This document shows positions 1-64,000 of a stretch of DNA of 64,000 nt, piece by piece. How positions within the stretch are numbered: the first letter of the stretch is position 1; every line of letters starts with the position of its first letter. The DNA lies in NCBI GenBank assembly GCA_963760795.1, contig CAVXEP010000004.1:128001-192000 (forward strand). Reading direction: 5' to 3'. The position numbers were made by a program, and so were the translations under genes. The notes below the pieces were generated by a model that saw only the letters and a program-made list of their open reading frames with translations, was not told the origin of the DNA and did not search any database. The DNA is from an uncultured delta proteobacterium (GTDB lineage Bacteria; Desulfobacterota; Binatia; UBA9968).

Positions 1-408
<408 letters not shown>

Positions 409-510
409 CCAAGATCCCGCTGGGGCAAAAGATTTTTCGTTTCTGACTTTGTGCCCTTTGCGTTCTTTGCGGCCAATCCTTCGACTGCTATTTTCCCAAG
501 GAGCCTGCCC

Positions 511-1401
511 ATGACCTTGTACGACGACATGATGGAAGGCGTCATCGACGTTCACTGCCACATCGATTTCGAGTTTTCCGCCAAGGAGCGCAAACGCGAG
601 CCGGAGTTTCTCTGGCTGCCCAAGGCCGAGGCGATGGGCATGCGCGGTGTCGTGCTGAAATCCCACTGGTGGCCGACGGTCAACGTCACGCCGTACATTT
701 TGTCTTCGGTGGAAACCAAAGTCGCGCTCTGGTCGAGCGTCGCGCTGAACCTCACCGCCGGCGGACCGAATCCGTGCATCGTCGACGCCTGCGCCGCCCT
801 CGGCGGCAAGATGATTTTCCTGCCGACGTGGAGCGCGCGCAATGACGTCGAGCGCAAAGGCTTCAGCAGCCGCATCAAGTCCTACTACGCCAACCACGCC
901 AAGTTAGAAAACCCCAACTATTATTTTCTCGACGACCAAGGCAGGCTGATCAAAAGCGGCTATGAGATCATCGAGTGCTGCAAAGCCCATGATCTGACCC
1001 TCGGCATGGGCCATGTGTCGTGGCAGGAATCTCTCGCCTTTATCGCAGCTGCGCGCGACATGGGCTACAGCCACAGGTTGGTGATCAATCACGTGCAGAG
1101 CCACATCATCGCCATGCCGGTGGACGCCATGAAACAAGCCGCCGAGATGGGCGCATTCCTCGAAGCCTGCTGGAATGCCCTGGCGCCGGGACGCATGGAC
1201 TCGCCGGAATTGGTCGCCCAGTTCCGTCAAGTCGGACTGCGCCAGATCGTCGCCAGCACCGACTACTTCCGCCCCTACAGTCCCAATCCTGCCGAGCTAT
1301 TTAGAATGTACCTGGGCATGCTCCACGAAGGCGGCTTGAGCAAGGGCGAAGTCAACCAAGTCGCGTCGATCAATCCGGCGCGCTTGATGGGCATGGCGTA
1401 A
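511..1401 (+). CDS. Metal-dependent amidohydrolase-like TIM barrel protein (DUF6282-like)
   Basis: IDVHCH, GMRGVVLKSH, GHVS and STD motifs; AGGAG ahead of ATG 511. Confidence 0.7.
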   Translation: MTLYDDMMEGVIDVHCHIDFEFSAKERKREPEFLWLPKAEAMGMRGVVLKSHWWPTVNVTPYILSSVETKVALWSSVALNLTAGGPNPCIVDACAALGGKMIFLPTWSARNDVERKGFSSRIKSYYANHAKLENPNYYFLDDQGRLIKSGYEIIECCKAHDLTLGMGHVSWQESLAFIAAARDMGYSHRLVINHVQSHIIAMPVDAMKQAAEMGAFLEACWNALAPGRMDSPELVAQFRQVGLRQIVASTDYFRPYSPNPAELFRMYLGMLHEGGLSKGEVNQVASINPARLMGMA

Positions 1402-1534
1402 AGGCTTCGCATAACCCACCAACGTGATCGAACGAGGTGGGTTGCGACCATGATCGGGTTGAGATTCACTTTTTCCGAGCAGTCAAACGGTGCGAGTTAA
1501 TTGAGCAGATAGCGAAGTCGAGGGCGCACTCGAA

Positions 1535-2437
1535 TCATTTTTCGAAGAGCGCGCTTTCTTCACGATAAGCCTGCGCCAGCTCCTCAAGCAGCTGAGCGAT
1601 CGCGGCCTCGTCGACTAAACCGCACCTAGAGAGCAACTGCTCGGGCGGTGTCGCCGGTTCGGTGAAAAAACCCAGATTGCACCGGCTGCTGAGATAATCG
1701 GCGACAGTCAACAGGTTCGCCAATTCATTATTGCTGGCGCCGTCGCTATGGTGCTTCAGCGTCGCATGGATGATCTGGCCGTCGAGATTCCAGCGGTTGA
1801 GAATCGTGTGGCCCATGAGCGCGTGATCGACGCCGTACACTTCGCGCTCGGCTTCGACGACGGGGCGCCGCGCCGCCTGAACCGCGGCAAGCAAGTTCTC
1901 GTAGCCGACGGGATCGCCGTGCAAGAATAGCATCTGCCCGACGTCGTGCATGAGACCGATGAGAAAACCGATCTCGTCGTCGCGCGAGCGAGCGCGCTGA
2001 GACAAAATGCGCATCGCCAGGGCCACGCCCAGCGAATGGCGCCACAGCTTCTCGGAAATAGCGTTGCCCTTCAAGCGCAAGCTCTGGGTCGCGCTGGTGA
2101 TCACCAAACTGGTCAGCGCGCGAAAGCCGAGCACCTGCACGGCGCCGAGGAGCGTGGTCGGCAGAGTGCGCAGCGCGTAACGGGGCGACCGCGACACCGC
2201 CAACACCCGCGCCGAAAGCATTGGGTCGTCGGCCAGCACGCGACAGAGATTTTGCATGCTGACTTCCGGATCCTGGACCAGCTCCAACAGCTTATTCACC
2301 ACCGCCGGGACGGACGGCAGTGGATGGCCCTCCATTACGTTGTGGAGATAATTGCGCACCGGCCCTGGGCGCAAACTGTTGGTTTGATTCGCGGCTTTCG
2401 GTATCACGGCCACTCTCGATATAAAAATTATCGGCAT
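1535..2437 (-). CDS. Stand-alone HDOD domain protein
   Basis: LPSVP, DPMLSARVL, LWRHSL, GLMHDVG, GVDHA and HH motifs. Confidence 0.9.
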   Translation of the reverse strand: MPIIFISRVAVIPKAANQTNSLRPGPVRNYLHNVMEGHPLPSVPAVVNKLLELVQDPEVSMQNLCRVLADDPMLSARVLAVSRSPRYALRTLPTTLLGAVQVLGFRALTSLVITSATQSLRLKGNAISEKLWRHSLGVALAMRILSQRARSRDDEIGFLIGLMHDVGQMLFLHGDPVGYENLLAAVQAARRPVVEAEREVYGVDHALMGHTILNRWNLDGQIIHATLKHHSDGASNNELANLLTVADYLSSRCNLGFFTEPATPPEQLLSRCGLVDEAAIAQLLEELAQAYREESALFEK

Positions 2438-2507
2438 GGCTCTGGAGAACTTTAGCTTTGATAATCGGGCGGGGGGATTGTCGCGGAAAAATCTTGTGAG
2501 TTAGAAC

Positions 2508-3266
2508 TTAAACCAGCTTCCTGCCTCGATAGACGACTATCTCCGACCCTTCGGCGAGAAACGCCGACGACGGCGCGCCGCGCAAAACCTGGCCGAACTG
2601 CTCGCCGTAAAGCTTCTCGACATCGACCTCCAAGCGCGCGCTGCGTGCCTGCCACAGGCGCCACCCCGGATGATCCACACGATACTCCATGGTGCCGCCG
2701 TTTCTCTGCCTTGAATAACCCCAGTAGTGCTGCGCGATAAACTCTTCCGCTGAACCTTCGACAAAATGGCTCGGCGCGCCGCCGGTCACAACTTCGAGAA
2801 ACTGCGCGCGTTTTTCAAACGTCCAGAAATATCTTGCCGCTGCAATATTCATGGGATCATCCGGCGAACGAAAAAGCTCGTGGCCGGTCGGCAAGGCGAC
2901 ATAGTTCTCGTTGTAAAGCCAGCGCGCCACCCAGGCGATCGCCGCGCGCGGCACGATCTCCTTGATGAACACCACTCCGCGGCGCCAACCATCCTCAGCC
3001 TTGTGGCGCACGTAAAAGCGCAAATTGATCTCTTCAAAGTTCTCGTGCAGTGGAATCGCCAGCCCCAAGACCCTGGTGTTAAGAAACGAAAATCCGACCA
3101 TGCTGACGAAAGTCCGGCCGTTCCACGTATCCAACTCCGTGCCACCTGGCACCAACGGTTGGAGCAGCGCCGGATCGCTTTCATAATTGAGCAGCGCCAG
3201 ATAGCGCCAGTCGGCGGTGAGAAACGGTTTGCCGTACTGATTCATAGAGCCACGGTTTAGCGCCAT
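2508..3266 (-). CDS. YqjF/DUF2071 family protein
   Basis: FLTADWRYL, LQPLVPGGTELD, FEEINLRFYVR, HYWGY, EYRVDHPGW. Confidence 0.85.
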   Translation of the reverse strand: MALNRGSMNQYGKPFLTADWRYLALLNYESDPALLQPLVPGGTELDTWNGRTFVSMVGFSFLNTRVLGLAIPLHENFEEINLRFYVRHKAEDGWRRGVVFIKEIVPRAAIAWVARWLYNENYVALPTGHELFRSPDDPMNIAAARYFWTFEKRAQFLEVVTGGAPSHFVEGSAEEFIAQHYWGYSRQRNGGTMEYRVDHPGWRLWQARSARLEVDVEKLYGEQFGQVLRGAPSSAFLAEGSEIVVYRGRKLV

Positions 3267-3267
3267 T

Positions 3268-3618
3268 CTACGGTTCGAATTTTTCGTCTTCTGGGATCAC
3301 GTCCGTCACCAGATCGCGAATCAGCGGCCGTTTAGGCAGCGGCTCGACGGTCGTTCCACCCGGCATCAATTTAGCGATGCAGGTGTACTCGACAACGCCG
3401 TTGACCAGCGCCATGCAGGTCTTGCAGGCATTGGCGTTGATGCAGCTGTAGCGGATCGCCAGGCCGCTGTCTAAATTCCCGCGAATCCAGCGCAGGGCGT
3501 CGAGTACCGACATGCCCTCTTCGTAGGGCACTTGGAAATCGTCGTAGCGCGCCGCCTCGCCCGGCGCGCCGCGCCGGACGTGAAGAGTTGCCGTTTTTGT
3601 TGCCGCCGCCATTGTCAT
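3268..3618 (-). CDS. 2Fe-2S protein resembling only the N-terminal domain of SdhB/FrdB
   Basis: VPYEEGMSVLDAL, RYSCINANACKTC...C, VEPL...IRDLV; start overlaps the flavoprotein stop. Confidence 0.8.
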   Translation of the reverse strand: MTMAAATKTATLHVRRGAPGEAARYDDFQVPYEEGMSVLDALRWIRGNLDSGLAIRYSCINANACKTCMALVNGVVEYTCIAKLMPGGTTVEPLPKRPLIRDLVTDVIPEDEKFEP

Positions 3619-5303
3619 CCGCCGGGCAAGCGCACAGGGGCGATCCAGCTTGTCCGGAGTTCGCCGTTGTCCAACGCAAGGACTTGGTTTTTCAGAAATG
3701 AATCGTCCGGCGCGGGAAAATCCTCGCGCTGGTGCGCGCCCCGGCTCTCGGTGCGGGCCAGCGCGGCGGTAACGATCGCCGCGGCGGTGGTCAGCATGGC
3801 GCGCAGCTCGAACCAGTCTTGAAGATCCATGTTGTAGGGCTGCGCCGCGGCGAGATTTAGTCTCGGCAATTGCTGCCGCATGCCCTCGATTCGTGCCAGC
3901 GCCGCTGACAATTTTTCGCCGCTGCGAAACGGCCCGGCGTTCTCCCACATGAGTTTTTGCAGCTCGACCTGCAGCGAGATCGGTGTCGCTGCGCCGGCGC
4001 CATCGCTGCAAGCTGAACCGCGCAAACGTTCGAGCGCCGCCTCTGCCGCGGTTTCATGCCAATGAGAACTGGTCTGTTTAAGATTACGCGCGGCGCTCGA
4101 TCCGGCGCGCTCGCCGAAAACAAAGGCTTCGGTGATGGCGTTGCCGGACAAGCGATTGGCGCCGTTGGCGCCGCCCACCGCTTCGCCGGCGGCGTAAAGC
4201 CCGGCGATTCGCGTTTGCATGTCGGCGCCGACGCGAACGCCGCCCATGTGGTAATGCGCCATGGGACCGACCTCCACCGCTGTTTTGGTCAGATCGATGC
4301 CATTGGTCAGCAAACGGTCGATCACCGGACCGAAGGCGCCGCGCAGTTCGGCCTCGGCAACATGGCGAAAGTCCAGGTAAGCCCCGCCATGGGGCGTGCC
4401 GCGGCCGGCCTCGACTTCCTTCAAGATGGCGTAGGCGGCGACATCGCGGGTGGCGTTGTACTTGCCGAAATCCGTGCTGCCGTAGCGGTCGATGAATTCT
4501 TCGAACTTGCCGTTGAGTAATTTACCGCCGAGCTTGTAGCGAAACGGATCCCACATGATCGGGTCCATGCCGACCAAGCGCGGCGCCAGATGACCGATGG
4601 GAAAGAACTGGACGAACTCCATATCGATCAATTCCGCGCCGGCCCACAAGGCCATCGCATAGGCTTCGCCGCCCATGTTGGCCGACGCGCTATTGCGCTG
4701 GTAGAGTTTGGTCAAACCGCCGGCGGCGAGGATCACCGCCTTGGCCTCTATGACCAGCCATTGTCCGTCGGCGAGATTGAGCGCCACAGCACCCATCGCT
4801 CTGCCCTGGCTAACGAGAATTTCCACCACCGCCAGGTTACTGATGCGCCGAATCGCGGCAGTCTCGCTGACCTTGCGCCGCAAGGTTGCCGCCACCGCCG
4901 GACCGGTATTGAGAAAGTCGACATAGCAGCAGCGCTTGACGCTATGGCCGGGCGCCATCTCCTGCTTGATATGGCCGTCCTCGCGCGCCCAGCGTGTGCC
5001 CCACTGCGCCATCTCGCGTATGCGCTTCGGCCCGTCTTCACAGAGTAAATGCGCCAGCGCCTGATTGCACAGGCCGCGCCCGGCGTTCAACGTGTCTTGA
5101 AAATGCAGTTGCACCGAGTCGGCTTCCTGCTCACCCAGGGCGACGGCTACAGTCATCTGCGCCATGATCGTCGCGCCGCCGCGGCCGACCTGGCTCTTGT
5201 CGAGCAGCAGCACCGACGCGCCTTCGCGCGCCGCGGCGATCGCCGCGTACATGCCGGCGCCGCCGGCGCCGACGATGAGAACATCGGTGGAGAGATGGGG
5301 CAT
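3615..5303 (-). CDS. FAD-dependent oxidoreductase, SdhA/FrdA/NadB superfamily flavoprotein
   Basis: GAGGAG, DMEFVQFFP, HYHMGG, GLYAAGE, GANRLSGN, ESRGAHQREDFP. Confidence 0.9.
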   Translation of the reverse strand: MPHLSTDVLIVGAGGAGMYAAIAAAREGASVLLLDKSQVGRGGATIMAQMTVAVALGEQEADSVQLHFQDTLNAGRGLCNQALAHLLCEDGPKRIREMAQWGTRWAREDGHIKQEMAPGHSVKRCCYVDFLNTGPAVAATLRRKVSETAAIRRISNLAVVEILVSQGRAMGAVALNLADGQWLVIEAKAVILAAGGLTKLYQRNSASANMGGEAYAMALWAGAELIDMEFVQFFPIGHLAPRLVGMDPIMWDPFRYKLGGKLLNGKFEEFIDRYGSTDFGKYNATRDVAAYAILKEVEAGRGTPHGGAYLDFRHVAEAELRGAFGPVIDRLLTNGIDLTKTAVEVGPMAHYHMGGVRVGADMQTRIAGLYAAGEAVGGANGANRLSGNAITEAFVFGERAGSSAARNLKQTSSHWHETAAEAALERLRGSACSDGAGAATPISLQVELQKLMWENAGPFRSGEKLSAALARIEGMRQQLPRLNLAAAQPYNMDLQDWFELRAMLTTAAAIVTAALARTESRGAHQREDFPAPDDSFLKNQVLALDNGELRTSWIAPVRLPGG

Positions 5304-5602
5304 TGGGGATTAGCAGGCGCGGTTGCGTTGCGATTCATTTTCGCGAGTAGCGCGGCTCCTGTCGGATCGATCGTAGGGAATTTGCTTGCGTCCTTGACTC
5401 CCACGAACGGATCGACTTAGTGCAACAATACGAAGTTTGTCGTCATTCCCGCGTACAGCGCGGCACAATCGCACGGAATTTGATTTCTGCGCCCAGGCAA
5501 GCCGTAAAGGTGACGGACCGCGCTCGTCATCCGCGAGGTAATGGATCCGGAACTCCGAAGGCGTCTTCGCTTGTGGATCAATCCCATTCCCTAACAGGTA
5601 TT

Positions 5603-5685
5603 TTCGCAGGAGGACACGCGCAAGCGCACGAAGTGCGGAATCTCAATCATCCGAACCTTCGTGTCCTTCGTGCCTTCGTGGTGCA
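5603..5685. repeat. CACGAAG/CTTCGTG palindromic repeat, overlapping the rnc 3' end
   Basis: gcgcacgaag ... cttcgtgtccttcgtgccttcgtggtg; same family as copies at 44492, 55143 and 62005. Confidence 0.7.
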
Positions 5686-6386
5686 AGCGTCTTCTCGCTA
5701 TCGCCCTGCTGCAGCTCCAGCAGCGCCAATTTAGCCGCTTCCTGTTCGGAAATCTTTTTACTCTTCCCTTCACCTTTGCCCAACACCCTGCCGCCCACCG
5801 TGATCTCGGTGACGAAAACTTTTTCATGATCGGGACCGGCCTCGGCGACGATCTGGTAAGTTGGCGGCGCGTGAAACAGCATCTGGCTGATTTCCTGCAG
5901 CCGGGTCTTGTAGTCTTGCTGGCCCAGCTGTTTACCGGTGACATCCTGGAGAAAAAAGCGCTCGACGACGCTGCGCGCCGCTGCGTAACCGCCGTCGCGA
6001 TAAACGGCGCCGAGGATCGCCTCGAAGGCGCCCGCTAAGATCGACGGCTTGCTGCGCCCTTCACTGCGTTCTTCGCCCTTGCCCAGACGCAGCAGCGCGC
6101 CGAGGTTGAGCTCGGCCGCCTTCTCCGCCAGCACCGTGGAATTCACCAGCGCCGCGCGCATGCGCGACAGATCGCCCTCGGTCTTGTCGGGATTATGCTG
6201 CATCAATAGATCGCTCACCGCCAGGTCGAGCACGGCGTCGCCGAGGAACTCCAGGACCTCGTTATGGTCGCCGCTCTTGTGCCGGTCGTAGGACACATGG
6301 GTGAGGGCGCGCTCGAGCAAAGCCTCGTCTGTGAAGCTGTAGCCCAGTTCGCCCAGCAACAGATTGAGTTGTTCGTCGGTATTCAA
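5643..6386 (-). CDS. rnc: Ribonuclease III (start uncertain: TTG 6386 or 6425)
   Basis: ALTHVS, NEVLEFLGDAVL, FEAILGAVY, dsRBD DYKTRLQE...GPDH. Confidence 0.95.
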   Translation of the reverse strand: MNTDEQLNLLLGELGYSFTDEALLERALTHVSYDRHKSGDHNEVLEFLGDAVLDLAVSDLLMQHNPDKTEGDLSRMRAALVNSTVLAEKAAELNLGALLRLGKGEERSEGRSKPSILAGAFEAILGAVYRDGGYAAARSVVERFFLQDVTGKQLGQQDYKTRLQEISQMLFHAPPTYQIVAEAGPDHEKVFVTEITVGGRVLGKGEGKSKKISEQEAAKLALLELQQGDSEKTLAPRRHEGHEGSDD

Positions 6387-6393
6387 GGGGATT

Positions 6394-7737
6394 TCACCCA
6401 CCGGTTGCGGTGAGATTTCGCTCAACGTCCGGAGTCTCCACGGTATCCACGATACCGCGCAGCCAACCGCTGCGGTATTCGCCCAGACGCACGGTGACTT
6501 CGCGGTTGGCCAGCACGCCGGCGCCGGCGAGCGCCACCGGCAGGTAATTGCGGCTGAAACCACGACCCAAGCCGGTTGTCTTGTCGACTCTGCCCTCGAC
6601 CAGCACGGCCACGCGCTGGCCGGCAAAGCCGGCGCAAAACTCCTGCTTCTTGCGCGCGCCCAGATCGCGCATCCGTTGGGCGCGCAGTTTTTTTACCGGC
6701 GTTGGAACCGCATCTGGCAACGTCGTCGCCACCGTGCCGCGCCGTGACGAATAAGGAAAAACATGAAAATAGGTCAGCGGCAGGTCGTCAAAATACTTCA
6801 GGGAAGCCTCGAATTGCCCGTCGCTCTCGCCGGGGAAGCCGACGATGATATCGCTGCCAATGGCCGCATCGGGCAGACGTTGGCGGACACGCGCGAGCAG
6901 GTCGCGATAGTAGGCGGTGTCGTAATTGCGCCGCATGGCTTTGAGAATCGCGTCATCGCCCGCCTGGGCGCAGATATGCAGATGCGGGCAGATCGAATCC
7001 GAACTCGCCATTAAATCGAGCAGCCGATCGGGGACTTCGCGCGGGTCGAGAGAACTGAGACGAATGCGCGACATCAAACCGCTTTCGGCGATCTGCTCGA
7101 CCAGCGCGGTCAAATCCAGTTTCGCCGGCAGATCCTGGCCGTAGCCGCCGAGATGGATGCCGGTGAGGACGATCTCCTGGTAACCCGAGTCGGCCAGTTG
7201 GCGCACTTGAGACAGAACTTCCCGCGGCATCACGCTGCGGCTCAGGCCGCGCGCCGTCGGGATGATGCAGTAGGTGCAGCTGTAGTTGCAGCCCTCCTGG
7301 ATTTTCACAAAGGCGCGGGTGTGGCCGGGCAGCGCCCGCGTGCCCAACACCGGCACGCCGCGCTCGCGCTTGACGTCGCTGACCGCCACCTGAGTTTCCC
7401 CGAGGGGGGCAGCCTCGACGAAACGGAGCAGATCGTCCAGGCGATTGAGACCGACGACATAGTCGACGCCTTCCAGCCGCGCCACCTCGTCCGGGCTGAC
7501 CTGGGCGTAGCAGCCGGTGACCAGCACCCTGGCGCCGGGATTCATCCGTTTGGCGCGGCGCACCAGCTGGCGCGCCTCCCAATCGGCGCGGTCGGTGACC
7601 GTGCAGGTATTGATCACATAGCAGTCCGCGGCGGTTTCGAAGGGCACGAACGAATGCTTTGCCTCCAAGCGGTTTTGAATCACCGCCGAGTCGTACTGGT
7701 TGATCTTGCAACCCAAGGTAGTAATCGCGATTCTCAT
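6394..7737 (-). CDS. mtaB: tRNA t6A37 methylthiotransferase MtaB
   Basis: TLGCKINQYDS, INTCTVT, KIQEGCNYSCTYCIIP, HVFPYS. Confidence 0.92.
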   Translation of the reverse strand: MRIAITTLGCKINQYDSAVIQNRLEAKHSFVPFETAADCYVINTCTVTDRADWEARQLVRRAKRMNPGARVLVTGCYAQVSPDEVARLEGVDYVVGLNRLDDLLRFVEAAPLGETQVAVSDVKRERGVPVLGTRALPGHTRAFVKIQEGCNYSCTYCIIPTARGLSRSVMPREVLSQVRQLADSGYQEIVLTGIHLGGYGQDLPAKLDLTALVEQIAESGLMSRIRLSSLDPREVPDRLLDLMASSDSICPHLHICAQAGDDAILKAMRRNYDTAYYRDLLARVRQRLPDAAIGSDIIVGFPGESDGQFEASLKYFDDLPLTYFHVFPYSSRRGTVATTLPDAVPTPVKKLRAQRMRDLGARKKQEFCAGFAGQRVAVLVEGRVDKTTGLGRGFSRNYLPVALAGAGVLANREVTVRLGEYRSGWLRGIVDTVETPDVERNLTATGG

Positions 7738-7754
7738 AATCTCAATACGTGAAA

Positions 7755-7900
7755 TTCCAGATTACATATTCCATATTCCAAAGCGCAGATTCCAGAATTC
7801 AGCAAATTGCAGATTGCAGATTTGAATCGGACTGCATGAATCGCTCGTTGAATCCATTGCAATTTCGTAGTCAATTCTGCAGATTCTGCTAGAATTTGTA
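7755..7900. repeat. Degenerate heptamer tandem repeats (TTCCAGA/TTGCAGA type) between mtaB and mnmA
   Basis: ttccagattacatattccatattcc...ttgcagattgcagatttg...ttctgcagattctgc. Confidence 0.5.
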
Positions 7901-7915
7901 ATCGCGGGCCTGCGC

Positions 7916-8982
7916 CTAGCGCAGCGCCCGCTCGATCCAGCCGCCGCCGAGCACTTGCTCGCCGCGATAAAAAACCGCCGCCTGGCCGGGTGTCACCGCC
8001 GGCAGTGGATTATCGAAGCGAACTTCACAGCCGCCATCCGCCATCGGGCGAATCACGCAAGGAACCGCCGGCGCGCGGTAGCGAATCTGCACTTCGGCGG
8101 CGCTCGCGCCATCCATCGGACGCTTCGATCCAGTTCACCGAGCGCGCGATCAGCCCCGCGCAATTCAGGTCATTCTTGTTACCGACAACGACGCGCTTCG
8201 AAGCCTGGTCAATATCGACGACGTAAAGCGGTTCGGCACCGGAGATGCCCAATCCCCGGCGCTGGCCGACCGTCACGGTGTGGACCCCGCCATGCTGCCC
8301 GAGCACTTTGCCGGCACGGTCGACCACCTCGCCGCCGGCTAACTCATCGGTGGCAGCGTAGGTGGCGACCAAAGCTTTGTAATCGCCGAAACAGATATCC
8401 TGGCTCTCCGGCCGCTCCGCCGCGGGCAAGTCCAACTGCCGGGCTTTCGCGCGCACCGCAGTCTTGTGCATCCCGCCCAGGGGAAACAGCGTGCGCGACA
8501 ATTGCGCCTGCGACAATGCGAAGAGAAAATACGACTGATCCTTGGCGCCGTCGACACCGCGCAGCAATGACGTATGCGCCGTCGGGGAATCCTGTGCGAG
8601 CCGGGCATAATGGCCGGTGGCGACGAAATCCGCCCCCTGCTCATCCGTCCAGCGTAGCAGCGTGCCGAGTTTGAAGTCGCGATTGCACGCCACGCAGGGA
8701 TTGGGCGTGCGGCCGTGCAGATAGTCCTGGGCAAACGGCTTGACCACCATGTTGGCGAATTGTTCGCGCAGATCGAGCAAGGTATGCGAGATGCCCAGAT
8801 GCTTGGCGACTTCCTCGGCGCCGCGATGATCCGAGCACACCCGCGGCCCCTGCTCGCCCTCCCACATGCGCAAGGAGACGCCGATGACCTCATGCCCCTG
8901 CTCCACCAGCAGCGCCGCGGTCACCGAACTATCGACCCCGCCGCTCATGGCGACGACGATTTTTTTTGCGTGGTGGTTTCAT
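7916..8982 (-). CDS. mnmA: tRNA 2-thiouridine(34) synthase MnmA; apparent 1-nt indels near 8110 and 8960
   Basis: MSGGVDSS, TPNPCVACN, ATGHYA, KDQSYFL, ESQDICF, TVGQRRGL; C-terminal VTPGQAAVFY...LGGGWI in a second frame. Confidence 0.92.
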
Positions 8983-9007
8983 GACCGACGTGACTCAGTG
9001 TGGCTTC

Positions 9008-9094
9008 CTGGAACGATTGGAACGGCTGGAACCATTGGAACCGAGCGCGCAAAAAGTTCCAACTGTTCCAATCGTTCCAACAGTTCCAACTGTT
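9008..9094. repeat. Inverted pair of 9-mer TGGAAC/GTTCCA tandem arrays
   Basis: ctggaacgattggaacggctggaaccattggaac ... gttccaactgttccaatcgttccaacagttccaac. Confidence 0.8.
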
Positions 9095-9115
9095 GCTTAT
9101 TGCCTATTGCCCTCG

Positions 9116-10105
9116 TCATTTTATGACTTGATTCGCCCGCTTCAGCAACTCGAGTGGTATCGTATGGCCAATTTGTTTTGCCGCCTTCAAGTTAATGATG
9201 AATTCAAACTTGGTCGCCTGTTGTACCGGCAGATCCTCCGGCTTAGTTCCCTTGAGGATTCTGTCTACGTATTGGGCGGCGTTGCGGAACAGGTCAGCGG
9301 CGTCCGGCCCGTAAGACATGAGACCGCCCTCATCGACAAACGCCTTCTCGGGGTAAATAGCCGGCAACTGGTACTTGACGGCAAGCTCGACGATCCGCTT
9401 TCTTTCAGCGAAAAAGGTGCGAGTGGCGGTCGTCATAATCGCTTTGACCTGCTTTTGCTTTGCGGTTTTAAAGGCGCTCTCTAAACCTTTGGCGTCGGCT
9501 TGAGTCTCTATCTCCTCCAATTTGAGCTTCAGGTACAGAGCCGCAGCCCTGAGCTCTTTCAGTTGGAGGTCAAATCCTATGTTGTCACCCGGCAGCCGCA
9601 GAAGTCCAACTCGGGCGAGCTTGGGGACCGCGTCCTTGAGTATCTCTAGCCTTTTGGTGTTTAGCTCGACCGCTAAACTCGAGAAACCGGTGACATTGCC
9701 TCCTGGCCGCGCCAGACTGGCAACCAAACCTGCACCGACGGGGTCGTCAACGTTCGTCATTACGATGGGGATGGTAGTAGTGGCGCTCTTGGCCGCTAAC
9801 GCCGGCGATACCCCTGCCACCACAATTAGATCAACCTTAAGACGAACCAGGTCCGCCGCAAGCTCAGTTCGGCGCTCAGGCTTTCCCTCCGTAAATCGGT
9901 ACTCGATGGTAAAATTCTTTCCCTCAATCCATCCCAGCTTGCTCAGCTCTTGCAGGAACGCCTTCACAAGGCCCGCGCTACCAGCAGCAGTGCCTCCACT
10001 GAGGAAACCGATGCGGAAGATTTTCCCTGCCTGCTGCGCCTCGGCGAGAGAAGCGGTAGTCAGAAAAAAAGTTGCCAGTCGCCGGATGGCGGTTCTTCTG
10101 TTCAT
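9116..10105 (-). CDS. ABC-type substrate-binding protein (ABC_sub_bind family)
   Basis: Signal peptide; LVRLKVDLIV, DPVGAGLVASLARPGGNVTG, GGLMSYG, DLPVQQATKFEFIINLKAAK. Confidence 0.9.
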   Translation of the reverse strand: MNRRTAIRRLATFFLTTASLAEAQQAGKIFRIGFLSGGTAAGSAGLVKAFLQELSKLGWIEGKNFTIEYRFTEGKPERRTELAADLVRLKVDLIVVAGVSPALAAKSATTTIPIVMTNVDDPVGAGLVASLARPGGNVTGFSSLAVELNTKRLEILKDAVPKLARVGLLRLPGDNIGFDLQLKELRAAALYLKLKLEEIETQADAKGLESAFKTAKQKQVKAIMTTATRTFFAERKRIVELAVKYQLPAIYPEKAFVDEGGLMSYGPDAADLFRNAAQYVDRILKGTKPEDLPVQQATKFEFIINLKAAKQIGHTIPLELLKRANQVIK

Positions 10106-10144
10106 TTTTCCTTATCGTAAAGGGTTGGTTCGCTTACGAAACCC

Positions 10145-10175
10145 GTAGGATGTGGTGCAGTCCGCGAACCGCATC
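10145..10175 (+). repeat. GTAG-type REP-like palindrome
   Basis: gtag gatgtggt ... accgcatc: GTAG followed by an imperfect hairpin. Confidence 0.45.
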
Positions 10176-10220
10176 GAGCGACTAAAACTTACCTTTTCTT
10201 TTCACCATTGATCGAGTCAC

Positions 10221-10262
10221 GAAACGTTTTGAACGGCTTGAACGATTTGAACGTTTTGAGCG
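10221..10262. repeat. TTGAAC 9-mer tandem array
   Basis: gaaacgttttgaacggcttgaacgatttgaacgttttgagc. Confidence 0.7.
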
Positions 10263-10275
10263 CGTTCGGCCTGCT

Positions 10276-11011
10276 TCAGCTTCCGGTATTGCGCAACAGG
10301 TCTTTGATCTTGTTGAGCTCTTCGGTTTCCTCGGCGGTCTTTTCTTCGAGACCGCCCTGGCGCGCGCTCAGCTCGTCGACTTTCTTTTCCAACTTTTCGA
10401 TATAGTCGCCCACCGCGGCCAACGCCTTGGCGATGGGATCGGGGAGGTCGGCGGAATTCAAATCGATGACCGCCTTGCCGGTGGGCGTATGGAGCGCTTC
10501 GACTTTGACCACCCTACCGGGAATGCCGACGACGGTGGAATGGGCCGGCACCGCGGTCACCAGCACCGAGCCGGCGCCAATCCGGCTATGACGGCCAACC
10601 CTCACCGGACCGAGAACCGCCGCGCCGCTGAAAATCGTCACGGAATCTTCAATGGTCGGATGGCGCTTGATGCGCTGGGTGGAAGTGCCGCCGAGCGTTA
10701 CGCCTTGATAGATCGTCACGTCATCGCCGATCTCGGCGGTCTCGCCGATGACCACGCCCATGCCATGATCGATAAAAAAGCGCCGGCCGATCTTGCGCGC
10801 CCGGATGGATCTCGATACCGGTGAGAAACCGTCCGACGTGGCTGACGAAGCGCGCCAGGGTCGTCAGCCCCTGGCGCCACAGCTCATGGGCCATGCGGTG
10901 CAGCACGATGGCGTGAAATCCCGGATAGGCCAGGACGATCTCCCAGACCGAACGCAGCGCCGGATCGCGCTGCGAAACTACCTGGAAATCTTCTTTAATG
11001 GTTTGCCACAT
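10276..11011 (-). CDS. cysE: Serine O-acetyltransferase; apparent indel near 10790
   Basis: RDPA...[15 protein letters not shown], then [27 protein letters not shown]...KRHPT in the next frame. Confidence 0.92.
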
Positions 11012-11027
11012 GGGGGGATGGGGGCGC

Positions 11028-11122
11028 TGGAGTGCTGGAGTATTGGAGTACTGGAGTGTTGGGTAGAATTCGAACCCGGCTCCCCCCCATTACTCCATCA
11101 TTCCATTACTCCAACACTCCAA
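11028..11122. repeat. Inverted pair of 8-mer TGGAGTRY/TACTCCA arrays between cysE and cimA
   Basis: tggagtgctggagtattggagtactggagtgttgg ... ccattactccatcattccattactccaacactcca. Confidence 0.8.
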
Positions 11123-11129
11123 TTCTTTT

Positions 11130-12710
11130 TTAGTTCGCCCGATGCCGCGCGTCCTTGTACAACTTGTAGTCGATACTATCGACCAACGCCTGCCAGCTCG
11201 CCTCGATGACGTTGTGCGAAACCCCGACGGTGCCCCAGCGCTCCTTGCCGTCGCCCGATTCGATCAACACCCGCACCACCGCGCCGGTGCCTTCGCCGGA
11301 GGACAGCACGCGGACTTTGTAGTCGAGCAACTCCACTTGCTTGAGCGCCGGGTAAAATTTAGTCAGCGCCCGGCGCAGCGCCTGGTCCAGCGCATTCACC
11401 GGGCCGTTGCCCATGGCCGCCGCATGTTCGAGCTCGCCGTCGACTTGAACTTGAATGGTCGCTTCGGAAATCGGCGCTTCGCCTTCCGTGCGCTTTTCAT
11501 CGATGACGCGAAAGCCGATCAGATTGAAATTTTTCTTTTTCTTGCCCAACGCTTCCTGAATCAGCAGTTCGAAGGAAGCTTCCGCCGCTTGAAACTCGTA
11601 GCCCTGGCCCTCGAGCTCTTTGGTGCGGCGCAGCACCTCTTTAACGGCGTCGTTCTTGTCGGTCAAATCGATGCCGTATTCTTTGCCCTTGTAGACCACG
11701 TTGCTGCGGCCGGACAGATCGGAGACCAAAACCCGCTGGCGGTTACCGACCACCACGGGATCGATATGCTCGTAGGTCTCGCGGTTCTTGATCACGCCGG
11801 AAACATGCAGCCCGCCTTTATGGGCGAAGGCGCTGTCGCCGACATAGGCCTGGCGCTTGTTGGGATTGATATTGGCCAGCTCATAGAACAGCTGCGACAC
11901 CTCGCGGAGTTTTTTCAGCTGCGCCGGGGTCACGCATTTCTTGCCCATCTTGAGCTGCAAGTTGGCGATCACCGAGATCAAATTCATGTTGCCGCAGCGT
12001 TCGCCGAAACCGTTGATGGTGCCCTGCACCTGGGTGACGCCCATCTCCACGCCGGCCAGCGTGTTGGCCACCGCCAGCTCGCCGTCGTTATGGCAGTGAA
12101 TCCCCAGCGGCGTCTTGACCGCGCGGTTGACCTGGGTCAGCGCTTCGCGAATCTCGCCGGGCAGGCGCCCGCCATTGGTCTCGCACAGGACGATCCAGTC
12201 GGCGCCGCCTTCCTGCGCCGCCTTGAGGCACTCGATGGCGTAGTCCGGGTTGGCGCGGAAGCCGTCGAAGAAATGCTCGGCGTCGAAGATCACTTCGTCG
12301 ACGCGCTTCTTCATGTAAGCGATGGAGTCGGCGATGATATCCAGGTTGGCCTTTTGACTGATGCGCAGATCGTCGCGCACATGCAGGTCCCAGGTCTTGC
12401 CCACCAGGGTCACCACCGGCGTGTCGGCCGCCAGCAGCAGGCGCAGATTGAAATCCTGGGACGGCTTGATGCCGACCTTCATGGTGGTGCCGAAGGAAGC
12501 TACTTTGGCATTCTTGAGCTTGAGCTTTTTGACCTGTTTGAAAAAATCGGCGTCGCGCTCGTTGGAGCCGGGATAGCCGCCTTCGATGTAATCGATGCCG
12601 AGCTCGTCCAATTTCGCGGCGATGCGCAACTTGTCTTCCAGGGTAAACGAAACATCTTCGGCTTGGCAGCCGTCTCGCAGCGTCGTGTCGTACAGCAAAA
12701 CGTCTTTCAT
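11130..12710 (-). CDS. cimA: Citramalate synthase
   Basis: YDTTLRDG, IEGGYPGSN, LVGKTWDLHV, DAEHFFDG, AFAHKGGLH, LVSDLSGRSN. Confidence 0.92.
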   Translation of the reverse strand: MKDVLLYDTTLRDGCQAEDVSFTLEDKLRIAAKLDELGIDYIEGGYPGSNERDADFFKQVKKLKLKNAKVASFGTTMKVGIKPSQDFNLRLLLAADTPVVTLVGKTWDLHVRDDLRISQKANLDIIADSIAYMKKRVDEVIFDAEHFFDGFRANPDYAIECLKAAQEGGADWIVLCETNGGRLPGEIREALTQVNRAVKTPLGIHCHNDGELAVANTLAGVEMGVTQVQGTINGFGERCGNMNLISVIANLQLKMGKKCVTPAQLKKLREVSQLFYELANINPNKRQAYVGDSAFAHKGGLHVSGVIKNRETYEHIDPVVVGNRQRVLVSDLSGRSNVVYKGKEYGIDLTDKNDAVKEVLRRTKELEGQGYEFQAAEASFELLIQEALGKKKKNFNLIGFRVIDEKRTEGEAPISEATIQVQVDGELEHAAAMGNGPVNALDQALRRALTKFYPALKQVELLDYKVRVLSSGEGTGAVVRVLIESGDGKERWGTVGVSHNVIEASWQALVDSIDYKLYKDARHRAN

Positions 12711-12718
12711 AACTTCCT

Positions 12719-13930
12719 CTAATTGGCGATGAAGGCCTCGTGCAAGGCGCGCACGGCGTGATCCGACTGCTTGGCGTCGATGACCACGGAAATCTTGATC
12801 TCCGAAGTCGAGATCATTTGAATATTGATCTTCTCCCGCGCCAGGGTCTCGAACATCATCGCCGCCACGCCGGCATGGGTGCGCATGCCGACGCCGACCA
12901 CGGAAACCTTGGCGATATCGGTATCGACCCGCACGCCTTTGGCGTGTACTTCCGGCAGCGACTTCTCGACGATGGCGAGGGCCTTTTGATGATCGGCCAT
13001 GGGCACGGTGAAAGTCAGATCCGTGGTGCCGTCTTGACTGGCGTTTTGTATTATCATGTCGACGACGATATGCGCTGCCGCGATGGGGCCGAATATCTGC
13101 GCCGCCAGTCCCGGCCGATCGGGCACCCGGACCAGGGTAATCTTGGCTTCATTCTTGTCGCAAGCCACTCCGGAGACCAATACATCGCTCATGCTGTCAT
13201 CCTCCTCGACCAGCCAGGTGCCTTCGACATCGGCAAACGTCGAACGGACATGCACCGGCACGCCGTAATTTTTCGCAAACTCGACCGAGCGGATCTCCAA
13301 AACCTTCGCGCCGGTGCTGGCGAGCTCGATCATTTCATCGTAGGAAATCTTGCCCAATTTGCGCGCCTGCGGACAGATCCGCGGATCGGTGGTAAAGACG
13401 CCTTCGACATCGGTGTAAATCTCACAAGCCTTGGCGTTGAGAAACGCCGCCAGCGCCACCGCGCTGGTGTCCGAGCCGCCCCGCCCCAGGGTCGTGATGT
13501 TGTCATTTTCATCGACCCCTTGGAAACCGGCGATGACGACGACTTCGCCGGCGTTCAAGGCCTGGACGATCTTGGTCGAGTCGATGCTCAAGATGCGCGC
13601 CTTGCCGTAGGCGTTATCGGTCTCGATGCGCACCTGATGGCCCAGGTAGGAACGGGCCGGCTGGCCGATCTCTTTGATCGCCAAACTCAACAGCGCGACG
13701 GTCACCTGCTCGCCGGTGGCGATCAGGACATCTTTTTCCCGCTCATCGGGAATCGGCGAAATCTCCTGGGCCAGGGCGATCAGCCGGTTGGTCTCCCCGG
13801 CCATGGCGGAAACCACCACGATGACATCGTTGCCGGCGCGTTTCGCCGCCGCGACTTTTGCCGCCACGCCTTTGATTTTGTCGATGGATCCGACGGAAGT
13901 GCCGCCATATTTCTGTACTAACAACCCCAC
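12719..13930 (-). CDS. lysC: Aspartate kinase
   Basis: LVQKYGGTSVG, TLGRGGSDTSAVA, EIYTDV, two ACT domains, ISTSEIKIS. Confidence 0.95.
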   Translation of the reverse strand: MGLLVQKYGGTSVGSIDKIKGVAAKVAAAKRAGNDVIVVVSAMAGETNRLIALAQEISPIPDEREKDVLIATGEQVTVALLSLAIKEIGQPARSYLGHQVRIETDNAYGKARILSIDSTKIVQALNAGEVVVIAGFQGVDENDNITTLGRGGSDTSAVALAAFLNAKACEIYTDVEGVFTTDPRICPQARKLGKISYDEMIELASTGAKVLEIRSVEFAKNYGVPVHVRSTFADVEGTWLVEEDDSMSDVLVSGVACDKNEAKITLVRVPDRPGLAAQIFGPIAAAHIVVDMIIQNASQDGTTDLTFTVPMADHQKALAIVEKSLPEVHAKGVRVDTDIAKVSVVGVGMRTHAGVAAMMFETLAREKINIQMISTSEIKISVVIDAKQSDHAVRALHEAFIAN

Positions 13931-13949
13931 GCACCTAACCCCGCAATCT

Positions 13950-14090
13950 ATTTTGGATTTTAGATTTTGGATTTTGGATTGTCGATCGTCTGATGAAGAT
14001 CCATGCCGGCACTTCATAGCAGTCTCTTTTCATGCTCCGATCCCTCAATCCAAAATCCAAAAGCCGCCCCGCGGACGAAAATCGAAAATT
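13950..14090. repeat. Inverted heptamer arrays (TTTTGGA/TCCAAAA) between lysC and tsaE
   Basis: ttttggattttagattttggattttggatt ... aatccaaaatccaaaa...aaatcgaaaat. Confidence 0.75.
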
Positions 14091-14574
14091 ATTTACCCGT
14101 TTTATGACGCAATGCTTGCAATAATATTTCATATCTCTGGCCATGAGCGACGAAAGCCAGCTCACGCCGGTTGCCGCCGCCGTGGGCGATTCTCAACTCA
14201 AGATGCTCGTCGACTTCATGGGACGGCAGGAACTCGAACCACTCGATCAAACTGACGCCGTCGCCGTAGAGATAATCGCGCAGGTTGAGGGTGTCCAGTT
14301 CTTCCTGCTTACCGACTCGATAAAGATCGATGTGGTAAACCGGCAAGCGCCCGCTGTATTCGTTGATCAGCGTAAAAGTCGGGCTGCGCACCCAAGCGCC
14401 GGCAGCCACTTCGATGCCCTGCGCGAAACCGCGGACAAAGCAGGTCTTGCCCGTGCCTAGTTCACCGATCAGGCCAACGATCTCGCCGCCTTGAACTAAT
14501 TTGCCAAGGTTTCGTCCCAGATTCTGGCTTTGCCGCGGCGAAGTAGTAACGATAGTCCAGCCACCCATCTGCAA
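14089..14574 (-). CDS. tsaE: t6A biosynthesis ATPase TsaE
   Basis: GELGTGKT, VRSPTFTLINEY, YHIDLYR, LIEW. Confidence 0.93.
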   Translation of the reverse strand: MQMGGWTIVTTSPRQSQNLGRNLGKLVQGGEIVGLIGELGTGKTCFVRGFAQGIEVAAGAWVRSPTFTLINEYSGRLPVYHIDLYRVGKQEELDTLNLRDYLYGDGVSLIEWFEFLPSHEVDEHLELRIAHGGGNRRELAFVAHGQRYEILLQALRHKTGK

Positions 14575-14968
14575 CCGGCCTCACTCATTACAACTAGTAT
14601 ATTTTTAACGGGATTTCGAGTCTGGGGCACGGCGGGCCGAGGCCCCCGGTGCAAAAGTTCAATGGTTCAAGCGTTCAAGCACAGCCGGGATAACGGCTGA
14701 GGATTCTGAAACATAGGTTCAGCCTGGCAAGGAGCAAACTACGGAAACCAGCCTCGAAAAAAAGTCTCCCGTTACTGCATCGATATCACAATCTGTGACC
14801 TTGAAACGCGGCGAAAACATTAACTATCTACCCGGCTTTTCTTCAACAGCTGTCGTGATTGCATGGGGTCCTGGGTCCTATTTAAGAAATTTGCTCGAAA
14901 AATTATGACGTTGCATATCTGAGCCGGTGTGCTAGCTTCCCACTTCCTAATGAAAGGGAGTTACCAAT

Positions 14969-15521
14969 ATGTCACATATTAGGCCCCTTCCCGTAGACGA
15001 TGCACCGCCGGAAGTACGAGATACTTACAACGATTTTTCCCGCAGGATGAATTTTCCTTCGCCGCCTAATTTCATCATGACCCAGGGGCATGCTCCCAAT
15101 GTAGCTAGAGGGACTTGGGATCTTGTGCGCAACGTGCTCGTGACCGGCAAAATTGAGCGCTGGATCAAGGAAATGGTTTTTGCCGCAATTTCACAGGATC
15201 GCAACTGTCATTATTGTACCGCGGCCCATCTTGCGTGTTGCCGGATGTTGGGCGTAGATCCCGTCTTTCTGAATTCTTTAGTGCGCGACGTCAATTCGCT
15301 TAGCGATGCGAAACTGCGCGATATGATTTTGTTTGGCCTAAAATGCTCCAGAGACCCGCAAAGCATATCTAAAACCGACTACGCACATGCTGGGCCACCA
15401 CGGACTCGGTCAGCCTGAGATATTGGAATTGATCGCAATGTCCGGCTTGGCTGTGTATGCGAATATTATGGCCGATGCCACCGGCATGGAAGCGGACGCC
15501 ATGTTTGCCAGTCTTTCGTAA
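14969..15521 (+). CDS. Carboxymuconolactone decarboxylase/AhpD-like peroxidase-related protein; indel near 15385
   Basis: KEMVFAAIS..RNCHYCTAAH (CxxC-H); continuation HGLGQPEILELIAMSG in the next frame. Confidence 0.75.
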
Positions 15522-16179
15522 GGTAGTTTTCTGCGTGCTCTTTGCCGCCGGATCTTTAGTAAAAATTCTTCTGTGATATTGCTAGAACATGAAGTTCGAA
15601 AATGACCGAGGCGAGCCGGTGGAAATAAACTTTCAGAATTTCGAAAGTATATTGTCAACGGCCGAAGCCGGCTTCACTCGCGTGAAGCTTAAAGACGGGC
15701 AAGTAGTATCGGTGCAAGCGACGGAAAATGAAATTCTCGAAGCCACGGTGGAAGAATAGGCATGCCGCGCGCGAGAGTTTTCCTTGAGAAATTGAGTTGA
15801 TTTTTTCCTCATTCTTCGCTGTTTCTGATTGACTGATCTTGCCTTGGCCCGGTTGCTTCGTCGTCGGTCGCGCCGTTTTTGCGCTGGTCACCTTTTTTCC
15901 TGCCATTATGTAAGCTCGCACTAGAGTTGCCTGGGGCTTAAGCGGTTACGGACGATATATTGATCCCTTTTCTAAAGCTCTCATTGTGGTACTTTTAGAC
16001 CATGGATGTGAAAACCAAAAATGCAGGCCGCCTGCGAAAAGTTAAACAAATTAAAGAGCCTGTAGAGGTCGAGGAGAAAACCGTTACACCCGGGCTCGAA
16101 AAAGTAGAGATTAAAAACCCGAGAAAACCGCCCGTAAAAGCACCGCGGCAGAAGTAGATAATTGGAATCCACCGCTGAA

Positions 16180-16325
16180 ACCTGTGGAACGACTGGAACC
16201 GGGGTTTCGCGGTGTGCCGGGGTATATTGAACTTTTGAACCCTTGAACGGGTTCGTCCCCGCCTTCATCCCGCCCAAATCCGTCCTTGAACTTTTGAACC
16301 TTTGAACGTGGGTCAATCGTTTGGA
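16180..16325. repeat. Composite TGGAAC/TTGAAC repeat, copy A
   Basis: ggaacgactggaacc...gccggggtatattgaacttttgaacc...ttgaacttttgaacctttgaacgtgggtcaatcgtt. Confidence 0.8.
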
Positions 16326-16338
16326 AGGACAAATCCCC

Positions 16339-16646
16339 ATGAAGATCGAATACGATACCGCGCACGATCTACTAAACATCGAGTTTCTGGCCAACGTTAC
16401 ATCGAGTTTCTGGCCAACGTTGCCATCGACGACTCGCTGGAGATCGATGGTGTAGTCATCGACTACGCAAAAGACAAGCGCATCGTCGCCATCGAAGTGC
16501 TCGATGCGAGTAAGCGAACGACGCGCAAGCCTTTCGACCTTACGAACCTGGCCATCGTGAAGTCTACCGGGTCGGATACCGTGCCGGAAAGCGAGGAGAA
16601 GTACGGCAAAAAGCGGCCGGACAAGTCTAAACGTCGCCGCTCATGA
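16339..16646 (+). pseudogene. DUF2283 family protein disrupted by a 23-bp tandem duplication
   Basis: MKIEYDTAHDLLNIEF...VVIDYAKDKRIVAIEVLDASK; 16376-16398 is repeated at 16399-16421. Confidence 0.75.
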
Positions 16647-16663
16647 TCGAAGTAAAAATAATG

Positions 16664-16812
16664 GCTTGAACGATTTGAACGGGCCGATCTTCTATGGTTT
16701 TGAACGACACGTCGCGGTTGAACGTTTGGAACGACTGGAACTGATGGAATCGGGGTTGCGAGAGGAGCCGGGGTAATTGAACTTTTGAACTTTTGAACGT
16801 AGGTCAATCGTT
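16664..16812. repeat. Composite TGGAAC/TTGAAC repeat, copy B (direct to copy A)
   Basis: ggaacgactggaac...gccggggtaattgaacttttgaacttttgaacgtaggtcaatcgtt. Confidence 0.8.
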
Positions 16813-16868
16813 GAGAGTCTTGAGCTGGTTTGTAGTACACTGCTGTATCACATGGTGGAGTCGTGTTT

Positions 16869-17135
16869 ATGCCTTTGAGCGTTCGCTTAGATCAAAAGAC
16901 CGAGTCCTTGATCGGACGGTTGGCTCGCAGGAGACGACAGACCAAATCGGAAGTTATTCGGGACGCGATCGGTGTGCTCGCCAAACAGGAAGAGACGGGC
17001 GCGGTGAAAACGCGCCCTTATGAACTGGTGGCTCATCTGATTGGCTGTGTCAAAGGCGGACATCGGGATCTTTCCGTAGATGCGAGCAAGAAGGTCCGAG
17101 AAATGCTTGTCGAGCGAGCCCGCAAGCGTCGATGA
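16869..17135 (+). CDS. Ribbon-helix-helix (CopG-like) antitoxin
   Basis: LSVRLD...LARRRRQTKSEVIRDAI; overlaps the PIN gene (ATGA). Confidence 0.82.
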   Translation: MPLSVRLDQKTESLIGRLARRRRQTKSEVIRDAIGVLAKQEETGAVKTRPYELVAHLIGCVKGGHRDLSVDASKKVREMLVERARKRR

Positions 17136-17542
17136 TCCTTGTCGACGCAGGGCCGCTGATCGCCCTCATACACCAAGACGACAATCAACATGAGCGTTGT
17201 CGAGACGCCTTTGCCGCGCTCGACGAGCCGCTCGGCACGGTGTGGCCCGTAGTCACCGAAGCCCTGCACCTTTTGAATTTTTCTTGGCGCGCCCAGGATG
17301 CACTTTGGGAGATGATCGCGACCGGCGCGATAGCAATCATGCCGTTAGCAATCGAGGACGTCCCGCGCATTAGAGAATTGATGCACAAGTACCGCGATTT
17401 GCCGATGGATCTGGCGGACGGTGCCTTGGTTCGCGTCGCCGAGCGCGAACGGTTGCGGCGAATCTTCACCCTCGACCGTCGTGATTTTCAGGTTTATCGG
17501 CCCGCTCGGCTCGGTCGCTTTGCGATCATACCGGCCCGGTAA
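17132..17542 (+). CDS. PIN-domain VapC toxin
   Basis: MILVDAGPLIAL, VVTEA, PMDLADG, IFTLDRRDF. Confidence 0.9.
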   Translation: MILVDAGPLIALIHQDDNQHERCRDAFAALDEPLGTVWPVVTEALHLLNFSWRAQDALWEMIATGAIAIMPLAIEDVPRIRELMHKYRDLPMDLADGALVRVAERERLRRIFTLDRRDFQVYRPARLGRFAIIPAR

Positions 17543-17598
17543 CTTTCAAGTAGCGCGCTCGATATCTCTGATCCGCTGCTGGCAATAGACGCCAGTCC

Positions 17599-17648
17599 TC
17601 CGAATCTGACCTTGAACGCTTGAACCCTTGAACCTTTGAACGAGCCTT
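17599..17648. repeat. TTGAAC repeat, copy C (reverse complement of the 38371-38410 copy)
   Basis: ccgaatctgaccttgaacgcttgaacccttgaacctttgaacg. Confidence 0.75.
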
Positions 17649-17699
17649 TAGGTTTACGGACCAGACTAGGATGTACATCAATATTGATGTTGCGGTCAC

Positions 17700-18053
17700 A
17701 TGGATTTCATAGTAGAGTTTTACGAAACAACGGCGGGAAAGTGTCCGGTGCGGGAGTTTCTGCTGGAACTCAAGGCCAGCGATCCCGGCGACTTTGCAGC
17801 GGTGACAGCGGGGTTGGAGAAACTGCGCCATCGCGTGTATCACCGCGAGCCGCTGACCAAGGCTCTGAACGACGGCCTGTTTGAGTTGCGCCACGTTGGC
17901 AAGTTGAACACGCGCGTACTGTGGTTCTTTATGAATGGCCGGCGCATCGTCGCAGTTCACGGCGTCCGCAACAAAGGCCAGTCGATCCTGGCTCGCGATT
18001 TCGACACCGCACGGGCACGGATGCGCGACTGGCAAGAAAGGAATGAGCGATGA
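17700..18053 (+). CDS. RelE/HigB (Gp49-like) toxin
   Basis: VEFYETTAGKCPVREFL, GLFELR, RVLWFF...IVAVHG. Confidence 0.85.
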   Translation: MDFIVEFYETTAGKCPVREFLLELKASDPGDFAAVTAGLEKLRHRVYHREPLTKALNDGLFELRHVGKLNTRVLWFFMNGRRIVAVHGVRNKGQSILARDFDTARARMRDWQERNER

Positions 18054-18424
18054 GCAAGACGAACTTTGATGTTTTTCTGGAAGAGCAACTCCGCGACCCG
18101 GATTTCGCGGCACGGTTCAAGCGGGCAGGCGAGGCGTGGGATGTGGCGTTGCAGATTGTGGCGCTGCGCGAGAAGGCCGGCCTCTCGCAAAAGGACCTCG
18201 CGCGCAAACTCAAGACTTCCCAGCAACAGATCAGCCGCCTCGAATCGCCGTCGTACGAAGGTCATTCGTTGAGCATGTTGCGCCGCGTCGCCAACGTCTT
18301 ACACGCGCGGGTGCGCGTGGAGTTCGAAACGGACAGCGACCCCGCGCATGTTGCCGAGAAAGCAGCGCCCTACGGCAAGACCGCCGTGAAGGCGCGGAGA
18401 TTACGACGCAAAGTACGTCTTTGA
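18050..18424 (+). CDS. XRE/HigA-type HTH antitoxin
   Basis: LREKAGLSQKDLARKLKTSQQQISRLES; overlaps the toxin stop. Confidence 0.88.
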   Translation: MSKTNFDVFLEEQLRDPDFAARFKRAGEAWDVALQIVALREKAGLSQKDLARKLKTSQQQISRLESPSYEGHSLSMLRRVANVLHARVRVEFETDSDPAHVAEKAAPYGKTAVKARRLRRKVRL

Positions 18425-18490
18425 TCACCGGTAGTCTCCCGGTGTAAATGCGCGGTTGCCAGGGCGCGAATCCGATGGCAATGTGGCACC

Positions 18491-18691
18491 GTGAAGACAT
18501 TGGCTGAAATCGAACGTGCCGTCGAAGAATTGCCGTCGGGGCAAAAGACAGAGTTGCTGCTTTTCGTTGCGCAGCACCTGCGCGAGGAACAAGCGCCGTT
18601 GCCCGAGCCGCGGGATTTTTCCGATGAGCAGCTTCGGGCTTGGATGGACAAGGATGAGGAGGCGATGCGCCGTTTCCGATCCGGCGCGTGA
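18491..18691 (+). CDS. Small hypothetical protein, probable antitoxin
   Basis: 66 aa MKTLAEIERAVEELP...; stop overlaps GTG of a PIN-like start (MNLFLAASAV). Confidence 0.5.
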   Translation: MKTLAEIERAVEELPSGQKTELLLFVAQHLREEQAPLPEPRDFSDEQLRAWMDKDEEAMRRFRSGA

Positions 18692-18749
18692 ACCTATTCC
18701 TGGCTGCCAGTGCGGTTCCACCACAGTTCAGTCGGAGGCTACGAGCAGA

Positions 18750-19558
18750 ATGCCAAGAACAAAAGAGAGACCGGGGGTTGACGCTTATTTCGATGCAATG
18801 CAGCGGATTTTCAACTTGCAGTCGGAAATCCTTACGGGTGTGTTACCGCACAACGCGGAGCGCGGGCGAAAGGATGAGGAGCGGTTCCGAGATTTTCTAA
18901 GCAAAGTGCTCCCCAAAAGTATAGTGTTGGCACGGGTTTCATAATCTGCTCGGATCCGGAGATTCCGCTAAGCAACCAAACAGACGTTGTGATATTCGAC
19001 GAAATATCTAACTCTCCCTTACATAAAGAACTCTCGGCGTTTGTATATCCGGTTGAGATGGTTTACGGGGCGGTCGAAGTTAAAGGTGCTTTATGTTTCC
19101 AAGACCTCGAGAAAATCGCCATTGATATTCTAAAAATCAGAGAGTTAGCAGCGTACCGCTACTACATTACCTATGGGAGCAAACAAAAAGATGGCGGTTC
19201 CGAACATGAATTAGTAGTGGACCAAAACGAGTTTAACGTCCCTAGCCCTGCACCCAGAACATTTGTATTCGCATACTCGCAACGTGGATGGAAAAATATT
19301 GACGGGCTTGTAAAAAGCCTACAGCAAGTTTTGAAAAAAAACCCCGCGCACATCCACGGTCTCGTTGTGCTCGACAAAGGCTGGTACCTTAACCAGGAAG
19401 CGTATTCCTCAACAGGACATGAGTTCTTCGCCTACACCGACAATGCGCTCTTACGTTTCATCAACGATATGCTGCACGCTATTTCGAGTATGGGAATGTT
19501 TCAAGCCTCAATTGATCGATATCTTCGTCTCAAGTTGCCTTTGAAGAAGCGAGATTGA
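18750..19558 (+). CDS. DUF6602-like putative PD-(D/E)xK nuclease; indel near 18918
   Basis: HNAERG..E..FRDFL...LP, then GTGFII...SNQTDVVIFD...YPVEMVYGAVEVK; lower GC than flanks. Confidence 0.7.
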
Positions 19559-19636
19559 CTAGCGAGCCAAGCTTTTCGATGTCGCCCAGAATTATTCCCC
19601 ATTCAGGGTCAGCGTAGGAGGTCGGGCCTGAGTATA

Positions 19637-19843
19637 GTATTGACTAATTGCCAAAACGTCGGGGGAAATTTCCGTAATACAGTTGGTTTTTTAAGCGAAT
19701 AAACCTCCGAGGGTCAGGTCCCCAAACTTGCAAGCGTAGAACCTATCTGTCTGCTTGCTGTTGAAAACAAAAGTTTTCTGAGCGCAAAACAGAGTGACCC
19801 GAGACACTGTATTTGCCGATCTTTATACACCTGAGAGGATGCG
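19637..19843 (+). repeat. ~200-260 bp dispersed non-coding element, copy 1
   Basis: Shares gtattgactaattgccaaaacgtc...ctgcttgctgttgaaaacaaaagttttctgagcgcaaaacagagtgacccgagacactgtatttgccgatctttat with copy 2; the 3' part is also in copy 3. Confidence 0.9.
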
Positions 19844-20154
19844 TGCGACTCGTTGATGAGCAAGCCCTGCAAGAGCGCAATCTCAACCAGACATTGGCGC
19901 GATTGACAACTCGGCGGGCCAGCGATATTGCTCGGGCCAGAAAAAAAGGTGATTTAAATTTCCTATACAGATCGAGGACAGCTACGTCATCACGGACAAA
20001 GGCTGGAGCGCATCAGCAACGCGCCGCGAAAGGTCGAGGAGATCGAGGCGCTCATGAAGATACGCTCGCCGATAGTCGTCCCGTAACACCGGGAAACCGC
20101 ACCGCTGAGCGGTTGGACGACTTTGCGACGTCCGTCGAGATGAAGGAGGCATGT

Positions 20155-21729
20155 ATGGACGCTCGCGGAACCGCTGCGCCGGCGATCGATATCGATCGGA
20201 TCACGGCGGCGAGCGACCACGCAATCCACGATCTCGTCCGCTATCTCGCCGCACCTAGGCATCGGCCGCAACTCATGCAGCTCCTCGCCGACTCGCCGGC
20301 CTGGCTCATCGCGAAATCGCGCCGGCTCGGCGGCGACCAGTCGGTATTGGAGGACGTGCAGATCGCGATCGACAGCTTTCACGATCCGCTCGCCACCGCG
20401 GACGTTATCAACTTGCTCCGCCTATATGCGGTGCGGGGCGCGGTGCAACAGCGCGCGACCCAGCGTGAAGGCGGTGGGCTGGACAGGCTCGTCGCGTCGG
20501 GCCGGTTGACTGATGCGCTCGACGCGGCTCTCGTGCTGGCCGAACCAACCGAGAGGTTCGGCGCGCTCAAGATAATCTGGGCGTCGCTGACATGTCTGCC
20601 TGGTAGCTCGGCCGAGGCGCACGCAAACATTCTGCTCCACGCCGGCGATGCGGCCAACGAGATGCCGAACGAATTCTTAACGGGGCAGGACCGCGCCAAC
20701 GCACTAAGCTGGCTTATCGACGAGTTCCTCGCGCTCGGCGAAAACGACGCCGCGCACGAGACCCTCAAGCGAATGAGTCGTACGATTGGGGATCGCGAAG
20801 ACGCCGTTGTCCGTGTGTTAGTGGGTGACGCAAGAGCAGGCCGTCTCGACGCAGCGCTCACGTTAATCCCTGGGATCTACAACGTCTGGCAGGATAGCAA
20901 AGCGCGAACTGCGCTCGCTCGAGAGCTCTGGCTCGCTCGGCGATACGACGACGCGCTGAAGCTTAGCGGGGAGGTGGGGGCGTTCGTTCGGACGCGGGTG
21001 CTCGCCGCGATCATCGAGGTGTTCGACACTCGCGATGTCAGTACGAGACAGCCATTGCTCGACGACGCACTCGCGACTGGCCGTGCGATTCCGCCGATCC
21101 CCGATACCGAGACCGAAAATCCATGGGATCTGAAGTGTGCCGGCCTTCGGTCGCTCGCCAACGCGCTAGCGTCGATTGGCGACTTTGCTCGCGCGCGAAT
21201 TGCCGCCGACGAGATTCCGCACATCGTCGACTCGGCGTTAACGTGGAGCGATGTCGCCGCCACAGCGCGCCGCGCGGGCAATCACGCCCTTGCCCGAGAG
21301 CTCCTCAATGCCGCGAAGGCCGCCGCAGAACACCTGCGTAACCGCGACATTCACGCGAAGCTCGCCCTTGCACTAGCGGCGGAACTCTCCACGCCTCTCG
21401 ACGTCAGGTTTAGCCTCACTGACGTCCTCCAGGCTCTCATCGGCGAAGGACGATCCACAATGGCACTTGACCTGATCGAGTCCAGCGTGAGCGGCGATCG
21501 CGATCAATTGATCAACCGGGCATTGCAGGCGACGACATGGTCCGAGCCGGAGCGACGTCGCCTGACGCAGATCGCCGCAAGCAATGGCGCCTTCAAGAGC
21601 CTCAACGTCGGCACTGCGGTCGAACACCCAACCCCGGAGCCTCGCGTGCAAAGTGCGGTCGACGTGACGCGGCGTCTCGCCGCGCTCGAGTCCCAGCATC
21701 GCGACGCTCGTGAGCGTCCAGCTCAATGA
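20155..21729 (+). CDS. Helical/TPR-like repeat protein, N-terminal part (putative STAND partner)
   Basis: AGGAGG 5 nt before ATG 20155; N-terminal LVRYLA...LMQLL...WL..K...GGDQSVLEDV; repeats of type ALA..GDFARA...ADEI. Confidence 0.7.
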   Translation: MDARGTAAPAIDIDRITAASDHAIHDLVRYLAAPRHRPQLMQLLADSPAWLIAKSRRLGGDQSVLEDVQIAIDSFHDPLATADVINLLRLYAVRGAVQQRATQREGGGLDRLVASGRLTDALDAALVLAEPTERFGALKIIWASLTCLPGSSAEAHANILLHAGDAANEMPNEFLTGQDRANALSWLIDEFLALGENDAAHETLKRMSRTIGDREDAVVRVLVGDARAGRLDAALTLIPGIYNVWQDSKARTALARELWLARRYDDALKLSGEVGAFVRTRVLAAIIEVFDTRDVSTRQPLLDDALATGRAIPPIPDTETENPWDLKCAGLRSLANALASIGDFARARIAADEIPHIVDSALTWSDVAATARRAGNHALARELLNAAKAAAEHLRNRDIHAKLALALAAELSTPLDVRFSLTDVLQALIGEGRSTMALDLIESSVSGDRDQLINRALQATTWSEPERRRLTQIAASNGAFKSLNVGTAVEHPTPEPRVQSAVDVTRRLAALESQHRDARERPAQ

Positions 21730-23314
21730 GAGAGCGCAAGCACTACTCGGGGAGGTGGGGTGCATAGGCGAGAGCGCGACCAACGACACCATTCGGCTGG
21801 ACACGATTCGAATCCTCATGCGGTTCGATCGCGTCGATCAGGCGCTCCGCTTGATCCGACCCGACAAAAAGGACGAGGAGTTAGAGACGGTCGTGGGTAA
21901 CGCAGTCGATGCGGGGCGATGCACGCAAGCCATTCACATCATCGATCAGATTGGCAATCCCGCGACACACGACATCATGGTCGAGCGCATCGTCGAGCGG
22001 CTGATTGCAATGCGCCGATTCGACGACGCGATATCCGCCGGCCGTGCCGCGTCGACCTCCCTCTTCGAGCCGATGGGGCGCGTCGCGTGGAACCTCATTC
22101 GCTCTGGAGAGGTGACTCGCGGATACGAGCTCGCCAGGTCGCTCGAGGGCAATCACGTGACTGGTTCGGTGGTGGCTCTCCATGCGGTCGGCCGCCCCGA
22201 CCTCGCTCGCGAGCTGGCCGAGAAGTGCCTACGAGAGGCTCCGGGCGATCTCGAGCTCTTCGTCCAAGCACTGGCGGGCGAAGGGCTCTACCGCGAGGCG
22301 CTCACGCTGGCGCAACGACACACGGTTGGCCAGATTCGCGATCAGACGATGGCGCACATCGCGATCAGCGCCGCGTCGGTAGACGAGTTCGAGTTCGCGC
22401 TGTCTGCGGTGCGAGATATGACGAGTCGCAGAGATCAGGACAGGGTACTGCAATCGGTCGTCGCGGGACTTCAGCGTTTGGGTCGCTCGCGCGAGGCGGA
22501 GGCGATCGCCGATACGATGGCCGACTCCGGAAGGAGAGACGCGGGACTTCAGGGCCGGCCGATGCTACTCCCCGGTGCATCGATGAGCCTCTGGCTCGAC
22601 AGTGGATTACTCGCGTACATCCGTTACTCGGCCCGCAGTTTCGCGGTAGCGATGCGCGTGCCCAGGCTCACGGAACTCTCGCGCGCCTATGCCGCCGTGG
22701 GTGATTTCGCGTCCGCCATAAATGTCGCGAGAGACATTGCCAACGGTGCGGCGCAGGCTGATGAGCTGCAGCGCCTCGCCGAGCAGCTTGCGTCGCTAGG
22801 CCGGTTCGACGAAGCGTTGGCGCTGGCGCGCGACATTGGGCCCGCAATGTCGCGAGCCTTGCAGCTCCAGGGCCTGCCGCCCGGCGAGGCCGAAGTGACA
22901 GCAAATTTGACAGTCCTGTCGGATACCGCGGAGCTCGACCCCGCATCAGGCAGAGTAAACTTTCCCGACCAGATCGTGACCGCTCTCGCGGGGATCGCCA
23001 TTGCGATCCGCGAAGCTGGGCGCGCGGTGGAAGCTGAAGCAGTGGTGGCCGAAGCGCGCCGCGTTGCGACCGTGCATGAGCTCTCGGACGAGACCTTGCG
23101 GCGATTTGCTCGCGCTCTCGCTGCGCTGGACCGCTGGAGCGAAGCTATGCGTACACTCCCTGCGCATGACGCCTACGCGTTTGCGCTCGAAGTGCACGCG
23201 CTTCACGATCTGCTGAATCGATTGCAGCCTGGTCTGGCGCTCGACGCAACGAACGCGGTCACGCGTATAGCCGGGTGGTTCGACGAAACCTGGAAGGATC
23301 TCGTTGCCGCATGA
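21710..23314 (+). CDS. TPR-like repeat protein, C-terminal part (separate gene or frameshifted continuation)
   Basis: Repeats RRFDDAISA, GLYREALTLA, GDFASAINVARDI, GRFDEALALARDI; stop overlaps the TIR start (ATGA). Confidence 0.7.
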   Translation: MSVQLNERAQALLGEVGCIGESATNDTIRLDTIRILMRFDRVDQALRLIRPDKKDEELETVVGNAVDAGRCTQAIHIIDQIGNPATHDIMVERIVERLIAMRRFDDAISAGRAASTSLFEPMGRVAWNLIRSGEVTRGYELARSLEGNHVTGSVVALHAVGRPDLARELAEKCLREAPGDLELFVQALAGEGLYREALTLAQRHTVGQIRDQTMAHIAISAASVDEFEFALSAVRDMTSRRDQDRVLQSVVAGLQRLGRSREAEAIADTMADSGRRDAGLQGRPMLLPGASMSLWLDSGLLAYIRYSARSFAVAMRVPRLTELSRAYAAVGDFASAINVARDIANGAAQADELQRLAEQLASLGRFDEALALARDIGPAMSRALQLQGLPPGEAEVTANLTVLSDTAELDPASGRVNFPDQIVTALAGIAIAIREAGRAVEAEAVVAEARRVATVHELSDETLRRFARALAALDRWSEAMRTLPAHDAYAFALEVHALHDLLNRLQPGLALDATNAVTRIAGWFDETWKDLVAA

Positions 23315-24891
23315 GCAGTCGCCAGCCTCGCGTGTTCGTTTCACACACTGTTCGCGACGAACGCGATCGGGCGCTCGCCCACGGAATCGCCGACGCCCTG
23401 CAGGCACGCGGGAGCAAGGTCTGGATCGCACCGGAAAGTATTCCGGCCGGCGACGATTGGGAGGAGGCGATCGTCGCTGGTGTGCTCGATGAGTGCACGC
23501 ATTTTCTCGTCATTCTGTCGGCGGCGTCGGTAAGATCGAAATGGGTCCAGGCTGAGATCGAGCTCGCGCGGCGGCGCGCGAAGAAGTCTGCTCGGTTTCG
23601 GGTGCTTCCCCTTCGCGTCGGCGATCTGAAACGGTTTCCCAACGAGAAGTATCTCGGTACGCTGCAGGCCGTCCGCTACGAGGCGATTCTCGATCAACAG
23701 GTGCAGGCCATCGCCGACGCGATCGGTCTCGTCCCGGCGCTGCCGGCGTCACACCTAGACCTTGAGGATGACCACGGCGGTGGGTTCGTCGGGCGCGATC
23801 ATGCGTTCGCCGCCATCGATCAGTTCACGACGAGTCGCGCGAAGGGATACTTCACCATCGTCGGTGATCCGGGCGCCGGGAAGAGCAGTATTCTCGGCGA
23901 GCTGGTTCGGAGAACTGGGTGCGTCGCGCACTTCAACAGTCACGCGTCTGCCATTACGACGACGCGCCAGTTCGAGGAGAGCATCTGCCGTCGGCTCGAG
24001 GTGCGTTTCGACATCCACCCGCTCGTGGCGAGCACCGCGCACCACGATGGCGAACGGCTTCGGGTCTTCCTCAAAGGCGCAGCCGAGAAAGTCGCGCGAC
24101 GTGGTGAACGACCGCTCGTTATCGCCGTCGATGCGTTGGATGAGGTGTCCGACGTAGTGCCTAACGGGCCGAATACGTTGCTGTTGCCGCAGGTCATGCC
24201 TGACGGCGTCTACTTCATCATGACGCGCCGCCGCCTAACGCTGCCGCTCGTGTCGATATCGCCGCAGACCGTCTGGGACCTGAGCGATTTCCCACAGGAA
24301 AACCGGCGGGACATCGAAGTGTACTTTCGAGCGGCCGCAAAACGCCCAAAGGTTCGGAAGTGGATCGAGTCCAGCCGCGGGCAGCTTGGAGACTTCCTCG
24401 ACACGCTGGTTGCCAAGAGCGAGCTGAATTTCATGTACGCGCATTATGTGGTGCAGGCGATCGAGAGCGAAGCCTATGAGGATGCACGACTTGACGCATT
24501 GCCGACGGGGCTCCGCGGCTACTACGAGGCCCACTGGGCACGAATGGGAATGCTCGCTTCGCCACTCCCGCGAGAGAAAATTCGAATCATCTACGCGCTC
24601 TCCGAGATCGCGCGTCCGGCATCGGTGGTGGAGATCAGCAGGTTTGCGAGCGATGACACGATAACCATCGATCCGCTGCGGGTCTCGGAGCTGTTGCGGG
24701 AGTGGAGACCCTTCCTCCATCAGGAAGGCACTGGAATAGCCGGGCGGTTCGGCATCTATCACGAGAGCTTTCGAGACTTCCTTCGCCAACAGGAAGTGGT
24801 TCAAGCAGCTGGCATATGGCTCGACGATGTGAGAGACCGCATCGTGGGGAGCCTTTGGGAGGAAGTGGCGGGCCACAAGGCCCCCTCGTGA
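23311..24891 (+). CDS. TIR domain + STAND/NACHT-type NTPase with no C-terminal repeats
   Basis: VFVSH, IPAGDDW, ILSAAS..SKWVQAE (TIR); FVGR, GDPGAGKS (Walker A), VIAVDALDE (Walker B), LPTGL..YYE, IYHESFRDFL. Confidence 0.9.
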   Translation: MSSRQPRVFVSHTVRDERDRALAHGIADALQARGSKVWIAPESIPAGDDWEEAIVAGVLDECTHFLVILSAASVRSKWVQAEIELARRRAKKSARFRVLPLRVGDLKRFPNEKYLGTLQAVRYEAILDQQVQAIADAIGLVPALPASHLDLEDDHGGGFVGRDHAFAAIDQFTTSRAKGYFTIVGDPGAGKSSILGELVRRTGCVAHFNSHASAITTTRQFEESICRRLEVRFDIHPLVASTAHHDGERLRVFLKGAAEKVARRGERPLVIAVDALDEVSDVVPNGPNTLLLPQVMPDGVYFIMTRRRLTLPLVSISPQTVWDLSDFPQENRRDIEVYFRAAAKRPKVRKWIESSRGQLGDFLDTLVAKSELNFMYAHYVVQAIESEAYEDARLDALPTGLRGYYEAHWARMGMLASPLPREKIRIIYALSEIARPASVVEISRFASDDTITIDPLRVSELLREWRPFLHQEGTGIAGRFGIYHESFRDFLRQQEVVQAAGIWLDDVRDRIVGSLWEEVAGHKAPS

Positions 24892-24997
24892 TGGAACACG
24901 CTTCACAACGTCAAGTCGCTCGGACCGTCCTGCAACAGCCCGAGCGACTTGACGGTCTTTCAATTGTCGTGCACAGCAGCTCAGCTCAACATATAAA

Positions 24998-25189
24998 TCA
25001 AAGAATCGCGTCATCCGTGCGTTGAAGTTCGGAGCCCGTTTGTGGGTCGTAGAGTATCACGGACCAGACGTCCTTGGCGGGCACACGATGCGCACTCGGT
25101 AGTTGCTTCAGTCCGCCCAGGTAGTTCCCGTCCTTGCCCTGTTCCGTAGAGGCATATTGCGAGCCCGCGCGCAACATCTTCGCCGCCAT
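24998..25189 (-). pseudogene. DUF1214/DUF1254-family fragment
   Basis: GSQYA...KDGNYL...VPAKDVWSVILYDPQT.SELQ resembles the DUF1214 core; only ~60 aa remain. Confidence 0.55.
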
Positions 25190-25231
25190 CGCGCGCGCGT
25201 TCAGAAAGGCGCCGGGGTCAGGCGTAGGTAT

Positions 25232-27072
25232 TGGTTCTGCTGAAAAACCCCTGAATTTGATTCGCGACCGCCGCTAGTAAACAGTGGTCATCGCCAAATA
25301 ATGTTACGCCAGAGAAAGTTTCACCCTCAACGAAGCCATAGCCAGGAAAATGAGCTGCGCTCCGCCCTTAAGCGGGGCTCAGAGGCGGCGTTCTCATCTG
25401 AAACGCGAGTAGATTTAGATATCGTTTTACGTTGCAAGCTGCACCTATGAAGTAATTCGATAAACCGACCCGGCTTAAGCCCCGATATTTCGTCCGTCTC
25501 ATCGCGTGCCCACGCACCAACTCGCTGTGGGTTCCCTCAATCCCGTTTCTCGGATGCATGGATTTGGAGAAACCTTTCTGTTTCATTTCTCTGCGCCGCT
25601 GCTCGACCAGATCATGGCGCAGTCCAACGACCAAAGTTCTCCGTCCACTCTTGGACCGCGTACATTGCTTTTGTACCGGACAGCTATTGCATTGATTGCC
25701 CCACTCGATGCGATAGTACTCGGTTCCCATATAGTTATCTTTGATGCGGCTGCACTGCGTGCTGAGCTTGCCCTGAGGACAAACCGCCTGGCGCTCGTTG
25801 ATATCGACATGGAACGCATCGCTATTGTAGGGTCCCTTGTGAGGATCGGGACGCGTCGGTCCTAATAACTCCATGCCGTTTTGTTCCGCCTGCGTTAAGG
25901 TGTGCTCGGTCACATAACCTGCATCGGTGTAGATCGCCCGGGGTTCGATCTCATGGTGCGCTTGTTCTCTTGTGAGCGTCTCGGTCAAGCCAGCCTTCTC
26001 GTCCTGGGCCGCTTCGACGGTCAGCATCTCGGTGATGAAATGGTCGGTGGGCTCGCCCTTTTTCTTGATCGGTTGTTGAGGATCGACAGTCTCGGTTACA
26101 TGCACCTTGTAGCCGATCCATTGCTTGCTCCTCTTATCGGCATAATGCGCATCGGAATCATGGGGGTTCTGCACCGCGCGAGGCGGTCGCTTGGGGGCGA
26201 GCTCAAGCTTTCCGTCGACCATCTCAAACTGCTCGCCAAAGACTCGCCGCAATAGTTTCACTGCTTCACGTCCAGCGAGCTTAGGATCGTTTCCGTCTAG
26301 CCACTCCAGCAGCTCTCTCATGTCTTGCCCACACTGCCGATAGCGGCGGTCGCGCTCGGTCTTGTTTAGCCGCCAATCCAGTTTGCTCTCTACATACAGT
26401 TCCCACAACCTGTCCCAAAATTCTGGCTGCTTTTTCCTCCCCACTTTTACTTTCAAATCCTCCAACGCCAAGCGCAGCGTCTCTATCGCGCACTCCAACA
26501 AGCTCATCGCCTTGACGTACCCCACGATATGCGTGCTATCGAGCCGCTGCTTGCCCTTTCTCTTCACCAATCCCAGCTCCACCAGCAACTTAACTATCCC
26601 GTCAAAGATCATCCGCTCGACTTTGTTGTCTTCCAACCGGTCGCGAAAATAAACTAACACCGTGGCATGAAACCCGGCGTAATCCAGTTCCAGATCTAAG
26701 GCGTACTTCCAACCCAGATGATACACCACGCGCTCGGTGGCCGAGCGATCTGCTGCTTTCTCCATGAACTGGAGCAGCGTCACTCCGCAAAGTAGCACCG
26801 GATCGATCCCCGGCCGGCCGTTCTCGGCGCAATACAACGCTTCAAGTTTCGGGGAAAGCTCTAAAAGCTTGGGCCAGATCTTTTCCCGAAACAACCGGTA
26901 GCGATTGGCTGGACCGAAAAGATCTCCAGCAAGATAGTCGGTATGATAAAAGCTTCTCTGTGCAGCGACGGCTCTTACGCTCATGAGAAAACGATGAAGG
27001 CGATATCGTCGCTTGTCAACGTAGATTTAACTGAACAAACAAAAAACTTGAGGGGGTTTTTCAGCAGAACCA
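25232..27072 (-). mobile_element. IS1182-family insertion sequence with 20-bp terminal IRs and 4-bp target duplication GTAT
   Basis: tggttctgctgaaaaacccc (25232-25251) / ggggtttttcagcagaacca (27053-27072); GTAT at 25228-25231 and 27073-27076. Confidence 0.9.
25368..26984 (-). CDS. IS1182-family DDE transposase
   Basis: GRPGIDP (DUF772-like), LDSTHI, GYKVHVTET, DAGY, CPQG...C..CPV...C, IEGTHSELVR...YRGL. Confidence 0.9.
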   Translation of the reverse strand: MSVRAVAAQRSFYHTDYLAGDLFGPANRYRLFREKIWPKLLELSPKLEALYCAENGRPGIDPVLLCGVTLLQFMEKAADRSATERVVYHLGWKYALDLELDYAGFHATVLVYFRDRLEDNKVERMIFDGIVKLLVELGLVKRKGKQRLDSTHIVGYVKAMSLLECAIETLRLALEDLKVKVGRKKQPEFWDRLWELYVESKLDWRLNKTERDRRYRQCGQDMRELLEWLDGNDPKLAGREAVKLLRRVFGEQFEMVDGKLELAPKRPPRAVQNPHDSDAHYADKRSKQWIGYKVHVTETVDPQQPIKKKGEPTDHFITEMLTVEAAQDEKAGLTETLTREQAHHEIEPRAIYTDAGYVTEHTLTQAEQNGMELLGPTRPDPHKGPYNSDAFHVDINERQAVCPQGKLSTQCSRIKDNYMGTEYYRIEWGNQCNSCPVQKQCTRSKSGRRTLVVGLRHDLVEQRRREMKQKGFSKSMHPRNGIEGTHSELVRGHAMRRTKYRGLSRVGLSNYFIGAACNVKRYLNLLAFQMRTPPLSPA

Positions 27073-27333
27073 GTATTGACTAATTGCCAAAACGTCAGGG
27101 GAAATTTCCGTAATACAGGTGGTTTTTGAAGCGAAGAAAGTTCCGAGGCACAGGTGTTGAAACTTGCAAGCGTGGAACCTCTCTGTCTGCTTGCTGTTGA
27201 AAACAAAAGTTTTCTGAGCGCAAAACAGAGTGACCCGAGACACTGTATTTGCCGATCTTTATGTACCTGCTAGGATGCGGCGAGCCAATTTTGTCGATCA
27301 TCGCGGCTGCGGCCGCCGTTGAAAGGATCCCTG
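27073..27333 (+). repeat. Dispersed non-coding element, copy 2 (longest)
   Basis: Aligns with 19637-19843 and 32287-32491. Confidence 0.9.
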
Positions 27334-27444
27334 CTCGGTCGGCAAATCATTGTCAAAATTGTCGCTAGTGATACAACTATCGACTGAGCGGTGACGCAGC
27401 AACCCTGACACAGAAAACTTGGAGTGCAAACAGTGGAGTCGTCC

Positions 27445-28789
27445 ATGGTGCGAGCGAAAGCGATCTACTTTATCAACCAGTTTTTCGCCGGTGTCGGCGG
27501 TGAAGACAAAGCCGACCACGCGCTTGAACTTCGGCGGGAAGCGCTCGGCCCGGCCAAATATTTTCAGGAGTTGAGCAGGGATTCCGTCGATGTTGTTGCG
27601 ACGGTTTATTGCGGCGACAACTACTTCGCCGACCACTCGAGCGCGGTGGTCGAGGCAAGTCGTCGAAGCCGTCCGTAGCAACGGCGCGACAATTTTTATT
27701 GCCGGCCCGGCGTTTGGCTCCGGGCGCTATGGTTATGCCTGTGTCGAGCTCTGCCACCATGTGACCACTGCCACGGGAATCCCTTGCTTGAGTGCAATGG
27801 CGTTGGAGAATCCCGGGGTGGAGCTGTATCAACAATACAAGGATCGGCAGGTTTATCTCTTGCCCACCGGCGAAGCGGTCTCCGGTATGAGGGATATGCT
27901 GGCGCGCATGGCGCGCTTCGCCAAGCGGTTAGCCGGTGGCACGGTCATCGGACCCGCTGTGGACGAGGGATACATCCCCCGTGGCATACGCGTCGCTGCC
28001 CTAGCGCCGAAGCGTGGGGTGGAGCGCGCGGTCGATATGATGTTGGCGAAGGTTGCCGGGAGAGATTTTGTCAGTGAAATCCCGATCGAAACCGTTGAGC
28101 AGACGCCCATTGCCGCGCCGATCGGCAATCTCAAACAGGCCCGGCTGGCGTTGGTCAGTACCGCCGGCGTAGTGGCGCCGGGCAACCCCGACGGTTTCAA
28201 AACCAATGGCAACACGCAGTGGCGCAAGTATGCCGTCGGACAGATCGACTCGATGACCGATGCGCCCTGGGACGTGTGGCATGGCGGCTACAACACGGTG
28301 TTCATGCACGACAATCCCAACTACGGCGTGCCGCTGGATAGCTGCCGCGAATTCGAGCAGGCCGGCGGCATCGGCAAAGTCCATCCCTATTTTTATTCCA
28401 TCCCCGGCTCTTTCGGCCAAATATCGATCATGCAAAACATCGGCAAAGAGATCCTGCGCGACATGAAGGAGGAAGGCGTCAGCGGCGCGCTGCTGGTGTC
28501 GACCTGAGGGACCTGCACTCGCAGCGGCGCTGCGATCGCGCGGGAAATCGAACGGGGCGGTATTCCGGTTGCGCATATCACTTCCATGGCCGAGCTGGCC
28601 AAGCAGATGAAATCGAAACGCATCGTCATCGGCACCAAGATCCCGCACCCATGCGGCGATCCCAACTTGCCGCCGGACGCGGACCAGGCGCTGCGGCGCG
28701 AGATCGTCGCCACCGCGCTCAAAGCTCTGCAGATGGACGTCGAGGGGCCGGAGACTTTCAAGCCGGCAATCTCCTACACTTCGGGATAG
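27445..28789 (+). CDS. grdB: Glycine/sarcosine/betaine reductase selenoprotein B family; Sec at UGA 28505-28507; indel near 27655
   Basis: YFINQFFAGVGGEDKAD, YCGDNYF, AGPAFGSGRYG.AC, HGGY, PLD, LVST-UGA-GTCTRSG continuing in frame to 28789. Confidence 0.88.
28508..28535 (+). promoter_or_regulatory. Bacterial SECIS-like hairpin
   Basis: 11-nt spacer after UGA, then perfect 7-bp stem tcgcagc-GGC-gctgcga (28519-28535). Confidence 0.75.
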
Positions 28790-28797
28790 GCTGCGCT

Positions 28798-30106
28798 ATG
28801 CGATTGGAACTGGTCAGCTTTCCAGTAACGATGGTGCGCCGTGGCACGCAGACGCGTTATCAAAACGGCGCGTTGGAAATCGACATCGACGATCTGTCGG
28901 CGCTGGTGCTGTCCGACCCGAAAGTGGCGAGCGCCGACCTCGACATCGCTTTCCCCGGCGAGAAGACGCGCATCGTGCGCGTGCGCGACGCCGTCGAACC
29001 GCGCATCAAAGTGGCTGGGCCGGGCGCGGTTTTCCCCGGTATCCTGGGACCGGTGGAAACGGTTGGCGAGGGGCGGACGCATCGGCTTGCCGGGCTCACC
29101 GTCATCGCCTCGGCGGAATATGAGCGGACGATTTTCGAAGGCACCGCAGCGGGCCGCACCGGCCTGGTCGACATGTGGGGCCTGGCGGGCGAGCTGACGC
29201 CGTTCGGCTCGACGATCAATATTGTCCTCAAGATCGAGCTGCGCGGCGGTATTTCCGAATTAGAAGCCCATACGGCTATTCAACTGGCGGAGTTGCGGCT
29301 CGCGCGCGCGTTGGCGGAGACGACCCGGGAGTTAACGACTAAAGATGTCGAAGTGTTCGAAACCGGCGCTGCCGATCCGTCGTTGCCGCGGGTTGTTTAC
29401 GTTCTCGGCTGTCGCACGGCGTGGCACGAGCCCCATTCCGGTGTCGCGCTGTACGGCTTGCCGATCCGCGAGTCGTTTCCGACGCTCCTCCATCCCAATG
29501 AATTTCTCGACGGCGCCTTCACTTCCGACGCGCGGCGCGGCGGCCGCGGCACCTTTCCCAGGTACCTGGTATTGGATGAATCAGCCGGTGGTATTGCAGC
29601 TGCTGCGCGAGCATGGCAAGCGGCTCAATTTCCTGGGCGTGATCCTGCAGCGCACCCGCTTCGAGAGCGACTTCGGCAAGCAGGTGAGCGCCATGGCGGT
29701 GTCACAAATGGCCAGGATGCTCCACGCCGACACCGCTCTGATCACTCGCACCGGACCGTCGGGCAACAATTTCATCGACACCATGATGACGCTGCAGGCC
29801 TGCGAGAGTAAAGGAGTGAAAACGGTGCTGCTGACGCCGGAATGGGGCGGCCGGCAAGGCACCGAGCTGCCGCTGATGTTTTACGTCCCCGAGGCGACGG
29901 CGATGGTGACCACCGGCAGTCTGGATCGGCTGATCGACTTTGCCGCGCCGGACAAAGTCATCGGCGCGGGCGATACTCGCGTCGTCGAAATTGCCACCGG
30001 CGATCCGCCCATCGAGCCGGCGACCGCGTTCGTCGGCGACATGAGCTATTTACAGGACGGCATCGACTGGTGGGGCGAGTCGCGCCAGTATTGCGCGGTT
30101 TATTGA
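28798..30106 (+). CDS. Glycine/sarcosine/betaine reductase component B subunit (GrdE/GrdI-like); indel near 29560
   Basis: MRLEL, IAFPGEKTRI...DAVEPR.K, VGEGRTHRL, GLVDMWG, TPFG, PTLLHPNEFLDGA, NQPVV..L...HGK.LNFLGVI, GVKTVLLT. Confidence 0.85.
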
Positions 30107-30211
30107 AAGCGAACAGGCGCGGGCGAATATCCCGCAAAGGCGCCAAGATGCAAAGTTGCAAAGTTCGCTGTGCGCGAACGACACGAGTGTCAATACATAA
30201 CGAGGTGAACG

Positions 30212-31231
30212 ATGTTGAGGACCCTTGACGCCGCTAAATCTTGGTGCGCCCTCTCGCTATTTGCGTCCTGCTTTTTGTCTTTCGCCGGCCATGCCGTCGG
30301 CGCCGAGAAAATCACCGCGATCTATTCTTCCTATTCGGTGTCTTATTCTCTCCCGTGGATCGCGCGCGAGGCCGGTTTGTTTCGCAAACATAATGTCGAC
30401 GCCGATCTGGTTTACATTCCATCATCGGGCATCGCCACTGCGGCTTTGCTCAGCGGCGAAGGCGATGTCGCGTTGGCTGGGGGCGTGGGGTTTGTCCGGG
30501 CCTTTGCTCAGGGCGCCACCGATTTGGTCTTCATCGGCAGCTTCAAAAATTTTCTCACCTTCGCCGTCATGGGCAAAGCCGAGCTGCAAAAACCGGAAGC
30601 GCTCAAAGGCAAGCGGGTCGGGGTCACGCGCTTGGGCAGCAATAGCCATTATTTTCTGCTGCAGCTCCTGCGCAAGGTCGGCTACGAGCCCGGTCGCGAC
30701 GTCACGATCCTGCAAATTGGTTCCGAGAACGAAGTGTTCGCCGCTCTGGCAAACGGCGCCATCGATGCCGGCGTCGTGCCGCCGCCGCTCGACGCGCGCG
30801 CCGTCGCTCAAGGCTTTCGCTATGTTTATGCCGCTTTCGGCCCTGAACAAGGGATTCCCTATCCCGCGGCAAATATTGTCACGCGCCGCTCGCTGTTGGA
30901 AAAACGCTCGGCGATCTTCACACCGTTCATGCGCGCCCTGGGCGAGGCATCGAAAATTTTGCACACCGATCGCGAATTTTCCTACAAAGTGTTCGAAAAA
31001 CTTTTCCGGGTGAGCGACCGCAAACTGGTTGAGCACGCTTACAATGCAGAGATCAAAGTCATGGAGCGGCGCTTCGATATCAGCACAAAAGCGATCCAGG
31101 CGGTGCTCGACGATGCGGCGAAGACCGATCCCAAAGCCGCCAAAGTCAACGTCGCGGATATGATCGATCGGCGCTATCTCGACGAAATGGACAAAAGCGG
31201 TTTCTTCAATCGAGTCTGGTCGGGAAAATAG
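30212..31231 (+). CDS. NitT/TauT (SsuA-like) substrate-binding protein
   Basis: Signal peptide; WIAREAGLFRKH, LKGKRVGVTRLGS, GAIDAG. Confidence 0.85.
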   Translation: MLRTLDAAKSWCALSLFASCFLSFAGHAVGAEKITAIYSSYSVSYSLPWIAREAGLFRKHNVDADLVYIPSSGIATAALLSGEGDVALAGGVGFVRAFAQGATDLVFIGSFKNFLTFAVMGKAELQKPEALKGKRVGVTRLGSNSHYFLLQLLRKVGYEPGRDVTILQIGSENEVFAALANGAIDAGVVPPPLDARAVAQGFRYVYAAFGPEQGIPYPAANIVTRRSLLEKRSAIFTPFMRALGEASKILHTDREFSYKVFEKLFRVSDRKLVEHAYNAEIKVMERRFDISTKAIQAVLDDAAKTDPKAAKVNVADMIDRRYLDEMDKSGFFNRVWSGK

Positions 31232-31464
31232 AACTGGAACTTGCCGAAGCCCGTTCAAAACGTTCAAGTCGTTCAATCGCTGCGCTCCGTTCAATCCATG
31301 GCCGATCATATCTTTCTTCGTATCTGCGCTATTTGGGACAAGCCTGCATGATTGTACAAGGAATCATCCGGCCGGCGCCGGAGCTACGCGCCCTACCGCT
31401 ATCAGCCGCCGCTCGTCTGGATCGACAGATTGAAAGCTATCATATATGATAATCTGTAAGCGCC

Positions 31465-31803
31465 ATGAAATTGACCATCCGAGAGTACCTGACGCCGCAA
31501 GGCAAAAGTCCCTTCCGGAATTGGTTAAAGAGTCTCGATCTTGCCGTGCAGGCGCGCATTCAAGCGCGGGTGCTGCGATTTGAGAACGGCAATTTGGGCG
31601 ATCACAAAACTGTTGGTGGCGGGGTCTGGGAAGCGCGTTTGGATTTCGGACCAGGATACCGGCTATATTTTGGCAAAGATGGCGCTGCGGTAATCTTGCT
31701 GTTGGTCGGTGGCGACAAAGCGTCGCAGTCCAAGGATATCGACGCGGCGAAACGTTACTGGAATGACTTTAGGAAAGAGGTGAAACATGGCTCGACGCAG
31801 TAA
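31465..31803 (+). CDS. RelE/HigB-type addiction module killer protein
   Basis: GKSPFRNWL, GNLGDHK.VGGGVWE.RLDFGPGYRLYF, LLLVGGDKASQSKDI. Confidence 0.9.
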   Translation: MKLTIREYLTPQGKSPFRNWLKSLDLAVQARIQARVLRFENGNLGDHKTVGGGVWEARLDFGPGYRLYFGKDGAAVILLLVGGDKASQSKDIDAAKRYWNDFRKEVKHGSTQ

Positions 31804-32107
31804 GGATTGGAACGTTGGCTTAGCGCAGGATCTGCGCGATCCGCGGTTTGCTCGTGAGTTTCTCTTGGCCGCTATCGAGGAGGGCGTGTCGATTCAGATC
31901 GCCTTGGGCAAGGTGATCCGAGCCATCGGGATAAAGAGTTCTCCGCGAAAATCGGCATGCCAGCCTCACATCCTTTCCAACATCCTGCGGGCGATTCATC
32001 CGCGCCACAATCCGACCCAGGACACGCTCAACCGAATGCTAAAGCCATTCAAGCTTAAGCTCAGTCTCGCACCCATCGAAGAACCCAAGCGTAGCCGCGC
32101 CGCATAG
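31787..32107 (+). CDS. Addiction module antidote (HTH) protein, possibly with local indels
   Basis: LAQDLRDPRFAREFL..A, ALGKVIRA.G, NPTQDTL; overlaps the toxin. Confidence 0.75.
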   Translation: MARRSKDWNVGLAQDLRDPRFAREFLLAAIEEGVSIQIALGKVIRAIGIKSSPRKSACQPHILSNILRAIHPRHNPTQDTLNRMLKPFKLKLSLAPIEEPKRSRAA

Positions 32108-32143
32108 GCGATCTGGACGACAGGGGGGCATGGTGTAAAGAAA

Positions 32144-32280
32144 TCACGCCTTCCTGAACAGCGGTATCACTTCCGCGCCGGCTTTGAGTCCGTCCAGATA
32201 ATCGGCCAAGGCTTGCATCATCTTGCGCCGCTCCGGTAAATGCTCGGCGTGCGCAAGCTGCCGCTCGATGGCGTTGGGGA
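32144..32280 (-). pseudogene. C-terminal remnant of a P4-like tyrosine integrase
   Basis: AIERQLAH-AEHLPERRKMMQALADYLDGL; the segment carrying the catalytic Tyr is missing. Confidence 0.75.
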
Positions 32281-32286
32281 GCGAGC

Positions 32287-32491
32287 TCCGAGGCTCAGGT
32301 CTTGAAACTTGCAAGCGTAGAACCTCTCTGTCTGCTTGCTGTTGAACCCAAAAGTTTTCTGAGCGCAAAACAGAGTGACCCGAGACACTGTATTTGCCGA
32401 TCTTTATGCACCTGATAGGATGCGGCGAGCCAATTTTGTCGATCATCTTTGTCGATCATGGCGGCTGCGGCCGCCATTGAAAGGATCCCTG
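32287..32491 (+). repeat. Dispersed non-coding element, copy 3 (5'-truncated, with an internal 13-bp duplication)
   Basis: Aligns with copy 2; tttgtcgatcat occurs twice; ends gaaaggatccctg directly before ATG 32492. Confidence 0.9.
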
Positions 32492-33525
32492 ATGGTTTTG
32501 GTACGCCAACTCGACCGGCATGTCGCCGCCCGAACACTTGTCACCGCCGTTTTCACATTGCTGGCCGTCGCTTTCCCATTATTTTCCTGCCAGGCCGCGG
32601 CGGCGCCCAACTAAAATCGTCATCAGCTACGCGATCCTCAGTGAGCGCGAGGGCGTGCTCATGGTCGCCCGCGATCAGGGCTTTTTCGCACAGGCAGGGA
32701 CTCGATGTCGAATTGGTTTACATGCCGAGCGCGCCAATTTCCCTGGCAGCCATGGCCCGCGGCGACTCTCAGGTCAACACCGGTTCAGCCTCGGGGGCCA
32801 TCCTCGGTGCCATGGCCGGCGGACTGGATCTGGTTTTCGTGGCCGGGCTGGTCAATAAACTAACCGGCGTCATTGTCACCGGGCCGAGTATCCACAGCCC
32901 GGCCGATCTCAAGGGCAAGACCATCGGCGTGACCAGCATCGGCGGCGGCAACTGGGTGTTTACCATGCTCGCGCTCGAACATTGGAAGCTCGATGTCAAA
33001 CGCGACAATATAACCATCCGCGTCATCGGCAACGACTCGGTGCGCGCCCAGGCGATCACCAACGGCATCATCGACGCGACCCAGCTTTCCGCCTACTCGT
33101 TGGTGACGCCGTTGAAGCGCCAGGGCGCTCGGGTGCTGGCCGACCTGCCGGATCTCGGGGTGCCCTACCAGGGGGTGACGGTTTTTACCCGGCGCAGCTA
33201 TCTCAATCAAAACCCCGATACGGTGGAAAAACTGTTGACCGCGATGGTCGAAGCCATCGCCTTTATCCAGGACCCGGCGAATAAAGCCGCGGTGTTGCGC
33301 AGCTTGTCCAAAGGGCTGCGCCTGGCCAAACCCGAAGACAGCGCCGAGGGATACGAAAGCGTCAAGCCGCTGTTCGAACGGAAGATTTATCCGACGGTCG
33401 AGGGCGTGCGCAATACGATTCGACTCCTCGGCATGAGCAACGAAAAGATTCGCAATCTGCGGCCCGAAGAGATCATCGACGATCGCATCGTCCGGCGCTT
33501 GGAGCAGAAGGGTTTGTTTCGCTAG
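32492..33525 (+). CDS. NitT/TauT-type substrate-binding protein; indels near 32610 and 32690
   Basis: Signal peptide; VARDQGFF, GLDVELV, DLKGKTIGVTSIGG, LADLPDLG. Confidence 0.78.
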
Positions 33526-33571
33526 GTCGTCGCAGTCGCGACCGTTCAAACCGTTCAAGCCGGTCAACCGA

Positions 33572-33642
33572 CTGAACAGCTGCGGCCCGTTTCAAACGTT
33601 CCACCGCTACGCTCAGTTCAAGTCGTTCCAATCGTTAGCAGA
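33572..33642 (+). repeat. 71-bp inverted repeat, left copy
   Basis: Reverse complement of 36872-36942 with 3 mismatches. Confidence 0.88.
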
Positions 33643-33708
33643 TTTAAGAAACGGAAACTTGGGTGGTGTTGTGATGCAGTGATAAATGCTCTGCAGTGTC
33701 CAATCGCC

Positions 33709-33770
33709 GCCTAACCGCTCGCGTTCAGCGGCGCGAGCTTGGGCGCGTCCGCTGCAACGGGTTGTTGGGC
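33709..33770 (-). other. Integron attC site
   Basis: Minus strand GCCCAAC...TTGCAGCGGAC...GCCGCTGAAC...GTTAGGC (RYYYAAC/GTTRRRY ends, paired L boxes), ~30 nt after the VOC stop. Confidence 0.8.
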
Positions 33771-33799
33771 GTCATCGAAGCCACACGCACTTGCCGGTG

Positions 33800-34156
33800 T
33801 TACCGCGCGATACTTTTGTCCACGGCCTCGGCAAATGCGATGTGATTCCCATCGGGGTCCACAATCATCAGTGTTTTGACCTTCGCCCCTGAGGTTCTTT
33901 GAGTGGCGTCGATGCCCAGCTTCTCAACATTTGCCACCACTTCTTCGATGTTGCTCACGGCGAGGGTGAAAGACCCACTGCCTGCTCGCTCCGGCAGCTG
34001 GTAGACCTGTAACCAGCCACCACGTGGAAACTTCCATTCCGCCACCTCGGTCATAGGTGTCGAATCTGGCGCTCTTCCGAGGAGTGGCTCGTACCACGTC
34101 ACGGCGGACCTCAACACCTTTACCGCAACGCCGGCTATCGCATTATCGATTGACAC
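33800..34156 (-). CDS. VOC/glyoxalase family protein (cassette-like)
   Basis: AGVAV..L..AV.WYE.LLG, DPDGNHIAF. Confidence 0.85.
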   Translation of the reverse strand: MSIDNAIAGVAVKVLRSAVTWYEPLLGRAPDSTPMTEVAEWKFPRGGWLQVYQLPERAGSGSFTLAVSNIEEVVANVEKLGIDATQRTSGAKVKTLMIVDPDGNHIAFAEAVDKSIAR

Positions 34157-34177
34157 AAGTTCTTTGTCCTACAAGGC

Positions 34178-34202
34178 AGTCGGCTGTAACGAAAGGTTAG
34201 GC
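34178..34202 (-). other. Truncated attC half-site
   Basis: Minus strand GCCTAAC ctttcgttaCAGCCGAC after the dioxygenase stop; no matching right half seen. Confidence 0.5.
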
Positions 34203-34256
34203 GGCGCATTTCGTGCTGTGACCTCGATAGCGAACGTTGTGAACACCTTTCGAATG

Positions 34257-34652
34257 CTAGACATCGGTCTTGCCGAATCGGGGAATGCCTTGATTCCGGC
34301 CGGGAGGATCGAGGACTGTTTCGTCCAACGCGAGTGGCTCTCCGATCCATTGCGCTAGAGTGGTGTGGTCAGCGACATCATCTTGCGTGAGCGGGTGGAC
34401 AAGAATGGTTAGCCCACTGGAGGAAAGCAACGGGATCACTACCGTCAATGCCGCGGCTAAGAAGTGCACTTCAAACTGCGGCTTGGGGTGTGGCCCAACA
34501 CTCTTGTCGCGCATTTCGCCAACGAAGAGCAAGCTGGTTAGAAGCCCGTTGGCTCGCATCGCGTCCAGCTGGTGATGAAGCCGCTCGGCAACAGCTCGTG
34601 TGCGTGGCTCGTAATACACATGGGCGTGGTATGGGGCACTGGGTTCGTTCAT
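34257..34652 (-). CDS. DOPA 4,5-dioxygenase family protein
   Basis: YHAHVYY, VGPHP..QFE, LTILVHP.T.DD..DH...A.WIG. Confidence 0.85.
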   Translation of the reverse strand: MNEPSAPYHAHVYYEPRTRAVAERLHHQLDAMRANGLLTSLLFVGEMRDKSVGPHPKPQFEVHFLAAALTVVIPLLSSSGLTILVHPLTQDDVADHTTLAQWIGEPLALDETVLDPPGRNQGIPRFGKTDV

Positions 34653-34965
34653 GGCGTAGTCATTCCGGCGAGTTCGTAGCAATGCAGCGCTTTCTCACTC
34701 CGGCAGTTGCGGCCAGGTTAGCCGCCTATCCCACTTGGCCCGCAGCCTATTTCGGCTGCTAGGCACAGTCAAGTTTTTTGATCGAGTAGAATTGAACTGT
34801 ACGACGCTACGGTCATATCTCGCAGGATTTGGTTGCGGAAGAATGCAGGTCAATTACAGCCGCTTCGTGGATGACTCCATCGGTGGCCAGTAAATGTTCT
34901 CTTGAAGTACGCGCCGACATCCTCTATTAGCAGATAATCGTAACAAAGCTTGGTTAAATTATCCG

Positions 34966-36627
34966 ATGGCCATAGACGACTACTGGTTCAAGAACTCCGT
35001 TATTTACTGCCTGAACGTCGCTACCTACATGGACTTCAATGGCGACGGCATCGGGGACTTCGAGGGACTGAGCCGGCGGCTCGATTACCTGCACGGTCTC
35101 GGCGTCACCTGCATCTGGCTGCAGCCGTTCTACTGCTCGCCCAACCGCGACAACGGCTACGACGTCAGCGACTTCTACGGCGTAAGCCCGCGTTTCGGCA
35201 CCTCCGGAGACTTTGTCGAGCTGATGAACCACGCCCAGGCGCTCGGCATGCGGGTCATCGTCGACCTCGTCGCCAACCATACGTCCGACAAACACTCCTG
35301 GTTCCAGTCGGCGCGCGCCGATCCCGAGTCGCCTTTCCGGGACTGGTATGTCTGGAGCGACAAGCGGCCGCGCAACCACGCTACCGGCACGGTGTTCCCG
35401 CCGGTGCAGAAGACGACCTGGACATGGGACAGCAAAGCGCGCAAGTACTACTTCCACCGTTTCTATGAGTTCCAGCCCGATCTAAACACCCATAACGTCG
35501 TCTATCGCGACGAACTCTATAAGATCATGGGCTACTGGCTGCAGCTCGGCGTATCGGGCTTCCGCATGGATGCGGTTCCCTTTCTGGTGGAGCGCAAGGG
35601 CGCGGGCGTCAAGCCGGTAAAGGATTTCGAGCTGCTTCAAGAGATGCGGCGGTTCCTGCAATGGCGCTGCCGCGATGCCATCCTGCTCGCCGAGGCGAAC
35701 GTGCCTGCCGGCGAAAGCATGAAGTACTTCGGCGACGAGGGCGACCGCCTGCAGATGATGCTCAACTTCCCGGTAAATCAGCGGGTGTTCTACGCGCTGG
35801 CCACCGCGGACGTCAGGCCGCTGGCGCAGGCGATACGTGAGACGCTCGCCAACATTCCGAAAGACGCTCAATGGGTGCAGTTCCTGCGCAGCCACGACGA
35901 GCTGGATTTGGGGCGGCTCACCGAGGCGCAGCGCGAGCGTGTGTTCGCTGCATTCGCTCCCGAGCCTTCAATGCAGCTCTACAACCGGGGTATCCGCCGG
36001 CGCCTAGCGCCGATGCTAGGCAACGACCGCCGGCGCATGGAGCTTGCCTTCAGCCTGCTGTTCGCGCTGCCGGGCACGCCGATGCTGCAGTACGGCGACG
36101 AGATCGGCTTGGGCGAAGACCTGTCGCTGAAGGAGCGCGAGGCAACCCGCACACCCATGCAGTGGACCGACGAACCGCACGGCGGCTTCACCCGGGCGAA
36201 AAAGACCGTGCTGCCCGTCATTGACGATGGCATTTTCAGTTTCCGCAGGGTCAACGTGGACGCGCAGCGGCGGGACCCCAACTCGTTCATGAACTGGACG
36301 GCGCGCTTGATCCGCGTGCGCGGGGAATGCACCGAACTCTCGTGGGGCGAGTGCGAGGTCCTGGAGTGCGACACACCGCCGGTCTTGGTGCTGCACTACT
36401 GGTTCCGCAAGGCCTCCATGGTCACGCTCCACAACTTCAGCGCTACCGCGCAGACCCTGCGCCTCAGGCTCAAGGGGCCCGGTGGCCGGCGCCTCGTCGA
36501 TCTCATCGGCGAAGAGCACAGCCGCGCGGACAGCGGCGGCACGCATGAGATCGCGCTCGACGGCTACGGCTACCGCTGGTACCGCGTAGGCGCGGTCGAC
36601 GAAACTCTGATTCGCGAGACCTTCTGA
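34966..36627 (+). CDS. GH13 trehalose synthase (TreS)-like alpha-amylase family protein
   Basis: DFNGDGIGDF, DNGYDVSD, DLVANHTSD.H.WF, QPDLN, GFRMDAVPF, LLAEAN, FLRSHDEL, GIRRRLAP. Confidence 0.88.
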   Translation: MAIDDYWFKNSVIYCLNVATYMDFNGDGIGDFEGLSRRLDYLHGLGVTCIWLQPFYCSPNRDNGYDVSDFYGVSPRFGTSGDFVELMNHAQALGMRVIVDLVANHTSDKHSWFQSARADPESPFRDWYVWSDKRPRNHATGTVFPPVQKTTWTWDSKARKYYFHRFYEFQPDLNTHNVVYRDELYKIMGYWLQLGVSGFRMDAVPFLVERKGAGVKPVKDFELLQEMRRFLQWRCRDAILLAEANVPAGESMKYFGDEGDRLQMMLNFPVNQRVFYALATADVRPLAQAIRETLANIPKDAQWVQFLRSHDELDLGRLTEAQRERVFAAFAPEPSMQLYNRGIRRRLAPMLGNDRRRMELAFSLLFALPGTPMLQYGDEIGLGEDLSLKEREATRTPMQWTDEPHGGFTRAKKTVLPVIDDGIFSFRRVNVDAQRRDPNSFMNWTARLIRVRGECTELSWGECEVLECDTPPVLVLHYWFRKASMVTLHNFSATAQTLRLRLKGPGGRRLVDLIGEEHSRADSGGTHEIALDGYGYRWYRVGAVDETLIRETF

Positions 36628-36871
36628 CGACCGTATCGACGCCTCCGGTTCTGCGCGAACTTTGATGCTGGTTATGCAGATTGAATGGAACGACGAAACT
36701 GACAAACATCATCGACGCTTTCTTCCCAGGGGTTGGTGTCTTGTGGCGCGAAGGATGTGCTCAGTTCATAACGTTTAAAGGTGAGATAGTTGAAAAGAGC
36801 TTGGCGTCAAAGCGCGGCGCCGCAATGTGACAGAAGCAGATAGCCCGAAGTATAAGTTTCCGCTTCGCAAT

Positions 36872-36942
36872 TCTGCTGACGATTGGAACGACTTGAACTG
36901 AGCGTAGCGGTGGAACGTTTGAAACCGGCCGCAGTTGTTCAG
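36872..36942 (-). repeat. 71-bp inverted repeat, right copy
   Basis: Reverse complement of 33572-33642. Confidence 0.88.
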
Positions 36943-36997
36943 CTGCTAGGACATAGCTGGGTGCAACCGGTGAACTCCTTGTTTTGATCTCCTGAAT

Positions 36998-37811
36998 ATG
37001 GCGAATCGAGTCTTTCTCATCGCGCTTGGCGCGCGCCTTCGGCGGAGCGCTCATTTTCTCCTTGCCCATGCTCATGACGATGGAGATGTGGTGGCTTGGC
37101 TTCTCCATGCATCCTTGGAAACTCGCTCTCTTACTGTTGGCCACCATACCGCTCTTGATCGGTCTCTCTCATTACATGGGCTTTGAGGAAACGTTCGGGT
37201 TCATAGACGATGCCCTGGACTCCTTTGTGGCGCTGGCGGTGGGATTCATTGCCGCGGCCGTGAGCCTTGCGCTTTTTTCGGTGATAGACAGCGAAATGTC
37301 GGTGGCAGAGATCATCGGGAAAATATCGATTCAGGCGGTGCCGGGCAGCATCGGTGCGATGTTTGCGCAAAGCGAATTTGGCGGGGACGAGAAACAGCAG
37401 CGGGAAAAACAGCGCCACGCCGGGTATTTCGGGGAAATTTTTATCATGGCGGCCGGCGCGCTCTTCCTCGCTTTCAACCTCGCTCCGACGGATGAGATCA
37501 TGTTGATCGGCCATCAAATGAGCCCCTGGCACTCGATCGCCCTTGTCGTGGTCTCTCTTTTCGTCATGCATGCATTTGTCTATTCGGTCGAGTTTCTGGG
37601 AAGCGCGCCGATCCCGGAGGGAGCCTCCCGGCGCGGCATCTTCGTGCGCTATACGGTCGTGGGCTATGCTATTGTATTGCTGATGAGCGCCTACATTCTT
37701 TGGACCTTTGGGCGAACCGACGGCTTGCCGATCGGTCAAGTGATATCGCCTTTGGTTGTGCTCGGCTTTCCATCGGCCGTCGGCGCGGCAGCCGCAAGGC
37801 TAATTCTATAA
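36998..37811 (+). CDS. TIGR02587 (DUF2391) family membrane protein; probable indel just after the start
   Basis: ARAFGGALIFSLPMLMTMEMWWLG, AFNLAPTDEI, AVGAAAARLIL. Confidence 0.82.
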
Positions 37812-37821
37812 CTGCACCGCC

Positions 37822-38304
37822 ATGGCGACGCGCACTAAAAAACCAGATCAAAAACGGCGACCCAGCGACAACGAAAGCGCGGTGCCGGGCAGTTCACGGT
37901 CCGGTTTTTCCGGCAATACGCAACAGGCTCAAGCCATTCCTGCTTTGGAATGGATCATGGGGGGCATAGGCTTTTTCATCATCGCCTGCGTGCTCGGGTT
38001 CCTGCTGTATACGGGGATCAACGAAGACCATCCGGTGCCCGACGTGAAATTGTCGGTGGATTCAGTGCTGCGAATTCGCAACGGTTATCTAGTTCGTGTG
38101 ACTGCGACGAACGAGGGCGGCTTGACTGCAGGGGGAGTGATCGTGGAAGGCGAGCTGCGGCAGGGGGCGGAGCCGGTAGAGCGCAGCGAAACGGTGATCG
38201 AGTTTCTTCCGTCGCGCTCGAAGAAGCGCGCGGGTCTCTTCTTTACCAGGGATCCAAACCAATTCGAGCTCAAGCTGCGCCCGCTCGGATATGAGGAACA
38301 ATAG
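37822..38304 (+). CDS. TIGR02588 family protein
   Basis: LEWI TM helix, N.GG.TA..V.VEG, GLFFTRDP, GYEE; usual partner of TIGR02587. Confidence 0.8.
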   Translation: MATRTKKPDQKRRPSDNESAVPGSSRSGFSGNTQQAQAIPALEWIMGGIGFFIIACVLGFLLYTGINEDHPVPDVKLSVDSVLRIRNGYLVRVTATNEGGLTAGGVIVEGELRQGAEPVERSETVIEFLPSRSKKRAGLFFTRDPNQFELKLRPLGYEEQ

Positions 38305-38324
38305 TTTTCGCAACAGGCAATGAC

Positions 38325-38500
38325 TCGTTCAACCGCTTTGCTCCGTTCAAAACGTTATCGGACTAGGCGTCGTTCAAAGGTTCAAGCGTTCAAGGTCAGA
38401 TTTGGGAGAGATGAAGATAAGAACGGGCCAATTCATGGTGCAAGTGTTCAAAGTCGGGGCGAAGCGTGTTCGAACACGTTCCAGGGTTCCAATTCTTTCA
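38325..38500. repeat. Composite GTTCAA repeat (reverse orientation of the 16.2-17.6 kb copies)
   Basis: cgttcaaaggttcaagcgttcaaggtcagatttgggagagatgaag. Confidence 0.7.
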
Positions 38501-38789
38501 ATGCCAATTGCGCTGCGCGTAGCTAGGTTACTTTCACAGCGCTATTGACATGACTTCGTCAATGGTTTTTCTTAGGGTGCTTCGGCTCGAGCGACCAGGC
38601 GGTTTGCTGCACAAGCACTTCCAAAACTACGATTCGGTCGAAACTTTTCGCAACGCCAACGCGTCACGCAATGGCAATGGGCCAAAGCGCAGGGCGAACC
38701 GGCTAACTTGCATGACGCCGGGCTAATTTTGTGATTCTGTGAAATGAAAAAATCCAGCGACTAGATAGCCAGCATTGGAGAAAGTAAGA

Positions 38790-39836
38790 ATGAAAAAAAC
38801 CAGCATCCTAAGTATTTTCTTGGGGCTGATATTTCTATTGCCTGCCGTTGGTCCGGCGCAGACGCCTTTCTATGAGGGAAAGACGTTGACGGTAATACTC
38901 AGCACCGATCCCGCGGGAACGTCGTCGGTTCGCCTCAGACCGTTGATTCCCTATTTGCGCAAACACATTCCCGGCAATCCAACCATCGTGGTCGATTATA
39001 TGGAGGGCGGCGGAGGTCGTAAGGGGGCGAACCATGTTTTTCGAAGCGCTCGCCCTGACGGTTTGACCGTGGGCGCCTTGAGCAGTTCGGTGATCGCGCT
39101 GAGCCTGCTGGGCGAGAGCGGCATCATGTACGATATCAACAAGTTCATCTATCTCGGCGCCACTGAAGGCATCGCGCATCAAGTGTTTTATACGAGAAAA
39201 GAACTTGGTCTGGACAGTTTGGATAAGCTGCGGGCGGCGAGCGGCATCAGATTGGGCGCCCAGTCCGTCGGCCATGCCGGATACATCGCCGGACGGGTGT
39301 TTGCCTACTTGATGGGATTGAAAGAGCCGAAATTTGCCACCGGCTATACCGGTCCCGAACTCGACGTGGCGCTGCTTAGCGGCGAGATCGATGCCCGGTC
39401 GAATCTGGCGACTTCGATTTTGATGCGCAACTCGGACTGGCTCGACAAGGGGACGATGAATTTTCACGCCATCGTGGATATTCCCAAGGGGTCGAAGCAT
39501 CCTCGATTCGCCAAGCTTGCCGAGCTCGAGAGCTTCGCGAAATCCGAAACAGACCGCAGGCTGGTTACCATATTCCGCTCGTTTAGAAACGCCGGGGCGC
39601 CGTTCGTTGTGCCCCCCGGGACGCCCAAAGACCGGGTAGAGATACTGCGGGAGGCGGTGCGCCGGGCATTCAAAGATCCCGAATTTCTCGCCGACTACAA
39701 GAAAATTATCCGAGAGGATTTCGAACCGGTGATGCCGGAAGAAGTCGACAAGGCGATTCGGGAGATTCCGCGCGACCCCGAGGTCAACGAATTGGTCAAG
39801 AAACTCACCGGGCCGGGTCCGATGCCTTTGCGCTGA
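38790..39836 (+). CDS. Bug/TctC family tripartite tricarboxylate transporter substrate-binding protein
   Basis: FYEGKT, HIPGNPTIVV, GGGG, PDGLT, PPGTPKDRV..LR.A...DPEF. Confidence 0.85.
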   Translation: MKKTSILSIFLGLIFLLPAVGPAQTPFYEGKTLTVILSTDPAGTSSVRLRPLIPYLRKHIPGNPTIVVDYMEGGGGRKGANHVFRSARPDGLTVGALSSSVIALSLLGESGIMYDINKFIYLGATEGIAHQVFYTRKELGLDSLDKLRAASGIRLGAQSVGHAGYIAGRVFAYLMGLKEPKFATGYTGPELDVALLSGEIDARSNLATSILMRNSDWLDKGTMNFHAIVDIPKGSKHPRFAKLAELESFAKSETDRRLVTIFRSFRNAGAPFVVPPGTPKDRVEILREAVRRAFKDPEFLADYKKIIREDFEPVMPEEVDKAIREIPRDPEVNELVKKLTGPGPMPLR

Positions 39837-39970
39837 CGACGCGGCTCGATCGGGCGCGGATACCTTGTAAATGGAGGAGCAGATTCCGAGGGTCTTGAAG
39901 ATTGCATGTCGAACAAATCGGCACAGAGGGCAGAGCCGAGGTCGGACTTTTAAAACGTAACTATCTTTAC

Positions 39971-40483
39971 TCAGCGGACGATGGAGTTAGAAGCTTCACG
40001 ACGGCGCTCCTTGAGCCGAGGCAAATAGGTGCGAAGAAAGTAATTTTCAAACGACCCGATACCATGCTCTTCCAGACGTTTTTTGCCGTTGTCTTGGAAC
40101 TCTAAATACAAGGTCTCGCCGGTGCGCCGCAGGGATAGCAACGGCATGGGCCGCTTATCGAGGTAATGGCCGACAGTGCGCAAAGTCTGCGAACGGCGAA
40201 AAAAATCAGGGATTTGATCCGGATTCTTGCGTGACGTTTCGCCGCGAATCTGCAGCCAGAGAACGCCCTTCAAGCTGTAATGAATTTCCACCGACCGCTC
40301 GGTGGGCGCGGCTTTTTTGCCAAGCACCTTGTCGACCCAGCGCGTCTCCACCTGGGCGATGCCTTGCGTGCGCACGACAAACTCGTCGCCCTGCAATGCT
40401 AGCGAAAAGTCCTGGACGCCGCGCTCTTCTAAAGACTGTCCGATGGCGCGAAACGTTTGCGAATACGACAAGCCGTGAAACAT
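39971..40483 (-). CDS. Hypothetical protein with an internal repeat
   Basis: 170-aa ORF; SQTFRAIGQ.L and SQTLRTVGH.L. Confidence 0.55.
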   Translation of the reverse strand: MFHGLSYSQTFRAIGQSLEERGVQDFSLALQGDEFVVRTQGIAQVETRWVDKVLGKKAAPTERSVEIHYSLKGVLWLQIRGETSRKNPDQIPDFFRRSQTLRTVGHYLDKRPMPLLSLRRTGETLYLEFQDNGKKRLEEHGIGSFENYFLRTYLPRLKERRREASNSIVR

Positions 40484-41172
40484 ATTCAGCGCTTAGTGCC
40501 CCGTTCACGAAAAGGGAGTTTACTCACTCTCCTTGTCGTCGCGTAGCTATCGGCGTTACTACCATTTCCTCGGGCTCCCGGTTCTGTCTCCGGTGATTAC
40601 CCGCGACAGATATCGCGGTGATGCCTCGGTCCTATCACTTTAGGATTTAATTGCCAATGTTATTTGCAATGGGATTGGCTGCGTCTCCTCAATTTGAAAG
40701 TGGCCGAACCGATCAACCTGACGGTTCCGCCCAACGTACCGGTGCGAGCGGATCAGGGCGGTCAAGTAGGCTATTAAGTTGAACTGTATCCTCCCGCCAG
40801 CCTCCACCCCAGACTATTTGTTGCTTCGAGTGGAGCCCGATTGTCGTCCTTGTGCGCACCGTCTACTAAATCACTCAAGCTCATTGGACGTGGATTCGTC
40901 CCGCTCCAATCCCCCATCGCCATTTAGAATTCCTTACACCACACTGCCGCCGGAACAATTCTTCTACCCGCCGGTAAAAATGTCCGTTTAGAGCAGCAGT
41001 AATAAGCGCGCAATCGAATGACAAGCTATCAGTAGGACGGTTTAAAAATAGCGAGCTAATGAATCCAAACCACTCCTTCTGAACGTAATAATCGCGCCAA
41101 AAGTGATCAAGCGATTCGGTATAGTTGTTGCTCATACACAATATGTTCTAAAAACTTTACAGGAGGATTTGT

Positions 41173-41571
41173 ATGGATTCAAAAAAACTGAGGCGGTTAG
41201 TAGCTGTGAGCGCGGTGGCCGTTTTCATGGGTGGAGCGTCGGCGATCCAGGCGCAAGTGCCGCCGATTGTCATCGATACTGACGGCGATGGAGTAGAAGA
41301 CACTCTTGATCAATGCCCGACCAGTGATCTTTCGGCGAAAGTATTGATCAATGGTGTCAATACCGGAATTGCCAATACCGAAGCCAATCCGGCGGGTTGT
41401 ACGTTCGCTGATCTTGTCCAGGAGATGATTGACACCTGCCTCGATGATGCCAAAAATCATGGGCAGTTTGTCAGTTGCGTGTCGCACGAGACCAACATCC
41501 TCAAGCGCGCAAAAACCATCACGGGGCAGCAGAAGGGTAAGATCCAAAGCATCGTGGCGAAAATGCGCTAG
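41173..41571 (+). CDS. Small secreted cysteine-containing protein with a TSP3-like Ca-binding motif
   Basis: AGGAGG RBS; signal peptide; DTDGDGVEDTLDQCP; KNHGQFVSCV. Confidence 0.75.
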   Translation: MDSKKLRRLVAVSAVAVFMGGASAIQAQVPPIVIDTDGDGVEDTLDQCPTSDLSAKVLINGVNTGIANTEANPAGCTFADLVQEMIDTCLDDAKNHGQFVSCVSHETNILKRAKTITGQQKGKIQSIVAKMR

Positions 41572-41603
41572 TCTCTAGATTCTTACCTCCCAGATTCTCG
41601 TCT

Positions 41604-41654
41604 TAAAGCTCAGCTCTCCTTTTGGTCTATGACCAGAAGGAGAGCTGAGCTTTA
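41604..41654. terminator. Long hairpin, probable terminator
   Basis: taaagctcagctctcctt ... aaggagagctgagcttta, 33 nt after the stop. Confidence 0.7.
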
Positions 41655-42063
41655 GTTATTTCGGTAGTAAGCATAAAAAAACGCTGCCATATTTTTATCA
41701 CGCTTGCCAAATCAGCGATCGGTTGAGCAGCGAAGATTTTTGGATCTGGGGAAGTGGTTGATTGGCTGGACTAACTCGGCCACGGATATCCCTCGGGGTG
41801 TATTCCTTTAGCCAGCACAGGCAGAGAGGGTTGCAGTTTGACGAGACGATTCTTTCCGACCTCGATCCAGATATCGACCTTGCGCATTCCCATCGCCTAA
41901 CTCCTAACTGGATCGATCGAATTTAATCTTGCAAACCTGACTGCTGGCGTTTCGGATGAGGAGATGAGGGTCGCATCTTTAGCCTGATCGTTCCTGCTAA
42001 CCAACTACACCGCAGTCTGTCGACCAAACCGACGAGCATGTGCTCGCGGATCATCACGACAAG

Positions 42064-43621
42064 TTAGGAAACCGACGCTGCCAGTTCCGCCAGGGCCCTT
42101 GGCAGGCCGTCGACGATGTCCGATGCAATCAGTCCGATCGGCCCCTTGGATTCCGCAAGTCGGTCACCGACATAGCCGTGCAAATAAACGCCAAGCTTCA
42201 TGGCATCCTCGGCAGCCATCCCCTGCCCCAAGAGTGCGGCGATGATTCCCGCCAGGACATCGCCCATGCCGCCGCTGGCCATGCCGGGATTGCCGGTGGG
42301 ATTGATGAAAACCTTGCCGTCCGCCGTGGCGATCACTGTCCGCGCGCCTTTAAGAATTACATGACAGCGCTGCGCCATAGCGAAACTACGCGCGACCTCA
42401 ATGCGGTCGGCATTGACATCAGCGGTGCTCTTGCCGATCAGCCGCGCCATCTCACCCGGATGGGGCGTGAGGATCGGCGCCGTCTTGGCGCCGCGCAAGC
42501 GGTCCAAGTCAAGCGCCAGATTATTCAATCCGTCCGCGTCGATAACCCACGGTATAGCTAAATTTCGCAACAGCCAGCGCGTCGCGGATTGCGTCGCGTC
42601 GCTGACACCGATGCCGGGGCCAAATAGCAAAACGTTTTTGCGCTCGATCAAGCGCCGCCAATCGGCGTCGGTGACCATTTCCAACTGCTCGGAGGATTCA
42701 TCGCCCAATGGCTCGGTCATCACTTCCACCAGTGCGCCGGCGAAAATCCCATTCAACGCCCGCGGCGCCGCCAAGGTCACCAGACCTGCGCCAGCCCGCA
42801 TCGCGGCGCGGCAGGACAAAATCGCCGCGCCGGTCTTCCCTCTCGCTCCGGCCACCACCAGCAGATGGCCGTAGGTGCCCTTATGCGTGTCCGCCTGGCG
42901 CCGCGGCACCAGCCAACCAACGGTTTCTCGATCGAGCAACTCGATTTGCGGCGCGACTTCGACAAGCGCGCGGCTATCGATACCGATGTCGGCGACGACC
43001 AACTCGTTGACGGCAGCCAGACCCGGATGAATCACTTCGCCGAGTTTCGGATAACCCAGGGCCACCGTCATCTCGGCTTGAATCGCCACTCCCAGCGGCT
43101 GTCCGGTGTCGCTGTCCATGCCGGAGGGAATATCGACGGCGACAGTGGGCACGCCGGAAGCGTTCATCAGCGTGATCGCCTCACCGAACAGGCCGGCGAC
43201 GGCGTTTTTCATGCCGGTGCCGAGAATCGCATCGACCAACAAACCGTGCTTGGCGATCCGTTGCCGGAGCAACTCCAGCCTGCTGCCATCGATCTCGGTA
43301 ACCTTGCCTTTGAGTTTGCTCCAGGCGCGCAGATTATGCGCCGCGTCGGCTGTAAGCTCCTCGCGCCGCGCCAGTAACACGACCTCGCAGGGGATGCGTT
43401 TTTTTTTCAATAACCGGGCGACGACAAAACCATCGCCGCCATTGTTACCCTTGCCGGCAACGATCAACACACCCTTTTTGGCGGCTCGGCGCGAAGCGCT
43501 GAAGAATCGCCGCGGCGATACCCTCGCCGGCGCGCTCCATCAGCGTCAAGCTCGGCGTCGCGTATTTCTCGATCGTCAAGCGATCCAGCTCGCGCATCTG
43601 TGCGGCGGTGACAACAATCAT
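42064..43621 (-). CDS. nnr: Bifunctional NAD(P)HX epimerase/dehydratase; indel near 43510
   Basis: VTAAQMRELD start; GKGNNGGDG, VDAILGTG, DIPSG, THKGTYG, DADGL, LTPHPGE, GGMGDVLAG. Confidence 0.92.
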
Positions 43622-43637
43622 GGTTCAATTATCGGAG

Positions 43638-44435
43638 TTAAGACCGTTTACGGATTCCGGTCCGAACCGCTTGAGACTGTTTGAACCCTTGAACCTTGAA
43701 CGGCTTGAACACGTTACCTTCGGCTCTCGTCAGAAGCGTCTTCATTTCACCCACGGCCTGTTGCACGCCGACCAGCACCGCCCGGGCGATGATGCTGTGG
43801 CCGATGTTGAGCTCGACCAGCTCTGGAATAGCCGCTATCGGCAGGACATTGTCATAATCGAGGCCATGGCCGCCATGGACTTCGAGGCCCAGCCGCTTGG
43901 CGAGTTGCGCGCCGGCGATTATCTTGCGCAGTTCTCTTTCGCGCTTTGCGCCGGTCCGGTTGCAGTAGCTGCCGGTATGAATCTCGATGCCATGGGCGCC
44001 GGTCTCCTTGGCGCATTCGATCTGCGCTTGGTCTGGGTCGATGAACAGCGCGACTTCAACACCGCGCGATTGCAAACGAGTTACCGCGTCCTTGATCTTG
44101 CGTTTATGGGCGACAACATTGAGCCCGCCTTCGGTGGTCAACTCCTGGCGTTTCTCCGGCACGAAGCAAGCGTTTTGCGGTCGTAGTTTGCCGGCGAAGC
44201 GCACCATCGCCGCCGTCACCGCCATCTCCAGATTGACCTTGGTTTTGCCGCGTTCCATCAAGCGCCGCACGTCATGCTCCTGGATATGGCGGCGGTCTTC
44301 GCGCAGATGCACGGTGATGCCATTGGCGCCGGCCTTCTCGGCGAGCAGCGCCGCGTCCACTGGATCGGGGAGCGTGGCCAGGCGCGCCTGGCGCACCGTG
44401 GCGACATGATCGACATTGACACCCAAGCGGATCAT
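43638..44435 (-). CDS. pdxJ: Pyridoxine 5'-phosphate synthase
   Basis: LGVNVDHVATVRQAR, ITVHLREDRRHI, ELTTEGGL, EIHTG, GHGL, LNIGH. Confidence 0.95.
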   Translation of the reverse strand: MIRLGVNVDHVATVRQARLATLPDPVDAALLAEKAGANGITVHLREDRRHIQEHDVRRLMERGKTKVNLEMAVTAAMVRFAGKLRPQNACFVPEKRQELTTEGGLNVVAHKRKIKDAVTRLQSRGVEVALFIDPDQAQIECAKETGAHGIEIHTGSYCNRTGAKRERELRKIIAGAQLAKRLGLEVHGGHGLDYDNVLPIAAIPELVELNIGHSIIARAVLVGVQQAVGEMKTLLTRAEGNVFKPFKVQGFKQSQAVRTGIRKRS

Positions 44436-44491
44436 GGATTATGACTCTTCATCTGCTTGTGTCGATTGAGTCAGAAATTGGAACGGATTCA

Positions 44492-44573
44492 TTCACCACG
44501 AAGGCACGAAGGACACGAAGGGTTCGAATAATTCGACTCCGAACTTCGTGATCTTCGTGTCCTTCGTGGTGAA
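44492..44573. repeat. CACGAAG/CTTCGTG palindromic repeat
   Basis: ttcaccacgaaggcacgaaggacacgaag ... cttcgtgatcttcgtgtccttcgtggtgaa. Confidence 0.85.
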
Positions 44574-44607
44574 AACTCTTTTCGCGGCGAGCACGGACTC
44601 GTCTCGT

Positions 44608-46041
44608 TTACTCGCCGATCTCGGCGCGAATCTCGCTGGCAATCGCCTCGGCCATGGCGCGGATCCTTTTTTCGTCCTCGCCTTCCAACATCACCCGGGC
44701 CAACAGCTCGGTGCCCGAATAGCGCACCAGCACCCGGCCGCGCCCGGCCAGGCTGCGCTCGATCTCGCCAATCCGCTGCTGCACTTTAGGCATCTGCTCG
44801 AAATCTTTCTTTTCCTTGACCTTAATATTGATCAGTACCTGCGGCAGCCGGTCCATCACGGTTTTCAACTCGCTCAAACGTTTACGCTTCTCGACCATCT
44901 GAGCGAGCATCTGCAAACAAGTAATGGCGCCGTCGCCGGTGCTGTTATGGTCGAGATAGAGGATATGGCCGGACTGTTCGCCGCCGAGATTGAAGTTACC
45001 GGCGAGCATTTTTTCGACCACGTATCGATCGCCCACTTGAGCGCGCACGACTTCAAGGCCGGCCTTGCGCATCGCCAGCTCAAGGCCCAAGTTGCTCATC
45101 ACCGTGGCGACCAAGCCATTGCCCTTGAGAATGCCCTTCTCCTGCATGTCGAGGGCCGAGATCGCCAGCACCTGGTCGCCGTCGAGGATCTCGCCGGTGT
45201 CATCGATGAACACCGCACGGTCGGCATCGCCGTCCAGGGCGACGGCGAAGTCGGCGCCCTCGTGGAGCAACATTTCGCGCGCGGTTTCGGGATAGAGCGC
45301 GCCACAGCGGCGGTTGATATTTTCACCGTCGGGCTGGATGCCGATGGGTAGGACATCTGCGCCCAATTCGGTCAACACTTCCGGCACGACTTTGTAAGCG
45401 GCGCCGTGGCCGCAGTCGACGACGATCTTCAACCCTTCCAAGGTTAGATGGCGCGGATAACTGTTCTTGAGAAAAACATTATAACGGCCGACGGCGTCCT
45501 GAATACGCGAAGCTTTGCCGATCCCGGCGGCGGTCGGGCGGGACTCTTCGGTCTCGCCGCTAAAAATCATTTCTTCCATGCGCGCTTCGACTTGGTCGGG
45601 AAGTTTGAACCCGTCCCACGAGAAAAACTTGATGCCGTTGTCTTGATAGGGATTGTGTGATGCCGAGATCACCACACCAGCATCGGCGCGCATGCTGCGG
45701 GTGAGAAACGCCACACCAGGGGTCGGCAACGGACCGACCAGCAGCACGTCGGCGCCCATGGAAACGATCCCGGACGCCAATGCGGTCTCGAGCATGTACC
45801 CCGAGAGGCGGGTGTCCTTGCCGATAAGAATCTTGAAGCGATGCTTGTCGGAGTCACCGTTGCGGCGGGCGAACGCCGGCGACGGCATGCGGCCGGGCAT
45901 ATCTCTTTCGGATTCGTGTAATACCTTGGCGATGGCGCGGCCGAGCTTGAGCGCCATCTCCGAGGTCATGGGCTCCTGATTGGCGACGCCGCGCACGCCG
46001 TCGGTGCCGAACAGTTGGCGCGTCAATTTTTTCTTATTCAT
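44608..46041 (-). CDS. glmM: Phosphoglucosamine mutase
   Basis: FGTDGVRG, GKDTRLSGYM, ISASHNP, DGDADR, GGEQSGH, RYSGTE. Confidence 0.95.
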   Translation of the reverse strand: MNKKKLTRQLFGTDGVRGVANQEPMTSEMALKLGRAIAKVLHESERDMPGRMPSPAFARRNGDSDKHRFKILIGKDTRLSGYMLETALASGIVSMGADVLLVGPLPTPGVAFLTRSMRADAGVVISASHNPYQDNGIKFFSWDGFKLPDQVEARMEEMIFSGETEESRPTAAGIGKASRIQDAVGRYNVFLKNSYPRHLTLEGLKIVVDCGHGAAYKVVPEVLTELGADVLPIGIQPDGENINRRCGALYPETAREMLLHEGADFAVALDGDADRAVFIDDTGEILDGDQVLAISALDMQEKGILKGNGLVATVMSNLGLELAMRKAGLEVVRAQVGDRYVVEKMLAGNFNLGGEQSGHILYLDHNSTGDGAITCLQMLAQMVEKRKRLSELKTVMDRLPQVLINIKVKEKKDFEQMPKVQQRIGEIERSLAGRGRVLVRYSGTELLARVMLEGEDEKRIRAMAEAIASEIRAEIGE

Positions 46042-46065
46042 CCTGGTTGACTCCTGGTTGACGAT

Positions 46066-46995
46066 TCACGGCGCCGGCTTGGCGATCCGAATCCTGACGG
46101 TGAGGGGCTTTTGTTCGACTACCTCGATACCCGCCGGCAATTTGATTACTGGAGTCAGACTATGTTCGCCTGGGGTCAACCCCGTCAAACTCAAAGTAAC
46201 CGTCTCGGCATTCAATTGTAGCTTGTCGACAATACTTTTGGCACCGGCTACGCGTAAATAAACCGTCCTCGGCGAAACGGTGAACAGCCCTTTATAGCCC
46301 TGCGTGGCGATCTCGACCTGGGCGAATTCGCGGATGGCCTGCTCTTCTTCGAGAGAAACCGCAATCGCCACCTGGTCGGGCGAGAACGTAAGCGGTTTGC
46401 CATCGGTCGCCAGCCGCACCTGACGCTTGGGGACACCGCGGGTTTCGTGCAGATCCACCGGCACGGTTTCCACCGCGGTGAGCCGGCGCACCTCTTCCGC
46501 CGGTCCCTGCACGGTCACCCGTGCCGGCTGCACCGTGGTTTGGGCGATGCGGAATCCCGCCGCGGGCTTGCCGGCGATGCGCACCAAAACCGGCAGGGTC
46601 AGCTTGATCACCGGCTCCATGCGCAGATGGACCACCGGCGGGGTAATGCGCGCCACTGTCACGCCGCGCGGGATATTGAACAGACTGCCGCCCAAAGGAT
46701 AGCTGAGCGATCCAGGCTTGGCGCTGTTGAGATCGAGTAACAGTTTCATTTCATCGGCATCTATGGTCGAAACCAACGTGCGCGGTCCGGTGACGCGCAA
46801 GACCACGAAATCGACGCGATTATCCATCACCATGAGATCGCCGGGAATATTGCGAAACTCCACCGGCACTTCGATGGAGCGCTCGATATCGCGGTGGCCG
46901 GCGACCCACAGCCCCGCGGCGATGGTCAAGGCCAGCGCCTTGAGGCCGAAGTTGCTGCCGGCCAGCGCAACGATCTTTTCCCAGAGCTGTCTCAT
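46066..46995 (-). CDS. cdaR: CdaR/YbbR family diadenylate cyclase regulator
   Basis: N-terminal TM (K..AL..A..LW), YbbR-like beta repeats; lies between cdaA and glmM. Confidence 0.8.
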   Translation of the reverse strand: MRQLWEKIVALAGSNFGLKALALTIAAGLWVAGHRDIERSIEVPVEFRNIPGDLMVMDNRVDFVVLRVTGPRTLVSTIDADEMKLLLDLNSAKPGSLSYPLGGSLFNIPRGVTVARITPPVVHLRMEPVIKLTLPVLVRIAGKPAAGFRIAQTTVQPARVTVQGPAEEVRRLTAVETVPVDLHETRGVPKRQVRLATDGKPLTFSPDQVAIAVSLEEEQAIREFAQVEIATQGYKGLFTVSPRTVYLRVAGAKSIVDKLQLNAETVTLSLTGLTPGEHSLTPVIKLPAGIEVVEQKPLTVRIRIAKPAP

Positions 46996-47750
46996 GACTT
47001 GATCAGAGCCCTTAACGCCGAACGCAGTGTGGCGCCATCGATATTTTCGGTCACGTTGCCGCCGACCACCAGCGCCACGGTGCCTTCCTGCTCCGAAATC
47101 ACCACGGCGACGGCATCGGTCTCTTCGGTGACGCCAAGGGCGGCGCGATGGCGCGTGCCCCAGGATTTGCGCAGATGCGGGTTGGTGCTGAGCGGCAGCA
47201 AACAGCGCACCGCGGTCACGCGGTTTTTTTGAATCACCAGGGCGCCGTCGTGAATCGGCGAATTGGGCAGAAAGACGCTCTCCAACAGTTCACGGCTGAC
47301 CCAGGCATCGAGCCGCGTGCCGATCTCCATGAATTCGCTCAAGCCGACATCCCGTTGAAAGACCACCAAGGCGCCGACCCGCTTGCCGGCGAGCGATAAC
47401 GCCGCTTGGGCGACCTCCTCGACGACATCTTCGTGGCGCTGCTGGGAACGCTCCAGCGTCGCGAACAAAGGCGCGGTGCCGACCTGGGTGAGGGCGCGGC
47501 GAATGTCGCTCTGAAAGATCACGATGATCACCAAGATGATCGAGCTCAAGAAGTTATCGAGGATCCAGTTGAGCGTGAATAACCCGAGGATGCGGGATGA
47601 CACGTAGGCGACCAGAATCACCGCCAAGCCGATGATCATCTGCATCGCCCGGCTGCCGCGCACGATCTGCAGCGCCCGGTAGACCAGGAAAGTGATGATG
47701 CCGATATCGAGCAGGTCTTGCCAGCGGATTTGGTTCAGCAGCTCTAGCAT
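46992..47750 (-). CDS. cdaA: Diadenylate cyclase CdaA
   Basis: Three TM helices, IFQSDIRRAL, PIHDGA, GTRHRAALG. Confidence 0.92.
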   Translation of the reverse strand: MLELLNQIRWQDLLDIGIITFLVYRALQIVRGSRAMQMIIGLAVILVAYVSSRILGLFTLNWILDNFLSSIILVIIVIFQSDIRRALTQVGTAPLFATLERSQQRHEDVVEEVAQAALSLAGKRVGALVVFQRDVGLSEFMEIGTRLDAWVSRELLESVFLPNSPIHDGALVIQKNRVTAVRCLLPLSTNPHLRKSWGTRHRAALGVTEETDAVAVVISEQEGTVALVVGGNVTENIDGATLRSALRALIKS

Positions 47751-47761
47751 TCGCGCCTCGG

Positions 47762-48700
47762 CTACTGGTGAAAACCGAATCGTAGCGCGTCGGCGATCCG
47801 TACCGCACGGCAAGTTGCCACGACATCGTGGACGCGGATAATATTGGCGCCGCCGAGCACCGCCGCCACCGCGGCGGCCAGACTGCCTTCGAGCCGCTGG
47901 TCCGGCTCGAGACCGAGAATCTTACCGATAAAGGCCTTGCGCGAGACGCCCACCAGCAATGGCTGCCCGAGGGCGGCAAGCAGCGACAGGCCGCGCAGTA
48001 GTTGAAGGTTGTGCTCGACGGTCTTGCCGAAACCGATACCGGGATCGAGCACGATCGCCTCGGCATCGACACCGGCATCCATGGCGTCGTAGAGCCGCTC
48101 GGCGAGAAAGTCTCTCACCTCGCGCACGACATCGCCATACTGAGGATCGGCCTGCATGGTTTGCGGCGTGCCCTGCATGTGCATCAGAATCACCGGAACC
48201 TTTTCGCTGGCAACCAGCGGCGCCATCGCCGCATCGAAACCTAGGGCGCTGATGTCGTTGACCATGTCGGCGCCGGCATCGAGAGCCGCGCGGGCCACCG
48301 GCGCTTTGTAACTATCGATGGAGATCGGCACGGCGCATTGCCGGCGCAAACCTTGGATCACCGGAAGCACGCGGGCGAGCTCCTCGGCTGCCGCCACCGG
48401 GATGGCGGCGGGGCGCGAAGACTCGCCGCCGATGTCGATAATGTCGGCGCCGGCTTGCGCCATCGCCAAACCATCGGCAATCGCCCGGCCGGTGTCGAAG
48501 TGACGGCCACCGTCAAAGAAGGAATCCGGCGTGACATTGAGCACCGCCATCACCGCGGTGCGGCGCGCGAGATCGATCCGGCCATGGCGCGTTTTCAGCT
48601 CGCGGCCGCCAGCCGATGCCATTGGCACCAAGGGATTGAAGCTGCTGCCGGTCCGGTTCAAATCTGGCGGATTGCTTTGGGACATCACTGCAACCGACAT
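47762..48700 (-). CDS. folP: Dihydropteroate synthase
   Basis: LNVTPDSFFDGG, IDIGGESSRP, DPGIGFGK, SRK.F, IIRVHDV. Confidence 0.95.
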   Translation of the reverse strand: MSVAVMSQSNPPDLNRTGSSFNPLVPMASAGGRELKTRHGRIDLARRTAVMAVLNVTPDSFFDGGRHFDTGRAIADGLAMAQAGADIIDIGGESSRPAAIPVAAAEELARVLPVIQGLRRQCAVPISIDSYKAPVARAALDAGADMVNDISALGFDAAMAPLVASEKVPVILMHMQGTPQTMQADPQYGDVVREVRDFLAERLYDAMDAGVDAEAIVLDPGIGFGKTVEHNLQLLRGLSLLAALGQPLLVGVSRKAFIGKILGLEPDQRLEGSLAAAVAAVLGGANIIRVHDVVATCRAVRIADALRFGFHQ

Positions 48701-48843
48701 GATAAATAAATTGCAGTCAAAGAAAAGTTAATGCGACAATCGCTAAACACTAACGCCGGCTCGGCCGATTGCCGGCGCCGGCGCATCGCAGCTAATTGGG
48801 CAGGTGGAGTTGGGAAGCCGCGGCTCCCCCGGAATGAACCTAT

Positions 48844-50676
<1,833 letters not shown>

Positions 50677-50749
50677 TCGAGTTCTCCCAGATTAGCAACA
50701 AGCGAAAGTCTAACACACGCATGGTAATCGATCAATATGAGTTTAAGAA

Positions 50750-52171
50750 CTAAGTACCTAAAGGAACTACTTTAATTCGTATGATAGCCCGGCTCGCCGG
50801 GGTCACCAGGGCGACCCGGCTGCGGCCATGGCCGGGAATCCACAGAACCTGGTCAGCACCGAGCAACATCGGCAACCTTGCCCGCTCCGACAGCGCGACC
50901 TTGCGATCAATAAACAAATCCTTGACCTTTTTATGGCCATCCATCCCTAAGGGTTCAAACCGATCGCCGTTGCGAAAGTTCCGCACGGCCAAGGGTTGCG
51001 GCAGCGCATCGGCGTCGAACAGCGCTTCCAGCGAACCAGTCGGTTGAACCTCGACAGGCGGCAGCAAGAGTTCCAGCAAGAAGCCGACAGCGGCTTCTGG
51101 GATCGATAAAGGTTCGCAGAGCGTCACAGGATAGAGATAACAAATCGCTTGCCGCTGTCGAGCCCCCTTCACCAGGCGCAGCAATTCATACTCCCGGCGC
51201 ACCTCCCAACCGCCGGGGATCGCTAGTCGCCCCTGCGCCGGACCGGTGGCAGCCAAACCGCACAAGGCCTCGACATGCGCGAAATCGATACCGCGCAAGT
51301 TGCCGCGCGCATCTTCGATCCAGCGCCGCAGCATCAGCCGCTGTAGAGCGACTGGTTGGCGCAGCAGAATACCCCGGTCCAGCCCATCGCCACGCCGGCA
51401 TTTTTCCAACTCGGCCTGGGCGATCTGATCGAGCACCGCCTGTTCGTCGCGCAACATAGCGGCCTGCCCTGCCAGCCGCGCGGCGACGCGCCCATCGATG
51501 CGCCCGCGCAACTGCGGCAACAGCTCCAGACGAATCCAGTTGCGTAAGAGCCTGGTGTCGCGATTGGTCCCGTCGATGCGGTAGTCAATTTGCCGTTGGC
51601 GAAGATATTCCAGAATATCCGCCTTGGAAGTTTCTAAGAACGGCCGAACGATCTCGCACCCACGAGCCAAATCATCGGCGCTTGAATGCGGTGTTCGCGC
51701 TGGACTTATCCCGCCCAACCCCTTCCGCCCCGCGCCGCGCAGCAACCACATCAACATAGTCTCGGCTTGATCGTCTTGGGTATGCGCCGTGGCGATCTTG
51801 TTGAGCCCCTGGCGCTGGGCGATCTGAGCGAAAAATTGGTAGCGCTGCTGCCGCGCCAATGCCTCCAGATTGCCTTTCCCAGCCCGAGAGCGCAGCTCGG
51901 GCAAGTCGATTTCCTTTAAATGAAGTGCCAGCCCGAGCTTGTCGGCCAACGCCGCGACAAACCGCGCATCATCCTTAGCCTCTTGCCCACGAATCCCATG
52001 TTGCAAATGCGTCACTTCGAGATGCAGTCCCAACTCGTCGCGCAACTCGTGCAGCACATGCAATAACGCAACTGAATCCGGCCCGCCGGAAACGGCGACG
52101 AGGATGCGGTCGCCGGGAGCAAAACACCGATGCTTGGTAATGAGTAATTTGACTTGGGAAACAAATTGCAC
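50750..52171 (-). CDS. tilS: tRNA(Ile)-lysidine synthetase (start approximate)
   Basis: AVSGGPDS, ARQQRY, TAHTQDDQAET, RN.IR, KKVKDLFID. Confidence 0.93.
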   Translation of the reverse strand: MQFVSQVKLLITKHRCFAPGDRILVAVSGGPDSVALLHVLHELRDELGLHLEVTHLQHGIRGQEAKDDARFVAALADKLGLALHLKEIDLPELRSRAGKGNLEALARQQRYQFFAQIAQRQGLNKIATAHTQDDQAETMLMWLLRGAGRKGLGGISPARTPHSSADDLARGCEIVRPFLETSKADILEYLRQRQIDYRIDGTNRDTRLLRNWIRLELLPQLRGRIDGRVAARLAGQAAMLRDEQAVLDQIAQAELEKCRRGDGLDRGILLRQPVALQRLMLRRWIEDARGNLRGIDFAHVEALCGLAATGPAQGRLAIPGGWEVRREYELLRLVKGARQRQAICYLYPVTLCEPLSIPEAAVGFLLELLLPPVEVQPTGSLEALFDADALPQPLAVRNFRNGDRFEPLGMDGHKKVKDLFIDRKVALSERARLPMLLGADQVLWIPGHGRSRVALVTPASRAIIRIKVVPLGT

Positions 52172-52508
52172 AGAAGAAATCTGCTCGGTTCGGTAAATCA
52201 AATCAATAGGCCAGCGCAATTGCCATGGGGATGAACGTTGCTCGCATGCCACCCGTTAGCGAATCAAAGCGGCTACGGCCGACACCGGTGTGGCATAGAC
52301 CGTCCGTTGGACCGTCCTGGAATTGTCTCGTCTTAGTGCTGGACGAACGCATCCCACGAAGCTTTCTCGCCCTTCACACAACCGGCGATCGGTGTTCCTT
52401 CCTGTTCGGTCACGGGCCCGGAGTAAGACGATGGCCGGTGAAGCCAGCAGCCAGCCTCCTCACGCACGGCCTTGATAACTTTGCACAAAATCAGATAATC
52501 AGATTTCT

Positions 52509-52862
52509 ATGAGAATGGATAAAAACAAGAACTCCCGCAAGGGGCGAAATGGCAGGAAATCGAGATCTCGAATTGGCGCCGCGCAAGCCGCGAAAGGCAG
52601 CCGCGTCATCTCGGCGACGGACGCGGCCCGCAGTTTTTCAGAGTTGCTCGATTGTGTGTGTTATCGCGGCGAGACCTTCGTCATCGAGCGCGGCGGGGAA
52701 CCGGTTTGCCAGATGTCTCATGTAAAATCGGCGCACTTTACCGGTGCGGACCTCATTGCGCTATTGGATTCTCTGCCACACCCCGATGCCGCCTATTGGG
52801 AGGCCGTTGAAAACGCCACTCGACAAAAGCCTACGGTCCCAGAGTCGCCATGGGGACACTGA
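52509..52862 (+). CDS. Phd/YefM-type antitoxin
   Basis: ISATDAARSFSELLD.V...GETFVIERGGEPV. Confidence 0.8.
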   Translation: MRMDKNKNSRKGRNGRKSRSRIGAAQAAKGSRVISATDAARSFSELLDCVCYRGETFVIERGGEPVCQMSHVKSAHFTGADLIALLDSLPHPDAAYWEAVENATRQKPTVPESPWGH

Positions 52863-53041
52863 TCGATTCCAGCGTACTGATCGCTTGGGAGCGCGAACGA
52901 CTCGATTTGAAATCCCAACTGGCCGACCACGCCGAGAAGGACTTCGCGATTTCGACCATTACCGCGTCCGAGTTGCTCCACGGCGTCCATCGCGCCACGA
53001 CTGCAGCCCGGCGAAGCCAGCAAGAGGCCTTTGTCGAGGGC
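52850..53041 (+). pseudogene. Truncated PIN/VapC toxin
   Basis: LIDSSVLIAWER...ISTITASELLHGV; similarity stops after ~64 aa at the convergent gene. Confidence 0.75.
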
Positions 53042-53058
53042 AAAGACCAGGGGCACCT

Positions 53059-54167
53059 TCATATCGTCAGCTTCCCCGCATATCCCGGTCATCTCGACAT
53101 AGCCGTTGCCGCCCACCGGCTTGCCGCGGGCGGTGCCGCGAATCTGCACCGCGCCTTCCCAATAGGTCACGCGCGTGCTGCGATTGGTGATCAATTCCTG
53201 TTCGGGAAATGCCGGCGTGATCTCCAACTCAATCGCTTCCGAGGGAATCGTCACCTTCCACTTCATCGGATACGTGGCACCGCTTGTCGGGCTCTTCCAG
53301 CGTTGGAGCACCTCGATGCGGTAATCTTTGAGCGACAAGTTTTTGCTCGCCCCATCGGCACTCACCAGCGTGCCGCTGGAATATGGATCCACCGAGCCGT
53401 CTTTGCGGCGCATGAGATAGAGCATCAGCTCGGTTTGATTGTCGAGCTGGATGCTGAACCAGTCCCAACCGACCTGATCGTCGCGCAGCTGATTGCTGCC
53501 GAACTCGTGGTCCATCCAGGTAAGACCGCGGACTTTTTCGCTTTTGCCGTCGATGGTCAGCTCGCCGTCGGTCTCCATGCGCGTCAGCGAATAGTAGTAG
53601 GACGCACGCCCCTCGCCTTCGCCCTTTTGGCTCAGACCGTTTTGGCCATGGAGCACGGGCGCTTTCATCGAGCGAAGGCCGAGCCGCAACTGGGTGCCAC
53701 GGTCGTTGACTTGGATGACGTGATTTTTCTCATCGCCCTCAACTTTCCAGTCCTCGTTCCAGACCTGGAAGCGATCGGTCGCCGCGCCGGCTTTGTCGCC
53801 GTAGCCGCTCACGCCGGCGTTGCCGGCAATACCGCGATTGATTCGCTCGCGGAAAGTAAACTTCTTGGCGCCAATGTCCGACAGCGCGAAATGCGCCATG
53901 TAAAGCTCGTTGAAGAGCGGCGCTTGTCTTACTATCTTTCTGGCGGTCGCGCAGGCCGAAGCGAAAAAACGTCACTTGATAACCGTAGCGTTTGCCGCTT
54001 TCGGTTTCCAAATGGCCGGTGTAGTACCACCACTCGGTTTTGAAATCGGGATGGGAATAGTGATCGGCCGGAAAAGTCAGCTTTCGCCCGGGCAAGGCGA
54101 GCTGGTAGGTGAACCCGGTAGTGAGTATACAGACAGCGATCAGAGCAACGACGCGCGAGCATGACAC
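53059..54167 (-). CDS. AttH/CrtC-like (lipocalin-like) secreted protein; indels near 53085 and 53915
   Basis: FPADH..HPDFKTEWWYYTG, YGYQ.TFFR, ASYYYS, WMDHEF, GWDWF, YWEG, GYVEMTG. Confidence 0.82.
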
Positions 54168-54299
54168 GCCCTGACCCTTCCCTCTCCTCTCAGGGGAGAG
54201 GGTTGAAGCAAGCATCCGCGCCGTCGGTGAAACCATGGGAGATTTTTTTTCCTGTCGGCAGAATTGCAGTGCCATTTCGACTAGTGTTATAGGGAGCCT

Positions 54300-55131
54300 A
54301 TGGAAAAGCAATACAGCCGCGACACCTTGCTCATCACCGTCTCCGACTTGCAGAAAAAACTCGGCTCGCCGAATCTCTGCGTCATCGACGTCCGGCCAGC
54401 GGAAGATTTTGCCCGGGGCCATATCCCCGGCGCCAGTCATTTCGATCTCTTCGGCCTGAGTCTGGTCGACACCAGCGACGCCCCGCTCAGAGCTTTCATG
54501 TACATGATCCACCATGTACTCGAACTGCGCGGGGTCAGCGAGACCAAAGAAGTCGTCTTCTACGAAGACAACTCCGGCATGCGCGCGGCGCGCGGCGTCT
54601 GGTTCTTGGAGTACTACGGCCATGCCAACGTCAAAATGCTCGACGGCGGCATGCAGGCCTGGCTAGCCGCCGGCGCGCCGGTGACCATCGACGGAACCGC
54701 GCCCAAAGCCGCAGCGTTCAAAACCGCCGAACGGCGCGAAGTTTTGGCCACCGCGGACGACATGCTTCGCGCTCTCGACCAGAAAGACACGATCATCCTC
54801 GACACCCGCAGCGAAGGCGAACACTTCGGCACCATGGTTCGCGCGGCACGCGGCGGCGCGATACCCGCATTCCATCCACATCGAGTGGACCGACAATCTC
54901 GATGCCACCGGCAAGTTCAAATCGAACGCGGAGCTGAAAGCGATGTACGACCACGCCGGCGTCACACCGGACAAAGAAGTCTATTCCTACTGCCAGGGCG
55001 GCTATCGCGCCGCCCACAGCTACATTGCGCTGCGATTGTTGGGCTTTGCGAAAGTGCGCAACTACATCGGCTCGTGGAAGGAATGGGGCGACCGCACCGA
55101 TCTGCCGTTGGAAATCCCACAGAAGAACTAA
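54300..55131 (+). CDS. Two-domain rhodanese/sulfurtransferase; indel near 54870
   Basis: IDVR...GHIPGA, AARGVW.LEYYG, LDGG, LDTRS..E, YCQGGYRA, NYIGSWKEW. Confidence 0.85.
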
Positions 55132-55142
55132 AAAGAAGATTC

Positions 55143-55222
55143 GCCACGAAGGACACGCAGAGCACGAAGATCGGAATCTTATTCGTCCGAAACCTTCGTG
55201 TCCTTCGTGCTCTTCGTGGTGC
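55143..55222. repeat. CACGAAG/CTTCGTG palindromic repeat
   Basis: gccacgaaggacacgcagagcacgaag ... cttcgtgtccttcgtgctcttcgtggtg. Confidence 0.82.
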
Positions 55223-55257
55223 GAGCATTCCGACAATACACTGGTATAGACAAAACC

Positions 55258-56214
55258 ATGAAATGCTTTTTCCCACTGGCGCTGCTTGGACTCATCTTAG
55301 CGCGGTCCGATCTCGCCGTCGCCGCCGAAGCCCGAAAGGTCACGCTCTCCTACTCCGCCGTCAGCATGACCTGGTTTCCGGTCAAAGTCGCCGTCGAAAA
55401 AGGCTTCTTTCGTAGCGAAGGGCTTGGAGCCGCAGCTGATTCAGATGAACGGCAACGTCGCCACCGTCGCGCTGGCCAACGGCCATATCGATTTCTCATT
55501 GAATATTTCACCGGTGCTCAACGGCGCCATGCAGGGGCTGGGCACCAAACTCGTGGCCGCGCTCAATTCGCGGCCGTTGTTTTCCCTGGTCGTGCGCCCG
55601 GAGATCAACCGCGCCGCCGATTTGAAAGGGCAAAGTCTTCGCCGTCAGCTCGTTCGGCAACACCCAAGCGATTCTCACGGAAAAACATTTGCAGCACCTC
55701 GGTTTGAAGAAAGGCGAATACCAATTGCTGGCCATGGGCGCGACGCCGGCGCGGGTCGCGGCGCTGGAGAAAAACATCGCCCAAGGCAGCCTGATGCCGC
55801 TGCCGACTAACGTGCAGATGGAAAACCGCGGCTATCGCCTGCTCGGCAATACCGCCGAGATCGTCGCCCACCCGATCGCCGGTCTTGGCGTCCATGAAGA
55901 TAGAATCAAAAAAGATCCCGACCTGATCAAGCGCGTCGATTCGCGCGACGCTGCGCAGCCTGCAACTATTGCAGACCAGTCCAAAAGAGACCGTCAAGAT
56001 TCTCATGGACTGGACGCGCGCCAACGAGAAGGATGCGTTACGTTCGCTGGAGCTAGCCAAGCCTGGCTTCAGCAAGAATGGCTTGCTCACCGACGACGAT
56101 CTCAGCATCGAATGGAGCTTCATTCAGCAGCAGACCAAGAAAACCCATGTGCCGGTGAGCATCGCCCATGACATGACGCTGTTGCGTGAGGTGCAGCGGG
56201 AAATGGGCCTATAG
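55258..56214 (+). CDS. NitT/TauT-type substrate-binding protein; several indels
   Basis: Signal peptide, VAVEKGFF..EG, ADLKG, then pieces in successive frames up to 56214. Confidence 0.72.
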
Positions 56215-56390
56215 CAGGCTGCTGGAAAAGACCCATAGGCCGACTGCCCTGAGCAGCGTCGAAGGGTGCGCTCAATCGCCTCGCGTCAACGTGCTCCGTT
56301 CAAACCGTTTGAATACCAAGCCCAGCGTGAGGTAAAGAAACGGCAACGTCGTGAGCAATTTCATTCGGCAATCGGCCAAGGAGATAAACT

Positions 56391-57336
56391 ATGCGAACCT
56401 TAGACTTACTCGCCAGCGACTCGTCCCACCTGCCCTTTCTTTACGTGTTCAAAGAATCGAAGGTCATGGAGAAGTACGGCTTCGAGATCGATCTGCATAT
56501 CGTCGGCGGCGCCAAAGCGCCGACCATGGCGCACCGCGCCAAGCTCGCGCTGGCCGGCGAGATCGATTTCTTGAGCGGGCTGCATCATGAGACCTACCGC
56601 GAGCGCGCCAAGGGCGAAAAGCGCTTGACCTATCTCGCCCAGGCGCAGAACAACTGGGACGACCGTTTGGTGGTCCGCCCGGAAATCAAAACGGTCGAAG
56701 ATCTCAAGGGCAAAAAAATTGTCTGCCATTCCAAAGCTCCCTGCGTGTCCGGTAATCTGCGCGCGGTCTTGGAAGAATGCGGCCTCAAGCCGGAAGAGAT
56801 CAACATGGACGTGATCGACGACACTTCCGGCAAGTTTTTAGAATTCGTCGATGAGATAACCTCCGGCAAAGCCGTCGGCGCGCTGGTCGATATGCCTTTT
56901 GATCTCTATGGCGATCAAAAAAGGATTGCACGTTCTCGCGCTGCCCGACCGGCCGGTGATTCATAACACCACCCTGCTCGCGACCAGCGATTACATCAAG
57001 GAAAACCCGGAAACCGTCGACGCGTTTATCAAAGGATTCATCGAAGCGCTGCACTATTTCAAAACCAAGCCGGCGGAAGTGGTGGCGATCCTGAAGAACA
57101 ATTTAGCGGCGCGTTACGGCCTGCAAGACGACGAATACTACGTCCACTTGCAGCGCGAGTGGGCCAAGCTGCTGTCCAAGAAACCCTACCCGCTGCCGGC
57201 GGCGATTCAAAACGTCTACGACCTCGACGTCGGCAAGGATCCCAAGATGCAACACATCGGACCGATGGAGCCGTGGGATTTGCACTATCTGCGGCAGATC
57301 GACGACACCGGGTTTATCGACAAGCTGTACGCCTAG
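56391..57336 (+). CDS. NitT/TauT-type binding protein with no obvious signal peptide; indel near 56915
   Basis: AAGGAG RBS; IKTVEDLKGKKI, YIKENPETVDAFIKGFIEA, YLRQIDDTGFIDKLY. Confidence 0.72.
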
Positions 57337-57343
57337 CCAAAAT

Positions 57344-57394
57344 GAGAAATCTCCGTTACCCCTTGGACTCGCCTCGGGGTAGCGGAGATTTCCC
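57344..57394. terminator. Hairpin between convergent genes
   Basis: gagaaatctccgttacccc ... ggggtagcggagatttccc. Confidence 0.55.
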
Positions 57395-57491
57395 AGAACC
57401 ACTGCTTCGTCGTTGCTGACGGTTTGCTCGTTGGCCGCGCCCGATGCGCAGTCTACTTCACTGCACGCCGTCGATTGAAAAGTTGCCGCAG

Positions 57492-58574
57492 CTAGCGCCG
57501 GCCATCGCTAAACGCCAGCGGGCCGCCAATCTCCCACAAATAGATCATGTGGTTATTGCCGGCGACGTCGCGATAGTTTTCCGCTACCTTGGGCTGCCAC
57601 TCGGCCATATCGAAAGTGTAAGAAACCACCCGCGCACCGCTCTTCAACTGACTCATTAGGCGCGGCCGGACGGTCAGGTTACCGTCGTAGGAGAGATAGA
57701 GCGTCACCACCGATGGCAATGATAAATCCGCCGTCAAGAAATCCTGCTGGCGGATTTCCACCAGACGCTCGACGCCTTGTTTGCGCACATTCTCACGGGC
57801 CAGTTTGACCAGACCGGGATCGATTTCGAAGCCCACTGCCTTGACGGCGAATTTCTTGGCCGCGGCGATCACCACGCGGCCGTCGCCGGCGCCAAGATCG
57901 TAGAGCACATCCCCTGGCTTCACCGCCGCAAGTCGTAGCATGCGATCGACAACTTCCTGCGGCGTCGGATCAAAGGGCGCCAGTTGCCCGGAGCTTCGGA
58001 TACGCGATTCAGCGGGCGGCGAGTCGTCGGTATAACGACGCTCCTCGCGCACCACTCCCGGTGCCATTTCGGTAATCACCGTGTTCGACGAATAGTAAGG
58101 TGTGTCGAAAACACGATGCCTGGATAGGGATAGACGATCGGCCAATGTCGGTCGGTGCGGACGATGCGGCGGAAAAGGCCGATTCGCTAGGGGCGGGCGA
58201 TGCGTCAGCGGTGGCCGATGCGGCAACCCCGGGGATTCGATAATCACTGTGGGCGTATGACGCGCCGGATTTGCCGGCGTGACAGTCACACCGCCGCCAT
58301 GAACGACGGGGGGAACGAACTGTGGCACGGCGGCCTGTGGCGTGCTCTGAATGGTTACGCCCGGCGCCGGCGTGACGGCTGGTCTCGGCGTGGTCGTGAT
58401 GGTTACGGAACCCGGCGTGCCGCTACGCGTCGGGCTCGTGGTCATGCCGGACTGTCCTGAACCTGACGAATTTCCTCCACTGCCGGTTGCGAAACCGCGG
58501 AACCCCTGGGCCGCGGCGCTTGACGTAATAGTCAAGGCGACCGCAAGAACTGTCATTGGAGTGGCTAGGTTCAT
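57492..58574 (-). CDS. Class I SAM methyltransferase with signal peptide and Pro/Thr-rich N-terminus
   Basis: APFDPTP..VV..ML, LYDLGAGDGR, GFEID, VVTLYL, GARVVS..F. Confidence 0.82.
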   Translation of the reverse strand: MNLATPMTVLAVALTITSSAAAQGFRGFATGSGGNSSGSGQSGMTTSPTRSGTPGSVTITTTPRPAVTPAPGVTIQSTPQAAVPQFVPPVVHGGGVTVTPANPARHTPTVIIESPGLPHRPPLTHRPPLANRPFPPHRPHRPTLADRLSLSRHRVFDTPYYSSNTVITEMAPGVVREERRYTDDSPPAESRIRSSGQLAPFDPTPQEVVDRMLRLAAVKPGDVLYDLGAGDGRVVIAAAKKFAVKAVGFEIDPGLVKLARENVRKQGVERLVEIRQQDFLTADLSLPSVVTLYLSYDGNLTVRPRLMSQLKSGARVVSYTFDMAEWQPKVAENYRDVAGNNHMIYLWEIGGPLAFSDGRR

Positions 58575-58630
58575 AACGCCTCCGAAATACAGAGACATCA
58601 TAGGGAGTCCGCCCCAGCCAAGTCAATACG

Positions 58631-59908
58631 CTAACTTTGTGACGACACGCCGAGCCCGCGCACCACCGGCGCGCGCCAGGCGATGAGCAAGGCCAGAACG
58701 ATAACGATGACGCCCATCAAACTCACCGTCATCGGCGCGCCGACATAATGGGCGCATACCCCGGCAAACAGGGAACCCACCGGCATGAGACCGCGATCGA
58801 GCGCGTAAAGGCTCATCACCCGGCCGCGCAGATGGTCGGGCACGATCAATTGGATCATCGTGTGGGTGGTCGCCATGTAAAAGATTTGAAACACGCCTTG
58901 GCAGACGAGCGTCAAGAGCGACAAGGGAAACGAAGTGGTCCAGGAAAATAGGATCATCAGGAAACCGAGCACGACCAGACTGACGAGCATAAACACGCCC
59001 TGGCGTTTGATCCGGCTCGACAGCGTAGCCAGGGCAAGACCGGCCAGCAGCGCACCCAAACCAGGGGCGGCTAAGAGCATGCCCAGCCCTTCCGGCCCCA
59101 CATGCAAGACATCTTTCTGGAACACCGGCATGAGGATTTGAAACGGCATGGCGAAGACCCGCGGCACCAACGCCGCGGTCATCAGGGCGAAGACGATGGG
59201 ATTGGACCAAACGTAGATAAGACCCTCCTGGAGATTCGCCAAAGGAGAAGTCCGCCGCGCCTCGCCAGGTGTCGCCGGAACGACCATCCGATAGACGAAT
59301 AAAAGTACCACCGCGTAGGCGGCAGCTTGAACGAAAAAGTTTCCCGCCGCGCCGAAGGCGACAATCAGTAAGCCGCCCGCCGAAGGGCCGATGACTTTGG
59401 TCATGTTGAACGCCGCCGAGTTCAGCGCCACGGCATTCATGAGATCCGCTTTCGGCACCAGCACCGGCACCAAACTTTGGCGGATCGGATCGACGAACGC
59501 CCAAGCGATGCCGGTCAAGACCGTGAAGGTAAACAAATGCCAGACCGCGAGTATCCCCGAAGCCACCAAGACGCCCATGAGGAAAGTCAGCGCAGCTAAA
59601 AAGCATTCGCAAGCAAGAATGAGCCGGCGCCGGTCCATGCGGTCGGCGAAGACGCCGGCAATTGGACTGGCGACGAGGAACGGCAGCGCGCGTAGTCCAT
59701 TGAGCACACCGAGCAACACCGACGAACCGGTCAGATCGTAAACCAGCCAGCCCAGGGTCACTTGTTGGACCCATTGGCCGGCGCTCATGAACACCGTGCC
59801 AAACCATAGGTAGCGATAATTACGATGGGTCAGCGAGGTGAAAGTCTTGGCGAGAAAACCCTGCGCCATCGCGGGCGCGGCAGATTCGATACTTGCGGGC
59901 TCTTTCAA
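58631..59908 (-). CDS. MFS transporter (MFS_3-like)
   Basis: SL.HRNYRYLW, GVFADRMDRRR, NAVALNS, HLRGRVMSLY; about 12 TMs. Confidence 0.9.
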   Translation of the reverse strand: MKEPASIESAAPAMAQGFLAKTFTSLTHRNYRYLWFGTVFMSAGQWVQQVTLGWLVYDLTGSSVLLGVLNGLRALPFLVASPIAGVFADRMDRRRLILACECFLAALTFLMGVLVASGILAVWHLFTFTVLTGIAWAFVDPIRQSLVPVLVPKADLMNAVALNSAAFNMTKVIGPSAGGLLIVAFGAAGNFFVQAAAYAVVLLFVYRMVVPATPGEARRTSPLANLQEGLIYVWSNPIVFALMTAALVPRVFAMPFQILMPVFQKDVLHVGPEGLGMLLAAPGLGALLAGLALATLSSRIKRQGVFMLVSLVVLGFLMILFSWTTSFPLSLLTLVCQGVFQIFYMATTHTMIQLIVPDHLRGRVMSLYALDRGLMPVGSLFAGVCAHYVGAPMTVSLMGVIVIVLALLIAWRAPVVRGLGVSSQS

Positions 59909-60046
59909 GGCAATTGTTCCTGGTCGCGCTGGGAATCCCCCGGCGCCGCTAGAGCCAGCGAAAATATTTGTGCACGGAGAAACCGCGAAATAGAAAGCGC
60001 GAAGAGCCGCAGTATGGAGCTTACGGTCTAAGATCGCCGCCGTTGT

Positions 60047-60838
60047 CTAGTTGGCTCTGGCGACGAACTTAGCATCTTCGGTGCGAACAAAGCCAGGCGG
60101 GTTGCCATGTTTTGAGCGCACTTCCAACCACTGGCCGAGGCCGCGCACCACTGTGATTTCCGTGCCGCCGCCGATCCGGTTCAGCACGCGCGAGCTGCTC
60201 AGCGGTTCCTCATGGACGTCGGTGGCACGCACGGTTTCATACAACCCCGGCTCGAGGATCCGGCGCGCCACCGGCGTAGGCGGTGGTGGCGGTAAAGCCG
60301 GACTCTGCGCGCGCGAGCGCACCGGTGGTAGCGCGGGCGCGGGGCGACTTGCCAACCTGTTTACTTCCCGCTCGGCATCCTTGCGCTTTTGCTGCGCCGC
60401 GGCCAGACTCTTTTCCCGGACGTCAAGCTTGGTTTTAAGTTCTTCCAGCTGCGCCGCGCTGACTTTCAATTCTTCACCCGACTGCGCCAACTGCGCTTCG
60501 AGAGCCTTGAGCTTTTGCTCGCTTGCTTGCAGCGCTTTTTCCTTAGCTTCCAGTAACGGTGCGAGGTCTGCACGCTCGCTGTGTCCGCCGACGAGAAACA
60601 CACCCAGACCGAAGACCAACACGCCCAAGACCAGAATAAGCTTCGAGCCCAACGGAATCCCTGATCTTGCTGGTTTGACGCTGGCCACAGGTGACTCTTT
60701 GTCTTGACTCGGCCACTGCGGCACTGGCGCGGCACTAAGACTCGCCCGGCAATACGGGCAGGTCAAAGTGTCCAGCGCGATACTATTGGCGCAATTGGGA
60801 CAGAGACGGGTTTGGATTGTCGATACTGCCATTGGCAT
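60047..60838 (-). CDS. Membrane protein: Zn ribbon, TM, coiled coil, SH3b domain
   Basis: CPNC...CPYC; TM helix; heptad region; VHEEP...V......WLEV......GFV. Confidence 0.75.
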   Translation of the reverse strand: MPMAVSTIQTRLCPNCANSIALDTLTCPYCRASLSAAPVPQWPSQDKESPVASVKPARSGIPLGSKLILVLGVLVFGLGVFLVGGHSERADLAPLLEAKEKALQASEQKLKALEAQLAQSGEELKVSAAQLEELKTKLDVREKSLAAAQQKRKDAEREVNRLASRPAPALPPVRSRAQSPALPPPPPTPVARRILEPGLYETVRATDVHEEPLSSSRVLNRIGGGTEITVVRGLGQWLEVRSKHGNPPGFVRTEDAKFVARAN

Positions 60839-61037
60839 CTACTCCACAGCGAATCTCGACGGAAGCCATCGATTGGTCCCCTCGGATGCCGCTAACTCGA
60901 CATCATTTTGCGGCGATCTGGCGGCACCGTCAAGGCTTTTGTCGATTAGACGTTGGTCAAGACAGAAATGAGCCAAAAATGATAACTTGCCCCGGCAAAT
61001 TTCCTGGGCTATACAACGCTGGGAGGATTTTCTAACC

Positions 61038-61982
61038 ATGGCAGTGATCATCAGCGAAGCACAAACTCGCAAGCTTATCGACATGTCCCAAGCCGTCAAC
61101 CTGGTGGACAAAATATTTCGCGACCGCGCCGCCGGCAAGATGCGCAACGTGCCGCGCCGCCGCCTCAAGGGCAGCTCCAAGCAGCTCAACATGATGGCCG
61201 CCTGGAACCAGGATTCCGACCTGATCTGCCTGCGCTCCTACGCCGCCGGCGCCAACATTGTCACGCTGTTTCACGGCGGCAAGGGCGGCATTCAAGGGAT
61301 CGTCAACATGGCCTACTTGAGCAGCCTGCGCACAGGCGCCGCCACCGGCGTCGCCGCCAAGTATCTTGCCCCCGCGGGTAGCAAAGTTCTCGGCATCATC
61401 GGCCCCGGCTGGCAAGCGACCTTTCAAGTAGAGGCCGTCATGGAAACCTGCGATATCGAGCAAATCGTCGTCTGGGGCCGCACGCCCAAGCGGCGCAAGG
61501 ATTTCGTCAAGCAAATGGCCAAAGTGGTCAAGAAAGTGGACTGGAAGGAAGTCGACAGCATCGATGAGTGCGAAGGGCTCTCGGACATCCTGGTGGTATC
61601 GACGGATTCGACGACACCGGTGGCGACGGGCAATAACCTGAAGCCTGAAGTGCTGGTCGCCTCCATCGGCGCCAATGCCACGGTCAAACACGAAGTTTCC
61701 AATAGCCTGATCCGGCGCATGGACCTGATCGTCACCGACGACATCGCCGCCGCCAAAGCCGATAGCGGCGACCTGGTCGAAGCCTGCCAAACCCGCATCG
61801 CCCGCTGGGAAGACATCTTGCCGCTGGAAAAGTTCGTCGCCGACGGCGCGCCGCAGCCGCGCCCCAAGCGCATCTTCTTTCAATCCAACGGCATCGCCGA
61901 TGAAGACCTAGCCGTCGGCAAGTTCGTCCTCGACCAGGCCAAGCGCAAGAAAATCAAGGTTAGAAACGTAACCGAGATTTAA
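61038..61982 (+). CDS. Ornithine cyclodeaminase/mu-crystallin family protein
   Basis: LRTGAATGVAAKYLA, GIIGPGWQA, SIGAN, FQSNGIA.EDLA. Confidence 0.88.
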   Translation: MAVIISEAQTRKLIDMSQAVNLVDKIFRDRAAGKMRNVPRRRLKGSSKQLNMMAAWNQDSDLICLRSYAAGANIVTLFHGGKGGIQGIVNMAYLSSLRTGAATGVAAKYLAPAGSKVLGIIGPGWQATFQVEAVMETCDIEQIVVWGRTPKRRKDFVKQMAKVVKKVDWKEVDSIDECEGLSDILVVSTDSTTPVATGNNLKPEVLVASIGANATVKHEVSNSLIRRMDLIVTDDIAAAKADSGDLVEACQTRIARWEDILPLEKFVADGAPQPRPKRIFFQSNGIADEDLAVGKFVLDQAKRKKIKVRNVTEI

Positions 61983-62004
61983 TCGCAGCTATTAGCAGAT
62001 ATGC

Positions 62005-62088
62005 TGACCGCGAAGACACGAAGATCACGTAGGATTCCGAAATCATCGAAATTCTTTGCCTTCGTGAACTTCGTGTCCTTCGTGGTGA
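62005..62088. repeat. CACGAAG/CTTCGTG palindromic repeat
   Basis: accgcgaagacacgaagatcacg ... cttcgtgaacttcgtgtccttcgtggtg. Confidence 0.78.
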
Positions 62089-62143
62089 GTAATCAATTCG
62101 ACAAATCAGCGACGACTACCGACGGCATCGAGCAAAGCGAATC

Positions 62144-63221
62144 ATGGCACAACTTTACCGGCGAGCTCGGCCTGCAATTCGTCACCCATTTGGCCAATCA
62201 CTACAGCCTGCGCGACCTCGTGCGGCTGGCGCAGCTCGGCGCCGATAGCGGCTTCTGCCAGATTTGGGTCAACGACAACATTCGCTACCGCAACCAGATG
62301 GTGGTGCTGACCGCCATCGCGTCGCAGGTGCCGATCCGTTTGGGCACCGCGATCATGGTGCCGTATTTCCATAATCCCTTGGACATGGCGGACTCCTTCG
62401 CCGCGCTCTCGGAATTGTGCGAAGGCCGCGAGATCGGCATCGGCATCGCCCGCGGCGACCTCGGCCAATCGCCGCAGCATGTCCAAGCGCACAAGCCCAT
62501 CGCCATGGTCAGCGAGACCACCCTGCTGCTGCGCCGTGCGCTCGCCGGCGAAGAGTTCCCCTACTCCGACTTTCCCTTTTTAACGGAATTTTACCGCCTC
62601 AATCCCAAGGGCAAATTCCAGCTCGCCTTCAAGCCAAGAACACAGTTCAAATTCTACGGCGGCGGCAACGGGCCGCAATCGTTGCGCCTGTGCGGCCGCA
62701 TCATGGACGGCTTGATCAGCTCGGGCACCTACATCCCGATGCTCAAAGCCGGCCGGCTCGAAGGTATGCTCGCCACCGCCGAAAGCGCGGCACGAGCCGA
62801 AGACCCTGAGAAACGCTTGCACAAGGTCTGCGAATTGAATGTTTCGATTGCCGCGAATAGAGAGCAAGCATTAGATTTTCCCCGGCGCCAAGTTGCGCAC
62901 TCGATCCTGCAATGGGAAGCGTTGGGCTTCACGCCGGAAGAATACGCCAAGATGGGCGTGACGAGAGAGCAGGTTTTAAAGCTGAAAGAAGCCTTCGAGT
63001 CCGGCGCCACGGTCGAGCAAGCCGCCACGCTGGTCACAGATCACATGGTGCGCTGCTACTACGCCGCGGGAAAACCGGAGGAAGTCAGAGATCAGATCAT
63101 CGAACTGGTCGGCGCCGCCGGCCGATTGGGCTACGACCATGTCGCCTTCGCCAAGCTTGGGCCGGATTATGACGAAGCGATTAAATTACTCGCCGAACAG
63201 ATAGTCCCGGCGCTGCGCTAA
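62144..63221 (+). CDS. LLM-class (luciferase-like) flavin/F420-dependent oxidoreductase; start approximate, ATG 62144 is one base out of frame
   Basis: GF..IWVND, RLGTAI..P...NP...A...A.LSE...GR...GI.RG, GGNGPQSL.L.GRI.DG. Confidence 0.82.
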
Positions 63222-63291
63222 TCCGCGAAAAGGTGGAGAGGCCGTAGCATGTTGCGCCACTGTCCGTACCAACAAACCAGAATTCAGCTCC

Positions 63292-63984
63292 CTACGGCTT
63301 GACAAACTTCAGCACAAAGCGATCGCTTTTGTCGCGGATTTTGACCACGCTAAAATCCCGCGTGTCGTCGGCGCGGCTGAGCATTTTGCCTTCTTCGCCC
63401 AGTCGAAAGCCGACCGCGGTCGCTTCCTTGATCACCAGCAGCTTGTCCATGCGGTGCAATGTTTTCGCCTCGCTGTCGCCGGCGCCCTCTTTCGCCGAGT
63501 GATCGACGACGCCGTAACTGCCGCCGCGCTTCAGCGCGGCGAAGATCCGCGCGTTCATCGGGCGCCGGACATCGGCGGCGATCTCGTGGTAGTCGAGATG
63601 GAGCAAAACGAAATCGAGAGAACTATCCTGGGGCAGCGCGAGCTTGTCGAACGGTCCGTCGAGCACGCGCACGTTACCCATGCCGGGCTGTTTCAAGCGG
63701 TCGTGCAATTCCTGGCGCGGCGCGGAATTGGCCGAATAGACAATCCCTTCGGACCCGACCATCTGAGACAAGATCGCCGTGTAGTAACCACGGGCGGCGA
63801 AGATGTCGGCGACTCTCTGGCCGCGCTTCACACCGTAGAACGCCATCACCTCGTTCGGCTTGCGCACGGCATCGATGTTTCGTTCGGCTTCCGGACGATT
63901 GGTGTTGGTCAAAATCTCCGAGTAATTGGGCGCCGACATCGCGGCGCAACCCGCCAGCAAAACTCCGGTGAATGCCCAAGCCAT
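63292..63984 (-). CDS. Predicted lipoprotein SAM-dependent methyltransferase (start near window edge)
   Basis: LLAGC lipobox; D..RKP.EV..F.G...G..VAD.....GYYT..L, LK.GG...VVDH, DRFVLKF.KP. Confidence 0.8.
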   Translation of the reverse strand: MAWAFTGVLLAGCAAMSAPNYSEILTNTNRPEAERNIDAVRKPNEVMAFYGVKRGQRVADIFAARGYYTAILSQMVGSEGIVYSANSAPRQELHDRLKQPGMGNVRVLDGPFDKLALPQDSSLDFVLLHLDYHEIAADVRRPMNARIFAALKRGGSYGVVDHSAKEGAGDSEAKTLHRMDKLLVIKEATAVGFRLGEEGKMLSRADDTRDFSVVKIRDKSDRFVLKFVKP

Positions 63985-64000
63985 CTGATCTATCCATCGG

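Follow-up and report, generated by a model that had tools for sequence, protein, structure and literature searches.

We propose that three consecutive genes, P0001, P0002 and P0003, form a single operon encoding an NLR-like STAND receptor that is split into two chains, a reading based on sequence comparison to which we give a probability of about three in four. The genes are located in a 64,000-nucleotide stretch of DNA from an uncultured delta proteobacterium (hereafter the window, meaning the whole stretch analysed), and the coordinates of all features are collected in Table 1. The ATG of P0001 is preceded at 6 nt by an AAGGAGG ribosome-binding site, P0002 overlaps P0001 by 20 nt in a different reading frame, and the ATG of P0003 overlaps the P0002 stop codon as ATGA. 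An earlier reading of the window made from the sequence only (the sequence-only reading) had described about 1050 aa of helical repeats directly upstream of P0003 and overlapping its start. Its coordinates are exact and the repeat length stands, while the notion of a single repeat protein does not, as the repeats are carried by two ORFs in two frames. The hairpin I8 begins 18 nt past the P0003 stop codon, is followed by GTCTTTC, and is likely the operon end; it was not called by a simple terminator scan. A promoter scan upstream of position 20155 gave nothing useful (1 site vs 1.4 expected), and an Rfam search of the whole window returned no match, the 208-nt repeat of Table 1 included.

Table 1. 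Features of the split receptor locus and its surroundings (window coordinates)
Feature	Position	Strand	Remarks
Left copy of 208-nt direct repeat bracketing cassette and IS	19636..19843	+	91% identical to 27072-27279
P0001, sensor N-terminal part (HD2-like module, then helical repeats)	20155..21729	+	ORF, 524 aa
HD2-like putative docking module, approximately residues 20-152 of P0001	20212..20610	+	Matches post-NTPase region of fused STANDs and partner N-termini
Zone of frame change between P0001 and P0002	21668..21729	+	P0002 frame open only from 21668; P0001 stop 21727-21729
P0002, sensor C-terminal part (TPR/PPR-like repeats)	21710..23314	+	534 aa, GTG start
P0003, TIR effector and STAND NTPase (NBD, lid, winged helix, short tail), without repeats	23311..24891	+	526 aa
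TIR domain, residues 8-124 of P0003, with E82	23332..23682	+	Pfam TIR_2
NTPase module, residues 159-491 of P0003 (Walker A GDPGAGKS, Walker B VDALDE, winged helix with H484)	23785..24783	+	AAA_16 and invariant columns
Hairpin, 20-bp stem (inverted repeat I8)	24909..24954	+	90% complementary, 6-nt loop
Insertion sequence	25229..27075	-	23-nt terminal inverted repeats (I1)
Right copy of 208-nt direct repeat	27072..27279	+	Pair of 19636..19843

P0003 was matched by two Pfam models, TIR_2 over residues 8-124 (E-value 3.4e-20, 73.2 bits, cut-off 28) and AAA_16 over residues 159-280 (2.3e-9, 38.4 bits, cut-off 32.6). In an alignment of 24 family members four elements are invariant (24/24): the WVxxE glutamate (E82), the Walker A residues G185, G188, G190 and K191 (GDPGAGKS at 185-192), the Walker B stretch D274-A-L-D-E278, and H484 in YHESFRDFL. 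We take E82 to be the catalytic glutamate, and the TIR domain is likely an NAD+-cleaving domain. A winged helix is suggested by YHESFRDFL with its invariant histidine and by HTH_TANC1 matches in fused relatives. P0003 terminates about 35 residues after this motif and all 24 aligned members stop at the same place; the Pfam matches and the alignment thus bear out the earlier observation that a TIR-NTPase with a WVQAE glutamate ends just past YHESFRDFL without sensor repeats. The other full-length clusters of P0003 relatives (58) range from 482 to 624 aa, and 148 of the 156 relatives with a complete C-terminus are no longer than 700 aa. The N-terminal effectors placed on the shared NTPase core vary among relatives (TIR, trypsin, CHAT, EAD10, and HTH). 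None of the curated NACHT-clade Pfam models scored above its cut-off on P0003, the NTPase part being detected by AAA_16 alone: NPHP3_N (18.9 vs 24.8) and nSTAND1 (18.7 vs 27.1) remained below and NACHT gave no match. P0003 relatives do have NPHP3_N, AAA_lid_TANC1 and NACHT matches. The Walker B of P0003 fits the signature D[GAS]hDE, which the accessible part of the Kibby et al. preprint gives as a defining NACHT-like trait.

The sensor part is of helical-repeat type. P0002 scored above the cut-offs of Pfam TPR_19 and TPR_14 while P0001 passed none, and the P0001-family profile finds designed PPR/TPR proteins among PDB entries (best E-value 7e-38). When P0001 alone was searched against 1.84 billion representatives, 112 matches were obtained at E<=0.001, 108 of which also matched when only P0001 residues 1-150 were re-scored. 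In 59/108 cases this N-terminal match lies inside a long chain and starts no earlier than residue 280; it starts within the first 60 residues in 42/108, and in between in 7/108. Among the internal cases the P0003-family NTPase profile ends just before the HD2 match in 29/59, and among the N-terminal cases in 0/42. In P0180, for example, NTPase profile positions 264-513 lie on residues 168-435 and HD2 starts at 447; P0228 (1528 aa) is 44% identical to P0003 over 99% of P0003, and in it the NTPase profile covers residues 1-521 and HD2 residues 535-674. Pfam APAF1_C falls on the same stretch in P0115, P0123, P0126 and P0137, and P0123 combines TIR_2, NB-ARC, APAF1_C and TPR in a single chain. APAF1_C was also detected on WD40-type partner proteins encoded beside related NTPase genes (residues 14-98 of the L009 partner and 25-73 of the L004 partner); P0001 itself gave no APAF1_C match at E<=1. 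A profile-profile comparison (hhalign) of the N-termini of TPR-type partners, the window sequence included, with those of WD40-type partners gave a probability of 98% (E 2e-13), and P0001 scores only weakly (8.3 bits; E 3e-4, 10 sequences searched) against a profile of the N-termini of downstream partners from which P0001 was left out. On these matches the P0001 N-terminal module is judged a homologue of the HD2/APAF1_C segment found behind the NTPase in fused STAND proteins. The resemblance of the P0001 N-terminus to a post-STAND helical segment, noticed earlier, is borne out both by the 59/108 post-NTPase matches and by the hhalign result.

No relative was returned when genomes were scanned with P0003 alone, and a scan with the alignment succeeded; 160 loci with NTPase relatives were collected, 80 from genomes and 80 from metagenomes. 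An HD2-first ORF (WD40 or helical-repeat) lies directly downstream on the same strand at 102/160 loci, whereas the arrangement of the window, with this ORF adjacent upstream on the same strand, occurs at only 4/160; the split is therefore a family trait and the reversed order a minority variant. Elsewhere the HD2-first ORF is further downstream (10/160), far upstream (1/160), divergent (3/160), convergent and adjacent (2/160), convergent and far (1/160), or fused to the NTPase (2/160), and at 4/160 loci the NTPase C-terminus is incomplete. No HD2-first partner was found at 31/160 loci, five of which have no room for one on the contig. Some of the remaining 26 result from start-calling overlaps (L011, L092 and L094), and some partnerless NTPase loci may be real singletons. 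The adjacent gene pairs overlap in 87/103 cases, WD40 propellers make up 84/103 of the adjacent partners, and 0/103 of them match an NTPase profile or contain Walker A. Two to four tandem sensor genes stand behind a single NTPase gene at 22/160 loci. The nearest orthologues of the sensor and of the TIR-NTPase have members on equal-sized contigs from the same source (9087/9087 and 8626/8626), circumstantial evidence which suggests that they reside on the same contigs. The sequence-only reading had assumed that such receptors are single effector-STAND-repeat chains, a premise which fails for this clade, where the switch/sensor split is the trait of a large family and not peculiar to this locus. 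Its other expectations agree with the survey: the gene order is indeed the reverse of the usual one, and a two-component NLR is supported as far as gene comparison goes, NTPase relatives nearly always adjoining an HD2-first gene.

In the proposed arrangement chain A (P0003) would comprise the TIR effector and the nucleotide switch (NBD, lid, and winged helix), and chain B would comprise an HD2-type helical module followed by approximately 900 residues of TPR/PPR-like solenoid serving as ligand sensor. Chain B corresponds to P0001 plus P0002 here and to a single ORF in the nearest relatives. The HD2 module of chain B might dock on chain A at its winged helix and tail, completing the switch and keeping it inactive; a foreign (phage) protein bound by the solenoid would free the switch, ATP-dependent oligomerisation would gather the TIR domains, and NAD+ cleavage would lead to abortive infection or signalling. 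We tentatively extend this to a large class of bacterial NLRs built from two chains, i.e., an effector-NTPase and exchangeable HD2-sensor chains, a generalization that we regard as possible but less likely than not. On this view a single switch would pair with alternative sensors at the 22 loci with two to four sensor genes, and the sensor-first order in the window shows that the order of the two genes is not fixed, which post-translational assembly of the chains would predict. If true, the generalization would describe a combinatorial receptor whose specificity is altered by swapping a gene, not a domain.

The cassette lies between two direct repeats together with an insertion sequence whose arms (25229-25251 and 27053-27075) are 96% complementary and whose DDE transposase (25368-26984) matches Pfam DDE_Tnp_1_6 and DUF772; a third, partial copy of the 208-nt repeat is present at 32286-32428. 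A VapBC module, a Gp49/HTH pair and a PD-(D/E)xK remnant are its neighbours, as the earlier mention of TA and nuclease genes had it, and no other known defence system was found beside the locus. The GC content shifts at the locus. None of the 122 other genomes of the order has the locus, which is thus not conserved within the lineage; it is a single, horizontally acquired copy in this genome, with a sensor that reads as broken.

Whether the break in the sensor is an error or decay bears on the state of the system in this genome and not on its identity. The closest sensor orthologue, P0112, is a single 970-residue ORF; P0001 is 53% identical to its residues 1-432, and residues 82-531 of P0002 are 57% identical to its residues 518-967. 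The zone of frame change corresponds to a poorly conserved linker of P0112, for which reason tblastn of P0112 places the break no more exactly (the frame-1 alignment passes the P0001 stop and reaches 21882). No clear ribosome-binding site was found before the P0002 GTG, so with its sensor in two frames the receptor may not be produced in full. Frame breaks of the same kind occur in two housekeeping-type grd genes within 6 kb. Given these breaks and the single ORF of the orthologue, the P0001/P0002 break is an assembly error or decay and not a designed split; the interrupted chain B may mean that the locus is inactive or that the assembly is wrong at this point. A real frame change would leave a decaying remnant with no full-length sensor, the system being inactive or the TIR-NTPase silenced or unregulated. 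This is possible, with the odds somewhat against it: the one ORF of the orthologue, the lack of an obvious ribosome-binding site before P0002, the insertion sequence 340 nt downstream and the upstream PD-(D/E)xK ORF, which covers only the last third of its profile, are all what decay would leave, but both sensor halves have kept their 53-57% identity without further stops, the catalytic residues of P0003 are all intact, and the breaks in the grd genes point to assembly indels instead of selective decay. No homopolymer of six or more nucleotides is present at the sensor break. Nine sequencing runs were listed as matching 21200-22200, none with more than 6% of the sampled words. The sequence CTCGAG occurs in the break zones of both the sensor and the GrdB-like gene, and a methylation-motif artefact at this sequence was considered and rejected: a frame-switch signature was seen at 1/16 CTCGAG sites in the window, a value reached by random positions in 57/200 trials. 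Four CTCGAG sites are located in unbroken parts of P0001-P0003.

Three further explanations concern the function of the gene pair. The repeat protein might mainly be an inhibitor (antitoxin-like or a guard) of a constitutively active TIR-NTPase, which would be activated by loss, degradation or sequestration of the sensor. Separate chains permit dissociation, the sensor-first order with ATGA coupling ensures that the sensor is synthesized no later than the effector, and TA modules adjoin; we nevertheless consider this unlikely, as single-chain relatives with the same modules (P0228, P0123, and the 59 representatives) cannot dissociate and the sensor gene comes second in most relatives. It is also quite improbable that the system is not antiviral at all and acts in development or kin conflict as a switch for cell death or signalling, a role suggested for many STAND systems of filamentous or multicellular bacteria. 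The 80 genome loci are mostly cyanobacterial (53), with 10 from Chloroflexota and 9 from Actinomycetota, and the accessible portions of Kaur et al. 2020 and 2021 tie STAND systems of such kind to a multicellular habit, a link that would favour this role; however, the varied effectors on one NTPase core, the patchy distribution, the GC shift and the surrounding IS and TA elements are in keeping with mobile defence genes. That the repeat genes and the TIR-NTPase gene are merely unrelated neighbours, the NTPase acting alone, is very hard to believe in view of the HD2 homology, the module order shared with fused chains and the adjacency counts, even though the partner went undetected at the 26 loci with contig room.

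The preferred reading, a receptor split into two chains, has no full-length counterpart in PADLOC 2.0 or NCBIfam, and the PADLOC search in this respect agrees with the novelty anticipated for the locus. P0003 matches PADLOC Avs1b only over residues 252-308 (E 0.088), and the NTPase of its relatives gives a weak partial match to Avs1b (E 1e-11), confined to model positions 199-533 of 1924. In the literature covered, which excludes supplements and subscription papers such as the original Avs and STAND reports, a pair of an NTPase gene and an HD2-first sensor gene is not explicitly described; the proposed two-chain receptor class would be so far undescribed, although an earlier mention may exist. 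A 2026 Nature survey, according to its accessible part, kept only C-terminal regions of at least 400 aa (34,990/178,641 proteins), so that short NTPases like P0003 fall outside its sensor analysis; if their sensors lie in neighbouring genes, a large part of the recognition repertoire would have been overlooked. A receptor naturally cut between switch and sensor would be convenient for studying how the ligand signal passes to the NTPase, and for asking if exchange of the sensor chain changes specificity. Its value is smaller for this genome, with its single acquired copy and a sensor reading as broken.

Avs, bNACHT and TIR-NLR proteins share with the locus the N-terminal effector, the STAND NTPase with its probable winged helix and a large sensor of TPR or WD40 type, as well as the variable effectors found on a single NTPase core. 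They differ in being single chains: the canonical NLR/Avs architecture with repeats and NTPase in one polypeptide is not found in P0003, and the sensor here is a separate HD2-first gene that precedes the NTPase gene. The accessible part of the Kibby et al. preprint describes bNACHT genes as rarely in operons, those being poorly conserved. Once the two chains are joined, the module order would equal that of Apaf-1/AP-ATPases (NBD-HD1-WHD-HD2-WD40), and Pfam APAF1_C marks HD2 in fused relatives and WD40-type partners alike. Unlike in Apaf-1, the chain break here is at or just inside the HD2 start, Walker B is DALDE (NACHT-like) and not of AP-ATPase type, the effector is TIR in place of CARD, and the window sensor is an alpha-solenoid instead of a propeller. 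In the paired or helper NLRs of plants and animals (NAIP/NLRC4, sensor/helper pairs) recognition and execution likewise reside on two polypeptides, each of which is a whole NLR that has its own NTPase; the present locus would divide a single receptor, with a sensor chain devoid of NTPase. Stand-alone APAF1_C/WD40 proteins of green algae, as described in the accessible part of PMC8891106, carry HD2 and propeller without an NTPase in the chain; they are eukaryotic, and no adjoining NTPase gene is reported in that part. As to Thoeris, ThsB models match only the TIR part of P0003, and no ThsA-type partner (SIR2/SLOG or similar) was found among the scanned neighbouring ORFs. Among oligomerisation-activated bacterial TIR NADases, SPARTA provides the closest solved relatives of the P0003 TIR, the TIR domains of TIR-APAZ chains (E 8e-9 to 2e-8), and the VLKEI glutamate of one such chain is the counterpart of E82 in the alignment. 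The difference is that the P0003 TIR is coupled to a STAND switch and not to a short Argonaute.

The genes for P0001 and P0002, the N- and C-terminal parts of a repeat (sensor) chain, and for P0003, a chain combining a TIR domain with a STAND NTPase, are contiguous on the plus strand with zero gap. The ATGA shared by the P0002 stop and the P0003 start confirms the earlier observation that the repeat ORF overlaps the start of the NTPase gene. G+C content is 63.5-64.5% in this segment, 50-54% in the left stretch rich in toxin-antitoxin (TA) genes and approximately 57-62% in most of the remaining window. We propose, with a probability of about 0.75, that P0001-P0003 is a split STAND receptor in identity and general mode of action; what is observed are the parts, the conserved residues, the adjacency, and the homology of each chain to the corresponding half of receptors made as a single chain.

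Features of the cassette and its surroundings (window coordinates)
Feature	Position	Strand	Remarks
VapBC pair	16863-17542		left of cassette
Gp49/HigB-like + HTH pair	17700-18424		left of cassette
PD-(D/E)xK nuclease family ORF	18989-19558		left of cassette; C-terminal part only
208-nt direct repeat, left copy	19636-19843	+	91% identical to right copy; the two bracket cassette and IS
P0001	20155-21729	+	524 aa; AAGGAGG 6 nt 5' of ATG
P0002	21710-23314	+	534 aa; GTG start; frame differs from P0001, 20 nt shared with it
P0003	23311-24891	+	526 aa; ATG overlaps P0002 stop; GGAAGGA 11 nt 5' of ATG
Hairpin	24909-24954		20-bp stem; 3' of P0003 stop
IS	25229-27075		right of cassette; 23-nt terminal inverted repeats (96% complementary)
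208-nt direct repeat, right copy	27072-27279	+	
GrdB-like gene	27440-28510		frame switches once, near 27640-27680
Gly_reductase-family gene	28651-30106		profile 1-239 in ORF 28651-29811, 251-386 in ORF 29345-30106
208-nt repeat, third, partial copy	32286-32428	+	before NMT1-like gene

P0003 exceeds the Pfam cut-offs of TIR_2 (3.4e-20, residues 8-124) and AAA_16 (2.3e-9, residues 159-280) and falls below those of NPHP3_N and nSTAND1. A word-indexed protein search with P0003 returned 109 proteins at E<=0.001, P0003 included; among the 108 others, 58 match the full TIR-NTPase length (482-624 aa) and the remaining 50 mostly carry the same NTPase with another N-terminal domain (EAD10, trypsin, CHAT, HTH, others) or none. 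Across 24 aligned TIR members of the family, the invariant positions are E82 (the TIR glutamate), Walker A G185...K191, Walker B D-A-L-D-E (274-278), which fits the NACHT-type signature D[GAS]hDE, and H484, which lies within the winged-helix motif YHESFRDFL. All aligned TIR-NTPase members end about 35 residues past this motif, so P0003 is not truncated and shortness is its normal state; the sequence-only reading of a TIR domain with a WVQAE glutamate and an NTPase ending soon after YHESFRDFL was accurate. The nearest TIR by sequence is that of TIR-APAZ, a short-Argonaute partner (E ~1e-8). A close relative of the P0003 NTPase with a solved structure was not found, and no NCBIfam model came near its cut-off for P0003. 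PADLOC models, suggested earlier as a check, gave only TIR-domain matches in P0003 and none in P0001 or P0002.

The approximately 1050 aa of upstream repeats are helical and TPR-like, as had been read, but are encoded by two ORFs in two frames and not by a single ORF. P0002 is above the Pfam cut-offs of TPR_19 and TPR_14, P0001 has no Pfam family above cut-off, and a profile of P0001 relatives strongly matched designed PPR/TPR solenoids. An exhaustive P0001 search gave 112 matches at E<=0.001, the best being P0112, a sensor orthologue in a single 970-aa ORF, of which residues 1-432 align with P0001 16-456 (53% identity) and 518-967 with P0002 82-531 (57% identity). Because one ORF aligns with both in order, P0001 and P0002 represent the two parts of what was ancestrally a single gene.

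The start of P0001 had been likened to the helical segment following a STAND domain, and this likeness held; in Apaf-1-type proteins the module at that place, after the winged helix, is HD2. When residues 1-150 were re-scored against 111 representatives from the exhaustive search, 108 matched: 59 inside long chains, with onset no earlier than residue 280, 42 with onset within the first 60 residues and 7 between these ranges. The P0003-family NTPase profile ends just before the P0001-like stretch in 29 of the 59 internal cases and matches none of the 42 N-terminal ones. In the fused single-chain relatives P0180 and P0118, NTPase profile positions 264-513 and 258-489 lie at residues 168-435 and 167-400, and the P0001-like stretch starts at 447 and 436, respectively. 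Pfam scanning of eight long chains found an NTPase family in all eight and APAF1_C (Apaf-1 HD2), coinciding with the P0001-like match, in four (P0115, P0123, P0126, P0137); P0123 combines TIR_2, NB-ARC, APAF1_C and TPR in one chain. Longer relatives of P0003 were few (5), among them P0228 (1528 aa; 44% identity over 99% of P0003; NTPase profile 1-521, HD2 module 535-674). The P0001 N-terminus is indeed the segment following the STAND domain in fused chains. By match coordinates, the two chains divide where the APAF1_C region begins or slightly within it, so that the conserved P0003 tail (residues 492-526) may supply the first HD2 helix.

Scanned with the family alignment, species-representative genomes yielded 397 relatives of the NTPase and metagenome contigs 302, and the best 80 loci of each gave 160 loci with 150 distinct NTPase sequences. 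Pairing is given as counts with no statistical test, since the sampling is not independent: some loci are nearly identical to one another, and the genome set is dominated by cyanobacteria (53 of 80 loci). In this co-occurrence survey, proposed earlier, the HD2 profile was applied to all ORFs of at least 80 aa. An HD2-first ORF lies directly downstream of the NTPase gene (<=150 nt, same strand) in 102/160 loci and farther downstream in 10, versus adjacent upstream on the same strand in only 4 (L013, L014, L067, L100) and far upstream in 1. It is divergent in 3, convergent in 2 adjacent and 1 far case, fused to the NTPase in 2, not found despite room on the contig in 26 and not found on contigs without room in 5; the NTPase C-terminus is incomplete in 4. 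The sensor-first order of the window locus, rightly called reversed, is a minority arrangement. Some no-partner loci are start-calling overlaps (L011, L092, L094), and in L007 a TPR protein of 1022 aa is encoded upstream, missed by the HD2 profile but matched by P0002.

Genes overlap in 87 of 103 adjacent NTPase-partner pairs; partners are WD40 propellers in 84/103 and of other type in 19/103, and none of the 103 has an NTPase profile match or Walker A motif. Pfam analysis of ten downstream partners detected WD40 in six (weak in L009), weak TPR in one and nothing in three, with APAF1_C at the N-terminus in L009 and L004. By hhalign, TPR-type partners, among them the one in the window, match 22 WD40-type partners at their N-termini with 98% probability (E 2e-13). 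In a FastTree of the NTPase parts, unusual gene orders fall mainly in one well-supported 15-row clade, with scattered cases elsewhere; the window's clade, which includes P0004-P0006, forms a long branch, and gene context is not visible for its other members. As indirect context, the sensor-orthologue and TIR-NTPase-orthologue clusters both have members on 9087-nt contigs of the same source and on 8626-nt contigs of the same source.

At 22/160 loci (e.g., L033 9211-end, L045, L004 9517-end, L098, L133), one short NTPase gene is followed by a tandem array of two to four HD2-first WD40 genes, at intervals too small for further NTPase genes. In 15 tandem paralogue pairs, not all independent, median identity is 48% in the first 120 residues versus 36% in the rest (N > C in 14/15). 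A large extra gene lies just 5' of the NTPase gene in L004 (5137-8004, another STAND chain, which has an HD2 itself), L012 (4651-7875, a caspase-domain protein) and L022 (3747-6605, a TPR-CHAT protein), and these loci may hold additional effectors.

By analogy with what is established for STAND proteins of the Apaf-1 and NLR types and for TIR effectors of bacteria, the sensor chain would dock through its HD2 onto the NTPase chain, at the winged helix and tail, and the solenoid would hold the switch closed until it binds a foreign protein; nucleotide exchange and oligomerisation would then cluster the TIR domains, which would cleave NAD+. A sensor acting mainly as a releasable inhibitor of the NTPase chain is improbable, as it fits poorly with the fused relatives.

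The split receptor may also be defective in this genome, if the sensor gene copy is truly broken, which we regard as rather unlikely. The frame changes within 21668-21729, in a linker of low conservation, and assembly indels are the more likely cause, since two further genes less than 6 kb away, GrdB-like and Gly_reductase-family, show similar breaks. No public sequencing run was found to hold the frame-change sequence, and no homopolymer was found at the break. A sequence-motif cause was tested and failed. The TGA closing the ORF of the GrdB-like selenoprotein gene lies in a U-x-x-C-like context (STxGTC) and is probably selenocysteine and not a stop.

The components are of known kinds; in the openly accessible main texts covered, the switch/sensor split, its breadth, tandem sensor arrays and free gene order were not found described. 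The largest recent survey left C-terminal regions <400 aa out of its sensor analysis; stand-alone APAF1_C/WD40 proteins without NTPase, described for green algae in PMC8891106, parallel the bacterial sensor chains in eukaryotes. The interest rests in the family-level pattern, since the window locus has a gene arrangement shared by few loci and a sensor gene of doubtful integrity.

The TA and nuclease neighbours noted earlier are present, the nuclease only as a C-terminal part. Its ORF, directly 5' of the cassette, aligns with no more than the final third of two models, DUF6602 and PADLOC PD_DExK, and may be a further gene that is truncated or broken in frame. The IS looks complete, with a DDE_Tnp_1_6/DUF772 transposase (538 aa, minus strand), and its right end abuts the right 208-nt copy. 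The approximately 208-nt sequence is present three times in 13 kb, each copy preceding a gene start, and is absent from the rest of the genome; Rfam gave no match for it, and it could be a shared promoter/leader or a recombination site for cassette gain or loss. A P0003 relative at E<=1e-30 was found in 0/122 other genomes of the same order, which fits a recently acquired accessory unit. Besides the TA pairs, the low-GC stretch contains four small minus-strand ORFs (82, 88, 137 and 125 aa; 15410-16840) with no Pfam or PADLOC match, and a plus-strand DUF2283 ORF (16302-16646) overlaps this region.
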